Shown: positions 1-64,000 of the stretch, in pieces
Position numbering within the stretch: the stretch's first letter is position 1
Layout: each line of letters starts with the position of its first letter
NCBI GenBank assembly: GCA_039794845.1
Contig: JAUQVK010000112.1
Span: 14,359-78,358 of the forward strand
Reading direction: 5' to 3'
From: Thermostichus sp. DRC_bins_24
Lineage (GTDB): Bacteria; Cyanobacteriota; Cyanobacteriia; Thermostichales; Thermostichaceae
Length of the DNA: 64,000 nt
Notes under the pieces: generated by a model
Seen by the model: only the letters and a program-made list of their open reading frames with translations
The model's database searches: none
Told to the model about the DNA's origin: nothing
Made by a program: the position numbers and the translations under genes

Positions 1-1154
1 AACCGCACCTCCCCCCCGGCGGAAGCAGGCAAGTGGCGGGGCTGAGCGGGATCCCGAATGGCAATCGGCAGGCTGAGAATGTTATCGATCCGTTCGACAG
101 CCGTAAACCCCGACTGCAGAGCGGTAAATTTTTCCGCCAACTGACGCAGCGGGTTGAAAAACCGTTGGGAGAACAGGATAAAGGCGTAGAGGCTGCCAAA
201 GGTGAGGGGCTCGCTGGGTAACGGCAGGGATCCCCCCAAGCCTTGTCGCAGAGCCCCCGTACCGGCCGAGATCACCTGTTGCCCCCCCACCCAAAGCAGG
301 GCTGCTACCGCCAACCACGACACCCATTCCAAAACAGCGGACAAAGCGGAATCGTAAAGGATAGTCTGATCGACTTCGTGAATGTAGCGCTGGTTAATGG
401 TTCGGAAGATCTGCCCGTTTAGTCGTTCCCGCCGAAACAGTTGGACCACCGTGATGCCCAAAATGTTTTCTTGAATCCAGGAGTTGAGTTTGGAGAGTTC
501 TTCTCGCACACGAAAGTTGGCATCACGAAAGCGGCGCTGCAACCAAATGACGATGGCCCCAATGGGAATGACGATGAGGATCAGCAGCAGGCCCAAATCC
601 CAGCGTTGGCTGAGCATGACCACCGCGATTACCCCCAGGGTAAACAGGTCACTGACAATGCCGACGGCCCCCGTCGAGAAGACATCCCCCAAGGCTTCTA
701 CATCACTGGTGATGCGGGTGATTAATTTCCCCACCGGGGTGCGATCAAAAAATTGGGCCGGTAAGGCGAGAATGTGGGCGAACAGATCATCCCGAATGTC
801 GCGGGTCATCAGCTGCCCCAACTTTTGGCTGGTATAGCCCTCCAAAGATTGGAAGCCCCAGCGCACCAGCACCGTCAGAACCAACAAGCCCACAAAGGGC
901 CACAGGCCGGAGAGGATCCCGTCCCCGCGTTCCATCGCCTGGGCAATCGGGCCATCCAGGGCTCGCTGCAAGATCAAAGGCTGCACTGCATCCGCAAGTG
1001 CCAAGGGGGGCAAAAAGGCCAAAGCTGCCAGCAACAACTTCAGGTGGCGACGGGCATAGGGCCAGAGAATCCGCAGCAACCGCCAGTCGCTCTCTCGTTG
1101 AGGTTGGGGATCCGAATCTGCAGCCGTATCGGGGGGAGTGGCAGCAAAGGTCAC
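1..1154 (-). CDS. ABC exporter permease/ATP-binding protein (MdlB/MsbA-like), N-terminal part; runs off the window edge
   Basis: Manual minus-strand translation from GTG at 1154: MTFAATPP...SDWRLLRILWPYARRHLKLLLAALAFLPPLALADAVQPLILQRALDGP..., later FFDRTPVGKLITRITSDVEAL (ABC transmembrane-domain signature). Absent from the ORF track because there is no stop in the window. Confidence 0.85.
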   Translation of the reverse strand, partial: MTFAATPPDTAADSDPQPQRESDWRLLRILWPYARRHLKLLLAALAFLPPLALADAVQPLILQRALDGPIAQAMERGDGILSGLWPFVGLLVLTVLVRWGFQSLEGYTSQKLGQLMTRDIRDDLFAHILALPAQFFDRTPVGKLITRITSDVEALGDVFSTGAVGIVSDLFTLGVIAVVMLSQRWDLGLLLILIVIPIGAIVIWLQRRFRDANFRVREELSKLNSWIQENILGITVVQLFRRERLNGQIFRTINQRYIHEVDQTILYDSALSAVLEWVSWLAVAALLWVGGQQVISAGTGALRQGLGGSLPLPSEPLTFGSLYAFILFSQRFFNPLRQLAEKFTALQSGFTAVERIDNILSLPIAIRDPAQPRHLPASAGGEVR

Positions 1155-1391
1155 AGAGCACACCCAAGAACAAATGAAGAACAAAAAAGTGGTGCAGGGC
1201 ACAGATCCACTTTACGCGCTTGCTGGTCGGGATAAACCGTGAAGGAGCGCAGAGGTTCAAACCTGTCTCCTGGGAATTTTGAAAAGTCGAGTTTGGTTTT
1301 TCCGGGACAGCTGGCAAACTGCCCCTTTTTGGGTTTCCGGCTAGCCAAACCCGGACAGGCTATAGACATCTTGACGGAGGAGAAGCCAGCG

Positions 1392-2177
1392 ATGTCTTAC
1401 TACAGAATGCTCTTTCCGGTTGGGGGAGCAGGGCTATTGTTATTGATCTTCGGCGGGATCCTGTTTGGCTTCTTCCGCGCCTTCGGATTGCCGATTGGAG
1501 AACTGGCGGACTGGGTGATCGGGATTGCCAGCTTTTGGTGGTTGGTGGTGATCGTCACCATTCCTTGGAACATTTACTTTCATGCCAAGGCCGTGCACCA
1601 CGAGGCGGTTGTGTCTCGACAACGGGGGATCCCGGTGGAAACCTCAGCCTTTACCTTTATTCAGAAACTCACCAACTGGTCGTTGCGCATTGCGATTGCG
1701 CTGCATGTGCTGTCGGCCCTGGCCTTTTACGGATTGGCCATTGGGCAAGTCACCCCAATTGGCTACCCCAGTGCTGTGGCGGCTTTGTTGCTGACGGCTT
1801 TGCGCCCGGCCATTCGCGGCTATGAATATCTGGCGGACCGGTTGGCCCAGCTGCAACAGCAAATTTTGGTGCCCCGCGAAGATGCGATCGAACTGGCCTA
1901 TCAGCTGAAGAACTTGACCCGCCAAGTGGAGATCATGCAAGAGCAATTGGATCCCAACAGGCCCCATTCCTGGGCATCTAAAGAAGAGGAAACCCGGCGC
2001 TACCTGCGGCAAGAAGTGGCCACTGCCAAAGCCCAGCTCGAACAACTGCGGGCCAGCAATGACCTAGACCACACCCAACTGCGGCAAGAGATCCAACAAG
2101 CCGTGGCTCAACTCAGCGTTGACAGCCAATTTCTGGGCCATGTGCGGGAGATCCTCCGCTTTGTCAAAGAAGCTTGA
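1392..2177 (+). CDS. Hypothetical membrane protein with C-terminal coiled coil
   Basis: ORF 1239..2177; likely ATG at 1392 after GGAGGAG. About 4 hydrophobic segments followed by a Q/E/L-rich heptad tail. Confidence 0.75.
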   Translation: MSYYRMLFPVGGAGLLLLIFGGILFGFFRAFGLPIGELADWVIGIASFWWLVVIVTIPWNIYFHAKAVHHEAVVSRQRGIPVETSAFTFIQKLTNWSLRIAIALHVLSALAFYGLAIGQVTPIGYPSAVAALLLTALRPAIRGYEYLADRLAQLQQQILVPREDAIELAYQLKNLTRQVEIMQEQLDPNRPHSWASKEEETRRYLRQEVATAKAQLEQLRASNDLDHTQLRQEIQQAVAQLSVDSQFLGHVREILRFVKEA

Positions 2178-2187
2178 GAAAAAGACT

Positions 2188-3135
2188 TTAACGGGCGCTG
2201 CTGCTTACTTCCCCCACCTGCGCAGAATACTGGGAGGGAACCAGCTTGGTGCCTACTCCGGCATCGGTCAGAATCTCCAGCAGCAGGGAATGAGGGGATC
2301 CCCCATCCAGAATGTGGGCGGCCCGTACCCCTTGTGCCAAGGCCCGGATGCAACACTGCACCTTGGGAATCATACCGCCTTTAACGATACCCGTTTGGAT
2401 CAGCCGGCGGGCAGTTTCGATATCCACCAAAGTCACCAAGGAGCTGCGATCCTGAGGATCTTTGAGAATACCGGGGGTATCGGTGAGCAAGATCAGCTTT
2501 TCTGCCCCCAGAGAAGCCGCCAGCTCTCCGGCTACTGTATCGGCGTTGATGTTGTAGGCTTGCCCTGTCTCATCGGCGGCCACACTGGAGATCACCGGAA
2601 TTTGGCCTCCCTCCAGCAGGGTTTGAATCAAATGGGGGTTGATGCTGCTCACCTCCCCCACAAAGCCAATCTCCGCTCGTCCTTGAGAGCGTGCCTTGAT
2701 CAAGTTGCCATCCCGACCACACAATCCCACTGCGGAACCGCCTGCCAAGCTGATTAGCTGCACGATCTGCTTATTGACCTTACCCACCAACACCATTTCC
2801 ACCACTTCCATCGTGGCGGCATCGGTGACCCGCAGGCCATCGACAAATTTGAAGGGAATATCCAGCTTTTGCAGCCAGCTGTTGATCTCAGGCCCTCCTC
2901 CATGGACCAGCACCGGACGAATGCCGACACAGGACAAAAAGACGATATCCCGCAGCACTTCGGCCCGCCGCTCTTGATGCACCATGGCAGCGCCACCATA
3001 TTTGATTACAACAACGCGACCCTGGTATTGCTGAATGTAGGGCAGTGCTTCGCTGAGGATCTGAGCCCGAGTGAGGGGATCACACTGCACAACCTGAGAC
3101 TCAGCTGGATTGGAGGAGGAAGAGTGGGTCAGCAC
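2188..3135 (-). CDS. argB: Acetylglutamate kinase
   Basis: [42 protein letters not shown] motifs. Confidence 0.97.
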
Positions 3136-3198
3136 CGCCGTAGGGTTCCTGAGTGTAAGAAAACTTGACCTAAACTATCGCATTCTTTGGATTAGAGG

Positions 3199-4158
3199 TT
3201 AAGACCACCGTGCCCACTTTATCCACCTCCTGGGAGCCACCCTACGAAGGGCGCAGGCATGGTAGCTGGGTTGACTGCCGTCCCTTGGACAAGCCACCAA
3301 CCCAAAGCCCACACCATCCGCCACCATCTGGGTTGGCTTCAACCCAAAATCAGACGGGATTCGGACAATAGGGGTCAGGGATCCCTGCCCATCGGTACCT
3401 GGCGAGCCCTGCAAATCAATATCGTGAATCGGCACAAAATCACCATCATTTTGCTCCCGCAACACCCGACCATCCAGCACCACCGACACCCCCTGACTGA
3501 GAGTGGCCCTGAGAATACTGGGATCCCCTTGGGCAGGCGCCAAAAACCAGCAGTCTTGCCCCTGATGAAGGAGCTTAGTCTCTCTTTTATTCTTTTATAA
3601 AGAACTCCTTAATAAAGAAAAATCCTTCATCACCGGGAAACTATCGAAATCCAACAACCGAGAGGTCTGCCCCGAGCTATCCACCTGTAACAACTCTGAA
3701 CCACAACAGGTTTGCACCGCCGGATTTTGCCGAGCGAAAAAGACCGGGAAAGACTCTCGGGTGAGAGCTACGCTATTTCCCACCTGCACCAAGTTGGACA
3801 GGTATTCGAATACTCCTCCAAAAGAGGAAGCAAACGGGAGATTCTCCGCAAAAGTCGAGACTTGGCCCTGGGCATCAACCTGGCTCAAAACGCCGATATT
3901 CCGAGTTCTAATCGTTGCGTTGTAGCCCTGAGTGGCTTTCAACAGCATCACCCCACCGTCAAAAGCCCCGATTCTCCTGAACCATTCTGAATAGCCTGGC
4001 CATGGATTTCTCTCCTCCTCCAACACCAGGCTCACCTGCCCTGAAGAGGTGATGCGAGTCAGTCGTGACCGGGTATCAATACATCTGCTCGAGGTTAATG
4101 AAAACTCCCGACAGTTATCCTCCAGAACCCAATAATCAGAGCCCGATTTCACCAAGTC
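3199..4158 (-). pseudogene. Disrupted repeat (beta-propeller-like) protein; 5' end lost at ISL3, internal TAA at 3595-3597
   Basis: ORFs 3595..4191 and 3199..3543 are in the same frame, separated by one stop (3544-3594 reads open: KNKRETKLLHQGQDCWF). Repeated LxxV(D/T)xxGQ(V/T)S units. The ORF-track start lies inside the IS end. Confidence 0.55.
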
Positions 4159-5200
4159 GGCTCTCCTAGACTTATGGTGATCAGCGATCACTAAGTCCAG
4201 AAGGCTGTCAATAATCGAGCTCTGAAGTTGGTCATATTGGTAAACCCGTACCCTTGTCGCTTTATTACCTTGATCCGGTTGTTGATTCCCTCCATCATCC
4301 CATTAGTCACACGATTCACAAAATAGTGACAGATCCCCTGAAGATGATTCCGGACTGCCTTGACCCCATCGGTGTGAACCCTTTGAGCCTCTGCCAGCCA
4401 TGCGACCAGTTGACTCTCTCCCTCCTTTACAGTAATTATGCTCTCAAAAATGCTCCGCAACCTCTCTTTCAGTTCATAGGCTTGCCTCAGTCGTTTGCTC
4501 CGTTTTAAATAGATCTCCAGTTTTGCCTTTTCTTCCTCAGTTAAGTCTTTATTATTCTTAAGTATGATTCTTTTTAATCCTTTCTCTGTAATCTGAGCCT
4601 GTCGTCTAATTCTGTCTAACTCCTGGATGGCTTTCTGCCACATGGAATCTGTCATAGACGATACGGGCCTTCGGAAATACCCGCCTGACAACTTTGGTAA
4701 ATCCAGCCCACATATCGATACTCACTTCTTCCATCCTCAGCCTCTCTTCCTCTGCCCATAAGCTTTCCAGCCTTGCAATAAACTCTTCTTCTTTGTGAAC
4801 ATCAATCACCTCTAGCAGACAATGATTCTCTAGGTCGCCGATAACTGTCACGTATTGATTGCGCCCTTTTCGTAAACTGATCTCGTCGATACTGATTTTC
4901 TTGGCCCGAAACACTGGGGCTCTTTTGGGCTTGTTGCTGCTCAGACTGACGCTTGAATATCCCTTCCACTTGGTCTCGACTTAATCCTTCATTCTGACTA
5001 ACTTGTTCAATCGTCGATTGTTTGACTTGTCGATAAATAGAGGTTTCATAACGCTGTGTATAGGAGCGTTCCCAGTCCACGAATGAGAGGACTTCAGTGG
5101 AGTAGTGCTGGCAGTGAGAGCAATAAAATTGGCGGCGAGGCACTTGCAGATAGACTGAACGCCCAAACAGGGACAAGTCTCGCACAACGAACCATTCTAC
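4159..5200 (-). mobile_element. ISL3-family insertion sequence, degenerate (two frameshifts, 5' truncated)
   Basis: Three overlapping ORFs (4802..5212, 4606..4914, 4191..4691) give VRDLSLFGRSVYLQVPRRQFYCSHC, ISIDEISLRKG, VSIDMWAGF...IVYDRFHV, TNGMMEGINNRIKVIKRQGYGF. ISL3-type terminus GGCTCTCCTAGACTTATGGTGA at 4159. AT-rich; no second terminus seen. Confidence 0.92.
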
Positions 5201-5222
5201 AGTAAATCTCACCTGTTGGTAT

Positions 5223-5430
5223 TTGGATACGTTTCATTCCTTTTATCGCCACTTTTTGCTGAAGCTGTTCCATGAGGGATTGGGCAAGCCCGATCGCAAT
5301 CCTGAATTGAACAAACTGCTGGGCAAAATTCCCTATCTGAATCTGAATGGCGGCTTGTTTGAAGTCCACCAGTTGAAGGAAAAATATGACACCACTCTGC
5401 ACATTCCCGATGTGGTGTTTGAGCAAGTGG
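5223..5430 (+). pseudogene. Internal fragment of a type IIG (Eco57I-like) restriction-modification enzyme
   Basis: SFYRHFLLKLFHEGLG...LLGKIPYLN(LN)GGLF; the PYLNGGLF motif is typical of type IIG RM fusion proteins. It carries a 6-bp CTGAAT duplication and lacks both ends. Confidence 0.7.
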
Positions 5431-5492
5431 TGATGTTTATCAATTCATACATCGGGTGAGCATTGGCGAAGCCTCTCTGCAAGAAAATCGCG

Positions 5493-5558
5493 GCACAACA
5501 ACGCGCTGCACCCGACCGCCAAGAGGTTATCTGCCGCGGGTGAGCTAACCCGTTCCCC
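5493..5558 (+). mobile_element. Solitary integron attC-like recombination site (59-base element)
   Basis: R'' GCACAAC, 5-nt spacer, L'' GCTGCACC(CG) ... (CG)GGTGAGC L', 6-nt spacer, R' GTT. L'' and L' are complementary except for one extrahelical G. Length 66 bp. Confidence 0.72.
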
Positions 5559-5591
5559 ATCAATGTCCTTTGCTTTCAGGGATCCCTTTCT

Positions 5592-6695
5592 TTAGCGCAG
5601 AAAACGAGCCAGTAGCACCATGCCGATGCCTCCGAACAGAATGTTGAAACTCCAGGCCGCCGCCCAAGGGGGCAAAGCCCCGGCTTCTCCCAAACTGCGG
5701 GACACACTTAAAATCACGTAGTAGCCAAACACCAACAAAATGCCGAAAACCACGCCCCCATAGCGCCCCACCCGGCGGGCCGTACTGGATCCCAGGGGCA
5801 GCGAGATCAACACCGCAAAAAAGCTGGCCAAAGGCAAGGAAAAGCGCAAATGAAACTCGGTGCGCAGGGCTTGGGTGTTCAGGTTAGAGCGGGCCAAACG
5901 CGCAATTCGCTCCGCCAATTCCGGCAAGCGCAACTCACTCGGGGGTACGGGCAGCTGCATCAGGGTGGCCAGATCCTCCGAGACCTGCAAGGGCTTACGG
6001 TCAAAGACCTGCTCGGCAATGCTGGTGCCGGTGGGACCATAGATGTGGGTCACCCCTTCACTGAGGCTCCACTCCAAACCATTCCACACCGCCTGAGCCG
6101 CCAAGGTCACTTCTGCCAACTGATAGTTGCCCCCCGGCAAGGGATTCACCCGCAGCAGGGTTACATCTTGCATGGTGTTCAGGCGGGGATCCACCTGGCG
6201 AATGAAAAACCAGAGGTTGTCTTCGGTTTTGAAAAAGACGTCGTACTGAACCGGGGTGGTGGCTTGGGTGAGCAAAGCCTGCTGATCGATCTCGCGGATT
6301 TGCTGTTTGCTGGCGGGGAGCAGCACATTGCTAATGCCAAAGGCGCTGAGGCTCATGGTCAGACCCACCAACAACAGGGGCCGGAAAATGCGGGAAAAAG
6401 GGATCCCAGCCGCTCGCAGGGCGGTGATCTCGCTATTGCCACTCAGTTTGCCCAGGGTGAGCATGGTGGCGAAAAAGGCAGCGATCGGCATCCCCAGCAC
6501 CACCATCTCCGGCATGTCCAGGGCCAAGAGGCGCAATACCATCAAAGGGGGGACGGATCCCTCCACCAGCCGCTCGGCTAGGGTAAACAGCCTGCCCACC
6601 AGCAGCAGTAGCGTTCCCCCCGCCACACCGGCCAGCACCGGGGTAAGCATCTGTCCAAACAGGTAGCGCTCCAACAGCCAGAACTTGGTCAGCAA
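5592..6695 (-). CDS. LptF/LptG (YjgP/YjgQ) family LPS export permease
   Basis: LERYLFGQM, GKLSGNSEITALRAAGI, EFHLRFSLPLAS, AAWSFNILF; 3+3 TM layout. Confidence 0.93.
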   Translation of the reverse strand: MLTKFWLLERYLFGQMLTPVLAGVAGGTLLLLVGRLFTLAERLVEGSVPPLMVLRLLALDMPEMVVLGMPIAAFFATMLTLGKLSGNSEITALRAAGIPFSRIFRPLLLVGLTMSLSAFGISNVLLPASKQQIREIDQQALLTQATTPVQYDVFFKTEDNLWFFIRQVDPRLNTMQDVTLLRVNPLPGGNYQLAEVTLAAQAVWNGLEWSLSEGVTHIYGPTGTSIAEQVFDRKPLQVSEDLATLMQLPVPPSELRLPELAERIARLARSNLNTQALRTEFHLRFSLPLASFFAVLISLPLGSSTARRVGRYGGVVFGILLVFGYYVILSVSRSLGEAGALPPWAAAWSFNILFGGIGMVLLARFLR

Positions 6696-6729
6696 AGGGG
6701 CTCTCCTCCGGCTTCACCGGCCACCTACT

Positions 6730-7917
6730 CTAGCCTAAGGGGGCTGGCGGCTCAGGGAGCTGTGAGGGGGTCGGAGCCCTATCGTGACCGACCTCCGCCC
6801 CCCAAGCCTTCAGGTAAGCCCGTTGCTCTGGGGAAAGGCGACGCACCTGGCGAAAATCGGCCCCTGCCACGATTGCCCCGGCATAGGCCCCGCTTTTGAA
6901 ATCGGGTTTTTGTCCCGGTTGAGCGGGAGAGGCAGTTTCCAAAGGTCCGACAAACAGCAAGGCCCGGTACAGGTCAGCTCCCCTGAAATCCGCATGGCGT
7001 AGGTTGGCTCCGCACAAATTGGCATAGCTGAGATCACAACCCTGCAAGTTGGCCCCTTCCAGACTGGCTTCACTTAGATCGATGGCCCGCAATTGGGTGC
7101 CGTGCAGATCGGCCCCCTCCAACATCGTCTCCAGTTTGACGACGCGGATCCCGTGCAGGCGATCCCGTTGGTAGCCGCCTTTGCCATCCAAAATCGGGCG
7201 CCCGAGGTGATCGTCGCGGCGTAGGGGGCTAAGCAAATTGGCCGTCGAGAGAAAGCGCAGAATCTTCGCTTTACCAAACCGATCCACCCCATTCAGCAGC
7301 GCGGCGGTGCGTCCGGCAGCAATGGCACGTTCTAAAGGCCAATCGTCCAACTGACCATCGGGGGCCAGCACCAGACCAGAAATCCCCTCGAAATAGGCAT
7401 CGATGGTTTGCTGCTGGGTGATTACATTCTGCTGAATGGTCAGATCCCGAGAGATGATGTACTGCCGCCAGGCAATGTAAGCCGCCAAAATGGCAATTAA
7501 AATTTGTCCTGCCGCTCCAAACACCTCCCCCAGCGCCCCGATGGCTTCCCAACTCAGGGATCCCACCCCCGTCAGGATCCCGCTCAGATACACCCCTCCC
7601 ACCATCGCCAAGCTGAGGGCCACCCCCATCCACAAAGCGCCGGGCCAACTGCGCAACTGATGCCAGAGACTGCGCCCCACCCTGGCCCAGAGCTGTCGCC
7701 CCCACCAACCCGCCAAGCCCACCCAAGCCAGCACGGCACCCCAGCCCAAACCCGGCTGAGCTGTCAGCAGGGCCAGCACCCAGAGCCCTCCGGGGATCCC
7801 CAACAACAGCAGATTGAGTAGGGGCCGCCAAGGGGGGACAAGGGCAAAGGAGACCCCCGACTCGGGAGTGGGAGGGTCGAACGGCAGGAATTCGGGGGCA
7901 AAAGGTTTGGAGGTCAT
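6730..7917 (-). CDS. Membrane-anchored pentapeptide repeat protein
   Basis: N-terminal TM helices, QQTIDAYFEGIS, then A(D/N)Lxx repeats. Start placed at ATG 7917 (ORF is open from 8085). Confidence 0.88.
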   Translation of the reverse strand: MTSKPFAPEFLPFDPPTPESGVSFALVPPWRPLLNLLLLGIPGGLWVLALLTAQPGLGWGAVLAWVGLAGWWGRQLWARVGRSLWHQLRSWPGALWMGVALSLAMVGGVYLSGILTGVGSLSWEAIGALGEVFGAAGQILIAILAAYIAWRQYIISRDLTIQQNVITQQQTIDAYFEGISGLVLAPDGQLDDWPLERAIAAGRTAALLNGVDRFGKAKILRFLSTANLLSPLRRDDHLGRPILDGKGGYQRDRLHGIRVVKLETMLEGADLHGTQLRAIDLSEASLEGANLQGCDLSYANLCGANLRHADFRGADLYRALLFVGPLETASPAQPGQKPDFKSGAYAGAIVAGADFRQVRRLSPEQRAYLKAWGAEVGHDRAPTPSQLPEPPAPLG

Positions 7918-8087
7918 GGGATCCTTTGGACGAGAGGATACTCCAGGGCTAGCGTTGGAGCCAGAAAAAGAAGCCTGCGTTAGTCCGTATCTGGGGGTGA
8001 GTACCAGGGCAGGATCCCGTTCCCCAGGTTTGTTAGGATAACCTCGACCTTCCTTCTCTAGCCCAACCCGGTGTGAGGGTGACAACT

Positions 8088-9899
8088 ATGGTGATCTCTT
8101 TATTGTCTACTGCTCTGCAGAAGTCCAGCGGACGGCAATCCACAGCAGGCAAATCTGGCTTACGGGTGCAGCATTTCGCCTCCTCCCTGCTACTCGGCAC
8201 CACCTTGCTACTGGCGGCGGGTTTCGATCCCGGTTGGGCCCAAACCTCCTTGGATACGGGCATTTCGGGGGATCAAACCTTACCCAGTGTCCCCCCTCTG
8301 CCGGACAATCGCCCCGCCATTTTCGTGGATGCCGCCAATGGCAGCGACACCCGTGGGGATGGATCCCGCAGCAATCCCTTCCAAACCATTACCCATGCCG
8401 TCCAACGGGCCCCTGCCGGTAGTGTGATTCAGCTTTTTCCCGGGGTTTACAGCGAGCAGAGCGGCGAGATTTTCCCCATTCGTCTCAGGAGCGGCCTCAC
8501 CCTGCGAGGGGACGAGTCCACCCTGGGAGAAGGTTACCTGATCACGGGAGGGGGCACCTACATCAGCCCGACGGTGGCCCGGCAAAATATCACCATGCTG
8601 GCGGAGACCGGGTCAGAGGTGCGGGGCGTCACCATGCGCAATGAAGGTCGGCGGGGCTACGCCCTCTGGGTGGAATCGGCCGCCCCTCGCGTCCTCAACA
8701 ACAGTTTTGTGGGCAGCATCCACGATGGCATCTTTATTACCGGTGCTTCTAACCCCTGGGTGGAGGGCAATCGCTTTTACAAGAATGGGGCGAGTGGCAT
8801 TTCCGTCTTGGGCACCTCTCAGCCCACCATCGTCAACAACCTGTTTCAAGAAACCGGCTTCGGTCTTACCCTCGACCAGCGCTCTACCCCAATTGTGCGC
8901 AACAACCGCATTCTGCAAAACCGCACCGGTGTGCTCGTTGGCGGTAGCTCCCAGCCAATACTGCGCAACAACTTCATTGCCCAGAACCTGGAAACCGGCC
9001 TCACCGCCATCACCACGGCCCTACCGGATCTGGGCACCGCTTCGGATCCCGGCAACAACATCTTCGAGGGCAACGGCCAGTACGACATCCACAATTCCAC
9101 CCGTGGCCTGCGCATCAATGCCAACGGCAACCAACTCCGGGGCCAAACCAAAGGGGATCTGGATCTGGCGGGCCAATCCACCGTGGCGGCGGCTCCCACT
9201 GCTGCTCCCAACCCCATCTCTCCTGGCACTCTGGCTCTGCCCAGCGCTCCAACCTTGCCTGCTGCCCCGGCTGAAGCGGAGCCTGTACCTGCGGCGGTTA
9301 CCCCGGCTGAGACCACCCCAACCATGCCGATTTTGACGGTGCCAGAATCCACCGCTCCCACCGCCGTTTCCCCCACCGAGGGATCCGGAGGGCGTATTTT
9401 ACCTGACGTTCCTGTGAGTGGCTCTGAAACCTCGCCAACTGCTCCGGTCACGGCCACAGCACCTGCCCCGCCACCGCCAACCCAAGAATTTACCGCAGTG
9501 CCCTTTACGCCGGATGGCTCCACCACCCCTGCCCAACCGGTGGATCCCCCCGTCACCGCCAGCCGCCCTGCCCCCCTGATGGATATCACCACCCTGTTGC
9601 CCCCACCGGCTCAGCGTCAATCCCAAGCTGCCCCGGCGGCTCCCGTTGCCCCAGCCCCACCCGCAACTACTGTCGCTGCGGCAGATTCTGCCACCCAGTT
9701 TCGAGTCCTGGTCACCCCCAGAAGCAGTGAGGATTTGAATCGGTTACGCCAACTCATTCCCGGTGCGGTGGAAACCGTGTTTAACGGCAGAAATGTACTC
9801 CAAGCCGGTCTCTACGACAGCCGCAGCCAAGCTCAGTCGGTGTTGGATCAGCTGTTGGATGCCGGCTTTGAAGCCGTGGCCGAGATGATCTTCCGCTGA
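8088..9899 (+). CDS. Secreted DUF1565 / right-handed beta-helix protein with Pro/Ala/Thr linker and SPOR-like C-terminus
   Basis: Signal-like N-terminus, IFVDAANGSD..GDGS..NPFQTITHA, PGVYS..SGEIFPI, parallel beta-helix repeats, C-terminal LQAGLYDSRSQA. Confidence 0.85.
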   Translation: MVISLLSTALQKSSGRQSTAGKSGLRVQHFASSLLLGTTLLLAAGFDPGWAQTSLDTGISGDQTLPSVPPLPDNRPAIFVDAANGSDTRGDGSRSNPFQTITHAVQRAPAGSVIQLFPGVYSEQSGEIFPIRLRSGLTLRGDESTLGEGYLITGGGTYISPTVARQNITMLAETGSEVRGVTMRNEGRRGYALWVESAAPRVLNNSFVGSIHDGIFITGASNPWVEGNRFYKNGASGISVLGTSQPTIVNNLFQETGFGLTLDQRSTPIVRNNRILQNRTGVLVGGSSQPILRNNFIAQNLETGLTAITTALPDLGTASDPGNNIFEGNGQYDIHNSTRGLRINANGNQLRGQTKGDLDLAGQSTVAAAPTAAPNPISPGTLALPSAPTLPAAPAEAEPVPAAVTPAETTPTMPILTVPESTAPTAVSPTEGSGGRILPDVPVSGSETSPTAPVTATAPAPPPPTQEFTAVPFTPDGSTTPAQPVDPPVTASRPAPLMDITTLLPPPAQRQSQAAPAAPVAPAPPATTVAAADSATQFRVLVTPRSSEDLNRLRQLIPGAVETVFNGRNVLQAGLYDSRSQAQSVLDQLLDAGFEAVAEMIFR

Positions 9900-9959
9900 A
9901 CGGCTGCCTGAGTGGGATCCAAGCCACAATGGGGATAACCCACCACAGAAGGGATCCCT

Positions 9960-11942
9960 TTGCAACCTGGTCGTGTCAGCGGGACGCCGTCCCGTCGCCC
10001 TTGGATTCCCACCTCTCACCGCCTGGTGTTGTTCAGCGGCAAGGGGGGGGTGGGCAAAACCACTCTCACCTGTGCCCTGGCCCGCCAACTGGCCCGGGAG
10101 GAGCCCCAACGGCATATTCTCTTGATTTCCACGGATCCCGCCCACTCCTTAGGGGATGTGCTGGATTTTCCGGTGACCGATGCGGCCCAACCTCTGCCGG
10201 ATCGGCCCAACTTGCAGGTACGGGCCTTGCAGGCGGAGGTTTTGTTAACGGCCTTCAAACAAACCTACGGAGAGGCCCTAGAGCTGATTGCCGAGCGGGG
10301 CAGTTGGTTTGGCCGCGAAGATCTGCTGCCCGTCTGGGATTTAACTTGGCCGGGGGTGGATGAATTGATGGCGATTCTGGAGGTAAATCGGCTGCTGGCG
10401 GGGGGGGCAGTGGATACCATCATTCTGGATACGGCTCCCACCGGCCATACCCTGCGGCTGCTGGAGCTACCCGATTTTCTGGACAATTTGCTGGCGGTTT
10501 TTGCCACCTTTCAGGCCAAGCACCGCGAGATCGCCCAAGCCCTAACGGGCACCTACCGGACGGATGAAGCAGATGCCTTTTTGGCCCAACTGCAGGGGGA
10601 ACTCCAGGGGGGTAAAGCCCGCTTGACGGACCCGGCCACCACTTCCGCTTGGTTGGTGATGCTCCCCGAGCATCTGAGTGTGGAAGAAACCCGGCGCTTC
10701 TGTCAGCAGTTGCAGCATCGCCGTGTACCCATCGGCGGCATCCTCGTCAACCAGGTGCTGTGGGAAAGCCCAGAGCAGCCCTCACCTCTGTATCTGGCCC
10801 GCCAACAGGAACAAAGCCGCATGCTCAAGGCTCTGACGGCAGGGCTGCCCGATTACCCGATTTGGGTCTGTCCCTACCGGTTGCAAGAGCCGATTGGGTC
10901 GTCGGCTCTGGATGGCTTGGTGGAGCAGCTGCGCCCTCTGTCGGAGTTGCCGGCGATCAACCCTTTGGCCATCCCTGAAAACAGGATCCCTGCGGAAGGG
11001 ACGGACACCCTGCGCCTACCGGATTTTTTGAACCAGGGGATGCGGCTGGTCTTAACGGGAGGCAAAGGGGGTGTGGGCAAAACGACGGTGGCCGGAGCAC
11101 TGGCCTGGAACTTGGCCAAACGACATCCCGACAAGCAGCTGTTGCTGGTCTCGATCGATCCGGCCCATTCTTTGGGGGATCTGTTCGCGGTGCCGTTGGG
11201 TCAGGATCCCGTGCCTTTACTGCCCAACCTGATGGGCCAGGAGATCGACGCAGCGGTGGTGTTGGAGCAGTTCCGGCAAGACTACCTGGAGGATATCGTC
11301 GCCATCTTGGCCGGAGAATCCACCGCTGGGGTTGAAGTGCAGTACGATCCCCAAGCTTGGCGACAACTGCTGCAAATGCCCCCACCCGGTTTGGATGAAG
11401 TGATGGCGCTGCTGACGGTACTGGAACAAAGCGCGGCAGGTCAGTTCGATTTGGTGGTGCTGGATACAGCCCCCACAGGGCACATGTTGCGGTTTTTGCA
11501 GATGCCCCAAGCTCTGGAGGGATGGGTGAGCTTGGCCCTGAAGCTGTGGCTGAAATATCGAGATGTGGTGGGCAGGCCGGAATTGGCTCAGCGGCTGCGG
11601 GGGTTGTTGGCCCAGGTGCGGCAACTGCGGCAACAACTGCAGGATCCGCAGTTCGTCACCTTTATTCCCGTCTTCAATCCTGAGCAGGCGGTACTGGCGG
11701 AAACCGAGCGTCTCCTGGCGGAATTGGATGAGCTGGGGATCCCACACCCCTATGCCGTCCTCAATCGAGTTTGGTTGGACACCTCCGATCCCTTCGGACA
11801 AACGGTGAGCCGGCGCCATCAGGCCATTTTGGCCCAACTGCCCGAGCGACTCCCCCAACAACGGATTTTGCGGATCCCGTTCCTGCATCCCCCCAGTTTG
11901 GAGAGAATGGGAGCCTATTTGTTCTCCCCTCACCAACCCTAG
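9960..11942 (+). CDS. ArsA/GET3-family ATPase with two tandem nucleotide-binding domains
   Basis: Two GKGGVGKTT, two (S/I)DPAHSLGD and two DTAPTGH motifs. Confidence 0.93.
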   Translation: MQPGRVSGTPSRRPWIPTSHRLVLFSGKGGVGKTTLTCALARQLAREEPQRHILLISTDPAHSLGDVLDFPVTDAAQPLPDRPNLQVRALQAEVLLTAFKQTYGEALELIAERGSWFGREDLLPVWDLTWPGVDELMAILEVNRLLAGGAVDTIILDTAPTGHTLRLLELPDFLDNLLAVFATFQAKHREIAQALTGTYRTDEADAFLAQLQGELQGGKARLTDPATTSAWLVMLPEHLSVEETRRFCQQLQHRRVPIGGILVNQVLWESPEQPSPLYLARQQEQSRMLKALTAGLPDYPIWVCPYRLQEPIGSSALDGLVEQLRPLSELPAINPLAIPENRIPAEGTDTLRLPDFLNQGMRLVLTGGKGGVGKTTVAGALAWNLAKRHPDKQLLLVSIDPAHSLGDLFAVPLGQDPVPLLPNLMGQEIDAAVVLEQFRQDYLEDIVAILAGESTAGVEVQYDPQAWRQLLQMPPPGLDEVMALLTVLEQSAAGQFDLVVLDTAPTGHMLRFLQMPQALEGWVSLALKLWLKYRDVVGRPELAQRLRGLLAQVRQLRQQLQDPQFVTFIPVFNPEQAVLAETERLLAELDELGIPHPYAVLNRVWLDTSDPFGQTVSRRHQAILAQLPERLPQQRILRIPFLHPPSLERMGAYLFSPHQP

Positions 11943-11991
11943 CCTGGGTCATGTTGGCAGCAAATCCTAACCCCTTTTGAGGAGGTTTCTG

Positions 11992-12555
11992 ATGGCACGA
12001 ACTTTATCCCAAACACTCACTTTGGAAGAGTTTCTGGGTTTGCCCGAAACCAAACCTGCCGGTGAATACATTGACGGACAAATTGTGCAAAAACCCATGC
12101 CTCAGGGGAAACGCAGCTTATTGCAGGGAGAACTACTCCTCACCCTCAACAGTCATCTGAAACCTCAACACAGGGCTCGAGCTTTTCCGGAGTTACGCTG
12201 TACCTTTGCAGGACGCTCCATTGTGCCGGACATTGCCGTTTTTCGCTGGGCGCGGATCCCACGCGATGAAAAGGGAGAGGTGGCCAATGTGTTTCCCATG
12301 GCACCGGATTGGACAATAGAAATCCTGTCTTCAGAACAAAGCCAGACAAAAGCAACGAAAAATATCCTTCACTGCCTCAAACAGGGCACAGAGATGGGCT
12401 GGTTGATCGACCCAGCAGAGCAAACTCTATTCATCTACAGACCTCAACAAGAACCGGAGGTTTTGGATGAGTTGAGCCAGCGCCTTCCTGTCCCTGCGTT
12501 CGCGGCAGGATTGGAGTTATCGCTCGGAGAGATATTCGATTGGTTTTTGGAATGA
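11992..12555 (+). CDS. Uma2 family (DUF820) endonuclease
   Basis: LTLEEFL.LPETKP..EYIDGQI.QKPMP, PDIAV, APDWTIEILS, GWLIDP; GGAGG RBS before ATG 11992. Confidence 0.92.
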   Translation: MARTLSQTLTLEEFLGLPETKPAGEYIDGQIVQKPMPQGKRSLLQGELLLTLNSHLKPQHRARAFPELRCTFAGRSIVPDIAVFRWARIPRDEKGEVANVFPMAPDWTIEILSSEQSQTKATKNILHCLKQGTEMGWLIDPAEQTLFIYRPQQEPEVLDELSQRLPVPAFAAGLELSLGEIFDWFLE

Positions 12556-12571
12556 GTGGCTGGCGGCTTGA

Positions 12572-14650
<2,079 letters not shown>

Positions 14651-14891
14651 ATTCCCAAAAAATCTAGGAGGGATGGGTTGTTCTGCCTGCAGGGATGATC
14701 TAAGATTCAGTTCTAGTGAGGAGTGGACGCCAATAGGGGGAAGTGGACGAAACACGGACAGTCCCTTCCCCTTTTTGGTTCGAGAAGGTGCAAATGATCC
14801 TCGCAAAAAAGTATCTGACTTAACTGTAAAGGCTTCATTCCTCTGATTGCCGTCTTTGCCAGGGCCAGGAGAGTTCCACTATGATGAGAAC

Positions 14892-14960
14892 AGCGGAGAC
14901 GCATGTTTCCGTTCACTCCTCACACCATCTTCCGCTCGGCGTAAAGTCGGGCGGTTTTCT
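14892..14960 (+). ncRNA. yfr1: Yfr1 small RNA
   Basis: Invariant ACTCCTCACAC (14915-14925) between a 5' hairpin GCGGAGAC/GTTTCCGT and a terminator CCGCTCGGC/GTCGGGCGG-TTTT; -10 TATGAT at 14880-14885. Confidence 0.93.
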
Positions 14961-15266
14961 TGTGAAGGCTGCTTGTGAAAATACCACCCCCAAATTGACC
15001 TGAGGATCCCCTTGGGCAAAGGTGGGTGGACAACGGCGTCGCTCCTCCATCCACCGGCTTCATCCAGGTTCTCCAGCAGTCTGAGGGGAGAAACTCTACA
15101 GACCGGATAGAAATGCTAGACTAGTGGGTCAGTGAGATTTGCACAAATTCCGGCATCCTTGCCCCTTCGCCGCCGATTTGCTGCACATTTTCTGAACGTG
15201 ACCATTCAGCCTCCTTCTGGCTTTTGCCGGGTAGGATAGCCGAGAGCGAGCAGCAACGAGGATCCC

Positions 15267-16616
15267 ATGGCCAAATATGACTCCCACTTGAAATGCTCTT
15301 TCTGCAACAAGTCGCAGGATCAAGTTCGTAAATTGATTGCGGGGCCAGGGGTTTACATCTGTGATGAATGCGTCGACCTCTGCAACGAAATTTTGGATGA
15401 GGAACTCTACGACGGCAACACCCCTGCCGCCACCACCCCTGCCGCCAGCCGCCGCGAAGCCCCGAAAAAGTCTCCCCGCAGCCTGCCCTCTTTGGCACAG
15501 CTGCCCAAACCACGGGAGATCATGCGCTATCTCGACCAGTATGTGATCGGTCAGGAAAACGCCAAAAAGATCCTATCGGTCGCGGTTTACAACCACTACA
15601 AGCGGCTTGCAGCCAAGGCCGCCCCCAGCAGCGGCGCCGGCACCTCCGAATTGGACGAGGTGGAACTGCAAAAGTCCAACATTTTGATCATCGGCCCCAC
15701 CGGTTCCGGGAAAACCCTGCTGGCGGAGACCTTAGCCCGTATGTTGGAAGTTCCCTTTGCAGTGGCCGATGCCACTACCCTCACGGAAGCGGGCTATGTA
15801 GGGGAAGATGTGGAAAACATCCTCCTGCGCTTGTTACAGGTGGCGGATCTGGATGTGGAAGAAGCCCAGCGCGGCATCATCTACATTGACGAAATCGACA
15901 AGATTGCCCGCAAGAGCGAAAACCCCTCCATTACCCGCGATGTTTCCGGGGAAGGGGTGCAGCAGGCTTTGTTGAAGATGTTGGAGGGGACCATCGCCAA
16001 TGTGCCCCCTCAAGGCGGTCGCAAGCACCCCTACCAAGACTGCATTCAAATTGACACCTCTAATATCCTCTTCATTTGCGGAGGCGCTTTTGTCGGCTTG
16101 GAGAAGGTGATCGAGCAGCGCATCGGCAAAAAATCGATGGGCTTCATCAAGCAAGGGGAACAACTGTCGGTCACCCGCGACCAGCGCATGGCGGATGCCC
16201 TCAAGGCCCTGGAACCGGATGATCTGGTCAAGTACGGCATGATCCCCGAGTTCACGGGGCGGATCCCGGTGGTGGCAACTTTGGATCCCTTGGACGAAAA
16301 GGCGCTGGAGGCAATCTTAACCCAGCCCAAAAACGCCATTCTCAAGCAATCCCAGAAGCTGCTGCGCATGGACGGGGTAGAGCTGGAATTCGAGCCTGCC
16401 GCCATTTCTGCCATTGCCAAGGAGGCTTACCGCCGTAAAACCGGGGCTCGGGCACTGCGGGCCATTGTCGAAGAGCTGATGTTGGATGTGATGTACGAGA
16501 TTCCCTCCCGCCGCGACATCAAGCAGATGCGCATCACCGCCGAGATGGTGGAGCGCCGTTCTACCCGTGAGTTAATCCCCCATCCCTCCACCTTGCCCAA
16601 ACCCGAGTCTGCCTGA
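15267..16616 (+). CDS. clpX: ATP-dependent Clp protease ATP-binding subunit
   Basis: [27 protein letters not shown]n domain, [22 protein letters not shown]. Confidence 0.99.
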
Positions 16617-16652
16617 GTGTAAGATCCTTCCAGGTGAGGGGCGGGGGAGCGC

Positions 16653-17318
16653 ATGGCTCGGCAGCGGGTGGATCGCGAGTATGCGGTGATCGGGCTGGGA
16701 CGTTTTGGCTCGAGCTTGGCCCTTACGTTGGTAGAGCGGGGACACAATGTTTTGGGGATCGATCGCAGCCGGGAGATTGTGCAGCGGTTGGCGGATCAGC
16801 TGACCCAGGTGGTGGCCCTAGATTCTAGCGATGAAGACGCTCTGCGGGCTGTCGACATTCTCTCCTTTGACACGGTGGTGGTGGCCATCGGCAGCGATTT
16901 CGAGAGCAACCTGTTGACCACCGTTGCGCTGAAAAGTTTGGGGGCTCGCAATGTGGTCTGCAAAGCCTCGACCGAACGTCAGCGCTCGATTCTGTTGCGG
17001 GTGGGGGCGGATCGGGTGGTGCTGCCCGAGCAGGAGGCGGGTCGCCGCTTGGCCCAGGTGTTGACGGCGCCCGGGATCCTGGATCAGTTGGAACTGGAGC
17101 CGGGCTACAGCATTACGGAGCTGCAGGTGCCACCGTCGTTGATGGGTCATACCCTCTCAGAATCAGATTTGCGCCGCCGCTTCGGCATTACGGTATTGGT
17201 GGTGAAACGCAAGCAATCGTTGATCGTCTCGCCGCCGGCAGATTATTTGCTGGAGGAAGGGGATCTGTTGGTGGTGTTGGGTGCCAACACGAATATCAGT
17301 CGGCTCAATGAGCTATGA
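16653..17318 (+). CDS. TrkA/KtrA family K+ uptake regulatory (RCK) subunit
   Basis: VIGLGRFGS Rossmann motif, GADRVVLPE, C-terminal RCK_C domain. Confidence 0.93.
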   Translation: MARQRVDREYAVIGLGRFGSSLALTLVERGHNVLGIDRSREIVQRLADQLTQVVALDSSDEDALRAVDILSFDTVVVAIGSDFESNLLTTVALKSLGARNVVCKASTERQRSILLRVGADRVVLPEQEAGRRLAQVLTAPGILDQLELEPGYSITELQVPPSLMGHTLSESDLRRRFGITVLVVKRKQSLIVSPPADYLLEEGDLLVVLGANTNISRLNEL

Positions 17319-17327
17319 GGGATCCCA

Positions 17328-18728
17328 ATGAAATCCGAGACGGCTTCTGACCCTGCCTCAGCGCAACAGGCAGCGGCCTTTAAGCAGCGCTTTAATCGGT
17401 TCTTCGTCGGGGATAAACGTCGTCCGCTGCCGCCCCCACTGCGTTTGGTAACAGGGCTAGGGCTGCTGGCCGTAGTGGGGACTTTAATCCTGATGTTGCC
17501 AGGAATTGGGCGCGGGGATCCCTTGAGCTGGAATGAGGCCCTGTTCACGGCGATGTCGGCTTTGAGTGTGACGGGGCTCTCGATTATCCAGGTGGCCGAT
17601 GACCTCACCCTGTTTGGCCAGATCGTGTTGCTCATCCTGATCCAAATCGGCGGGGTGGGCTTTATGGTGTTGGCGGTAGTGGTGTTTCAGCTGATTGGGC
17701 GGCGCATTTCTCTGTTGAATCGCTTGGCGCTGTGCAATTCTTTGGGGTTAATCGATCCGGGGGCAATCCTGGAGTTAACGCGGCGGGTATTGCTGTTCGT
17801 CAGCCTGATCGAGCTGGGGGGAGCACTGCTGCTGTGGGTACATTGGCGCGATCTGTATGGGCCGGATCGGGCCATTTTTTTGGCCATTTTTCATGCGGTC
17901 TCTGCCTTTTGCAACGCTGGCTTTGATCTGTTCGGGAGAGAAGGGATCCCGACCGATAATCTGTCTTTGGGGATTTTGGCCGGTTTGATTTTTATCGGTG
18001 GGCTGGGCATTCCTGTGTTGTCGGATATGCTGACTTGGCCCCGCACCCACCGCCTCTCTTTACACACGCGCATCACGTTGGCGGTGGTGGTGGTGTTGCT
18101 TTGCACGGGTGGCCTTGGGATGTTCCTGGGGGAAAGTTTGCCCGGGGGATCACTGCTAGAGGTGAGCTGGCCCCGCCGCTTGGGCCTGACATTTTTTCAG
18201 TCGGTTTCCGCCCGCACAGCTGGGTTTGCCGGGATCCCGATCGACCATTTGTCCCCGCCGAGCCAGTTGTTGTTGATCGCCTTGATGTTTATCGGGGCCG
18301 CACCGGCCTCTATGGGCGGCGGCATCACCACCGGCACCTTTGCGGTCTTGGCCTTGGCCCTGTGGGGCTATGCCCGCGGGTTGCCCAGTGCTCAGATTGC
18401 CGGACGCAGTTTGGATCCTTCCATGGTGCGCAAGGCAGCAGCGGTGTTGACGGTTTCCCTGTTTGTGGTGCTCTTGGCCACTTGGTTGATTTTGATCAGC
18501 CACAGCAGCAGCAGGTTGGATCCGGTGCTGTTTGAAGTTATTTCCGCTTTCGCCACCTGCGGCCTTTCGACGGGGTTTACCGCAGACTTGAATCTGTTTG
18601 GCCAATTGATCATCGTTTTGGTGATGTTCTGGGGGCGCTTGGGGGCCCTGACGATTGTCTTGGCCTTGGCCCAACAGCAACCGCGCCAACTGGTGATCTA
18701 CCCGGAGGAGCCGATTTTGATCGGTTAA
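17328..18728 (+). CDS. TrkH/KtrB family K+ uptake membrane subunit
   Basis: ALFTAMSALSVTGL, SAFCNAGF, SARTAGF, SAFATCGLS pore loops. Confidence 0.95.
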   Translation: MKSETASDPASAQQAAAFKQRFNRFFVGDKRRPLPPPLRLVTGLGLLAVVGTLILMLPGIGRGDPLSWNEALFTAMSALSVTGLSIIQVADDLTLFGQIVLLILIQIGGVGFMVLAVVVFQLIGRRISLLNRLALCNSLGLIDPGAILELTRRVLLFVSLIELGGALLLWVHWRDLYGPDRAIFLAIFHAVSAFCNAGFDLFGREGIPTDNLSLGILAGLIFIGGLGIPVLSDMLTWPRTHRLSLHTRITLAVVVVLLCTGGLGMFLGESLPGGSLLEVSWPRRLGLTFFQSVSARTAGFAGIPIDHLSPPSQLLLIALMFIGAAPASMGGGITTGTFAVLALALWGYARGLPSAQIAGRSLDPSMVRKAAAVLTVSLFVVLLATWLILISHSSSRLDPVLFEVISAFATCGLSTGFTADLNLFGQLIIVLVMFWGRLGALTIVLALAQQQPRQLVIYPEEPILIG

Positions 18729-18977
18729 CCCCGTCTGCGTGCAAATGGGATGTGCTGGAGGATGGCGCCAGGTCTTCGGGAACTTGAGGAATGGGAATCT
18801 GCGTCGGGGGTTGCATTCCACCCGTGTTCTCACATCAAAGGTGGTTGGGGAAATGCTCAACTCTTCCCCGGTCAAGATCCGGCTCTCTCCCCTGAGCAGC
18901 CTCCGTTAGACTGAGTAACGAGCCCCTCAGGCCTGCTCTTGCTTGTCCTTTGTTCCTTAGCTTACTGGGAGCCCTCC

Positions 18978-20084
18978 GTGTCCAAGTTCCTTTTAATCGG
19001 TTCCACCGAGCCCTTCAGCGGGAAGTCTGCTGCGGCTTTGGGCCTGGCTAAGCATTTGCAGCAGCAGGGGATAAAAGTCACTTACGGGAAACCGATTGGT
19101 TCTTGCATGACGGAAGATTGCTCCTTGGAAGGGGGCGATCCGGATATGCGCTTTGTGGCGGAGTCTTTACGGCTGACGATGGGTCAGATGCCGCCCATGC
19201 TGCTACAGCTGAACGGAGACTCTCTGCTGGCCCAAATGAAGCAATCCCCTGGGGAACTTCCCCCGGAGCATCCCGTCGCCCCTCTGCTGGAGTTTGTCAA
19301 GGGATCCCCGGCGGACTTGGTGTTACTGGAAGGCCCGGCGGATCTTTATGAGGGGGAACTCTTCGGCCTGTCGCTGGCAAAAATGGCCCAGGCCCTGGAG
19401 GCTCCGGTGCTCTTAATTAGCCGTTATCACTCGCCGCTGGCGGTCGATTCAATCCTGGCTGCCCATGCTCAGCTGGGATCCCATTTGGCAGGGGTACTGC
19501 TGAATGATGTGCCCCAAAACCAGATGCAGCAGGTGAAAACGGTGATCCAGCTTTTCTTGGAAGCACAAGGGATCCCGGTGTTGGGCATTCTGCCTTCCCA
19601 CCGCATTTTGCGCAGCATCAGCGTTGGGGAGCTGGCACGGCAACTGGATGCGGAGGTGCTCTGCTGCCCGGATCGGCTCGATTTAATGGTGGAAGATATC
19701 GCAGTGGGGGCCATGAACGTCAACTCGGCCCTAAAGTACTTCCGCAAGTCGGATCACAAGGCGGTGATTACAGGCGGGGATCGCACGGATATTCAACTGG
19801 CCGCCCTAGAAACCTCAACCCTCTGTTTGATCCTGACCGGCAAGCTCCCCTTGGATCCCCGCATTCAGTCTCGAGCCGAAGAACTGGAGGTGCCGATTCT
19901 CTCGGTCGATCTGGACACCTTCACCACCATCAACCGCATCGAACGGGTTTTTGGCCAGATCCGCCTGCACGAGGAGGTGAAAGTCCGCTGCATCCAGGAG
20001 CTAATGTCATCAAATTTTGACTTTTCTCGTTTGTATGACCATTTGGGTCTGACACAATCCCTAGTGTCGGCAGCACGAGCGTAA
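18978..20084 (+). CDS. Phosphotransacetylase-family protein (BioD-like AAA_26 + DRTGG domains)
   Basis: IGSTEPFSGKS, YGKPIG, AVITGGDRTDIQLAALE; no PTA catalytic domain. Start placed at GTG 18978. Confidence 0.88.
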   Translation: MSKFLLIGSTEPFSGKSAAALGLAKHLQQQGIKVTYGKPIGSCMTEDCSLEGGDPDMRFVAESLRLTMGQMPPMLLQLNGDSLLAQMKQSPGELPPEHPVAPLLEFVKGSPADLVLLEGPADLYEGELFGLSLAKMAQALEAPVLLISRYHSPLAVDSILAAHAQLGSHLAGVLLNDVPQNQMQQVKTVIQLFLEAQGIPVLGILPSHRILRSISVGELARQLDAEVLCCPDRLDLMVEDIAVGAMNVNSALKYFRKSDHKAVITGGDRTDIQLAALETSTLCLILTGKLPLDPRIQSRAEELEVPILSVDLDTFTTINRIERVFGQIRLHEEVKVRCIQELMSSNFDFSRLYDHLGLTQSLVSAARA

Positions 20085-20327
20085 AAAAGTCACCCTAGAG
20101 CTCCCTCTACATCTAGTGCCTAGCTAGACCAAGCTATCCAAGAAAAACGCCATATCTACCGAGAGCAAAAAGAGCTTAGCTTTTGTGTGTTAATTTCTAG
20201 TGTTGGATACTTTCCAAAGTCAGCAATGATTTTTGCAAAAAAACGCAGGGAGCCGTTGTCAGGTTGGTCTACCGGCCGGGATCGAAGGATATCATGCGTG
20301 TATTCATCACCTCAACACACCACTCCT

Positions 20328-20351
20328 CCCCCAGGTTTTCTGGGGGTTTTT
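20328..20351 (+). terminator. Intrinsic terminator
   Basis: CCCCCAG-GTTTT-CTGGGGG followed by TTTTT. Confidence 0.75.
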
Positions 20352-20518
20352 GTTTGGACAATTTTGAGCAGAGTTCCTCTTGATGAGCACCGGATCCCTA
20401 CTACCGATAGCGTAAAAGTAGTTACTTTTGGAGCTACTGATGCTACCGGCAGCGGTGGTAAGCGACTAAGCGGTAAAATGCAGGTTCTGTTCTCCTAAAG
20501 TTTGAAGGGATCCCAATC

Positions 20519-21013
20519 ATGGCCACGGTTTCTTCCAAAGCGGCACGCCCCACCCGATGGGTTGCTTGCCCCAGCACGGGCATCTTCACCGATGGGGGGT
20601 GTTCTCCCAATCCGGGACCAGGGGGATGGGCGGTGGTGGTAGTTCAGGAGGATCACATCCTGGATGAGTGGTTTGGAGGGGATCCCGCCAGCACCAACAA
20701 CCGCATGGAATTGACCGGCTTGATTCAGGCTTTGCAGTATTGCCGCGACACCGCAGGCAATCCCATTCACACTATCTACAGCGATTCCAATCTGTGTGTA
20801 CAAACCTACAACACTTGGATGTCCCAGTGGGCGGCGCAGGGGTGGCGACGACGCACGGGTCCGGTGGAGAACCTAGATTTGGTGCAACAGCTCTACCAAC
20901 TGCGGCAGCAGTGCCCACACATTCAGGTGCGGTGGATTCAGGCCCACAAAGGCATGCGCTGGAACGAGTATGCCGATGAATTGGTTGCCCGTGGTCGGTC
21001 GCAGACGAAGTGA
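20519..21013 (+). CDS. rnhA: Ribonuclease HI
   Basis: IFTDGGCSPNPGPGGW, STNNRMEL, IYSDS, VENLDL, WIQAHKG..WNEYADEL. Confidence 0.95.
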   Translation: MATVSSKAARPTRWVACPSTGIFTDGGCSPNPGPGGWAVVVVQEDHILDEWFGGDPASTNNRMELTGLIQALQYCRDTAGNPIHTIYSDSNLCVQTYNTWMSQWAAQGWRRRTGPVENLDLVQQLYQLRQQCPHIQVRWIQAHKGMRWNEYADELVARGRSQTK

Positions 21014-21093
21014 CCTAGATCACATTTGAGCCGGGGGCAGCAGACAAGGTTCCAACTTATCGCCTATGCTCAGAAAGATGGCTCGTTGCAGGT

Positions 21094-22737
21094 ATGTCCA
21101 TGCAGGCCCAACTTCATCGTAGTTTTCGCCCTCTCTTCCTTACCCTCATGGCTGTGGGAGGCTCTTGGCTACTGGGGGCCTGTCAGAGACAAGCACCAGA
21201 GGCCCAGTTGCCCGGAGACATTTTGCCGGAGACGGTGCTGGTTCCCCAGTCTGCCCCCGTGGTGCTGGCCTTTGCCACCAATCCAGAAGAAGCCTTCCGC
21301 ACCCACCCTGACCTCTTGGCTCAATGGGAAAACTGGACTGCTGAAGCCCTAGCGGAAACCGGTAGCGAATTCCCGAAGGAGGATATTCAAACCTGGGCCG
21401 GGGAGCAGTTCACGATGGCGGTGGTGGTGCCCAACTTGGTACCTACGGCCTCCGACCCCGTACCCGGGATCCTCTTCGGGGCCAGTACCCGCAACACCGA
21501 CTTGTCTGGGCAATTTTTGGCACAGGTGCGGCAGCAGGCGGAAGCGGAGGGGGCGAACTTTGAGCGTCGCCAAGAGCAAGGGGTTACCCTCCACATCCAA
21601 ACCAACGGGGATCCAGGCGAACGATGGGTGACTGCAGAGTTTGGCAACCGTTTTGTGGCAGTCGCCAACGATCCGGAGGTGATGGAGCAGGCGGTGGCCG
21701 TTTACCGGGGAGAAATGGAATCCGTGAGCCGTTCGGATTTGTTCCGAGCCGCTGCTGAGCAGTTGTATACCGACGGCACTCTGGCCTTTGCTTACCTCGA
21801 TTTTGAAGCGTTGCAGGCTAGCTCAGAGTCCTTCGGGGCTTGGATGGAAGATCTCGATCCGGCGACATTACAATCCTTGCAGCCGCTGCGCTCCTTCGCC
21901 ATGGCTGCCCACTGGCAAGAACAGGGCTTACGGATGCGCATGCTGACCCAAATGGATCCAGAAGCCCATTTACAGGCGGGGTTGCAACCGGCTCGGGGCG
22001 AGTTGATCCAACGGCTGCCGGGAAGCTCCCTAGTGGTGATCAGCACCCAGCAAATTGCTCAGCGATGGCAAGCCCTGCTGCCACAACTGGAAGAAGACCC
22101 GTCGATCAAAGCGTCTTTGGATGAGCTGAGGGCCGAGTTCCGTGCCAATACCCGCTTGGATCTGGAAAAAGACGTGATCGCCTGGATGGATGGGGAGATG
22201 GCCCTGTTGGTAGCTCCTGATGCGCAAGCTCATCCGCTGTTGCAGGGGATGGGAGCCGCTTGGGTGATCGAGAGCAGCCAAAAAGACAAAGCCAATGCAG
22301 CACTGGCTCAGTTGGATCGACTGGCTCAGGAATCGGGCGCACGAGTAACGGAAGCAGGGGGCCAAGTGACCTGGGCGGATCCCTTATTTAATCAACCGCT
22401 TCTGATCCGGGCCTGGGAAGGGAATAACTTAATTGTAACCAGCAGTACCGGAGCCCTACAAACCATCGCTCAACGACAGGGCAACCTGTTACCCCAAACC
22501 GAGCCCCTGAAAACCCTCTACGCTCAGCTGCACAAACCCAACTACGGTTACTTTTTGCTCAACTGGCAAGGGATCCGCACTGTGCTGGAGGCGGCCCTGC
22601 CGGGGGGATTAGCCACTTTGGATCCGGAGGCACGCGAGCTGTTGACTCGCATCGATGGAATAGGGCTAACCAGCTATCCTTCTGGGGAGCATGCCTTTGG
22701 GATGGAACTGTTGGTGACGGTGCCCCCGAAACCTTAG
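21094..22737 (+). CDS. DUF3352-like lipoprotein
   Basis: Lipobox-like LLGAC; EDIQTWAGEQFTMA and LDLEKDVIAWMDGEMAL repeats typical of cyanobacterial DUF3352 proteins. Confidence 0.75.
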   Translation: MSMQAQLHRSFRPLFLTLMAVGGSWLLGACQRQAPEAQLPGDILPETVLVPQSAPVVLAFATNPEEAFRTHPDLLAQWENWTAEALAETGSEFPKEDIQTWAGEQFTMAVVVPNLVPTASDPVPGILFGASTRNTDLSGQFLAQVRQQAEAEGANFERRQEQGVTLHIQTNGDPGERWVTAEFGNRFVAVANDPEVMEQAVAVYRGEMESVSRSDLFRAAAEQLYTDGTLAFAYLDFEALQASSESFGAWMEDLDPATLQSLQPLRSFAMAAHWQEQGLRMRMLTQMDPEAHLQAGLQPARGELIQRLPGSSLVVISTQQIAQRWQALLPQLEEDPSIKASLDELRAEFRANTRLDLEKDVIAWMDGEMALLVAPDAQAHPLLQGMGAAWVIESSQKDKANAALAQLDRLAQESGARVTEAGGQVTWADPLFNQPLLIRAWEGNNLIVTSSTGALQTIAQRQGNLLPQTEPLKTLYAQLHKPNYGYFLLNWQGIRTVLEAALPGGLATLDPEARELLTRIDGIGLTSYPSGEHAFGMELLVTVPPKP

Positions 22738-22764
22738 GGTTGGGCACACCGATAGACACTGATA

Positions 22765-22891
22765 TGGTCACTCCAAACAGGAGCGATACACTTTCTGGCC
22801 CCCCTCTTCCGCTCTGAGAGAGGGGCTACAGCCGGTGCCACGCTGCGCGAAAGGGGTGAGGGAGCTGTTTCAGCCTCAATTGCAATGACTA
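22765..22891 (-). mobile_element. MITE-like repeat, copy 1 (127 bp, TA-flanked)
   Basis: TA|TGGTCACTCCAA...TTGCAATGACTA|TA imperfect terminal inverted repeats; reverse complement aligns with 32304-32406. Confidence 0.8.
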
Positions 22892-23035
22892 TATCACCAC
22901 ATAATCACCACATAATGAGTGAGCTGGGTTTGTTGGATGGCAAGCACGCGCAAGCAATCCGAAGCCAGGTGATCGAACAAGCCCCTTCGCGGAAGCGGGG
23001 TGCAACCCCTTGAAGAGATGCCATCCGCCGGAATC

Positions 23036-24436
23036 CTAAATTCCCAAGATCAAGCGAGCGGTGTAGAAGTAAATCAGGACCCCCAGCACATCCACAATCG
23101 TGGTGATAAAAGGGGCCGCCATCAAGGCCGGATCCAAGCCGAAGGAGCGGAACAAGAAGGGCAAACCGGCCCCCGATACGGAAGAGAGAACGGAAATACC
23201 AAACAAGCTCAGCCCGACAATGATTGCCACGGATAGATCCCGTTGCAAAGCATAGGCCCAACCGATGGTGATCGCACTGAGCATCAATCCCAGCATGGCC
23301 CCCACCGTTGCTTCCCGTGCGAGCACCCCAAACCCATCCTTGAGGCGTACCACCGCTGTACTCAAACCACGAATCACCACCGTGGAAGACTGCGCCCCGA
23401 CATTGCCGCCACTGTCCACCAACAGTGGGATGAAGGCTGCCAAGGCAATCACCTCACTCAAGACTTCTTCTTGTCCGGCGATGATCGTGCTGGTGAAGGT
23501 GTTGGTAAACAGCAAAATCAGCAGCCACACCACCCGTTTGCGAGCTGCCTGCCAGAAATTCAAGTCAAAGTAATCGTCTTCCCCAGATTGCACTCCCCCC
23601 AAGGAGTAGATATCTTCGGTGGTTTCTTGCTCCAAAATGTCCAACACATCGTCTACCGTGACGATCCCCACCAGGCGATGTTCTGTATCTACCACCGGCA
23701 CAGCCAATAGGTCGTACCGCTGGATCACCCGTGCCACTTCTTCTTGGTCGGTATTGGTGCTGACAAACACCACCTCCCGGTTCATCACCTCTCCCAACAG
23801 TTGGGTCGGTTCCGCCATCACCAGTTCCCGCAGTGAGAGTGCCCCCGTTAGATGCCGCTCGGTGTCTGTGATGTAGAGGTAGTAGATCGTCTCTGTTTCT
23901 CTGGCCAACAGGCGTACTCGTTCTAGGGCTTGGGCTGCCGTTAAGTTCTCCTTGAGGGAAATATGCTCGGGGGTCATGATCCGCCCCGCCGTGTTGGGGG
24001 CATAGCCGAGCAGTAGTGCCGTGGCTTCCCGTTCCTGTGGGCTTAGTTGTGGCAGCAGAGCAGTGACGACCTTGGCAGGTAACTCGTCAAATAGGCGGGC
24101 CCGGTCATCAGGCGACATTTTATCGAGAATGTCTTGGATTTCATGGCTCTTGAACTCTCGTAGCAGGGCTTCCTGCAGTTCCAGATCCAGGTGTTCGTAA
24201 ACCCGAATCGCCAGATCCTTAGCCAGCAACCGAAAGGCCAAAGCCTGTTGAGCCTCCGGCAGCTCCCCGATTACATCGGCAATATCCACTGGCTGAACGG
24301 GCAACAGGAGAGATTTCGCCTGCTCCAGTTCGTTTTGTTCTAGGGCAAGGCTCAGTTGACCTCGCAATAGCTCACAGAATTGCTCTCGGCTCAGCTCGGA
24401 ACGAATTGGGGCTGGGGTTCCTGTAGTGGGGTTCAA
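23036..24436 (-). CDS. mgtE: Magnesium transporter
   Basis: MgtE N-domain, TAGRIMTPE, CBS pair, GIVTVDDVLD, SGGNVGAQS, DPALMAAPFITTIVD. Confidence 0.97.
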   Translation of the reverse strand: MNPTTGTPAPIRSELSREQFCELLRGQLSLALEQNELEQAKSLLLPVQPVDIADVIGELPEAQQALAFRLLAKDLAIRVYEHLDLELQEALLREFKSHEIQDILDKMSPDDRARLFDELPAKVVTALLPQLSPQEREATALLLGYAPNTAGRIMTPEHISLKENLTAAQALERVRLLARETETIYYLYITDTERHLTGALSLRELVMAEPTQLLGEVMNREVVFVSTNTDQEEVARVIQRYDLLAVPVVDTEHRLVGIVTVDDVLDILEQETTEDIYSLGGVQSGEDDYFDLNFWQAARKRVVWLLILLFTNTFTSTIIAGQEEVLSEVIALAAFIPLLVDSGGNVGAQSSTVVIRGLSTAVVRLKDGFGVLAREATVGAMLGLMLSAITIGWAYALQRDLSVAIIVGLSLFGISVLSSVSGAGLPFLFRSFGLDPALMAAPFITTIVDVLGVLIYFYTARLILGI

Positions 24437-24950
24437 CGGCTTACCTCCCTGCGACTCTAGCCTTAACTATGCCAGCAAAGCCGAGTCTACCCAAACTTTG
24501 GCTGCCGTGTATTTGGGACAACCTTCCACCCAAGACCGCTGGGCCGTTTGGGTGAGAATGCTCGGTGACACGGTTTACACTCTCAAAGAATCTCCCCCAC
24601 CAGGGTTGCTGGAAGAGGATGTCAATCTCCCTTTGCGCATTCTGGGCAGGCGTGGGTTTTGAGGGGAATCCTTTCGGGGCTTGAACCTGGCCGAGATCTG
24701 ACGAAAGCCGCGATGGGGGTGGATTTGGTCGGCTCTATCCCTAGAGGATCTTGAATAAACCCGAAAGGAACAACACTACCTATAACATCAGGTCTGGAGG
24801 AATATGATAGCTTGGTGAGCATCGCGTTGGGTGAACCCCTGAAACAGCTCTCTCAGTTTGGGGTGGCCCACGGATGGTCGAAAACCATGGGTTGAGTCTA
24901 TTCATCGTGCTTCGCAGGGTGCGGAGAGTCATCGCAGGAGGGGTGTGGGT

Positions 24951-27900
24951 ATGGTTCAGGGCAAAGAGATGCGTTCCGCAGAAGGGCTCGGATCCCTAAG
25001 CAACGGCGATTTCCCGGCAACGGCTCCGGCAGCCAATCCGGTTTTTTACCGCACCTACAGCCGCCGCACCGACAGAGGGCGGGAAACCTGGAGCCAGGTG
25101 TGTGATCGCACCCTGACGGATATCACCCAGCTAGGCCGGTTCACCCCAGAGGAACAGGATTTGATCAACCGCATGCAGCGGCAACTGAAGGCCTTGATCT
25201 CGGGGCGGGCCCTGTGGGTGATGGGCACCGACTGGATCCATCGTCCGGAAAACTTTTCAGGGGCCTACAACTGCACGAGCACCAATGTGATTGATTGGCA
25301 GGCCTTTGGTTTGATGATGGATCTGGCCATGATGGGCTGTGGCACCGGGGCGGTGCTGGAACCCAAGTTCATCAACCGCCTACCGGCCATTGTGAATTAT
25401 CTGAACATCCAGGTGGTAGGACAAATCGGAGCCACGCCGGCGAACCAACGCCAAGATCAAACCCGTATCCAGCGACAGGGATCCCGGGTGCACATCCAGG
25501 TGGGGGATAGCCGTCGCGGTTGGGTGGATTCCTATCAGGTGTTGATGGAATTGGCCTCGGATCCCAGTTTCTCGGGAACAATTGAACTCTCGGTGGATCT
25601 CAGCGATGTGCGGCCTGCGGGTGAGATTCTCAAGGGGTTTGGCGGGGTGGCCAACCCAATCAAATTACCCACTTTGTATGAGCGGTGTGCAGCCATTCTG
25701 AACAAAGCCGTAGGCCGACAATTGAACTCTGTCGAGTGTTGCTTGCTGATCGATGAAGCGGCTTCTTGTATCGTGGCCGGGAACATTAGGCGTAGCGCGG
25801 GGATGCGTCAATTTGCTGGGGAAGATGTGCTCGGATCCAATGCCAAAGATAACCTCTGGCAACAAGATGAAAAAGGCAATTGGCGCATTGATCCTGAACG
25901 GGATGCTCTGCGTATGGCCAATCACACCCGTGTATTTCACCGCAAACCCACTCTAGAAGAAACCATTGAGGCGGTGCGGAAGCAATTTTATTCCGGTGAA
26001 GGGGCCATTCAGTGGGCAGGTGAAGCGGTGGCACGGGCCAACTGTGATCTGATCCCTCTCGATCAAAAGTCCGATTTTCTCAAGGCTTATGAGGCCGGAT
26101 CTGCCAAAGATTGGCTGCAAAAGCGGGATCCCAATTTGAGCGAAGAAGAGCTAGAGGATCGAATCAGTCGTTATGGGTTGAATCCTTGTGTAACGGCTGA
26201 CACTTGGATTCATACAGGAGATGGACCTCGTCAGGTGAAGGATTTGATCGGGATCCAGCACAGTACTTATGTGAATGGGGAGTTATTCAGCACCACTCCC
26301 GAAGGCTTTTTCTATTCGGGTATCAAGCCGGTTTTCAAACTGATAACTCAAGAAGGCTATGAATTGCGATTAACAGGCAATCATCGCGTGTTGAAAGTAA
26401 CTGCTCAAACCCAGAAGAAACAATATACTCAATGGGTTTCTGCCGAAGATCTGCAGCCAGGGGATCGTGTGATACTCCATGATCATCGTGACCTTTGCCC
26501 TTGGGAAGGAGAAGGGAGCTTTGAAGAAGGATGGCTGCTGGGTAATTTGCTAGGTGATGGTAGTCTTGCCAAAACTCAGTGGAGTGATATGGGTTTGCTG
26601 CGTTTCTGGCAGGATACCCAAAGTGAAATGAGTGAACACGCCATAGGTTGTCTGGAAAAAGCAACAGGATACACTCGTCGTACAGATCAAGCCCACTACC
26701 ATGCTCAACTCAAATATCGAGTGGTTAGCTCTAGCAGTCTAGCAAGGTTGGCAGCACGTTTTGGTTTATTTCCAGGCCAAAAAGCACTGAATTCATCTAT
26801 AGAAAAAGCCAGCTATCAATTCTACCGAGGTTTTTTGCGAGGACTTTATGATGCAGATGGAACTGTGATTGGTTCTCAGCTCAAGGGAGTTAGTGTTCGC
26901 TTACCTCAAAGCAGCCTGCATACTCTACAAGCAGTTCAGCGAATGCTAGCTCGACTGGGGATCATCTCTACCATTTGTCAGAATCGTCGCCCTGCTGGAT
27001 CTCGACTTTTGCCGGATAGTCAACGCCAGCCTAAACTTTATTTCTGCCAGGCACAGCACGAGTTAGTTATTTCTAAGGACAATCTGCTGCAATTTCAATC
27101 TTTGATAGGATTCCAGGATCCTGAAAAATCTCAGAAACTTGAACAACTTCTGTCTAATTATCAGAGAAATTTTAATCGGGAGCGCTTTACAGTTAAGGTT
27201 TTAGCTGTAAAGCCAGATGGAGTGGAACCTGTTTACGACTGTAGTGTGCCGGGGCCAAATCAATTTGATGCCAATGGCTTTGTTGCCCACAATTGTGGGG
27301 AAATCATCGGATCTAACTATCATTGCAATTTGTCCGAAATCCACCTAAATCAGATGGATCCCTACAACTACAAAGAACAAGAGGAAGCCTTTGCCGCCGG
27401 GGCATTGGCGGTAGCGGCCCTACTGAATCATCGTTTTCAAGAACCCCGTTATCAACGCTCGCGGGAATGGGATCCGATTGTGGGGGTATCCTTTACCGGG
27501 TTGTTCGACTTTTTTGTGAAAGCCTTTGGGGTGGAATGGCTGCGTTGGTGGCAGGAGGGGCGACCGGAAACCATGACCGGCCTGACCTTCAAGCAAAAAG
27601 AGCAGGATTACCTCTCTCGCTGGCGGGAGGTGGTGCACCAAACCGTCTGGGACTACTGCGACCGCCACGGACTGCGCCGACCCAATCGCTGTACGACCGT
27701 GCAACCGGCGGGGACCAAGTCGCTTCTGACGGGGGCAGCACCCGGTTGGCATCCTCCCAAGGCACAACGGTATATTCGCCGTATTACCTTCGGCAAAAAT
27801 GACCCGGTGGCCCTGGCCTGTTTGGAATACGGCTACTCAATCGTGCCCTCGCAGTCGGACAAAGATGAGAACGGTAACCTTCTCAACGATCCCTTTGATC

Positions 27901-28367
27901 CGCGCTGTACGGAATGGCTGGTGGAATTGCCCGTAGAAGTGCCCTGGGCCAATTTGCCCGGTGCCGATCAGATCGAGCTCGAACAGTTTTCTGCTCTGGC
28001 CCAATTTGACTTTTACATGCAGGTGCAGAAGCACTACACCACCCACAACACCTCCGCTACCATTGAGCTGCGAGAAGACGAAGTGGAAGGGCTGGGATCC
28101 CGTATATTTGAGGCGATCCAAGGGGATGAGGGATACATCAGTGCCGCCTTGCTGGCTCGTTTTGATGCGCCGTTTCCGCGGCTGCCCTTTGAGAAGATTG
28201 ACAAAGCCACCTATGAGCGGCTCTCGGCAGAAGTGTTGCGCCGTCGGCAAACCGAGGACTTCTTCGAGGCCTTGATGCGCTACGACCGCGGCTTTTTGAA
28301 TACGGAAGGGCCGGCGGGTTGCGATGCCATGGGGTGTCTGCTGCCGGAAGCAGCTCCCCAAAGCTAG
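24951..28367 (+). CDS. nrdJ: Class II (adenosylcobalamin-dependent) ribonucleoside-triphosphate reductase, intein-containing
   Basis: PVFYRTYSR, AYNCTS, MMGCGTG, VAGNIRRSA, GLNP|intein|CGEI, TTVQPAGT, C-terminal GPAGCD..GC. Likely ATG at 24951 after AGGAGG. Confidence 0.95.
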   Translation: MVQGKEMRSAEGLGSLSNGDFPATAPAANPVFYRTYSRRTDRGRETWSQVCDRTLTDITQLGRFTPEEQDLINRMQRQLKALISGRALWVMGTDWIHRPENFSGAYNCTSTNVIDWQAFGLMMDLAMMGCGTGAVLEPKFINRLPAIVNYLNIQVVGQIGATPANQRQDQTRIQRQGSRVHIQVGDSRRGWVDSYQVLMELASDPSFSGTIELSVDLSDVRPAGEILKGFGGVANPIKLPTLYERCAAILNKAVGRQLNSVECCLLIDEAASCIVAGNIRRSAGMRQFAGEDVLGSNAKDNLWQQDEKGNWRIDPERDALRMANHTRVFHRKPTLEETIEAVRKQFYSGEGAIQWAGEAVARANCDLIPLDQKSDFLKAYEAGSAKDWLQKRDPNLSEEELEDRISRYGLNPCVTADTWIHTGDGPRQVKDLIGIQHSTYVNGELFSTTPEGFFYSGIKPVFKLITQEGYELRLTGNHRVLKVTAQTQKKQYTQWVSAEDLQPGDRVILHDHRDLCPWEGEGSFEEGWLLGNLLGDGSLAKTQWSDMGLLRFWQDTQSEMSEHAIGCLEKATGYTRRTDQAHYHAQLKYRVVSSSSLARLAARFGLFPGQKALNSSIEKASYQFYRGFLRGLYDADGTVIGSQLKGVSVRLPQSSLHTLQAVQRMLARLGIISTICQNRRPAGSRLLPDSQRQPKLYFCQAQHELVISKDNLLQFQSLIGFQDPEKSQKLEQLLSNYQRNFNRERFTVKVLAVKPDGVEPVYDCSVPGPNQFDANGFVAHNCGEIIGSNYHCNLSEIHLNQMDPYNYKEQEEAFAAGALAVAALLNHRFQEPRYQRSREWDPIVGVSFTGLFDFFVKAFGVEWLRWWQEGRPETMTGLTFKQKEQDYLSRWREVVHQTVWDYCDRHGLRRPNRCTTVQPAGTKSLLTGAAPGWHPPKAQRYIRRITFGKNDPVALACLEYGYSIVPSQSDKDENGNLLNDPFDPRCTEWLVELPVEVPWANLPGADQIELEQFSALAQFDFYMQVQKHYTTHNTSATIELREDEVEGLGSRIFEAIQGDEGYISAALLARFDAPFPRLPFEKIDKATYERLSAEVLRRRQTEDFFEALMRYDRGFLNTEGPAGCDAMGCLLPEAAPQS
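26187..27293 (+). mobile_element. Intein with LAGLIDADG homing endonuclease (369 aa) in nrdJ
   Basis: Starts CVTADTWI; block B LRLTGNHRV; LAGLIDADG blocks LLGNLLGDG and FLRGLYDADG; block F VYDCSV; ends VAHN followed by +1 Cys. More AT-rich than its flanks. Confidence 0.96.
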
Positions 28368-28494
28368 GTAAAACCCGGGGATCCCCTCCAAGCTCCTCTG
28401 GATCGGGATCCCTGGGCAAAGTCTGTGATACTCCTGTGATACTTTTGTAAAGACCGATCCCAGCTTGGCTGGAAATTCAGGGATCCCTTTGCGC

Positions 28495-29475
28495 ATGCAA
28501 GATCAGCTTCTCACCCTACAAAGCGAAGCGCTTGCCCAAGTGGAGCAAGCCGCCGACCTTGAGTCTCTAGAACAGTTGCGCATTGAATACCTGGGCAAAA
28601 AGGGCAAGCTCTCCAAAATCTTGGGGGGAATGGGAAAGCTGCCCCCAGAAGAACGACCCCTGGTCGGCGCTTTGGCCAACACCTTCAAAGAGGCCCTGCA
28701 GTCTAGCCTGGATCAACGCAAACAAGCCCTCAGCGAAGCCCAACTGCTGAAGCGCCTGGAAGCAGAGCGGCTGGATGTCACCATGCCGGGATCCCGCCAT
28801 CCCCTGGGGCGGATCCACCCTCTGCAGGCCACCATCGACCGCATGCTGGATATTTTCGTGGGTATGGGCTACACAGTGGTGCACGGCCCCGAGATCGAGA
28901 CGGAGTATTACAATTTTGAGGCCCTCAACACCCCTGCCGACCATCCGGCGCGGGATATGCAGGATACCCTCTATCTGGAAAACGGCTACCTAATGCGTAC
29001 CCAAACCTCTTCGGTTCAGGTGCGCTACATGGAGCAACACCAGCCCCCTCTGCGCATCGTGCATGCCGGACGGGTGATGCGCCGCGATACCGTCGATGCC
29101 ACCCACTCGGCGGTGTTCCACCAGATGGAAATTTTGGCGGTGGGAGAAAACCTCACCTTCTCCGACTTGAAAGGCACCCTCAACGAATTCATCACCCGCC
29201 TGTTGGGCAAACGGGAAACCCGCTTTCGCCCCAGCTATTTTCCCTTCACGGAGCCGTCTGCCGAGATGGATGTGCGCTTTGGCTCAAAGTGGCTGGAAAT
29301 ATTTGGCTGCGGCATGGTTGACCCGAATGTGTTTCAAGCCGTCGGCTATGATCCGGAGCGCTACACCGGATTTGCCGCCGGGATCGGCATCGAACGGATG
29401 GCCATGCTTTTGCACGGCATTCAAGATATCCGCCTGTTTTATACCAGTGATCTGCGCTTTCTATCCCAGTTTTAG
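28495..29475 (+). CDS. pheS: Phenylalanine--tRNA ligase alpha subunit
   Basis: [42 protein letters not shown]. Confidence 0.99.
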
Positions 29476-29558
29476 GCGATGGCTTGGGATCCAGAAGGCC
29501 AGTCTCCGAAAAGGTTCAAAAGTGTAGAATGTTCAGGGATATCCAGAAAAATCTCTGT

Positions 29559-29855
29559 TCAGGAGAAGGTCTGCTTATAGATCAGCTGCAGTTGCTCTAG
29601 AGCTTCTTTGCGGGCGGCGCGACGCATCAGGCGCATCTGTTCTTCGATCAATTGGCGAGCTTCGTTGCGGCTAATCGGATCAAAGACCAGCTCTTCCACG
29701 GTGGAGGGATCCGCATTGTTATCTGGGGAGCCGAAAGAAACCCGAAAAAAAAGCCTTTGGGCGTAAAGGGTCGTGAAAAGAGCCTGGTTTTCGTTGACTT
29801 GACACAGGCTGTAGAGCAGGCCAAAGGTGGGGTGATTTAGGTAAGACTCACTCAT
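29559..29855 (-). CDS. pipX: PII-interacting protein X (NtcA coactivator)
   Basis: MSESYLNHPTFGLLY...LFTTLYAQRLFF...R.EAR..E..MR..RR...KQTF. Start at ATG 29855. Confidence 0.93.
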   Translation of the reverse strand: MSESYLNHPTFGLLYSLCQVNENQALFTTLYAQRLFFRVSFGSPDNNADPSTVEELVFDPISRNEARQLIEEQMRLMRRAARKEALEQLQLIYKQTFS

Positions 29856-30071
29856 GCTCAATAGCGTATCACCCTTGGAGGAGGAGGGAAGCTTTCCCTC
29901 GGCGTTGGGGGGTCGGAGTCCCTGGAATGGCATTGCCATGGCTTTCTGACTAAAGAATCAGATTATAAGTTCCATCCAACCCGATTTTTGTTCCCGCGAC
30001 CCAATTTAACAAAGTTTTTAGTCCGGGGTTTATGCTGAAAGAGTGGATCCCTTTGTGGGTGTTTTCAACTT

Positions 30072-31001
30072 ATGCCCAGAACCTGTACAATCTATCGCCG
30101 TGCCCAATTTGCTGCCAGCCATCGTTATTGGCTGCCCGAGCTCTCGGAAGCCGAAAATTTTGCCCGATTCGGCCCAAATGCCCGTTTTCCCGGCCATGGA
30201 CACAATTATGTGTTGCAGGTGGGCATGAGTGGCGAAGTAGACGACTACGGCATGGTGTTAAACCTCTCGGAGGTGAAGCAGGTGATCCGGCAGCGGGTGA
30301 TTCAAGATCTCAACTTTGCCTATCTCAATCAGGCTTGGCCGGAGTTTGCCCAAACCCTACCGACCACCGAATGGATTGCCCACACGATTTGGCAACGTTT
30401 GGCGGACGCGTTGCCTCTGATAAGCCTTCGTCTATACGAAGATCCCGAGCTTTGGGCCGATTATCGAGGAGAAGACATGCAAGCCTATTTGACCGTCGCC
30501 ACCCATTTCAGCGCTGCCCACCGGTTGGCCTTGGATCACCTCAGTTTGGAGGAAAACACCGAGATTTACGGCCTCTGCGCACGCCCCCACGGCCATGGCC
30601 ACAACTACGGCCTGGAAATTACCGTCAAGGGATCCATCGACCCGCGCACGGGCATGATCGTGGACTTGGGGGCTCTGCAGCGGGTGATCGACCAATGGGT
30701 GGTGAAGCCCTTCGACCATACCTTCTTAAACAAAGACATCCCCTACTTCGCCCGGGTGGTGCCCACTGCCGAAAACATCGTCTTGCGCATCCAGCAGTTG
30801 TTGACCTTACCGATTCGGGAGCTGGGAGTACAGTTGCATCGCGTGTATTTGCAGGAAAGTCCCAACAACAGCAGCGAGGTGTACGGGGAATATCCCCTCG
30901 AGGAGTTGCTCACCGCCGCCGAAGGGATCCCCCAGGGAGAGCCCTTAGCCCCGCCAGCCTTTCGCGACAGCGGGCCGGAGGCCTTTGTTGGATCTCGCTA
31001 A
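30072..31001 (+). CDS. 6-carboxytetrahydropterin / 6-pyruvoyl-tetrahydropterin synthase, tandem two-domain
   Basis: Two PTPS units: FAASHR..GHGHNY..PTTEWIA and FSAAHR..CARPHGHGHNY..PTAENI. Confidence 0.92.
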   Translation: MPRTCTIYRRAQFAASHRYWLPELSEAENFARFGPNARFPGHGHNYVLQVGMSGEVDDYGMVLNLSEVKQVIRQRVIQDLNFAYLNQAWPEFAQTLPTTEWIAHTIWQRLADALPLISLRLYEDPELWADYRGEDMQAYLTVATHFSAAHRLALDHLSLEENTEIYGLCARPHGHGHNYGLEITVKGSIDPRTGMIVDLGALQRVIDQWVVKPFDHTFLNKDIPYFARVVPTAENIVLRIQQLLTLPIRELGVQLHRVYLQESPNNSSEVYGEYPLEELLTAAEGIPQGEPLAPPAFRDSGPEAFVGSR

Positions 31002-31003
31002 GT

Positions 31004-32197
31004 ATGCTGGATCTCGTGAAACTGAGTGGCCAAATCCCCGGCCTCACCCAGCACCTGCAACAGGAGTCGAAAGCCAGCCAAGAACGTCTGCGCCAAGCTC
31101 TGCAGGTGTTCGGGCGCCTACAGCAGGAGCCGCAGGTGTGGCAGTCTCGTCATGCCGAGTGGAGGGCACAGCTGTCCTTCATCTGTGCCAGTCCGGCGGA
31201 ACCGCTGGAGAACTGGAGCCCCCCGCCCAAAGTTGAGCCCCTGAAGGGGCGACACACCGTGGTGGCCGCAGATGGATCCCAGATTGTGCCCAACCATCAC
31301 GAGATCGCCTACTGCTCTCTAATTAATATCGGGCGGGTGGTCTTGCACTACGGCACCCAGCAATGGCCGCTGTTGGATAGCTTGCCGGTGTTGCTCTACC
31401 GGTCGGCAGAACTGCAGCACCGTGCTGGCTTAGGGACAGAGGAGGTTTTGGCTTTGCGGCGAACCCAAGCGGAGTGGGAGGAGTTGGCTCAGTTGGCCTT
31501 GGCCCTGCCCCGTCGCCGCCCCTGCTTGGCGTTGGTGGATGGGGCCTTGATCCCATGGGGCCTAGAGCCGCTCTCTGGGCAGGAGCAACGCCTGTGGTTG
31601 GATCCCCTCTTGGCGGTGCTAGAACGCCTACGGTTGGCCCGGATCCCGTTGGTGGGGTATGTTAGCGCCTCTCGCAGCAGCGAAACGGTGAATTACCTGC
31701 GCCTTGGCCTTTGCCCCTATTTGGGGTGTGAGTGTCATCGCTACTGCCCCCCCGGAACGGTTACCCCCTGTCAGCCGTTTGCGCCGTTGCCGGATCGGGT
31801 CTTTTGGGGATCCCTACTGCAGCCGGGGGAACGCAGCCCCCTCTGGCGCTGTGGGGCCAAGGTGTTGGATCCCTTCGGGGAGCACCATATTCACTGCTGT
31901 TACCTGAATGTGAGCCGGGGATCCCTGACGGAACCCGAGATTGCCCGATTGGAGTTTCCCGCCTGGGTTGCTGCGGATGAGGAATTGCTCAAGCGGGCCT
32001 TGGCGGGGGTGCTGAGCCAAGTCCAGAAGGGCTTCGGATACCCGGTGGCCTTGGCAGAAGCCCATCACTTGGCAGTGGTGCGCGGCGGGGATCGTCAACG
32101 ATTTTTTGCCCTGATCGAGCAGGAACTGGTTCGTACGGGTCTGCGCAATGTAGCGGTGTCCCAGAAGGAAGCCCAGAAGCGGGGTGGGATTGCTTAG
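31004..32197 (+). CDS. nurA: NurA-domain nuclease
   Basis: ATG at 31004 (MLDLVKL); AADGSQI, LVDGAL, RLEFP.W, GFGYPVALAEAHHLAVV. Confidence 0.88.
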   Translation: MLDLVKLSGQIPGLTQHLQQESKASQERLRQALQVFGRLQQEPQVWQSRHAEWRAQLSFICASPAEPLENWSPPPKVEPLKGRHTVVAADGSQIVPNHHEIAYCSLINIGRVVLHYGTQQWPLLDSLPVLLYRSAELQHRAGLGTEEVLALRRTQAEWEELAQLALALPRRRPCLALVDGALIPWGLEPLSGQEQRLWLDPLLAVLERLRLARIPLVGYVSASRSSETVNYLRLGLCPYLGCECHRYCPPGTVTPCQPFAPLPDRVFWGSLLQPGERSPLWRCGAKVLDPFGEHHIHCCYLNVSRGSLTEPEIARLEFPAWVAADEELLKRALAGVLSQVQKGFGYPVALAEAHHLAVVRGGDRQRFFALIEQELVRTGLRNVAVSQKEAQKRGGIA

Positions 32198-32202
32198 CAG
32201 CC

Positions 32203-32300
32203 TTGACATTCTCCCCGCCCTCAGGACGAGGCTTTTTTCTTGGCCCTACTTGATCAGTTTGGTTGGCGGGACCCCGTCGGCAGCACTCAAGGAGTCTGTT
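32203..32300 (-). mobile_element. IS200/IS605-type end remnant (subterminal hairpin + TCAA)
   Basis: Minus strand reads ...CCTCGTCCTGAGGGCGGGGAGAATGTCAA, the hairpin-TCAA right-end pattern of cyanobacterial IS605-group elements; no tnpA/tnpB nearby. Confidence 0.6.
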
Positions 32301-32303
32301 TTA

Positions 32304-32406
32304 GAGTCGTTGCAATTAAGGCTGAAACAGCCCCCTCACCCCCGGCCCCTCTCCCAGAGCGGGAGAGGGGGGTCAGAGAGTGTATCGTTCTCATTTGGAG
32401 TGACTA
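32304..32406 (+). mobile_element. MITE-like repeat, copy 2 (103 bp, TA-flanked)
   Basis: TA|GAGTCGTTGCAA...CCCCTCTCCCAGAGCGGGAGAGGGG...TTGGAGTGACTA|TA; homologous to 22765-22891. Confidence 0.8.
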
Positions 32407-32518
32407 TAGAATCATCAGAATCACCTTCCGAATCAAACCGAAATCTGGAGATCTCTCGACATCGGATCCTCCTCACCGCGCCCTAGAGGGTAAGGCCCGT
32501 CGATGATCTGGGATCTAG

Positions 32519-34132
32519 TCAGAGCAAGGGCAATTGTCGGCTAATGCGCACCATCGGCCCCAGCCCCAATCCCGTCGGGCTCAATGCCTGCATTTCAAAC
32601 AGGGCCAAGATGTGCCGCATCTGCAACTCCGGTCGCACGGAAGTTACCCCCATGGCCACCACCAAACCACAATAGCCACCCGTATCGCGGCAGCGCCGTT
32701 CCCAGCGTTTGCGAGCCATGGAGTGGATGGGGTCATCTTCGGGAAACTCCCCGAACAAGTGTAGGTCGCGGTTGCCCGTCTGCACAATTTCTAGGTCGTA
32801 ACGGTCGCCACCGAAGGGATCCACCCCCGTATTGAAACAAACCCCCTGGGGCCCACCTTCCCCGCGCAGATTCTCGATGAGTTGCTTCGCCTTGGGTCGG
32901 GAGGTACGCACGATCACCACAGGCAGCCCTTCGCCACTCTCCACCAGCTTGCTTTCGGGGAGTGGATGCAATTGCCCCATCAGCCGCAGCGCCTCTACCG
33001 TTGTCCAGGGCAAGACCCCCAAACCCAGTTGGGCCCCCTCGGGTACCAAATCATCCCGCAGCAGAGTTTGGGTGGATGCTTCGGTCGCCTCTCCCAACTC
33101 CAGCAGGTCTTCAGCCAAGTCTGGCAGGGTTCGTACCTGTACCCAGAGGGTTGTCCCTTTCGCCTGGGGATGAGGAATGCGATACCGCCCCTGACAGGGT
33201 TGAAAGTCCTCCTCGAGCTTGCGGCGATGTTGCCTGAGAAAGCGATGCAACGCTTCCAAGGCCACCAACAAGATTGCTGCCTCATCTTCCTGTAGGGCAG
33301 AACGCAAGCCCTCCAGAGGGTGGATAGTACCGAAGTTCGGCTCAATGGCATCCGGATCCAACTCCGCCAAGTCCAGATCCGGCAGCTCGTTCAGCTCAGG
33401 ATTGCGAGCCTGAAAGGTAAGGTAGAGGCAATCCTGCTTGAGGAAGGCTTCTTCCATTTCTTCTGGGCTATCCGGCTGGCCCGCATCCTGGCGAAACTGC
33501 TTGAGGGAATGCAGCGAGCGGTAAAACAGCACCCCATACTCCATGCCCAGCCGCCCCATCACCGAGACGTAGAGGGTTTCCAGATCCCACCGGTTTAGCT
33601 CGATGGCCAGAACCTGGTGATCTTCTAGGTAATCCCAGGGGGCATCCTGCCAAAGGGTGAGGGCCTTGTTGGTCAGTGGCTCCGCGTAGGTTTCCGGCAG
33701 GGGGGGAGGGATCCGCTCATTGGCTTCTTCGAAGCTCTGGAGAATTTCATCGATCAGGGGCAAGTCCGGCTGACACTCCACCTTAATGTCCAGCTCGTGC
33801 AAAACGCCGCGCAAGAAAAACTGCACCTCCCGATCGCGCACGATGATCTTCTGGGGACGGGCAGGTGAAGCTGCATGGGGTCGCTCCATCGCCAAAATTA
33901 GGGTGCGCACCATCGGCTCAATGCCGGAGCGAGGGGGCACCACTTCCATGGCCCGTACCACGCCCTGAATGCCGTCCACCCACAGGATGCACTCCCCTTC
34001 TGTGGAACCCGACTGGGATCCCATGCGGAGTCGTCCCGAGAGGCTGTGTCGATCCCCTTCCCACACCGATGGCACCTGGGGCAACTTTTGTAAGCGACGA
34101 ACCGTAGCGGCGGGGAGACCGGACATAGACAT
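32519..34132 (-). CDS. Conserved cyanobacterial hypothetical protein (DUF6930-like)
   Basis: Long ORF with TVRRLQKLPQVPSVWEGDR, RPQKIIVRDREVQFFLRGVL, LYVSVMGRLGMEYG; family assignment from memory. Confidence 0.75.
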   Translation of the reverse strand: MSMSGLPAATVRRLQKLPQVPSVWEGDRHSLSGRLRMGSQSGSTEGECILWVDGIQGVVRAMEVVPPRSGIEPMVRTLILAMERPHAASPARPQKIIVRDREVQFFLRGVLHELDIKVECQPDLPLIDEILQSFEEANERIPPPLPETYAEPLTNKALTLWQDAPWDYLEDHQVLAIELNRWDLETLYVSVMGRLGMEYGVLFYRSLHSLKQFRQDAGQPDSPEEMEEAFLKQDCLYLTFQARNPELNELPDLDLAELDPDAIEPNFGTIHPLEGLRSALQEDEAAILLVALEALHRFLRQHRRKLEEDFQPCQGRYRIPHPQAKGTTLWVQVRTLPDLAEDLLELGEATEASTQTLLRDDLVPEGAQLGLGVLPWTTVEALRLMGQLHPLPESKLVESGEGLPVVIVRTSRPKAKQLIENLRGEGGPQGVCFNTGVDPFGGDRYDLEIVQTGNRDLHLFGEFPEDDPIHSMARKRWERRCRDTGGYCGLVVAMGVTSVRPELQMRHILALFEMQALSPTGLGLGPMVRISRQLPLL

Positions 34133-34423
34133 CCAAAGAAAACAAGAGAACAACCCATGGATCAGCACACTGCAACCAGGGATCGGCCTTGGCCATTTTG
34201 GCAGCAAGACCAAGGGATCTCGCTGGCTTAATCACCAGTGTAGGAGCTGAGCCCCTCTTCAGCGATAGGAGATGGCCTGGCTCTGGGGTGGTATGGAAAA
34301 CGGATCCCCCATGAAACCGGCATATCACTGTCGCACTATTGTCGCACTGTAGGCAGCTGTTGACGGGAGCAAGGGGTAACCCGTCCCATGCCTGGATAGC
34401 TTATGCTGTAAAGCTCTTGCTGA

Positions 34424-34496
34424 AGCTGATGGTCAGATTCGAACTGACGACCGCTCGATTACAAGTCGAGTGCTCTACCAACTGAGCTACACCAGC
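34424..34496 (-). tRNA. tRNA-Thr(TGT)
   Basis: GCTGGTGTAGCTCAGTTGGTAGAGCACTCGACT-TGT-AATCGAGCGGTCGTCAGTTCGAATCTGACCATCAGC; full cloverleaf, CCA not encoded. Confidence 0.98.
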
Positions 34497-34634
34497 GATT
34501 TAGGCTTATCGATCTTAGCACTCCCTTCCCTACTCTTATCCTCTGACCTTACTCAAGCCCTTGCTTCTCTTCACGTAGGAGCCAGAGTGAGGGGCTCCGT
34601 CCCGCCGGGCAAAACGTCGGAAAAGGCTCTAGCC

Positions 34635-35009
34635 CTACCGTTCCTCGGGAAATCCGGCTTCCCGCCAGCCCCGTATTCCGCCATCCATAGAGATCACTTT
34701 CCGGTATCCCATCTTTCTCAGGTTGTCTGCTGCCAAGGCGGAGCGAAACCCACCCCCACAGTAGAGAATGATTTCTGCCTCTTTATCAGGGATGGCCGTT
34801 TCGATATCCCGCTCGATGATCCCTTTGCCCAAGTGCATGGCTCCCGCGGCATGGCCCGCCTGCCATTCCGACTCCTCCCGCACATCCACAAAATAAAAGG
34901 GATCCCCTTGCAGTTGCTTCTGTCGTACCTGCTGAACCGTCAGTTCTTGAATGCGGCTTTTGGCATCGTTGACCAAGGCCAAAAACGCAGGGGAGTGCTG
35001 AGGGGCCAT
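34635..35009 (-). CDS. Rhodanese-like sulfurtransferase
   Basis: VDVREESEWQAGH, HLGKGIIERDIE, ILYCGGGFRSALAA, MDGG...W. Confidence 0.93.
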   Translation of the reverse strand: MAPQHSPAFLALVNDAKSRIQELTVQQVRQKQLQGDPFYFVDVREESEWQAGHAAGAMHLGKGIIERDIETAIPDKEAEIILYCGGGFRSALAADNLRKMGYRKVISMDGGIRGWREAGFPEER

Positions 35010-35094
35010 AGGGAACTCTCAAAAAAGAGGGACACATCGCAAGCCAAAGTTCGGCTCACCTCCTGGATCTTAAACGGCGCAAGGCTAGACTGGG

Positions 35095-36015
35095 ATGCAG
35101 ATTTGCCTGCTGGAGGCCCACGGTTTGAGATCCCCCTTTGCCCTTTCCCCACTGCTCTGGCCCCTTGCCTCTGCCCTCTGTCTGGGGATCCCGTTGATGG
35201 GTGCCGGTGCTGCCCTGGCTCAGCCTGCCCCCACACAATTGGAAGGTGGGATCCAACGCCAAGTATCCAGTTCTCCGCCTGCTCCTTTGGTGGAATGGCT
35301 CAACCGGCAGATCGAAGCGGCCAACCGCCGCGATTTGGAAGGGGTGATGGCCACCTACAGCCCTGAGTTTCATCATCGGGATGGCTTGGATCGAGAAGCA
35401 GTGAAGCGCTCCATCCAGAAGCTCTGGGAAAACCACCCCGATCTCACCTACTCCGCTCAAATTGTGTCTTGGCGGCAGGTGGGCCCCGATATCATTGCCG
35501 ATGTGGCGAGCCAACTGGAGGGATCCCAAACTTCGGTGCGGGGCGACTTTCAAGTAGAAGCCTCCACGCTGGTGCGCAATCGCTATCGCCCAGATCCCGC
35601 CAATCCTGAACAACTGCTGTTGATCGACCAGGAAGTGTTGCGGGAAGCGAGCACCCTCACCTCCGGCTCGGCCCCGCCCACGGTCACCTTCAACTTGCCG
35701 GATGTGGTCAAGCCCGGCTCCACCTATTCTTTGCAGGCAATTGTGGCAGAACCCCTGACCCGCTCGCTGCTTTTGGGGGCGGTGACGGAACAACCCATTA
35801 CCCCCTCCGGCTACCCGGAAGTTACCTCGTTTCCCCTCGAACCGTTGCAGGCAGGGGGCATTTTCCGTCAGGCGGATGCCCCGAAGGAACCCGGTGCAGA
35901 GTGGATTTCCGTGATGCTGGTGAATCAAACGGGCATTACCCTGGAGAGCCGTCGTCTCACCGTCAGCGACCGCTTGGCCCTAGAGGGATCCCTGGCTGCC
36001 CCTGCCAATCCTTAA
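35095..36015 (+). CDS. Secreted NTF2/SnoaL-like protein
   Basis: Signal peptide (AALAQ); EAANRRDLEGVMATYSPEF..DGL; TSGSAPPTV; AGGIFR. Confidence 0.8.
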   Translation: MQICLLEAHGLRSPFALSPLLWPLASALCLGIPLMGAGAALAQPAPTQLEGGIQRQVSSSPPAPLVEWLNRQIEAANRRDLEGVMATYSPEFHHRDGLDREAVKRSIQKLWENHPDLTYSAQIVSWRQVGPDIIADVASQLEGSQTSVRGDFQVEASTLVRNRYRPDPANPEQLLLIDQEVLREASTLTSGSAPPTVTFNLPDVVKPGSTYSLQAIVAEPLTRSLLLGAVTEQPITPSGYPEVTSFPLEPLQAGGIFRQADAPKEPGAEWISVMLVNQTGITLESRRLTVSDRLALEGSLAAPANP

Positions 36016-36112
36016 AGAATCTTCACAAGACGGGGAATGCCTTCGGGGTAACCTAAGCTGTCAGTTGTGCTTGTGAAGGTGCGCCAGGGTTGGGCGCATA
36101 AGGCGGTAAACT

Positions 36113-36238
36113 ATGCATGCTTCGGTTCGCCTGCTCTGCTTTTTGGTGTTGGGTCTGTTCTTGGTCGGTTGCAGCGGTGGCAACTCTGTAGGTGCGCCGG
36201 TGGTGGATCGGCAAACCCCCACACCTGGAGGCAGTTGA
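36113..36238 (+). CDS. Putative small lipoprotein (41 aa), not in ORF track
   Basis: MHASVRLLCFLVLGLFLVG-CSGGNSVGAPVVDRQTPTPGGS*; hydrophobic core, LVGC lipobox, AAGGCGG upstream. Confidence 0.55.
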   Translation: MHASVRLLCFLVLGLFLVGCSGGNSVGAPVVDRQTPTPGGS

Positions 36239-36242
36239 TCCC

Positions 36243-37280
36243 TCACCCTCCAGAGCCCAGCGCTTCCTCAACCGTGATGGTGACCAAGGGTTGACCCTGA
36301 AAGGCGGTGCCGGTTTGCTGTCGGCGGAAGTGGTTCCGAGCCATCTCATAAGCCCGACCGGATAGGGGCAAGAAGCGCACCAACGGGATCCAGCGCTCCG
36401 GCTCACTTAGATACGCCTCAATGAAATCTCCGATTTGGGGTTTCTCCGCCAAAGAATCCGTATTGATATACAGCAGCAGAGGGCGGCTAAGGGGGCGATA
36501 TTCCAAGCTGCGGATGGTCTCTAATTTGGGAAAAATCGGGCCGCGTCCGCTATCGAGGGGAATGGGCTTGAGATCTTCCCAATGGCGCAGGTAATTGCCA
36601 ATGTCAAAAAAACCCAAGGCATCGGGATCGTTGCTAATTTCTTCTACCAAAAACTCCAGATCTTCACTGGCCACATAATCGATGCGGCTGGATCCCGCTT
36701 CTCCAACCACAACTTGCGTGAAGTAATCGTAAGTACCCGAATCTTGACCACGGCCATACAAATTCAACGGGCGATCCGGCCAACCAGAGCGTACCTGTGA
36801 CCAGCGGGTGATCTGGCCTTCGGCAGCAGGCTCCCAAATCTTCTTGAGTTCTTGCAGGGTGATGTCATTTGCCCAAGCATTATTGGGGTGAGCCACAATG
36901 GAAATGGCATCCATCGCAACAGGGATCTCGATGTATTCGATGCCATTTAACTCACAGAGGGCCATCTCTTCTCGGATAATCGGTCGAGAGGCATTTTGAA
37001 TATCGGTTTCTCCCTCACAAAACTTGCGGAAACCTGCTCTTGTCCCGGAAAAATTGAGCTTGATTTCAGCTGCTTGACGATTGTTGCGGCGATAACGCCG
37101 AATAGCTGAGTCTGTCAGTGGGTAAACGGTACTGGATCCGTCGATCACAATGGTGCTGTTGGTCTGAGCGGAACCATAATGGGCCAAAACAAGGGTGAAA
37201 AGACTGCCTAGCAAAAGCGCGATGAGCATGATCCCTGCAGTGGCAGAGCGCCCCATGCGGCGAAAAAGTGACGTGAGCAT
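36243..37280 (-). CDS. PstS-family phosphate-binding protein (divergent)
   Basis: [41 protein letters not shown]. Confidence 0.88.
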
Positions 37281-37331
37281 CGTCCGTATTCCCTCAGGAA
37301 ATGTATTCACAAAGAACAACTGAATTTGAAC

Positions 37332-37604
37332 TTAGCGATTGATCAATTTCTTGAGACTGTCTCGCAGATTATGCAACACCTCATCGATGAGGGATTTCAG
37401 ATCCTGCCAGGCTTCATCGGTGGCCTTTGCCAAGTCTTCTGAGCGGATTTGTGCCGATTGCAGATGGTGTTCTAGTCGCTCAATTTCCTCATGTTGAGCT
37501 GCCTCACGAGCCTCCTGATACTTGGCCTTGAGATTCTCCAAAACCTGCTTGGCTTCTACAATCTGTTGTTCCAAATGATGGAGATATTCTGTCTTAGAAT
37601 TCAT
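37332..37604 (-). CDS. Small coiled-coil hypothetical protein
   Basis: 90-aa helical ORF, ...LAKATDEAWQDLK..., GGAG upstream; co-oriented between the symporter and pstS. Confidence 0.75.
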   Translation of the reverse strand: MNSKTEYLHHLEQQIVEAKQVLENLKAKYQEAREAAQHEEIERLEHHLQSAQIRSEDLAKATDEAWQDLKSLIDEVLHNLRDSLKKLINR

Positions 37605-37797
37605 TTCATCTCTTCTCCAGTGGATGGGAATAGCTATCCATTACAGCCTTTCCACTAGTCACCTACAACTGTAGAAGCCGAGGCTTTTCCTTCCAGTTGA
37701 CTTAAGAAGTGCAAGTCTTGTTCTAGAAAATCCGCGCAAAGGCTGTAACTGTGCTTGTCAAGTTGGCTCAAATGACCTTTCGCCAGACCGTAGGCCC

Positions 37798-38976
37798 TTA
37801 GAACAACAGCGAGATGCCCAAACATACAGCGGGCAGCAGGAAGAAAACCCCGATCACGTAGATCAGCGCCACAATTTTGTGTTCGCTTGCCGCCTTTGCC
37901 AAAGCTTCCGCACCCAAGACTGGCAATTGCCGCAAGGGTTGAATGCCAAGCAAAAACGGGATCCCGAAAATGAGGATCACACCCAAAAAGTTAAACAAGA
38001 AGTGAACCACCGCAATCTCAAGAGCAGGCAAGGCCGTGGCCCCGGTTACCGCTGTTGCTGCCAGAAGGGCGGTGACACAGGTGCCCACATTAGCGCCCAA
38101 AGTAAAAGGGTAGATCTCCACCAAGCCAAACACCCCTGATCCGGCCAAGGGAACCATCAAGCTGGTGGTGGTGGAAGACGACTGCACCAAAATCGTCATC
38201 AGGGTACCAGAGGCAATGCCCATCAAAGGGCCACGCCCAATGGCGGTATGCAAAATATCTTTGGCTTTACCCACCAACAAATTCTTCAGCAGTTTGCCCA
38301 CGTAGTAAATGGAGAAGAAAATCAGGATGATGCCCAAAAGAATTTGCAGGATGCCGTTCAAGGGTGCAGGGAAAAAGTTGGTTCCCCCCGTGATCAGCTT
38401 AGCGGTGGGGGCAGTAGCAAATCCAACGAAGTTTAGCCCCTTCATACTCAGGGATCCCTCGCCGACAAACACGGATCCGAGAGCCAAACTGAGTCTTTCT
38501 AAGGGGTGGAACAAAATCTCGAGGGGCAAGAAAATCATGACGGCGATGAGGTTGAACATGTCCAACACCGTGGCTGCCGAAAACGCTCGTCGAAACTCTT
38601 CTTTATCGGCCACATGTCCGGCACTGACCAAGGTATTGGTGATCGAGGTGCCGATGTTGGCTCCCATGATCATGGGAATGGCAGTAGCGACGGGCAATCC
38701 TCCAGCCACTAAGCCGACCACAATTGAAGTCGTGGTACTCGATGACTGAATCAGGGCTGTGGCTACCGTACCGACAATCAAACCCAAGAAAGGATTGGTG
38801 GCAAAGGCAAATAGGGCATTGGCCTGTGTTCCAAGGGCCACCTTAAAGCCAGAACCGATCACACTTACCGCAACGATCAACAAATAGATAAGCGCCAAAA
38901 CGCTGAGCCAACTGAAAAAGGGCTTTTGACCTGTCTCAGCCAGAGGGGGTAAGGCTGCTGCTTGATCACCACTCAT
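37798..38976 (-). CDS. Na+/phosphate symporter (NptA/SLC34 family)
   Basis: Two QSSSTTTS motifs, MGANIGTSITN and LGANVGTCVT. Confidence 0.95.
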   Translation of the reverse strand: MSGDQAAALPPLAETGQKPFFSWLSVLALIYLLIVAVSVIGSGFKVALGTQANALFAFATNPFLGLIVGTVATALIQSSSTTTSIVVGLVAGGLPVATAIPMIMGANIGTSITNTLVSAGHVADKEEFRRAFSAATVLDMFNLIAVMIFLPLEILFHPLERLSLALGSVFVGEGSLSMKGLNFVGFATAPTAKLITGGTNFFPAPLNGILQILLGIILIFFSIYYVGKLLKNLLVGKAKDILHTAIGRGPLMGIASGTLMTILVQSSSTTTSLMVPLAGSGVFGLVEIYPFTLGANVGTCVTALLAATAVTGATALPALEIAVVHFLFNFLGVILIFGIPFLLGIQPLRQLPVLGAEALAKAASEHKIVALIYVIGVFFLLPAVCLGISLLF

Positions 38977-39008
38977 AAATAAAAAGTCTTAATTCTAAGA
39001 TCTCTGTG

Positions 39009-39041
39009 ATTCTACGAAGCTCAAATTAAGTGAGGTTTAAG
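39009..39041 (-). promoter_or_regulatory. Putative Pho box (SphR site) and -10 for the symporter-pstS cluster
   Basis: Minus strand CTTAAACC-tca-CTTAATTT (11-bp period, PyTTAAPyPy-like), then TAGAAT. Confidence 0.6.
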
Positions 39042-39091
39042 AGAAAGAGAAATTGTGGAGAAGGGATCCCCAAACACAACTATCCGCTCTC

Positions 39092-39306
39092 CCCTATGCC
39101 AAACGGAATCGCGGGCCGTAGAGAAGAGCGGTCTAGCGGGCCTTCAACTGGAACCTGACTGCCGGGAGGAACCCCAAGCGAGCAAGAACGTGAAGACTCT
39201 TCAGTAAACTGAAGGATCTGAGTTCAGATCGTCAGAGAACAGCCCCGGCGCACAGCCGGCTGACCCCAACTTGATGACCCTTACAACTACTGCTATCTGG
39301 CATGGG
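39092..39306 (-). ncRNA. ssrS: 6S RNA (SsaA/SsrS); ends approximate
   Basis: Minus strand folds as a long rod (CCCATGCCAGA/TTTGGCATAGGG; GGGTC..CAA/TTGAAGGCCC; GCCGGGG/CTCCCGGC) and contains GAACTCAGATCCTT and CACGTT, recalled from cyanobacterial 6S RNA. Confidence 0.75.
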
Positions 39307-39511
39307 CAAGAACCTCCCTTACTCGACGACACCCTGAGGCTAGCATAAATCCCTATCAGCGGTTCACTTCAGCCCTTCGCAGAGGTTGGTTTTGCCCGAT
39401 ATCGCTATCGCCCGATATCGCTGTCGGATGATGGCTAGGGTTTGTCTGGGAATACCCCTTTCCAGCAACAGCGTAGGATAGAGAAACGCCATTTAGCCTG
39501 CTCGAATCGCC

Positions 39512-42313
39512 GTGGACTACAAAAGCACCCTTAACCTGCCCCAAACTCAGTTTTCCATGCGGGCAGAGGCCGCCAAGAAAGAACCCGCCATTCAAGCCTT
39601 TTGGCAGGAAGAGCAGATTTATCAACGCCTTTCGGAAAACAACAGCGGGGATCCCTTTGTGCTGCACGATGGGCCGCCCTACGCCAATGGCGACATTCAC
39701 ATGGGCACCACCCTCAACAAGATCCTCAAGGATATTGTCAACAAGTATCAGATCCTGCGAGGACGCAAGGTGCGCTACGTGCCCGGCTGGGACTGTCATG
39801 GCCTGCCGATCGAGCTGAAGGTGCTGCAAAGCCTGCCCGCCCAAGAGCGGGAAAGTCTCACCCCCCTGCAACTGCGGCAAAAGGCCAAAGCCTATGCCCT
39901 GGGCTACATCGATACCCAGCGCACCAGCTTCAAACGCTTGGGGGTATGGGGATCCTGGGATCGGCCGTACATGACCCTGAAACCCGAATACGAAGCCGCC
40001 CAGATCGAGGTGTTTGGGCAGATGGCCCTGAAGGGGTATATCTACCGTGGCCTCAAGCCGGTGCATTGGAGCCCCAGCTCCCAGACGGCCTTGGCCGAAG
40101 CAGAGTTGGAATATCCCGAGAATCACATCTCCCGCAGCATCTATGTGGCCTTTCCCCTGAAAAGCCTCAGCCCCTCAGCCCAAGCGGTTTTGGATCCCTT
40201 TCTGCCGGGTTTGCGGGTGGCCATTTGGACCACGACCCCCTGGACGATCCCGGCCAACTTGGCCCTCTGTTTTAGCCCCAAGCTCACCTATGCCGTGGTG
40301 GAATCCCCAACCTTTGGGCATCTCCTAATCGCGGCGGATCTACGGGGGCGGCTGGAAAAAGTCTTAGAAACCTCCCTTGAGGTAAAGGCGACCCTACCGG
40401 GCTCCGCCCTGGAATACTCCCAAGGGCAGCACCCCCTCTACGACCGCACCAGCCTCTGTGTCTTGGGAGAATACGTCACCACCGAATCGGGGACCGGCAT
40501 TGTCCATACCGCCCCAGGACATGGGGAAGACGACTTCAAAACCGGCCAAAAATATGGCCTGCCCATCCTCAGCCCGGTGGATGATCAGGGAAAATTTACG
40601 GCTGAGGCGGGGGCCGATTTTGTCGGGTTGGATGTGCTCTCCAAAAAGCCGGAAACCAGTGGCAATGCCGCCGTGATCAAGGCTCTGCAGGCAGCCGGTG
40701 CCCTCCTCAAAGAAGAACCCTACAACCACAAATATCCCTACGACTGGCGCACCAAGGAGCCGACGATTTTTCGGGCCACCGAGCAGTGGTTTGCCTCCGT
40801 TGCCGGATTCCGGGATCTGGCCCTGAAGGCGATCAAAGACGTGAAATGGATCCCGGCGATTGGCGAAAATCGCATCACCGCGATGGTGGCAGAACGTTCC
40901 GATTGGTGCATTTCCCGGCAACGGGCCTGGGGTGTGCCCATCCCCGTATTTTACGACGAAGAAACCGGGGATCCCTTGCTCACGGCCGAAACCATTGACC
41001 ACATCAAAACCATTTTTGCCCAAGAGGGATCCGATGCTTGGTGGACTCACTCGGTGGAAGACCTGCTGCCGGAAACCTACCGTCACAATGGCCGTACCTA
41101 CCGCAAGGGCATGGACACAATGGATGTCTGGTTTGACTCCGGTTCTTCTTGGGCAGCGGTGGCCAAAGCACAGGGACTGGGCTATCCCGTGGATATGTAT
41201 TTGGAGGGATCCGATCAACACCGGGGTTGGTTCCAATCCAGTTTGCTCACGTCCGTGGCGGTGAATGGTCATGCCCCCTACAAATCGGTGTTGACCCACG
41301 GATTTGTGCTGGATGAAAAAGGCCAGAAAATGAGCAAATCCCTGGGCAATGTGATTGACCCGATGCTGTTGATCAACGGCGGAAAAAATCTGCAAACGGA
41401 TCCCGCCTATGGGGCCGATGTGCTGCGGCTATGGGTTTCTAGTGTGGATTATTCCGGTGATGTGCCGCTGGGCAAAACCATTCTTGGCCAAATGGCGGAT
41501 GTGTACCGCAAGATCCGCAATACTGCTCGGTTTTTATTGAGCAACCTCTATGATTTTGACCCGGCCCAGGATGCTCTGTCTTTTGCTGAACTGACGGAGT
41601 TGGATCGCTACATTCTCCACCGCCTGAAAGCGGTGGGATCCGAAATCACCGAGTCTTTTGAGAGTTACCAGTTCTACCGCTTTTTCCAAGCAATTCAGAA
41701 TTTTTGCGTGGTGGATCTCTCCAATTTTTATTTGGATATCAGCAAGGACCGTCTGTATATTAGCCATGCCCAAAGTCCACGGCGGCGACAATGTCAAACG
41801 GTGCTGGCCATCCTGCTGGAAAATCTGGCCAAGGCAATTGCCCCCGTTCTGTCCCACATGGCCGAGGAAATTTGGATGCATCTTCCCTACCCCAAGCCCA
41901 CCCCATCGGTGTTCGAAGCGGGCTGGATGAGCTTGCCCGAGACTTGGTCGGATCCCCAGTTGTCTGCCACCTGGGAGCAGTTGCGTTCTGTACGGCAAGA
42001 GGTGAACAAAGCCCTCGAGCAAGCCCGCACCGAAAAGCTGATCGGGGCGTCCACCGAAGCCAAGGTCATCCTTAAGGTGGGGGATCCCGGTCTTTACCGG
42101 ATCCTGGAAGATCATGCTGCGGAGTTGCGTTACCTATTGATTACCTCACAGGTAGAAGTGGCCAAATCGACAGAGGGGTTGGAGATCATTGTTCAGCCTG
42201 CCGAGGGTAAAAAATGCGTGCGCTGCTGGAACCATTCCATTCATGTGGGCGAATCCGCCGAGCATCCAGAATTGTGTGAGCGCTGTGTGGCGGCTTTAGC
42301 AGGAACCTTTTGA
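39512..42313 (+). CDS. ileS: Isoleucine--tRNA ligase
   Basis: HDGPPYANGDIHMGT, GWDCHGLP, WTTTPWT, EGSDQHRGWF, KMSKS, C-terminal Zn finger. Confidence 0.99.
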   Translation: MDYKSTLNLPQTQFSMRAEAAKKEPAIQAFWQEEQIYQRLSENNSGDPFVLHDGPPYANGDIHMGTTLNKILKDIVNKYQILRGRKVRYVPGWDCHGLPIELKVLQSLPAQERESLTPLQLRQKAKAYALGYIDTQRTSFKRLGVWGSWDRPYMTLKPEYEAAQIEVFGQMALKGYIYRGLKPVHWSPSSQTALAEAELEYPENHISRSIYVAFPLKSLSPSAQAVLDPFLPGLRVAIWTTTPWTIPANLALCFSPKLTYAVVESPTFGHLLIAADLRGRLEKVLETSLEVKATLPGSALEYSQGQHPLYDRTSLCVLGEYVTTESGTGIVHTAPGHGEDDFKTGQKYGLPILSPVDDQGKFTAEAGADFVGLDVLSKKPETSGNAAVIKALQAAGALLKEEPYNHKYPYDWRTKEPTIFRATEQWFASVAGFRDLALKAIKDVKWIPAIGENRITAMVAERSDWCISRQRAWGVPIPVFYDEETGDPLLTAETIDHIKTIFAQEGSDAWWTHSVEDLLPETYRHNGRTYRKGMDTMDVWFDSGSSWAAVAKAQGLGYPVDMYLEGSDQHRGWFQSSLLTSVAVNGHAPYKSVLTHGFVLDEKGQKMSKSLGNVIDPMLLINGGKNLQTDPAYGADVLRLWVSSVDYSGDVPLGKTILGQMADVYRKIRNTARFLLSNLYDFDPAQDALSFAELTELDRYILHRLKAVGSEITESFESYQFYRFFQAIQNFCVVDLSNFYLDISKDRLYISHAQSPRRRQCQTVLAILLENLAKAIAPVLSHMAEEIWMHLPYPKPTPSVFEAGWMSLPETWSDPQLSATWEQLRSVRQEVNKALEQARTEKLIGASTEAKVILKVGDPGLYRILEDHAAELRYLLITSQVEVAKSTEGLEIIVQPAEGKKCVRCWNHSIHVGESAEHPELCERCVAALAGTF

Positions 42314-42570
42314 GTATTTGGCCAACTCAGGCAGATAGGGTTACAACCCCTCACCTAGCCGTTGCAAATGGATTCTGGAGGAGTCTCACCGGATGATTGA
42401 TTGCTGCGGGCATTCTCCGGAATCGGCCACCGGGAGATGCCAGCAGAGGAAGCAGGCTGCTGTCAGCACCTCAGGCAATGCACGAAATCTAGCACGCAGC
42501 AGACCCCTCCACCCCAAAGATGGCCTTGGGGATCCCATCCTAAATCTGAATTCAAAATCAATGGGATCCG

Positions 42571-42795
42571 CTATTGCCCCTGCTGCTCTATGGCACGGCG
42601 CAATTCACTGGCCATGTCCATAAACTCTCGCGGATTACCCGCAGTGCCATAGGAGGAGCGATCTTGAACCTTCTTGCCGCTGCCTTGGCGGGTACGGCTG
42701 TTGAACAAGGAACTGGCCATGTCCAGGAACTTAGCGGGATTTCCCTCGCTGCTGGCCCGCGTTGAGGAGCCCCGTCCGGCACGAGTGATAGCCAT
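42571..42795 (-). CDS. Small basic protein with two GNPxxFxxMA repeats (candidate phycobilisome core-binding linker)
   Basis: GNPAKFLDMASSL and GNPREFMDMASEL in 74 aa; the amino-acid-level repeat supports coding. Confidence 0.65.
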   Translation of the reverse strand: MAITRAGRGSSTRASSEGNPAKFLDMASSLFNSRTRQGSGKKVQDRSSYGTAGNPREFMDMASELRRAIEQQGQ

Positions 42796-42902
42796 AACTG
42801 TCGCGATTCTCAGAAATGAAATGCTTGTTCACATCATCCCACAAGGGATCGGCGATCAACCAGGGCAAATGCTGCATCTTGTTAAGCCGCCCCAAGGTGA
42901 GG

Positions 42903-43721
42903 TCAGCGGGTTGTGGTCTTCTCTTGGGTGAAGCGATGGGTCAGCCAAATGGGGAGCACCGTCAGGGCAATCACTCCCAAAGCCACCACGTTGATCACCG
43001 GGCGCTGTCGGGGCTTGGTCAATTGGCTAAACACCCAAATCGGCAAGGTTTGCTGTTGTCCGGCCGTGAAGGTGGTGACGATGATCTCATCAAAAGACAG
43101 GGCAAACGCCAGCAGGGATCCCGCCAATAGAGCTGTGGCCAGCTCAGGCAAAAGAATGTGCCGAAAAGTTTGCAGAGGATTGGCCCCCAGATCCGCAGAG
43201 GCTTCCAGTTGCGAACGTCCCATGCGGCGAAACCGGGCCAGCACGTTGTTGTACACCACCACCAAGCAGAAGGTGGCATGGCCGATGACAATTGTCCAAA
43301 AGCTAAAGGGGATGTGGAGCAAATTCACCGCCGAACGCAAGGCGATCCCGGAGACAATGCCCGGCAAGGCAATGGGCAGCAACACCAAAAAGGAGATCGT
43401 CTCACGGCCAAAAAATCGACTGCGATAGACCGCCGCCGCCGCCAGGGATCCCAGCACCACGGCCACCCCCGTCGCCACCAAAGCCACCCGCAACGACAAA
43501 AACAAGGCCCGCCAAATATCCGCCCGTCCCCACGCCACCCCAAACCAATGCCACGTCAGCCCCGGTAACGGAAAGCGCAAGGTCGCCTCATCGGAGGAAA
43601 ATGCATAGAGAATGATCACCAACAAGGGCAAATGGAGAAAGAGCAGCACCCCCAGCGAGAGGATGATCCAAGGCCACCGGCTGACGGGAAGAACCAAACG
43701 GGGGAAAGAGCGAAACAGCAT
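42903..43721 (-). CDS. ABC transporter permease, PotC-like
   Basis: [20 protein letters not shown] loop [25 protein letters not shown]. Confidence 0.92.
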
Positions 43722-43744
43722 GGGGGTTAGTCTACAAATAATCC

Positions 43745-44272
43745 TCAAAAATAGCCGGCATTTTTCAGGCTTTGCATCACCAAGTCAATACATTCCGGGA
43801 TGCTTTGTTCTGCCGTTTTACACACTACTTCAGGATATTCCGGGGGCTCGTAAGGATCGTCAATGCCGGTGAAATGCTGAATTAAACCCGCCCGCGCCTT
43901 TTGATATAGGCCCTTCACATCCCGACGTTCGCATACCTCAAGAGGGGCATCCACAAAGACTTCGATAAAGTTGCCAATGTGCTGCCGTACCTCCTGCCGC
44001 ACCGCCCGATAGGGGGAAATGGCCGATACCAACACGATCACCCCCTGCCGAGTCAGAAGACCCGCCACAAACCCAATGCGGCGAATGTTCTCGTCCCGAT
44101 CCGTCTTGCTAAAGCCCAGCCCTTTGGTGAGGTGTTGCCGCACCACATCCCCGTCTAGCACCTCCACAGGCAGCCCCCAAGCCCGTAGCTGTTGGGCCAC
44201 TCCTTGACTGAGGGTGGTTTTGCCCGCTCCGCTTAGCCCCGTAAACCAAACCGTTACCCCCCGCCGCGACAT
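43745..44272 (-). CDS. cysC: Adenylyl-sulfate kinase
   Basis: [44 protein letters not shown]. Confidence 0.98.
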
Positions 44273-44362
44273 CCGTTGGATCCCTTACCCTTTGGCCTCG
44301 CCAGAATATCATCTCCAAAAGCGCGGTGATACACTCGAAGGATTGCGCATCCTACCCAAGCC

Positions 44363-45613
44363 ATGTCACCCCTGACTTCCACTCTTGTTGATGCCACCAC
44401 GGGATCCCCGACCACCGCTGAGCTGTTTGCCGACCATGTGATGTCCACCTATGGGCGCTATCCCCTGACGTTGGTGCGGGGGCAGGGCTGTCGTGTTTGG
44501 GATGAAGAAGGGCGCGAGTATCTGGATTTTGTCGCTGGCATTGCCACCTGCACCCTGGGCCATGCCCACCCGGTTTGGATTCAGGCCCTTACCGAACAGG
44601 CGCAACGGCTCCACCACGTTTCCAACCTCTACTACAACCTGCCGCAGGCGCAACTGGCCCAATGGCTGACCCAGCACTCTTGTGCCGATAAAGTCTTTTT
44701 CTGCAACTCTGGGGCGGAGGCCAATGAAGGAGCCCTCAAACTGGCTCGCAAGTATGCCCATACGGTGCGTGGGATCCCAGATCCGGTGATTCTCACCGCC
44801 CATGCCAGCTTTCATGGCCGGACCCTAGCTACCGTCACCGCCACCGGCCAGCCGAAATACCAAAAAGACTTTGCCCCCTTGGTGCCTGGTTTTGCCTATG
44901 TTCCCTACAACGATATCGAGGGCACCGAAGCGGTTTTGAACCAGTTTGGCGAGCGAGTTTGTGCGGTGTTGCTGGAGCCTTTGCAGGGGGAAGGGGGGGT
45001 TTTGCCGGGGGAGCCCGCCTATTTTCAGTGGTTGCGCCAGGTTTGTACGCAGCGGGGCATTTTGCTGATTTTGGATGAAGTGCAGGTGGGCATGGGCCGT
45101 ACCGGTAGGCTCTGGGGCCACTGCAACCTGGGGGTGGAGCCGGATATATTCACCTTGGCCAAGGGCTTGGCCGGTGGGATCCCCATCGGGGCGCTGTTGG
45201 CGAAAGACTTTTGTGCCGTGTTTCAGCCGGGGGATCATGCCAGTACCTTTGGGGGCAACCCCCTGGCTTGTGCGGTGGGGCTGGCGGTCTGCCGCACCTT
45301 GATGTTGGAAAGTTTGGTCTGGAATGCCCAGCAGACGGGGGCTTATTTGCACCAAGGCTTATCTCGACTGGCGGAACAGTTCCCGCAGGTGATCCAGCAG
45401 GTGCGGGGTTGGGGCTTGATCCAGGGGTTGGTGGTGCGGATCCCGGCAGCCGAAGTGGTCAAAGCTGCCATGGCCTCCGGGTTGTTGTTGGTGCCAGCGG
45501 GGCCCCAGGTGGTGCGGTTTGTGCCGCCGTTGATCGTCACCCCTGCGGAAATTGACCGGGCTCTGGCGATGTTGGAGACGGCTTTGCAGAGTTTGGCTGC
45601 TCAGGGATCCTAA
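44363..45613 (+). CDS. argD: Acetylornithine aminotransferase
   Basis: YLDFVAGIA, FCNSGAEANE, SFHGRT, EPLQGEGG, DEVQVGMGRTG, LAKGLAGG, HASTFGGNP. Confidence 0.94.
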   Translation: MSPLTSTLVDATTGSPTTAELFADHVMSTYGRYPLTLVRGQGCRVWDEEGREYLDFVAGIATCTLGHAHPVWIQALTEQAQRLHHVSNLYYNLPQAQLAQWLTQHSCADKVFFCNSGAEANEGALKLARKYAHTVRGIPDPVILTAHASFHGRTLATVTATGQPKYQKDFAPLVPGFAYVPYNDIEGTEAVLNQFGERVCAVLLEPLQGEGGVLPGEPAYFQWLRQVCTQRGILLILDEVQVGMGRTGRLWGHCNLGVEPDIFTLAKGLAGGIPIGALLAKDFCAVFQPGDHASTFGGNPLACAVGLAVCRTLMLESLVWNAQQTGAYLHQGLSRLAEQFPQVIQQVRGWGLIQGLVVRIPAAEVVKAAMASGLLLVPAGPQVVRFVPPLIVTPAEIDRALAMLETALQSLAAQGS

Positions 45614-45615
45614 TC

Positions 45616-46092
45616 CTAAGCGGGCCGTTCCCAGGCTTGCCGCAAAAACTCCTGTAACCGTTGCCGGGCAGTGGGTTCGTTGGGTTCAGGATCCCTTGCC
45701 TGTTCCAGCAGGGGCAGCAGATCCTCGGCATAGGCGGGGACAAATCCGGCGGCGGGCCAGAGCAAATCGGAGGTGGCCTGTAGGCTCAACACCCGGGATC
45801 CCTGCTTGAGCAGGAGAGGCCGTACCCAGAGCAGGGTTGTGGATTCTGCCGGAGCAGGAGAGTCTGGGCCGAGACTGTGGAGGGAAGTCTGAATCAGCTC
45901 CACGTACAGGGTGGCTTGCGGCCCTTGCAGGGTGAGGATGGGGCGGGGCGGCGGCGTGGGGTTGACTTCCACCGAATCGGGCAAAGGGCGACCCTCCAAG
46001 TGAAAAACCGAATCAACAGCCTCACCAGAACCACATTTGGCAGGCAGACGGGGGAACAAGGTCATGCAGAAGTTCAGCTCAAGGTTACGCAA
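45616..46092 (-). CDS. Hypothetical protein
   Basis: LYVELIQ..LLWVRPLLL..SDLLWPA..RLQEFLRQAW; resembles a conserved cyanobacterial hypothetical; start uncertain. Confidence 0.65.
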   Translation of the reverse strand: MRNLELNFCMTLFPRLPAKCGSGEAVDSVFHLEGRPLPDSVEVNPTPPPRPILTLQGPQATLYVELIQTSLHSLGPDSPAPAESTTLLWVRPLLLKQGSRVLSLQATSDLLWPAAGFVPAYAEDLLPLLEQARDPEPNEPTARQRLQEFLRQAWERPA

Positions 46093-46246
46093 ACTCTTTT
46101 TATCGTAACGGAAGGGATCTTCCGTCTGGGTGAGGAGGTGGGATCCCCAGGCAGCAGCGCGATTCCGTCCATCGCAGACATTTCGTGAACTCCATTTTGT
46201 GGCATGGTGCTAAGTAACGATCCCTCGGAATTTGACTGATCCTGCC

Positions 46247-47095
46247 ATGATGCACACTTTTGTCCCGCCCCACCGCTTTTTCCCCTACTTGACCTGGACC
46301 GAGATCCAGGCCATGCCCGACAAAGAGAATGTGGTGATCATTCAGCCGGTTGCCTCGATTGAACAGCATGGGCCACATCTGCCGCTGGTGGTGGATTCCT
46401 CGATTGGCACAGCCATCATCGGACGCGCCATGGAAAAGTTGGATCCCGAGATTCCCGCCTATGTTTTGCCCACCCAGTGCTATGGCAAAGCCAACGAACA
46501 CTGGCATTTTCCTGGCACCATCGCCCTCACAGCCCAAACCCTGATGGCGGTGCTTACAGAAGTGGCTGAAAGCGTTTACCGAGCCGGATTCCGCAAGCTG
46601 GTGTTCCTCAACTCCCACGGCGGCCAACCGCAGGTGCTGGAGATCGTCGCCCGCGATGTTCATCAAAAGTACGAAGATTTCATGCTCTTCCCGGTGTCGG
46701 CCTGGCGCGTTCCCCACGAGGGGCGGGATCTGTTTACCGAGAAAGAACGGGAATTTGGTATTCATGCGGGCGATGGCGAAACCAGCATCCTGATGCACAT
46801 CCTGCCCGACACGGTGCGAACCGACAAACTGGTGTGCGAGTATCCCCACGACCTGCCGGAGAATAGCCTGCTGAGCATGGAAGGAGCGATCCCCTTTGCG
46901 TGGGTAACCCGCGATCTCACCCAGAGTGGGGTCTTGGGCGATGCCACCGCCGCCACACCGGAAAAAGGCAAGCTGCTGGTGGAGTCGATGTCGGATGGCT
47001 GGGTGCGGCTGATCAAGGATCTGCACAAGTTCCAACAGCCCAAGGCTTGGCGAAAATCTGTGCCCAGCGTTGCCCCGGTGCCCAGCTTGGCTTAG
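46247..47095 (+). CDS. Creatininase family amidohydrolase
   Basis: SIEQHGPHLP..D, EHWHFPGT, NSHGG, HAGDGETS, SGVLGD. Confidence 0.93.
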   Translation: MMHTFVPPHRFFPYLTWTEIQAMPDKENVVIIQPVASIEQHGPHLPLVVDSSIGTAIIGRAMEKLDPEIPAYVLPTQCYGKANEHWHFPGTIALTAQTLMAVLTEVAESVYRAGFRKLVFLNSHGGQPQVLEIVARDVHQKYEDFMLFPVSAWRVPHEGRDLFTEKEREFGIHAGDGETSILMHILPDTVRTDKLVCEYPHDLPENSLLSMEGAIPFAWVTRDLTQSGVLGDATAATPEKGKLLVESMSDGWVRLIKDLHKFQQPKAWRKSVPSVAPVPSLA

Positions 47096-47109
47096 GGCTT
47101 AGGGATCCC

Positions 47110-49224
47110 TTACAGGCGCTGGCTTACCAAGGTACGTCCCTCTTGGGTGTAGAGCTGCCAGTAGTTCCAATAGTTACCGAACACAGACTTAACGTAACCA
47201 CGGGTTTCGGCAAAGGGGATCTGCTCCACAAACAGATCCGGATCCGTCAGGCCGTATCGGTTAAGCCAGCGGGCCACATTGCCCGGGCCACCGTTGTAGC
47301 TGGCTAAAGCCAGCAGGGTGTTGTCCTGGTAGGTACGGTGGGTATAGTCCAGATACCAGGATCCCAAGTAGAGGTTATCGGCGGGGTTGGTGAGGCTGTA
47401 CTGAGTCAAGCCAATCTGTTGAGCAATCCACTGTCCGGTGGCGGGCATTACCTGCATCAAGCCTAGAGCCCCTGACACCGAAACGATCTCCGGCTCAAAG
47501 CGCGATTCCTGCCGAATTAAAGCGGCCACCATGAGCGGGTTGAGGTTGAACTGCCGCGACCAACGGGCCATACCCGACCGGCTGTAGGGATCCTCGTTCC
47601 AGGTATTATCTGGGCTGGCATAGTAGTGCAGCGGGTAAATGGCCTGCCAGAAATCCTGTCGCTGCCTAAGGGTGGCCAAAAGGGGATCCGGATCCTCGCT
47701 AAAGCGCAGAGCCGCCACTTGGTTAATGCCCCGCAGATGATCCCCAGCCTTGTTGCGCAGAATGCCCGTAACAAAGCGCTCTTGGATGCTCATCTGTTGA
47801 GGAGCCCGCTGCACAGGGGTCTCCCCTTGCCAGCGTTCCCAGGCCAGTTGCCTGGCCCCGATCAGGTGCAGGGTTTGAGTGGCATCGGAAACCCCCGGGA
47901 GCGGTAGGCGCACCGGCTGAAAATCCACCTCCACTCGTTTGCGGCCACTGCCAAAATCTCCCACGGGCCAACCCAGCTGTACCGCCGACCGCCAGCCGTA
48001 GTAGGTGTGGGGAAACTGGTTGAGCACCGACTGATAGGTTTGGCGGGCGGCGGCGGTATCCCCCAGTTGTTCCCGCCACTTGCCCGCCCAGTAGAGCAGT
48101 TGGGCCCCCATTTCCGTATCCCGCTGGCGGGATCCCACCTGTTGGGCAATGGCGATGGCTGGGCTGAGGTTACCCGCTTGGGCTTGGTTCCAAGCCATTG
48201 TCCAGGCGGCGTTGGCAGCAGCTTCGCTGTGGGGAAAGCGCTCCCAGAGGGCTTGCCGGGTGGCTTGGGCGGATTGGGGGCTGGCGTTGCGGTCGTACAG
48301 TTGGCTGAGGCTGAGCAGGGCTTCTGGAGCCTCTTTATCCGAGCCGGATCCCACTTGTTTGAGCAATTCAATCGCCGTGGGTAGGTCGCTCAGATCCGCC
48401 AGGCGGCGACGGGTCAGGGAGGCATCCGGCCCATCGGGAAATTGCGCCAACAGGGCTTGGTAGGCAGCTACTGCCTGAGGGAACTCTCGCGAGATCTGGT
48501 GGCTACGACCCCAACGGTAAAGATTCTGGGAAGTCGCCGGGGCACGACCATAGGCACGGGCGGCCTTGCCGTACTCCCGTTGCTCCCAGTAGGCGTCGGC
48601 GATGATCTGCCAATCTGCCGCCGAGAGAGAGGCCTCTTGGGCTTGTCGCCAGCGATCCAACAGAGGGGTTAAGCCAGATGTTTGGGGATGGTGTTGAGCC
48701 AGATCCCGCAGCAGGTCGAAGCGTTCGGGACTAAGGCCCAGCAAATGCTTGAGCGCACGTCCGGTCACCGGGTGGGTGGGAAATTGTTGCCGCAGCCGAT
48801 CAACCTTGCCCATACCCCAGAGGGCGTAGGCGGCGACCGGGCTGGTGGGGTACTGTTCCAGGATCTTGGGCCACCAAACTCCTCGGGCGGTTTCCTTGTC
48901 CTGTAACTGCTCGTAGGCTTGTGCCCGCAGCTTCCAAATCTCATCCGTCAAGACCGGCAGACTGTCTTCCAACCCTTGCAAGTAACGCAGGGCCGACTCG
49001 GCTTGGCCTGCTTGTAGGGCGGCATAGGCTTGCAAAAAGGCAGCAGTAGATGTTTGGGGCAGTTGCGTCGGGTCTAGTCCCTCAATCGTAGAAGCCACTT
49101 CTACGGTTTCTGCTTGAGACAGAGCACCGGATCCCCATAGCGCCCCCCCCAAAGCTGCACCCAACATCAGGACTCCGGTTACCATCCCTGTCCAGAGTCG
49201 GTTGTTGTTCGACGGGATCCCCAT
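47110..49224 (-). CDS. Soluble lytic murein transglycosylase with TPR-like superhelix
   Basis: IRQESRF, GALGLMQVMP.T, ASYNGGPG, IPFAETRGYV. Confidence 0.94.
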   Translation of the reverse strand: MGIPSNNNRLWTGMVTGVLMLGAALGGALWGSGALSQAETVEVASTIEGLDPTQLPQTSTAAFLQAYAALQAGQAESALRYLQGLEDSLPVLTDEIWKLRAQAYEQLQDKETARGVWWPKILEQYPTSPVAAYALWGMGKVDRLRQQFPTHPVTGRALKHLLGLSPERFDLLRDLAQHHPQTSGLTPLLDRWRQAQEASLSAADWQIIADAYWEQREYGKAARAYGRAPATSQNLYRWGRSHQISREFPQAVAAYQALLAQFPDGPDASLTRRRLADLSDLPTAIELLKQVGSGSDKEAPEALLSLSQLYDRNASPQSAQATRQALWERFPHSEAAANAAWTMAWNQAQAGNLSPAIAIAQQVGSRQRDTEMGAQLLYWAGKWREQLGDTAAARQTYQSVLNQFPHTYYGWRSAVQLGWPVGDFGSGRKRVEVDFQPVRLPLPGVSDATQTLHLIGARQLAWERWQGETPVQRAPQQMSIQERFVTGILRNKAGDHLRGINQVAALRFSEDPDPLLATLRQRQDFWQAIYPLHYYASPDNTWNEDPYSRSGMARWSRQFNLNPLMVAALIRQESRFEPEIVSVSGALGLMQVMPATGQWIAQQIGLTQYSLTNPADNLYLGSWYLDYTHRTYQDNTLLALASYNGGPGNVARWLNRYGLTDPDLFVEQIPFAETRGYVKSVFGNYWNYWQLYTQEGRTLVSQRL

Positions 49225-49420
49225 GTTCTTCTCCCCACAAAGTCTTCGACTAAGATACTCAACCTCGGAGAATAGTGATCTACGAAAAGGCGCTCTCTAG
49301 ACAACACTCTCCGGTATCCCCATTGTTCACAGATTTCTGACAGGAGTTCTGGACAGTTACGCTGTTGCAGACTACTGTGGAGGCAATTTACGTTTACACA
49401 AAGCGTGTGGGGTGGGATCC

Positions 49421-50560
49421 ATGCTCAGGCCCAGTCTCTTGTTTTCCGGATCGGCCCTGCTGGGGTTGATGTCTTTGCTGATCTTGGGCGGTGAATGCGG
49501 TTTGCTCGCACGGCGGCAACGCTCATCCCCTCAGATTCCCCTGGACGCTTTGGAACAGCCTCTGGAGCCATCCCAGATATTCATATTTTTTGAAGATGAG
49601 CCGGATCCGTCGCCGCTACTTGCCCACCAAGCCCAACTGCGAGAGCGGGTGCAAGAGCTGGAACGACGCTCTCAAGCCCACCAACAGCAAGCTCATCAAT
49701 GGCTTTCCCCTCGGGTCGATGGCCGTGGGATCCCCCAGCACCCTTCCGGTGTTATCCGTTTTGATTCAACTTCAACCCTCGCCCGATCGGCACGGCCTCG
49801 CCGTCAGGATCCCACCCTTTCGCAAGCCGCTGCTCAACCGGTCGCTCCCAATTATCTGGCGCGGTTAAGCCAGCAAATGAACCGGGAGCCAGGGAATGCC
49901 CGGCTTTATCTGCAACGGGCACAGCACTTTTGGCATCAGTCCCAGGAGGATCCCTTTGCTCTGCCCCGGCCGGAACAGGCGTCGGCCATTGCCCACCTGA
50001 TGCGCTCTGCCTTGCGGGATCTAAACATTGCCATTGCTTTGGATCCCTATCTCAGCGAAGCCTATCTGCTCAAGGCCAAAATTCAGTACGAGCGTTTGCG
50101 CGAACCCGACCAAGCCTTGGCGACCCTGTCTCCTTTGGACCGCTTTGCCTATCGCAACCCGCAACTGCACCTGATGCGCTCCCGCATTTGGGCTGAGCAA
50201 GGGCATCTGGAATCCGCCTTTGATGTCGCTCACCTGGCGATTGAGCTGGCGCACCAAAGCCAGAACAAAGCGGACCTGTTTGATGCCTATGTGCATCGGG
50301 GTTTGCTGTGGGGCAGCGTTTGTGATTTGAGTTTGGCAATGCAGGACTTCAGCCGGGCCATCGAGCTGTTGCCCCATCGCGGGGATCCCTACTACTACCG
50401 GGGAATAGCAGGCGCCTACTCTGGCTCTGATCTGCGACGAGCAGCGGCAGACCTAGGCAGTGCGTTGATGTTGTGGCGGGCTTCGGGTACGGGATCCCCG
50501 GCGAGGCTGGAGCACGCAGAAGCAGTGCGAATGGAGCTTTTGCAGCAGCTGCGTCGATAA
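49421..50560 (+). CDS. Membrane-anchored tetratricopeptide repeat protein
   Basis: N-terminal hydrophobic helix; TPRs such as AYVHRG..AMQDFSRAIELLP..PYYYRG. Confidence 0.8.
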   Translation: MLRPSLLFSGSALLGLMSLLILGGECGLLARRQRSSPQIPLDALEQPLEPSQIFIFFEDEPDPSPLLAHQAQLRERVQELERRSQAHQQQAHQWLSPRVDGRGIPQHPSGVIRFDSTSTLARSARPRRQDPTLSQAAAQPVAPNYLARLSQQMNREPGNARLYLQRAQHFWHQSQEDPFALPRPEQASAIAHLMRSALRDLNIAIALDPYLSEAYLLKAKIQYERLREPDQALATLSPLDRFAYRNPQLHLMRSRIWAEQGHLESAFDVAHLAIELAHQSQNKADLFDAYVHRGLLWGSVCDLSLAMQDFSRAIELLPHRGDPYYYRGIAGAYSGSDLRRAAADLGSALMLWRASGTGSPARLEHAEAVRMELLQQLRR

Positions 50561-50743
50561 TTTCGACAGTGTTTTCGTTTCAGGTTCGGGAGAATCCGGT
50601 AGGCACAAGGGGTTAAGTGTCTCTTTGGGGGCCTGGCTCCGAAATGAGGATACTGCCGGGTGGCAATTGGCAAGTCCATCCGAACAAAGCCAGGATGTTA
50701 GGGATGACTGTAACTGCAGCAGGATCCTTCAGAACCGAGCGCA

Positions 50744-51985
50744 ATGATGAGCCGACGACAATTAACGATCTCCGTGTCTTCAGTAGCCCTGGTGGTGGCG
50801 ACGGGAATGCTGCTCCTGTTGCTGTGGCAACTGCGGAGCCTGGTGCTGACGGTGATGATCGCGGTGGTGGTGGCGGCGGCGCTGGCTCCCCTGGTGGATA
50901 TGGCGGAACGGATGTGGATCCCTCGCTGGCTGGCGGTGGTGGCGGTGTATCTGAGCCTCATTGCCGGAATTGCCGGGTTGGCTTTGTTGATCGGCCCCAC
51001 GGTGGCAACCCAGACCGAGCGGCTGTTGATGAAATTACCCTTCTATCTGGAGCGGCTGCAACTGCTGGTGGATACCTGGATTACGGATCTGGCAGGGGTG
51101 GATCCGGAGGTGATCGACTACTTGAATCAGGTGCTCAACCCGCAATCGATAACCGGCTGGGCGATTCGCTCAGGGCAGCAGTTGTTGGTGCAATCCTACG
51201 ACTTCACGCGGGGCTTACTGGGGGCGATCCTGACCACCTTGCTGACGATTTTTATTTCTGGCTACATGCTGGTGAGCGGCTCCAGCCTGATTCAGGGGTT
51301 GGTGGAGCTGTTCCCTTACCCCTGGAATGAACGACTGGCGCAACAGGTGCACCCGATGGCCCAGCGGATGGGGGGCTACATTCAAGGGCGGGTGGTGGTT
51401 TCCGCCATTTTGGGGGTGATGATCACGGTCTCGCTGCGCTTTTTGGGTCTGTCGGAGTTTGCCATCGCGCTGGGGGTGATCGCCGGGTTTACCAATCTCA
51501 TCCCCTTTATCGGGCCGGTGTTGGGATCCCTGCCCGCCTTGGTGGTGGCGATTGTGCAAGGGGGCTGGACCTTCTTGTGGGTACTGCTTCTTTATATTGC
51601 CATCCAAAACCTGGAGACCTACGTGTTGGATCCCCTGCTGGTGGGGTCTTCGGTACGGGTGAAACCCCTGTACCAATTGTTGGCCGTCTTGGGAGGCACA
51701 CAGCTGTTGGGCATTATCGGGGCGGTGATCGCTCCCCCTTGGGTGGCTGGAGCAGCGGTGTTGCTGGAGAATCTTTACCTCAAGCCCAAACAGGAGGCGG
51801 AAGCCCAAGCGAAATTGCATATGCCTCCCTCCGATTCTTCTGCCTTGCCGGCCCCAGCCGCTAATGGTCATCTGGCCTCGGAGCAGGGAGCCAAAGAAGC
51901 TGGATGGGAAGAGACTTCCAGAGCTACTCCTGGTTCTCAGGCATCTGAGGAAGCAGATCTACCCCTTCCAGGGCGCAGGGTTTGA
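50744..51985 (+). CDS. AI-2E (PerM) family transporter
   Basis: MGGYIQG, NLIPFIGP, IQNLETYVLDP, GIIGAVIAPP. Confidence 0.92.
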   Translation: MMSRRQLTISVSSVALVVATGMLLLLLWQLRSLVLTVMIAVVVAAALAPLVDMAERMWIPRWLAVVAVYLSLIAGIAGLALLIGPTVATQTERLLMKLPFYLERLQLLVDTWITDLAGVDPEVIDYLNQVLNPQSITGWAIRSGQQLLVQSYDFTRGLLGAILTTLLTIFISGYMLVSGSSLIQGLVELFPYPWNERLAQQVHPMAQRMGGYIQGRVVVSAILGVMITVSLRFLGLSEFAIALGVIAGFTNLIPFIGPVLGSLPALVVAIVQGGWTFLWVLLLYIAIQNLETYVLDPLLVGSSVRVKPLYQLLAVLGGTQLLGIIGAVIAPPWVAGAAVLLENLYLKPKQEAEAQAKLHMPPSDSSALPAPAANGHLASEQGAKEAGWEETSRATPGSQASEEADLPLPGRRV

Positions 51986-52015
51986 GTTTTGATGTGAGTG
52001 GGTGAGGGATCCTAG

Positions 52016-53530
52016 GTGGCCCGGTCATTGATGGTGGTGGGAACCTCTTCCCATGTGGGCAAAACCCTGTTGGTCACTGCCCTCTGTCGCCTTCTCAAAA
52101 GAGCCGGAAAGCGGGTTACACCTTTCAAAGCCCAGAATATGTCTCTTAATGCCTACGTCACCGCAGATGGCAAAGAGATTGCCTATGCCCAAGCTCTACA
52201 AGCCTGGGCCGCTGGGATCCCGCCAACGGTGGAAATGAACCCGATCCTCCTCAAGCCGCAGGGAAACCTCACCTCACAAGTGATTTTGAATGGGGTAGCT
52301 GCAGGCACCTACCGAGCCGGAGAGTACTACGAACGCTGGTTTGAGCCCGGTTGGCAAGCTGTAACCGCAGCCCTGGCCCAATTGCAACAGCAGTACGACT
52401 GGATTCTGTGTGAGGGGGCGGGCAGCCCTGCAGAAGTTAACCTCAAGCATCGGGATCTGGTGAATATGCGGGTCGCGTTGCACCTAGGATCCCCCACTTG
52501 GTTGGTGGCGGATATCGATCGCGGCGGGGCCTTGGCCCATGTGGTGGGTACGCTACAATTGCTGGACCCCGAAGAACGCGCTTTGATCCGGGGCATTGTC
52601 ATCAACAAATTTCGGGGCTCCCGGGAATTGCTGCAACCGGGCCTCGACTGGCTGGAAAACCATACCGGGATCCCTGTGGTCGGGGTGTTGCCCTGGTTGG
52701 ATTTGCCTCTGCCTCAAGAAGATTCTATGGGGGTTGAAGCCATGAGTTGGGCCCAGCCACAACTCTTGGAGGATCGGCAAGGCAGTGCTAGCCGGAGGGC
52801 CTTGAGGGGATCCCAGCTCGAGATCGCCGTGATTCGGCTGCCCAAAATCGCCAATTTCTCAGATTTTGACCCTCTGGTGGCAGAGCCAAGCGTTCGTCTG
52901 CGTTGGGTTCACCCGGGTGAGGCGTTGGGATCCCCGCATGCAGTGATTCTTCCCGGCAGCAAAACCACCCTTGCCGATCTATTGACCCTGGAAAAGACGG
53001 GCTTGGCCGACCAACTGCGACGGTATCCTGGCCAAATTGTCGGGATTTGCGGCGGTCTGCAGATGTTGGGGGAAAAGATTACCGATCCCGAGGGGATAGA
53101 AGAAGTTTCGGGTTCCTATCCTGGGCTGGGTTTTCTCCCCCTGACAACAACCCTCGAACCGACCAAAGTTACCCAGCAGATCCAGACCCACATTCAATGG
53201 CCTACCCCCTCTCCCATCCTGGGTTACGAAATTCACCAGGGATCCACTCAAGCTACTTCTTCTAGCTGCGTGCCTCTGTTTGAACAGGAGCACCTCGGTT
53301 GGCGGGATCCCGCAGGACGGGTGTGGGGCAGCTACCTGCACGGACTGTTCGACAATCACCGCTGGCGACGACAATGGCTGAATCACCTGAGGCGACAAAA
53401 CGGCTGGGAGCTCTTGCCGGAATTGGAAGGTCACTATTCTCAGCAACGGGAGCAACTGCTGGAGCGCTTGGCAGATCTATGGCAAGCCCACCTGGATTTG
53501 CATGTGTTTTCAACAGCAAAAGACTCATAG
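52016..53530 (+). CDS. cobQ: Cobyric acid synthase
   Basis: GTSSHVGK, PFKAQNMSLN, MNPILLKP, EGAGSPAEVNL, DIDRGG, GICGGLQMLG, GYEIH, SYLHGLF. Confidence 0.97.
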   Translation: MARSLMVVGTSSHVGKTLLVTALCRLLKRAGKRVTPFKAQNMSLNAYVTADGKEIAYAQALQAWAAGIPPTVEMNPILLKPQGNLTSQVILNGVAAGTYRAGEYYERWFEPGWQAVTAALAQLQQQYDWILCEGAGSPAEVNLKHRDLVNMRVALHLGSPTWLVADIDRGGALAHVVGTLQLLDPEERALIRGIVINKFRGSRELLQPGLDWLENHTGIPVVGVLPWLDLPLPQEDSMGVEAMSWAQPQLLEDRQGSASRRALRGSQLEIAVIRLPKIANFSDFDPLVAEPSVRLRWVHPGEALGSPHAVILPGSKTTLADLLTLEKTGLADQLRRYPGQIVGICGGLQMLGEKITDPEGIEEVSGSYPGLGFLPLTTTLEPTKVTQQIQTHIQWPTPSPILGYEIHQGSTQATSSSCVPLFEQEHLGWRDPAGRVWGSYLHGLFDNHRWRRQWLNHLRRQNGWELLPELEGHYSQQREQLLERLADLWQAHLDLHVFSTAKDS

Positions 53531-53640
53531 CCTGCCTCCCACTTTCTAGCAAGGAGATCTGACAAGGAGATCTGATGGTCGGGGGTTAGCTTTGCCGGCA
53601 GTTTGCGTTTGTTGAATGCCTTGTTCTGGGTTTTTCCAGA

Positions 53641-54699
53641 CTAGCCTTGCTTGGGCTCTCTCCATACCAAATGCCCCTCTTGAACTTCTAACCAACCCCC
53701 ACCCGGATACTCCGGAGTACGACTGCGGCGGCCTGCCTTCAACAAAGGGATCCCGGCTTCCACTTGCTCAAAAGTGGGGTGGTGAGGCAACACCGTTTCC
53801 AAAAACTGAAATAGAATCTGGCGCTGTAAGGCTAGGGGAGCTGTTCGTAAGGGATCCCTCACCAATCCAGGCAGAGTGGGTTGATACACCTGCAGCCACA
53901 GTTGGGAAGTTTGCGCCAACACCAACTCATGCTCCGCCTCCAGCAAAGCGGCAACCCGGTTCAATGCCGATTCCAGTTGCGGGTTAAAGTGCTGCTTCAA
54001 GTAGGGAATGACCTCCAGGCGCAGGCGATTGCGGCCATGGGCCAAATCTTGGTTGCTGCGATCCGGCCAGACTGGCAACTGATACCGCTGGCAGAACTGC
54101 TCGGTTTCGGAGCGGGAAAGGTTCAGCAGAGGACGCACCAAGTGAGCGGAGGTGGGATCCTGTTCATCGAGGCGGCGCTGCCAATCAAGACTGGTTAGCC
54201 CGGCTGCCCCCGTGCCTCGCAGAAGATTCCACAAGAACGTCTCGGCCCGATCGCTGGCAGTATGCCCCATGACTACCGCGCTGCAGTTCCAAATCTTGGC
54301 CCATTTGTTCAACTGTTGGTAGCGCCAGGCTCTGGCCCCCGCTTCATCCCAACGGATGGGATCGGCGGTTTCGATGGCGTGGGGTAAGTCCTGTTGCTTT
54401 AGCCAACTCTGCAAAAACCGAGCGCAATTGGTTTCATCTGCCGACCAACGGTGATCACAATGCAGAACAAACAACTGCCAGCCCCAGCGTGGCCTTAAGT
54501 CGAGCAAAATCTTAAGCAGACAAAAGGAATCCTGCCCGCCGGAGAAGGCCACCACCAATTGCTGACCCGGGTGGAGCAGCCGCCGTTGCCGAATCGTGTG
54601 CTGTACCCGCAGGTGTAGAGGAGAGAGCCTGACCACCGTGACCCCAGAGATTTCCAAAATAAACCTTGGATCCCTCTGTTCCTCGAGGAACTGATACAC
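53641..54699 (-). CDS. tilS: tRNA(Ile)-lysidine synthetase
   Basis: VAFSGGQDS, HCDH, AR.WRY, GHTASDRAET..NLLRGTG, VRPLL, D.SN, RNRLR; true start may be slightly downstream. Confidence 0.95.
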   Translation of the reverse strand: MYQFLEEQRDPRFILEISGVTVVRLSPLHLRVQHTIRQRRLLHPGQQLVVAFSGGQDSFCLLKILLDLRPRWGWQLFVLHCDHRWSADETNCARFLQSWLKQQDLPHAIETADPIRWDEAGARAWRYQQLNKWAKIWNCSAVVMGHTASDRAETFLWNLLRGTGAAGLTSLDWQRRLDEQDPTSAHLVRPLLNLSRSETEQFCQRYQLPVWPDRSNQDLAHGRNRLRLEVIPYLKQHFNPQLESALNRVAALLEAEHELVLAQTSQLWLQVYQPTLPGLVRDPLRTAPLALQRQILFQFLETVLPHHPTFEQVEAGIPLLKAGRRSRTPEYPGGGWLEVQEGHLVWREPKQG

Positions 54700-54726
54700 T
54701 AGCCGTTTCCGTTCTGCAGTCGGGAA

Positions 54727-55908
54727 CTAGGCCAGCGCCCGTGTCAGGTGGGAGGCCACAGCTTGGACAGCGGCAATGCTTCGTTCGTAGGCCATCCGGG
54801 TTGGCCCCAATAGGGTGACGGTACCCAGGGGCGCGGAACGGCGGCGGTAGGTGGAGGCGATGACCGTACAGTGGTGCAAAGATTCAAGCGGGTTTTCGCT
54901 GCCAATGTAGATGAGCACAGGGATCTTTCGGGCTTGATGAGATGGATCCTGCTCTGGATCAACCGCAGGTGAATCCTCGGAGGAAGGATTTGTCTCATCC
55001 TTGCCATCAAGAGGATCTGGTCCTGTCACGTCGGTGGGCCGGAGGCCTACCATCCCCTGGAGCTGCTCGGATCCCTCTTCGATCAACTGCACCACCGCTT
55101 GCACCTGTTGTGCGTGGGAAAACTCCGGTTGCCGCATCAATTCCGTCATGCCCGCACTAAACACCTGACTGAGGGGAGGCTGTAGATAGCGTTGCACCAC
55201 CGAGCGCAGCAGGTGTTGCAGCCAATGGCCATAGGTGCGAAATTCTTCGTCCAGCTTCAGCCAGCTCAGATCCTGCAATTCGGCAAAGGTTTTGCCCCGC
55301 AGCTTCAGGGTGAGAAAGTTGCTAAGCAGCTGCAACTCATCTTCCAGACGGTCGCTGGGCCACTCAGGGGGGGCCACCATAGCCGAATAGGTTTGATACG
55401 AATCTGTAACCACCAGCACCATGACCCGCCCCGGCGCAACCGCCACCAATTGCAGGTGATGGATGGCCACCACGGGTCCCTGGGGGGGCGTGATCAGGGC
55501 GATGCAGCCGCTCAAATGGGCCAGGAGCTGCGCCACCCGCTGTAAGAGGCTATCCAGATCATCCCCCAACTGACGATTCAGCTGATCCAACAACTGTTGC
55601 AGGGCAGGGTGGGGATCCGGCTGAGGAATATTGGGCGAAATCCCGGTGCTGCTGGGAGAAGCCAGCAGGTCGTCAACATAAACTCGGTAGCCGAAATCGG
55701 AAGGGATCCGACCTGCAGAGGTGTGGGGTTGAAACAGCAGACCGATCTGTTCGAGGGTGGCCAAATCGTTGCGGATGGTGGCCGTGCTGACTCCGAGGTC
55801 ATAGGACTCGGCCAAGGTTTTGGAGCCAACCGGTTCAGCCGTGGCGATGTAGCTGCGCACCGTCGCCCACAGGATCTTCCGCTGTCGGGGAGTCAGTTTA
55901 AGTCTCAT
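54727..55908 (-). CDS. hrcA: Heat-inducible transcription repressor
   Basis: YIATAEPVGSK, STATIRNDL, QPHTSAGRIPSD.GYRVYVD, IGSEN, LGPTRM.Y. Confidence 0.97.
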   Translation of the reverse strand: MRLKLTPRQRKILWATVRSYIATAEPVGSKTLAESYDLGVSTATIRNDLATLEQIGLLFQPHTSAGRIPSDFGYRVYVDDLLASPSSTGISPNIPQPDPHPALQQLLDQLNRQLGDDLDSLLQRVAQLLAHLSGCIALITPPQGPVVAIHHLQLVAVAPGRVMVLVVTDSYQTYSAMVAPPEWPSDRLEDELQLLSNFLTLKLRGKTFAELQDLSWLKLDEEFRTYGHWLQHLLRSVVQRYLQPPLSQVFSAGMTELMRQPEFSHAQQVQAVVQLIEEGSEQLQGMVGLRPTDVTGPDPLDGKDETNPSSEDSPAVDPEQDPSHQARKIPVLIYIGSENPLESLHHCTVIASTYRRRSAPLGTVTLLGPTRMAYERSIAAVQAVASHLTRALA

Positions 55909-56191
55909 GGCTGCTCAAAAGGGCAAGGTCAACACACAACCAAAAGGAACCATTGAATCGCTCTACGATAAATCAACTCAGGGCTTGAATACGAATCCAG
56001 ACGAACCTTTACGTCTATTCTTACTCCTTCACGATGGGTTGCGCCTGAGCGGAGCTGGAGGGCTAGCCGTTAAGTCTTGTGTAGCGCCTCCGGGGTTCCC
56101 TAAGGGCTGGGATTGGGGGCGCCGTTTTGGCCTGGAGGTGGTAAAAGTTAAGTCAGCTCTTGTGTCTGTTGCATCTACTTAGGTTGGTTCC

Positions 56192-56494
56192 ATGCACCTA
56201 TCGCCCCAGGAGAAAGACAAGTTGTTGGTCTACCTAGCGGCTCAACTGGCTCAGGATCGACGGCAGCGGGGCCTAAAGCTGAATTATCCCGAGGCAGTTG
56301 CCTATTTGAGTGCGGCAGTTCTGGAGGGGGCTCGGGAAGGAAAAACGGTTGCCCAACTGATGAGCGAAGGGCTGACTTGGTTGAGCCGGGAGGATGTGAT
56401 GGCTGGGATCCCGGAGATGATTCCCGAGATCCAGGTGGAAGCCACGTTCCCCGATGGGACAAAGCTGGTAACCCTGCACCACCCGATTCGCTGA
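56192..56494 (+). CDS. ureA: Urease subunit gamma
   Basis: [40 protein letters not shown]. Confidence 0.98.
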
Positions 56495-56506
56495 GGGGGT
56501 TGGGAA

Positions 56507-56540
56507 CCTGAATACCTGAATACTTGAATAATCCTGAATA
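56507..56540 (+). repeat. Short tandem repeat C(C/T)TGAATA x4
   Basis: CCTGAATA CCTGAATA CTTGAATA at CCTGAATA between ureA and ureB. Confidence 0.85.
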
Positions 56541-56573
56541 ACCGTATTGCCCTTTGCCCTTGGAGATTGTGAT

Positions 56574-56987
56574 ATGCCCCCTGCCCGTAAACCCAAAGCC
56601 ACGCCGGCTCCTGAAGCTGGGGCCACCTTGGTTCCGGGAGAGCTCATGTTGGCAGAAGAACCGATCCACGCCAACGTCGGGCGGGCCACCGTGACGCTTG
56701 AGGTGACCAACCAAGGGGATCGACCCATTCAAGTGGGATCCCATTTTCACTTTTTTGAGGTGAACCGAGCTTTGGTCTTTGACCGGGCTGCGAGTTTTGG
56801 CATGCGCCTGAATATCCCTTCTGGCAATGCGGTGCGTTTTGAGCCGGGGCAAACCCATGAGGTGACCTTAGTGGCCCTCGGGGGCAAGGGGTTGGTGCAT
56901 GGCTTTAACAAGCTAACCGAGGGTAGTGTGCGCTCTGCCACCCAAAAACAGCTTTCTCTGGCGCGGTTGCAGGCGTGGATGGGCTAA
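56574..56987 (+). CDS. ureB: Urease subunit beta
   Basis: [38 protein letters not shown]. Confidence 0.97.
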
Positions 56988-57127
56988 GCAGTCAAGCAGT
57001 GGAGGGATAACGCCCCCTTAACTGTGCAGCTTTGGGCATCTGAACTGAGGCTCAGTCACATCTTAATTTTCTGCCCAGATCCGCAACAGTAGTGCTATCC
57101 ATTCCTTTTCCTCTAGGAGCTTGTGCA

Positions 57128-57370
57128 ATGTCGGGGCGCGAAACGGTCTTGTGGATGTGGGTACAAGGCTTGGGGTTAAATCTTTCCGGGTTGGCCCTGT
57201 TGGCTGCAACAGGCACTATCTTTGGGCCGGTGGGCTGGACGGGTACGGCTGTAGCGGTAATGTTGAAGTTGATCGGAGATGGACAACTGGTGCGAGGATA
57301 CTGGCTCTGGCAAAGTCAGCAGCAACAGCTAGGATCCCAGCCCGTCAGGACAGCAGCAACAGCACCGTAG
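57128..57370 (+). CDS. Small hypothetical membrane protein
   Basis: 80-aa ORF with two hydrophobic segments; AGGAG upstream. Confidence 0.55.
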   Translation: MSGRETVLWMWVQGLGLNLSGLALLAATGTIFGPVGWTGTAVAVMLKLIGDGQLVRGYWLWQSQQQQLGSQPVRTAATAP

Positions 57371-57407
57371 ATGGAAATTCTGCTTTTCCGCTCTAGGGCT
57401 GATCAAT

Positions 57408-58727
57408 CTAGGGCTGATCAAACAGAAAATGTTGGGGAAACTGAGGGGCTTGGGATTTTTTTCTATCCTTAGTCAGCCATTGTAAGCCTTCTCGAATAAA
57501 GGCCACCAGGGATCCCTGAATTTTTTGGTAATCGCTTTGGGTGATGGGCTTGAATCCATGGGCAAATAACGAATAATTTCGCACCTGTAGAGCATCTGCA
57601 ATCAGCGACTGCCGCTCCTGAAAAAGCTCTCCCAAGGGATCCCCTGGCAGTTGGCCGAGAAGATTGTAGCTTTTGCGAAGAGGCAGCTCTATCTTTCCCT
57701 CTCGTTGGAATTGCGATTGGAATTGAGGGCGGATGGCTTCGGGGAGCTTGTTGGGATCCACATCCCCTGTTGTAATGTCATAGCTGAGTTTGAGGTGTAT
57801 CTGAGCCAGCAGTTCCAAAGCTCGATAAACTCGTCCCACTGCATCATCAAAGCGGCATTGGGAGGCGCGTCGCTCCGCATTGAGCAGCAGATCTTCGACG
57901 ATTTCATAGCCATGCCCTGGGGATCCCAGGGATCCATCAAAGTCAGGATCAATTTTGCTGCGGCTGTCCATCACCCGTTTCAGAAATAGCCCCAAAGGCT
58001 GGATCCATTTTTGTTTCATTAGGGGTTCTAGGTAGGCCCAAGCCTCGAGGTGATCAAATCGATCCCAGGCATCAAGGGCTGAGCACAGGTCGTAAAATTG
58101 CCGGATGGTCTGCCGAGTCGCAGGGGATGTATCTTGATTTACCCTCAGTTGGCGGAGCTTTTGCAGGGCGGCGGCGTAGTTGTAGTCGGCAACCATAGTT
58201 GGGAGATCCTGCTCCAGCACCCGCTGCACCACCACCGGAGCAACGCTGGCTTGTTCGGTCATCTCGCCACGATCGACCCGGATCAAATCCCGACGATTGC
58301 CGGTGGTCAGCATCAGCTTGGCCCCGTAGTCCAGCGCCGCCAAAGCGAGGGTCACAGACATGGTTTTGGTACCGCCGGTGTAATCTGCGGCGAGAGTGAG
58401 GCCGGTTTCTGCTGCACTGATCTGGGCCATCTTGCGGGTGATGGTGGCGTAGCACTCGGCAAAATCATCTGGATCCTGAACCAGCACCACATCCTGCTCA
58501 GGATCAAAGTCTCTCAGCCCTGCCTGGGTGGGAATGTTGGGTAGCTTTTCCACCACTTCGGATCCCTTGCGCACCTCACAGGGGGATCCCTGTCCTGTCA
58601 CCTGAGAAAGACTTCCCCTGGGGCCATCCGAACAAATAAAGATGACCCGATCTGGGCTTAGGGTTTGAATCGCAGTGACGATAGGTTGAGGGGATCCGCC
58701 AACGGTAACAAAGAGAACGGTTTTCAT
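57408..58727 (-). CDS. CRISPR-associated CARF-HEPN protein (TIGR02710 family, Csm6/Csx1-like)
   Basis: CARF motifs TVGGSPQPI and ADYTGGTKTMS; DLLLNAERRA...FDDAVGRVYRALEL; HEPN R-x6-H in RNYSLFAHG. Confidence 0.92.
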   Translation of the reverse strand: MKTVLFVTVGGSPQPIVTAIQTLSPDRVIFICSDGPRGSLSQVTGQGSPCEVRKGSEVVEKLPNIPTQAGLRDFDPEQDVVLVQDPDDFAECYATITRKMAQISAAETGLTLAADYTGGTKTMSVTLALAALDYGAKLMLTTGNRRDLIRVDRGEMTEQASVAPVVVQRVLEQDLPTMVADYNYAAALQKLRQLRVNQDTSPATRQTIRQFYDLCSALDAWDRFDHLEAWAYLEPLMKQKWIQPLGLFLKRVMDSRSKIDPDFDGSLGSPGHGYEIVEDLLLNAERRASQCRFDDAVGRVYRALELLAQIHLKLSYDITTGDVDPNKLPEAIRPQFQSQFQREGKIELPLRKSYNLLGQLPGDPLGELFQERQSLIADALQVRNYSLFAHGFKPITQSDYQKIQGSLVAFIREGLQWLTKDRKKSQAPQFPQHFLFDQP

Positions 58728-59287
58728 GCGCTAGGCAACCACAGCTTTGGCAAGGGGCAGACAAAACCAGGGAGTAACGGAGATTCAAGGATATCCTCTT
58801 GCAGGCAGGTTTTGATGAGGGTCAGGGATCCCTCGTGGCGGCGATAGATTTCGGCTTGTTTTTGCAGTGGATCCAGGATCCAGTACTCTTGCACCCCACG
58901 GCGGCTGTAGAGTTTGAGCTTGATCTGGCGATCCCGGCTGGCATTGCGGGATCCGGGGCTGACCACCTCGATCACCAACTCTGGGGCACTGTGGAGCTTG
59001 CCATCCTCTTGCAGGGCTGTTTGCAGACGAGTGTGACTGATCCAGACCACATCCGGGGCAACATCATCATCTTCGGCAAAGATCAGCCCTGGGGCGGTAT
59101 TGGCCATTCCTAGCCCAGTGCTATCACTCCATTCATCAAGAAAGCGAAAGATGCGGCTGGCGGCATATTGGTGTTGCCAACTGGGTTGGTGGGTCACATA
59201 CAGCTCTCCATCGATCACTTCGTAGCGTTTGCCGTCATCGGGCATGAGAGCCAAGTCTGAGGAGGTAAAGCGGTGGGCAGCAATCAT
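58724..59287 (-). CDS. Uma2 family endonuclease embedded in the cas effector cluster
   Basis: RYEVIDGEL, P..QHQ, PDVVWIS, APELVIEVVSPG, DR..K..LYSRRGVQEYWILDP; its TGA overlaps the next ATG (ATGA). Confidence 0.93.
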   Translation of the reverse strand: MIAAHRFTSSDLALMPDDGKRYEVIDGELYVTHQPSWQHQYAASRIFRFLDEWSDSTGLGMANTAPGLIFAEDDDVAPDVVWISHTRLQTALQEDGKLHSAPELVIEVVSPGSRNASRDRQIKLKLYSRRGVQEYWILDPLQKQAEIYRRHEGSLTLIKTCLQEDILESPLLPGFVCPLPKLWLPSA

Positions 59288-59445
59288 GGCGTACCTCAAA
59301 AGGGTGTCATTATTCGGAGCAATCAGAGCAATTGACCCAGCCGTTCTCGCAGTTCAGCAGCGGCTTGCTCTAGGTGGTCGGGGGTATGGCCCGTCGTCTC
59401 TACCATAACGGCCATGTGGGTATCTTCGCTCTCGTGCAACAGATT

Positions 59446-60534
59446 TCAGCTTAATTTTTTAGCCAAACTGTCAAGCACTACGGTGTTTCCGTCGTAATGA
59501 CAAAAGACACGTTTTGCATCTAGGTCGGCCCAAGCATCGAACTCGTGGGTTGAACCCGGTACTGGATCCCCCTTCAGTGCTTTGAAGTCTAAAGATGGCG
59601 GATTATAGTTGGTTTCGACAAAGCAGGCGAGTTGATCAAGTCTCGTATTTAGAATAATGAGACGATCACGAGCAATCTTTTCCGCAGTTTTGGAAAAATG
59701 AGGGCCAAAATGAATCAATGGAGATATTGACGGAAGTAACTTTTCCCCATAAATATCCTGCTTACTCTGCTCCCAAACAAGCCTCCCCCATTCTGAAAGC
59801 CAGGGTTGACCCTCCATGAATCGAATTAGGGTTTCAGGCAGGTTTGAGGTAGGTTGAACAGGAAGCTTCTGGCTCAGGCGACGAAATATCTCAAGATGTT
59901 CTTGAATTGAGGCTACTGCATCAAGTTTTACTGGCAGACGGGGAATGCGTAGTAGTGTTTCCGATCGCTCAAACGTATAGATTGTTTCGTCGGCATAAAA
60001 CATAGCTAGGGTTTGCAGAAATCCTTGGATGCTCTTGAAACCACCAGTGAGATTGAAAATGATACGATAATGGGCCTTACGGTAACCTGGAATCGTATCA
60101 GAACACCAACTTACTAACTCAGCCAGGGAAAGTTGGAAGGCGTCAGGATCATAAGTTTGTAAGTCCTTATGTCTTACCAGTTGGACGCTTGCTCCTTGAT
60201 TTTGCAGCCAGATCTGGATAAGTTTTCCAGTCTCTTCACCCAACCAAGTATCTGTGCAGAGTAAGACATGTTGATCGGCAGGATCGAATTGAAATTCACA
60301 GTAGTGAATCAGGCATTTAAGCTCTGCTGAAAGATCTCTAGCTCTTTGAAGATCTGCAGTAGAAAGCTCCCCTTTTGCTTGGTTAATCAGTCCTTCTAGA
60401 TGAGATAGATCTGAAGAGTCAAGAACTTCTCTTGGGCTATTCACATTAGCATATTGACTTATCAATTTTCGTTCTTTAGGTGTTGCTAGGTTAGTGAGTG
60501 TACTAGTACCACAGGGAGAAAGAAGGAATTTCAT
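59446..60534 (-). CDS. CARF (APE2256/SSO1393-type)-wHTH-RelE-like protein, Cami1-like
   Basis: SPCGTS.LTN, SAEL, LLCTDT..G, IFNLTGGFKS, IYTFE..LLRIP.LP, LSEWG; about 95-aa C-terminus with LDFKALKG..THEFDAW..AKRVFCHY, resembling a RelE fold. Confidence 0.8.
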   Translation of the reverse strand: MKFLLSPCGTSTLTNLATPKERKLISQYANVNSPREVLDSSDLSHLEGLINQAKGELSTADLQRARDLSAELKCLIHYCEFQFDPADQHVLLCTDTWLGEETGKLIQIWLQNQGASVQLVRHKDLQTYDPDAFQLSLAELVSWCSDTIPGYRKAHYRIIFNLTGGFKSIQGFLQTLAMFYADETIYTFERSETLLRIPRLPVKLDAVASIQEHLEIFRRLSQKLPVQPTSNLPETLIRFMEGQPWLSEWGRLVWEQSKQDIYGEKLLPSISPLIHFGPHFSKTAEKIARDRLIILNTRLDQLACFVETNYNPPSLDFKALKGDPVPGSTHEFDAWADLDAKRVFCHYDGNTVVLDSLAKKLS

Positions 60535-60542
60535 GATGCTTC

Positions 60543-62987
60543 CTAGATAGTGGGATTCCGTTTTAGCCCTCGATCTTTCCAGAGATCCGGCAGAGGATAT
60601 TTCCTGTCATCATTGCCGCCATTTTCAACAAACCACTTGAAAGCCTCACCATTCGGATTAGGTGCTCGGTCGGTACGGGGATAATGGATAGGCAGTTGAT
60701 CGTCAAACCCTTTAGCGCTAGTTAAGAACGCCTTGATAAATGGCACCTGATCAAATTGCCCAGATCCATAGGTATTTGCAATGGCTAATTGATAGGCATT
60801 GATGGCTGATTGGATAACTCCAGATACATCAGGTTTAGCTTGACTGGTCAGAGATTGATAATAGGTTTGCCAGTCTTTTCCTGAGCGAATATCAGAGCTG
60901 TAGATCCCTCGTAGTGAAAGACGAACACTTCCAAAGCCAAGAGGTTTACCGCCACCTAAGCGGTGATAGTGATTTTCAGGTAAATTGAGCAAGTACAACA
61001 AGGCCCCTAGCTCAACTTGAGAGAGATTGGTGATGTCGATGCTAAAGGTAAACTCTGTGCCTGGTTTCACCCAAGATTTAATTGACCGGTTTTGGTTGTC
61101 TCGCTCATTTCCCCCATCATCAGGGCGACGATATTCCTGATAATGAGTTTTTCCGCTAGTATTGCAAGTCCCATTTTGCGTGCGATTTTGGGTGGGATTA
61201 TTCCAGTGCCCATCTGGCAAACCTTGATGATGTGGATAGACTTTTCGTCCTCGTAATCCCTGATTGGCTTGATAGGCTTGATTTTGGGAAGTGCCTTTGG
61301 GCAGGGATCCCCCATTGGGATCCCGAGCGGCATAAAAGCGAAATTGTTGGGGTTGAGGTTGCCCAAGAATGGCTAGAGGAAAACCATTGTCTGGAAATGT
61401 TTCAACTGGGTTATCGCTTTTACAAATAGCAGGACTAATCCGTAGATTACCCTTGTAGGCTCCTCGTTTGGAGTATTGTGACTTCTTATCTTGCTTGTCT
61501 TGACGCACCCAGCCAAATACACGATCCGCAGGAGAAAGATGACTAATATCTTCTGCAGGCAACAGCGAGGGATCCAATAGGGTTTCAGGGGCATTGGAGA
61601 ATAATCCCCGCGTAATCATCACAGGGTAGAGATCCTTAACAACGATCTGCCCATTCCTTTTCTCAACATGGGCATAACACAGGGATCCCTCTTTTAGCTC
61701 TCGTTCAGAGGATCCGCCGGTGACATGACGTGACCAAACTGAATGTTGAAGTGCGGGAGGGCCATGTTGTCCAGATTTAATTTCTGGCTCGTGAATCTCT
61801 TGATAGTTTTTGATGAGCTCTCGCCATTTGGTCTTGAGTTCAGGTGTCAGGGGCACAACTTGAGGGTTGCCTGAGCAGAAAAAGACTCGCTCATCGTGCT
61901 TATTATCAATATTTTTATTCGTGATGCACACATAGCCTTTGACTTGTTTCATAGGCGAACCAGTTGGCTCATGAGAACCTCTAGGAGAGCCTGCTGAAGG
62001 TCTAGCTCCGAGGTTTTCTCCATGTCGAACAATTTTGCGAACCCTCCAGTACGAGAATACTGGTCGTCGCATTTTTTTGTATTCCTCTATCCAAACCGAT
62101 ACTGCCTCACCATGTTGTGGAAGCTGATTGGATGGGTATTTGACAGCAAAATTAGCAATGTTTCTAGAATAGCGATCATACCGAGGTAGCCATGCTGCAT
62201 ACATGATTCCACCTGCCGGTTTGCCGTCATTGCCAATTTGAGCGGTTCCTGTGTAAAGGGCAAGATTACCATTCTCTACCCGTGCCGGAACCATTTGCAG
62301 ACCAATCTTGGCAGGCATGCGATAAGCAAGGCGGTCTTCATGGCTTTCAAAAATAGCCAGGCGAGAATTGGTAATAGCCTCGTAGGCAGAACGCAACATC
62401 CCTTTGATGGAAGTGGGTGGCAAATAAGGCTTGCCATCGGATCCCATTCGCACATCAAAAAGCCTATGATCCGTCTTAATTTCTTTGGCTTTAGCAGCAT
62501 CCGGGATCAGTAAAGGTGTGATGGTTTTGAGGGTAACTTCAATCCGGCCAGAGTAGCGATCGCGATGATAAAGACCATGCCCAACCGGATGATGATCCCC
62601 GAGGTGGGGATCCCTAGTTTTGCGGGGTAGAGCGGGGATGAAGTTGTAGGGATTATGAAAATCTCCGGCGGGCAGTGGGCCAGCGGCAGCAGGTGTTCCA
62701 ACTGCTGGGGCAGCGGCAACAGCCACTCCTCCACCTCCACCTCCACCACCCATTGGGTCAATCCAGATCTGCCCTACTTCCCGCACTTTGTGAGGTTGGC
62801 CGCCCACTTCCTCAAATTCAACTTGTTTGTTGTTGAGTGAGGACAAGTTTCTAGCTCTTTTCAGATCATAAATGGGTTGGGATAGTTCCTTCTCTGCTGG
62901 AGGCATCTGAACATTGTTGCCTCTGCGGTTAACAAATTTAATCTGCAATTGAGTTCCTGAAACAATGATGGTTCCTGTTGTCATCAC
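60543..62987 (-). CDS. Type III-D Cas7 with large insertion (TIGR03986 RAMP)
   Basis: FHNPYNFIP, GRIEVTLKTITPLLI, PYLPPTSIKGMLRSAYE, LSPADRVFGWV, RGRKVYPHH, G-rich loop LGGGKPLGFGSV. Confidence 0.93.
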   Translation of the reverse strand: MMTTGTIIVSGTQLQIKFVNRRGNNVQMPPAEKELSQPIYDLKRARNLSSLNNKQVEFEEVGGQPHKVREVGQIWIDPMGGGGGGGGVAVAAAPAVGTPAAAGPLPAGDFHNPYNFIPALPRKTRDPHLGDHHPVGHGLYHRDRYSGRIEVTLKTITPLLIPDAAKAKEIKTDHRLFDVRMGSDGKPYLPPTSIKGMLRSAYEAITNSRLAIFESHEDRLAYRMPAKIGLQMVPARVENGNLALYTGTAQIGNDGKPAGGIMYAAWLPRYDRYSRNIANFAVKYPSNQLPQHGEAVSVWIEEYKKMRRPVFSYWRVRKIVRHGENLGARPSAGSPRGSHEPTGSPMKQVKGYVCITNKNIDNKHDERVFFCSGNPQVVPLTPELKTKWRELIKNYQEIHEPEIKSGQHGPPALQHSVWSRHVTGGSSERELKEGSLCYAHVEKRNGQIVVKDLYPVMITRGLFSNAPETLLDPSLLPAEDISHLSPADRVFGWVRQDKQDKKSQYSKRGAYKGNLRISPAICKSDNPVETFPDNGFPLAILGQPQPQQFRFYAARDPNGGSLPKGTSQNQAYQANQGLRGRKVYPHHQGLPDGHWNNPTQNRTQNGTCNTSGKTHYQEYRRPDDGGNERDNQNRSIKSWVKPGTEFTFSIDITNLSQVELGALLYLLNLPENHYHRLGGGKPLGFGSVRLSLRGIYSSDIRSGKDWQTYYQSLTSQAKPDVSGVIQSAINAYQLAIANTYGSGQFDQVPFIKAFLTSAKGFDDQLPIHYPRTDRAPNPNGEAFKWFVENGGNDDRKYPLPDLWKDRGLKRNPTI

Positions 62988-63544
62988 TTCACCTCCAGCT
63001 TGATCAATCTTTCTTCCACAACGGCAACATTGCCGTAATCATCAACAATGTTGAGATACTCTCGGCTGTGCAAATAAACATAGCTATCCTGCCGGATCCC
63101 TCCTATAGGAATATCCAGGGATCCCACCCGTGCCGAGGCAATGGATCCCCAATCGGCTGAGCTATTGGTATCAATTCCCTTTCCCCATAGCAGATACTGT
63201 TGCGGGAGGACTTCTATAACCTTTAAGTTTTCTACTTCTTCTGACAATACTTCCCCTAAGGGATCCTCAGAGAGGAGCACTGCCCGTCCGGATCCCCGAT
63301 TTTGGTTCAGCCAGCGCAGCTCATGGGTTTCAGTGAAAATTTTTGCCTCGAAAACTTTGGCCAAATCAACTGGAGATTCCAGTCTATCCACTAAATGTCC
63401 ATTCTCCCATCGCACAAAAGAACAGGCATCTGGGGCATAGAGTAAGCCAATCCCATTGATTAAATAGGGGCTGCAAGCTGCCAAAGCATCTACCAAAGTT
63501 ATCCCGTCACTTGCTCGCCCATAAAGGGTTATTTCTGAAGTCAT
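62984..63544 (-). CDS. csx19: Type III-D CRISPR-associated protein Csx19 (TIGR03984-like)
   Basis: FEAKIF...ELRW, QQYLLWG, REYL...YGN..VVEERL; positioned between RAMP genes with ATGA overlaps. Confidence 0.9.
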   Translation of the reverse strand: MTSEITLYGRASDGITLVDALAACSPYLINGIGLLYAPDACSFVRWENGHLVDRLESPVDLAKVFEAKIFTETHELRWLNQNRGSGRAVLLSEDPLGEVLSEEVENLKVIEVLPQQYLLWGKGIDTNSSADWGSIASARVGSLDIPIGGIRQDSYVYLHSREYLNIVDDYGNVAVVEERLIKLEVK

Positions 63545-64000
63545 GAACCTACCTCCTGCTGCCATGCTTGTTGTAAAAGCTTGAGGAGATTTTCGGGAAC
63601 CTGAGATATATCTCCCCCTCTCAGCACTAACCCATGCAATCCCTGAAGCTGGGGATCCCCCTGCACAGAAAACTTCACTTGATTGATCTGAATTGCTCCC
63701 AAGCCTCGATTCACCCCAAATCCTATCGGGATCCTGCCATGAGCCATATCTCGCAAGAGCAAAAACACAAGAGCCACTACAGATAAAGGGTTCTTGCCCG
63801 CTCGATCCAAATCAAGCCGCAAATAAATGGGATCCCAGTCTATTCCTATTGGCTCCAAAGTTGAATAGAGAAACCCATCAGCAGCCCCACCCGTCCAACG
63901 ATCAATAGCCACATGAAAGGCTTGTTGGGTGTGATTTAAGTTGGCATTATTAAGAGCTAGCTGCAAATCTTCAGATTTTTCAGCGGTGGTGATAGTCTGC
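63541..64000 (-). CDS. Cas7/Csm3-group RAMP protein, C-terminal part (start outside window)
   Basis: HVAIDRWTGGA, LLLRDM..G.IPIGFGVNRGLG. Confidence 0.9.
   Translation of the reverse strand, partial: QTITTAEKSEDLQLALNNANLNHTQQAFHVAIDRWTGGAADGFLYSTLEPIGIDWDPIYLRLDLDRAGKNPLSVVALVFLLLRDMAHGRIPIGFGVNRGLGAIQINQVKFSVQGDPQLQGLHGLVLRGGDISQVPENLLKLLQQAWQQEVGS

Follow-up and report, generated by a model that had tools for sequence, protein, structure and literature searches.

The family Thermostichaceae branches early and counts the most heat-tolerant cyanobacteria among its members. In the genome of a member of this family, Thermostichus sp. DRC_bins_24, a small gene encodes a protein of 74 residues carrying two copies of a motif which, judged by its sequence, is the CpcG form, G[DN]PxxFxxMA, of the FxxMA 'HIWA' helix that docks on allophycocyanin. 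The 74-aa protein probably binds allophycocyanin, and it may be a small soluble phycobilisome-core binder, a structural staple specific to this family, a reading which we place just short of an even chance. The gene itself is real: it is conserved, has a low dN/dS, and is kept across changing neighbourhoods. It is already annotated in databases as a 'hypothetical protein'.

The gene was analysed within a window of 64,000 nucleotides, which is the whole stretch of DNA considered here. The protein consists of a variable basic N-terminus, motif 1, a spacer, motif 2 and a short tail, placed in the window as follows:

42571..42795, minus strand: the 74-aa ORF (P0001), ATG start, TAG stop, stop included
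42706..42744, minus strand: motif 1, GNPAKFLDMASSL (GNPxxFxxMAxxL), residues 18-30; AlphaFold helix 20-36
42640..42705, minus strand: spacer, residues 31-52, of constant length in the alignment of 30 rows
42673-42687, minus strand: QGxGK, residues 37-41, invariant in 30/30 rows
42601..42639, minus strand: motif 2, GNPREFMDMASEL (GNPxxFxxMAxxL), residues 53-65; AlphaFold helix 55-73; aligns with CpcG 211-229 of PDB 7SC7

Both FxxM motifs described in the earlier note, and the basic Ser/Gly/Arg-rich stretch between them, are present in the translated ORF, and the repeat goes beyond chance (internal repeat score 56, maximum in shuffles 42; 0/3000 shuffles reach 56). The two halves are alike over ~13 residues around the motif and not in the spacer. 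A tandem repeat of the whole 35 residues was rejected, as the half-to-half similarity is that of the motif part alone. Of the 51,231 six-frame ORFs in the genome, 2 contain G[NDS]PxxFxxMA, and the 74-aa ORF alone has it twice.

The motif residues are the best-conserved positions of the 30-row alignment. Motif 2 has F in 29/30 rows, M in 29/30 and A in 30/30, and motif 1 has F in 25/29, M in 26/30 and A in 30/30, so that both follow the FxxMA pattern; in some members motif 1 decays, with Y replacing F (4/29) or a residue other than M (4/30). Residues A27, L30, Q37, G38, G40, K41, G53, P55 and A62 are invariant, and the spacer also has R34 in 27/30 rows and D/E45 in 30/30, while the N-terminus varies in both length and sequence. 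The aromatic-to-aromatic distance is 35 residues in 29/30 intervals, the sole exception being a distance of 37 in P0019. This 104-aa protein, from a single short contig, has three motif copies with spacings of 37 and 35. Since the spacer is constant in length and has invariant residues, it is probably a contact element, beyond being a flexible tether.

The 74-residue protein has a net charge of +5 (+3 to +8 across the two-motif members), a pI of 10.8, and neither a hydrophobic nor a membrane segment. The AlphaFold model is poor (pLDDT 62, pTM 0.25); it has the two helices listed above (local pLDDT about 70-80), no fold linking them and no predicted strands, and Foldseek returned zero matches with it.

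The earlier note had named lack of conservation as refuting its reading, and the ORF is in fact conserved: among 41 genomes searched, the source genome and 22/22 others of the family (8 genera) each have a single intact copy, while 7 sister-family genomes and 11 from further families have none. Selection is purifying, with a median dN/dS of 0.127 (0.034-0.299; 65/66 pairs usable) among 12 same-genus sequences, in which the variable columns per codon position number 20/21/58. The codon-usage score of the ORF is middling (0.108, long genes 0.30 +/- 0.10), and 9% of 16,181 short ORFs outscore it.

In wider searches too, no member came to light outside the family. The family profile matches 2/301 genomes of the phylum, both from the family of the source genome. 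When five sister-family genomes were searched with a limit of E 1, its three matches, all weak, comprised two in CpcG tails and a third running across a stop; in 2/5 of these genomes a CpcG tail was the best match. Among 1.84 billion representatives there were 12 matches, namely 8 members (51-104 aa) and 4 long proteins (P0025-P0028), the latter rejected after inspection as unrelated repeat proteins. A further search turned up 28 proteins 51-74 aa long; those with a name were 'hypothetical' or 'uncharacterized', apart from one fragment bearing a sulfotransferase label. No longer fused form scored among 8000 candidates, which is weak evidence, and the ESM Atlas search gave no usable match. Named records come from Thermostichus, Thermostichales and related 'Synechococcus' genomes. 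In a tree that omitted the 51-aa fragment P0024, rows mostly cluster by genus and the deep forks are left open.

The gene sits between ileS (plus strand, ending at 42313) and, upstream of it, minus-strand genes for an ABC permease and adenylylsulfate kinase. The neighbours vary and have no link to light harvesting. Among 12 same-genus loci, cysC is a neighbour at 10, the permease at 6 and ileS at the window's locus only; in several other genera an FAD oxidoreductase and/or ndhH lies beside the gene, with ndhH 3' of it in 5 loci. About 25 conserved bases lie between the gene and ndhH (L016, L018, L019, L021, L022), possibly the promoter or leader of ndhH. Two elements precede the start codon:

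42808..42816, minus strand: 9-base conserved word, exact in 12/21 loci, in the presumed 5' untranslated region
42833..42841, minus strand: extended -10-like element, ~40 bases before the start; its loose pattern fits 18/21 loci, a count with no control set

Judging from these elements, the gene seems to be driven by a separate promoter; a consensus scan for promoters and terminators found nothing, the -10-like element included.

The source genome carries a full phycobilisome gene set. It encodes a CpcG that bears the motif itself, an ApcE containing three linker repeats, apcAB and a Carot_N-domain protein. As the apc/cpc clusters are on contigs other than that of the 74-aa gene, the earlier note was right to call the gene standalone and away from these operons; its remark that the gene is easy to miss does not hold, since databases already carry it. 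The CpcG of this genome (L024:1282-2115, P0042) lacks the FPQxIWQxxVR seen before the motif in nine aligned CpcG tails. Elsewhere in the genome, a short PF00427 protein lies beside two divergent phycobiliprotein-like ORFs and a ferredoxin-like ORF (G000:C6:13512-18000; L029, L040), and an extra allophycocyanin-like pair is followed by what we take to be an isiA/isiX-like gene, seemingly split over two overlapping frames (G000:C72:5983-8583; L038, L039). A link of the 74-aa gene to the low-light apcD/apcB/isiX-like cluster was not supported, as that cluster is on a different contig.

The FxxMA helix of LcpA, ApcG, Lpp2/LPP2 and CpcG, the 'HIWA' motif, contacts allophycocyanin according to the accessible part of PMC11789067, which bears out the earlier note in attributing an FxxM motif to CpcG and ApcG-type linkers. 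Excerpts of the ApcG and ApcI preprints put the motif Phe in ApcA (ApcI: bioRxiv 10.1101/2024.09.09.612062), and the available text of PMC12216592 has the groove helices of linkers in alpha-subunit grooves. The docking helix is not treated in the accessible part of PMC8448738. The longer form G[DN]PxxFxxMA, given as GDPxxFLxMA in the earlier note and ascribed there to both groups, holds for CpcG tails and not for ApcG, which shares FxxMA alone (RRxPG[PA][SN]xxxFxxMA).

Several comparisons point to CpcG. The single PDB match of the family profile is to Synechocystis CpcG 211-229 (weak, E 1.3), and NCBIfam CpcG4 matches the 74-aa protein with its positions 206-228 (weak, E 0.12). A match to NCBIfam GrpE outscored CpcG4 (E 0.0017) and was rejected, since its 18 bits fall far below the cut-off of 192. 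Profile-profile comparison gave probabilities of 90% for CpcG tails, 85% for an acidic family described below and 76% for ApcG tails, the last over 17 columns only. When a matrix built from nine CpcG tails of other cyanobacteria was run over 272,671 genome windows, the CpcG of this genome came out on top, with motif 1 in second place and motif 2 in tenth. The profile-profile and matrix tests are partly circular, as their CpcG rows were gathered by a pattern from the 74-aa protein; the PDB and CpcG4 matches are free of that circularity. At the DNA level G[ND]PxxFxxMA occurs in 64/151 cyanobacterial genomes (12 of the same family) against 5 control matches, and the 30 loci inspected comprised 14 CpcG tails (one confirmed by NCBIfam, nine as alignment against PDB CpcG chains), 7 of the unnamed acidic family and 9 chance frames. 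Every similarity to known linkers is 10-19 residues long and individually weak. There was no Pfam match for the 74-aa protein (scattered weak ones among members), and a single-sequence search of the PDB gave 2 irrelevant matches alone.

CpcG/LRC1 shares G[DN]PxxFxxMA in its tail with the 74-aa protein, where the motif is doubled, at a fixed spacing and outside the cpc cluster; CpcG itself is ~250 aa long, with a PF00427 rod-binding domain that the 74-aa protein lacks. The likeness to ApcG (Sll1873)/LPP2 is a general one, these proteins being small, basic, largely unfolded, Pfam-less and encoded outside the apc operon, with an FxxMA helix, whereas ApcG has one motif, after RRxPG, and a long N-terminal part. 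The RRxPG of its C-terminal domain and its conserved N-terminal and charged middle regions are missing from the 74-aa protein, to which a full-length ApcG profile aligns in no more than 16 columns (probability 42%); the apcG candidate of this genome (C61) reaches 97.9%. ApcG-type proteins were collected by a tail motif that we take to be theirs (45/81 genomes, 0 control matches). The resulting ApcG-tail profile recovers the PDB chains Sll1873, LPP2 and ApcG, also matches CpcN and CpcJ, and at E 0.05 lists two genes in the source genome, the apcG candidate C61 and an ApcI/LcpA-like gene, C77, but not the 74-aa ORF. Two strong matches of the ApcG type come from a single genome (G039:C12, C13, C45), and a published apcG primer had no match in the genome collection.

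ApcI (Sll1911)/LcpA (A0913) are likewise small stand-alone proteins with an FxxMA helix, but have about 120-130 aa, an N-terminal region, a conserved beta-strand middle region and one C-terminal motif; by this description of ApcI, the 74-aa protein, with two helices and no predicted strands, is built differently. The source genome has an ApcI/LcpA-like gene (C77), named by fit to the published description rather than to a reference sequence, with relatives in 41/61 cyanobacterial genomes, near the 64% reported for ApcI in the accessible part of bioRxiv 10.1101/2024.09.09.612062. The 74-aa protein was thus rejected as the family's ApcG or ApcI. As apcG, ApcI-like and cpcG genes are all present separately, it is an additional protein and not a divergent orthologue.

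The Gloeobacter protein LRC91kDa (Glr2806) offers a precedent of another kind, one chain reaching several alpha-allophycocyanin grooves via short helices; in section 7 of PMC12216592, from its available text, it wraps the core with four groove helices. LRC91kDa, Anthocerotibacter CpcJ, CpcN and ApcH are however large, with tandem PF00427 (REP) repeats (PMC10696076 and PMC12216592, in their accessible parts). These domains are missing from the 74-aa protein, in which the helices are free-standing.

In the proposed mechanism, each GNPxxFxxMA helix would insert its Phe/Met/Ala/Leu face into a groove of alpha-allophycocyanin, as the CpcG tail does, and the constant-length spacer would follow the surface from one such groove to another. 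The protein would thereby staple two neighbouring allophycocyanin trimers or cylinders, in one core or in cores in a row, using grooves unoccupied by CpcG, ApcG or ApcI. Some 20 spacer residues extend to roughly 70 Å at most, and on the familiar dimensions of trimer and groove they should span the way to a groove on an adjacent trimer or cylinder more readily than that to the next one on their own trimer. This mechanism is supported by the motif kinship, the fixed spacing, the three-motif homologue, the full phycobilisome and the LRC91kDa precedent. Against it stand the short and weak similarities, the decay of motif 1, the GrpE match that outscores CpcG4, the unrelated neighbours and the poor model. 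Furthermore, the gene is family-restricted, yet the core, with its ordinary-looking ApcE, gives no reason why one family alone should need a clamp. For binding, occupation of two sites at once and a structural role taken together, we would put the chance somewhat under even. Tentatively, and as clearly short of even, we also advance a new class of component: a multivalent stand-alone staple, with two docking helices (three in one homologue) set a measured distance apart, which would cross-link cylinders of allophycocyanin or join adjacent phycobilisomes into rows.

A regulatory role would use the same grooves differently. As a mimic of the CpcG tail, inducible and of high avidity, the protein could fill the rod-docking grooves (or those of ApcG/ApcI); in high light or stress conditions this would detach rods or uncouple the antenna. 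The CpcG-form motif occurs here without a rod-binding domain, the gene appears to carry a promoter of its own and changes neighbours from locus to locus, and in red light ApcI takes the place of ApcG at one site (accessible part of bioRxiv 10.1101/2024.09.09.612062). A competitor has no obvious need of an invariant spacer, however, and we consider this role unlikely.

It also seems improbable that this is a real small protein with a different partner, resembling the CpcG tail through convergence of a capped amphipathic helix. The shortness and weakness of all similarities and the distance from antenna genes would fit, and with 9/30 pattern loci being chance frames the pattern can arise by chance; on the other hand, two full G-N-P-x-x-F-x-x-M-A copies are conserved at exactly these positions in a phycobilisome-bearing organism, and the motifs rank high, if partly circularly, in the CpcG-tail matrix.

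The net charge and the conserved spacer could instead suit a third core-to-membrane tether, in which the helix or helices grip the basal cylinders and the basic N-terminus and QGxGK spacer touch photosystem II, some other complex of the thylakoid or the head groups of lipids; this needs one helix bound only. ApcG and ApcI/LcpA share such a design (PMC11789067 and bioRxiv 10.1101/2024.09.09.612062, accessible parts), and there are the 5 loci with ndhH. The N-terminal parts of ApcG and ApcI are however missing, the N-terminus is variable and both known tethers are already encoded in the genome, which leaves this reading quite unlikely. That the frame is no gene at all and arose by chance between ileS and the ABC permease, as its middling codon usage might suggest, is hardly credible, because the ORF is conserved, intact in 23/23 family genomes (own included) at a dN/dS of 0.13 and in varied neighbourhoods.

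The unnamed acidic cyanobacterial family (97-125 aa; alignment A2), with one G[DN]PxxFxxMA near the C-terminus, is a second candidate groove-binding protein by its motif. Its loci are:

L071:1479-1769, L072:1261-1551, L074:1249-1557, L075:1246-1611
L076:1413-1784, L077:1416-1784, L082:1252-1626

No family match came from NCBIfam (4 sequences scanned), from Pfam (1 sequence scanned) or from the PDB. Matches were found in 7/61 genomes, none of them in the family of the source genome; 3 are full-length and 2 probably the motif alone. This second, single-motif family suggests that there are more such groove binders.

New phycobilisome linkers keep being described, with ApcG in 2022, ApcH in 2023 and ApcI/LcpA in 2024-25, and each small linker so far has turned out to adjust how energy flows to the photosystems. 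In the literature covered, from which subscription papers were largely absent, no two-motif mini-protein was found, nor does one appear in the accessible parts of a 2026 review (PMC13436157) and a survey of thermophile linkers (PMC10053587). The small linkers described in the literature covered have one docking helix each, so a protein made of two such helices only would be a new design. Its reach is limited, as the gene is confined to one family. Within that family, if our reading is correct, the 74-aa protein would either clamp cores or rows or compete naturally with the attachment of rods; it could also provide a short peptide tool for antenna engineering. If it does act as a staple, it would give a handle on the forces that hold antenna cores and rows together.
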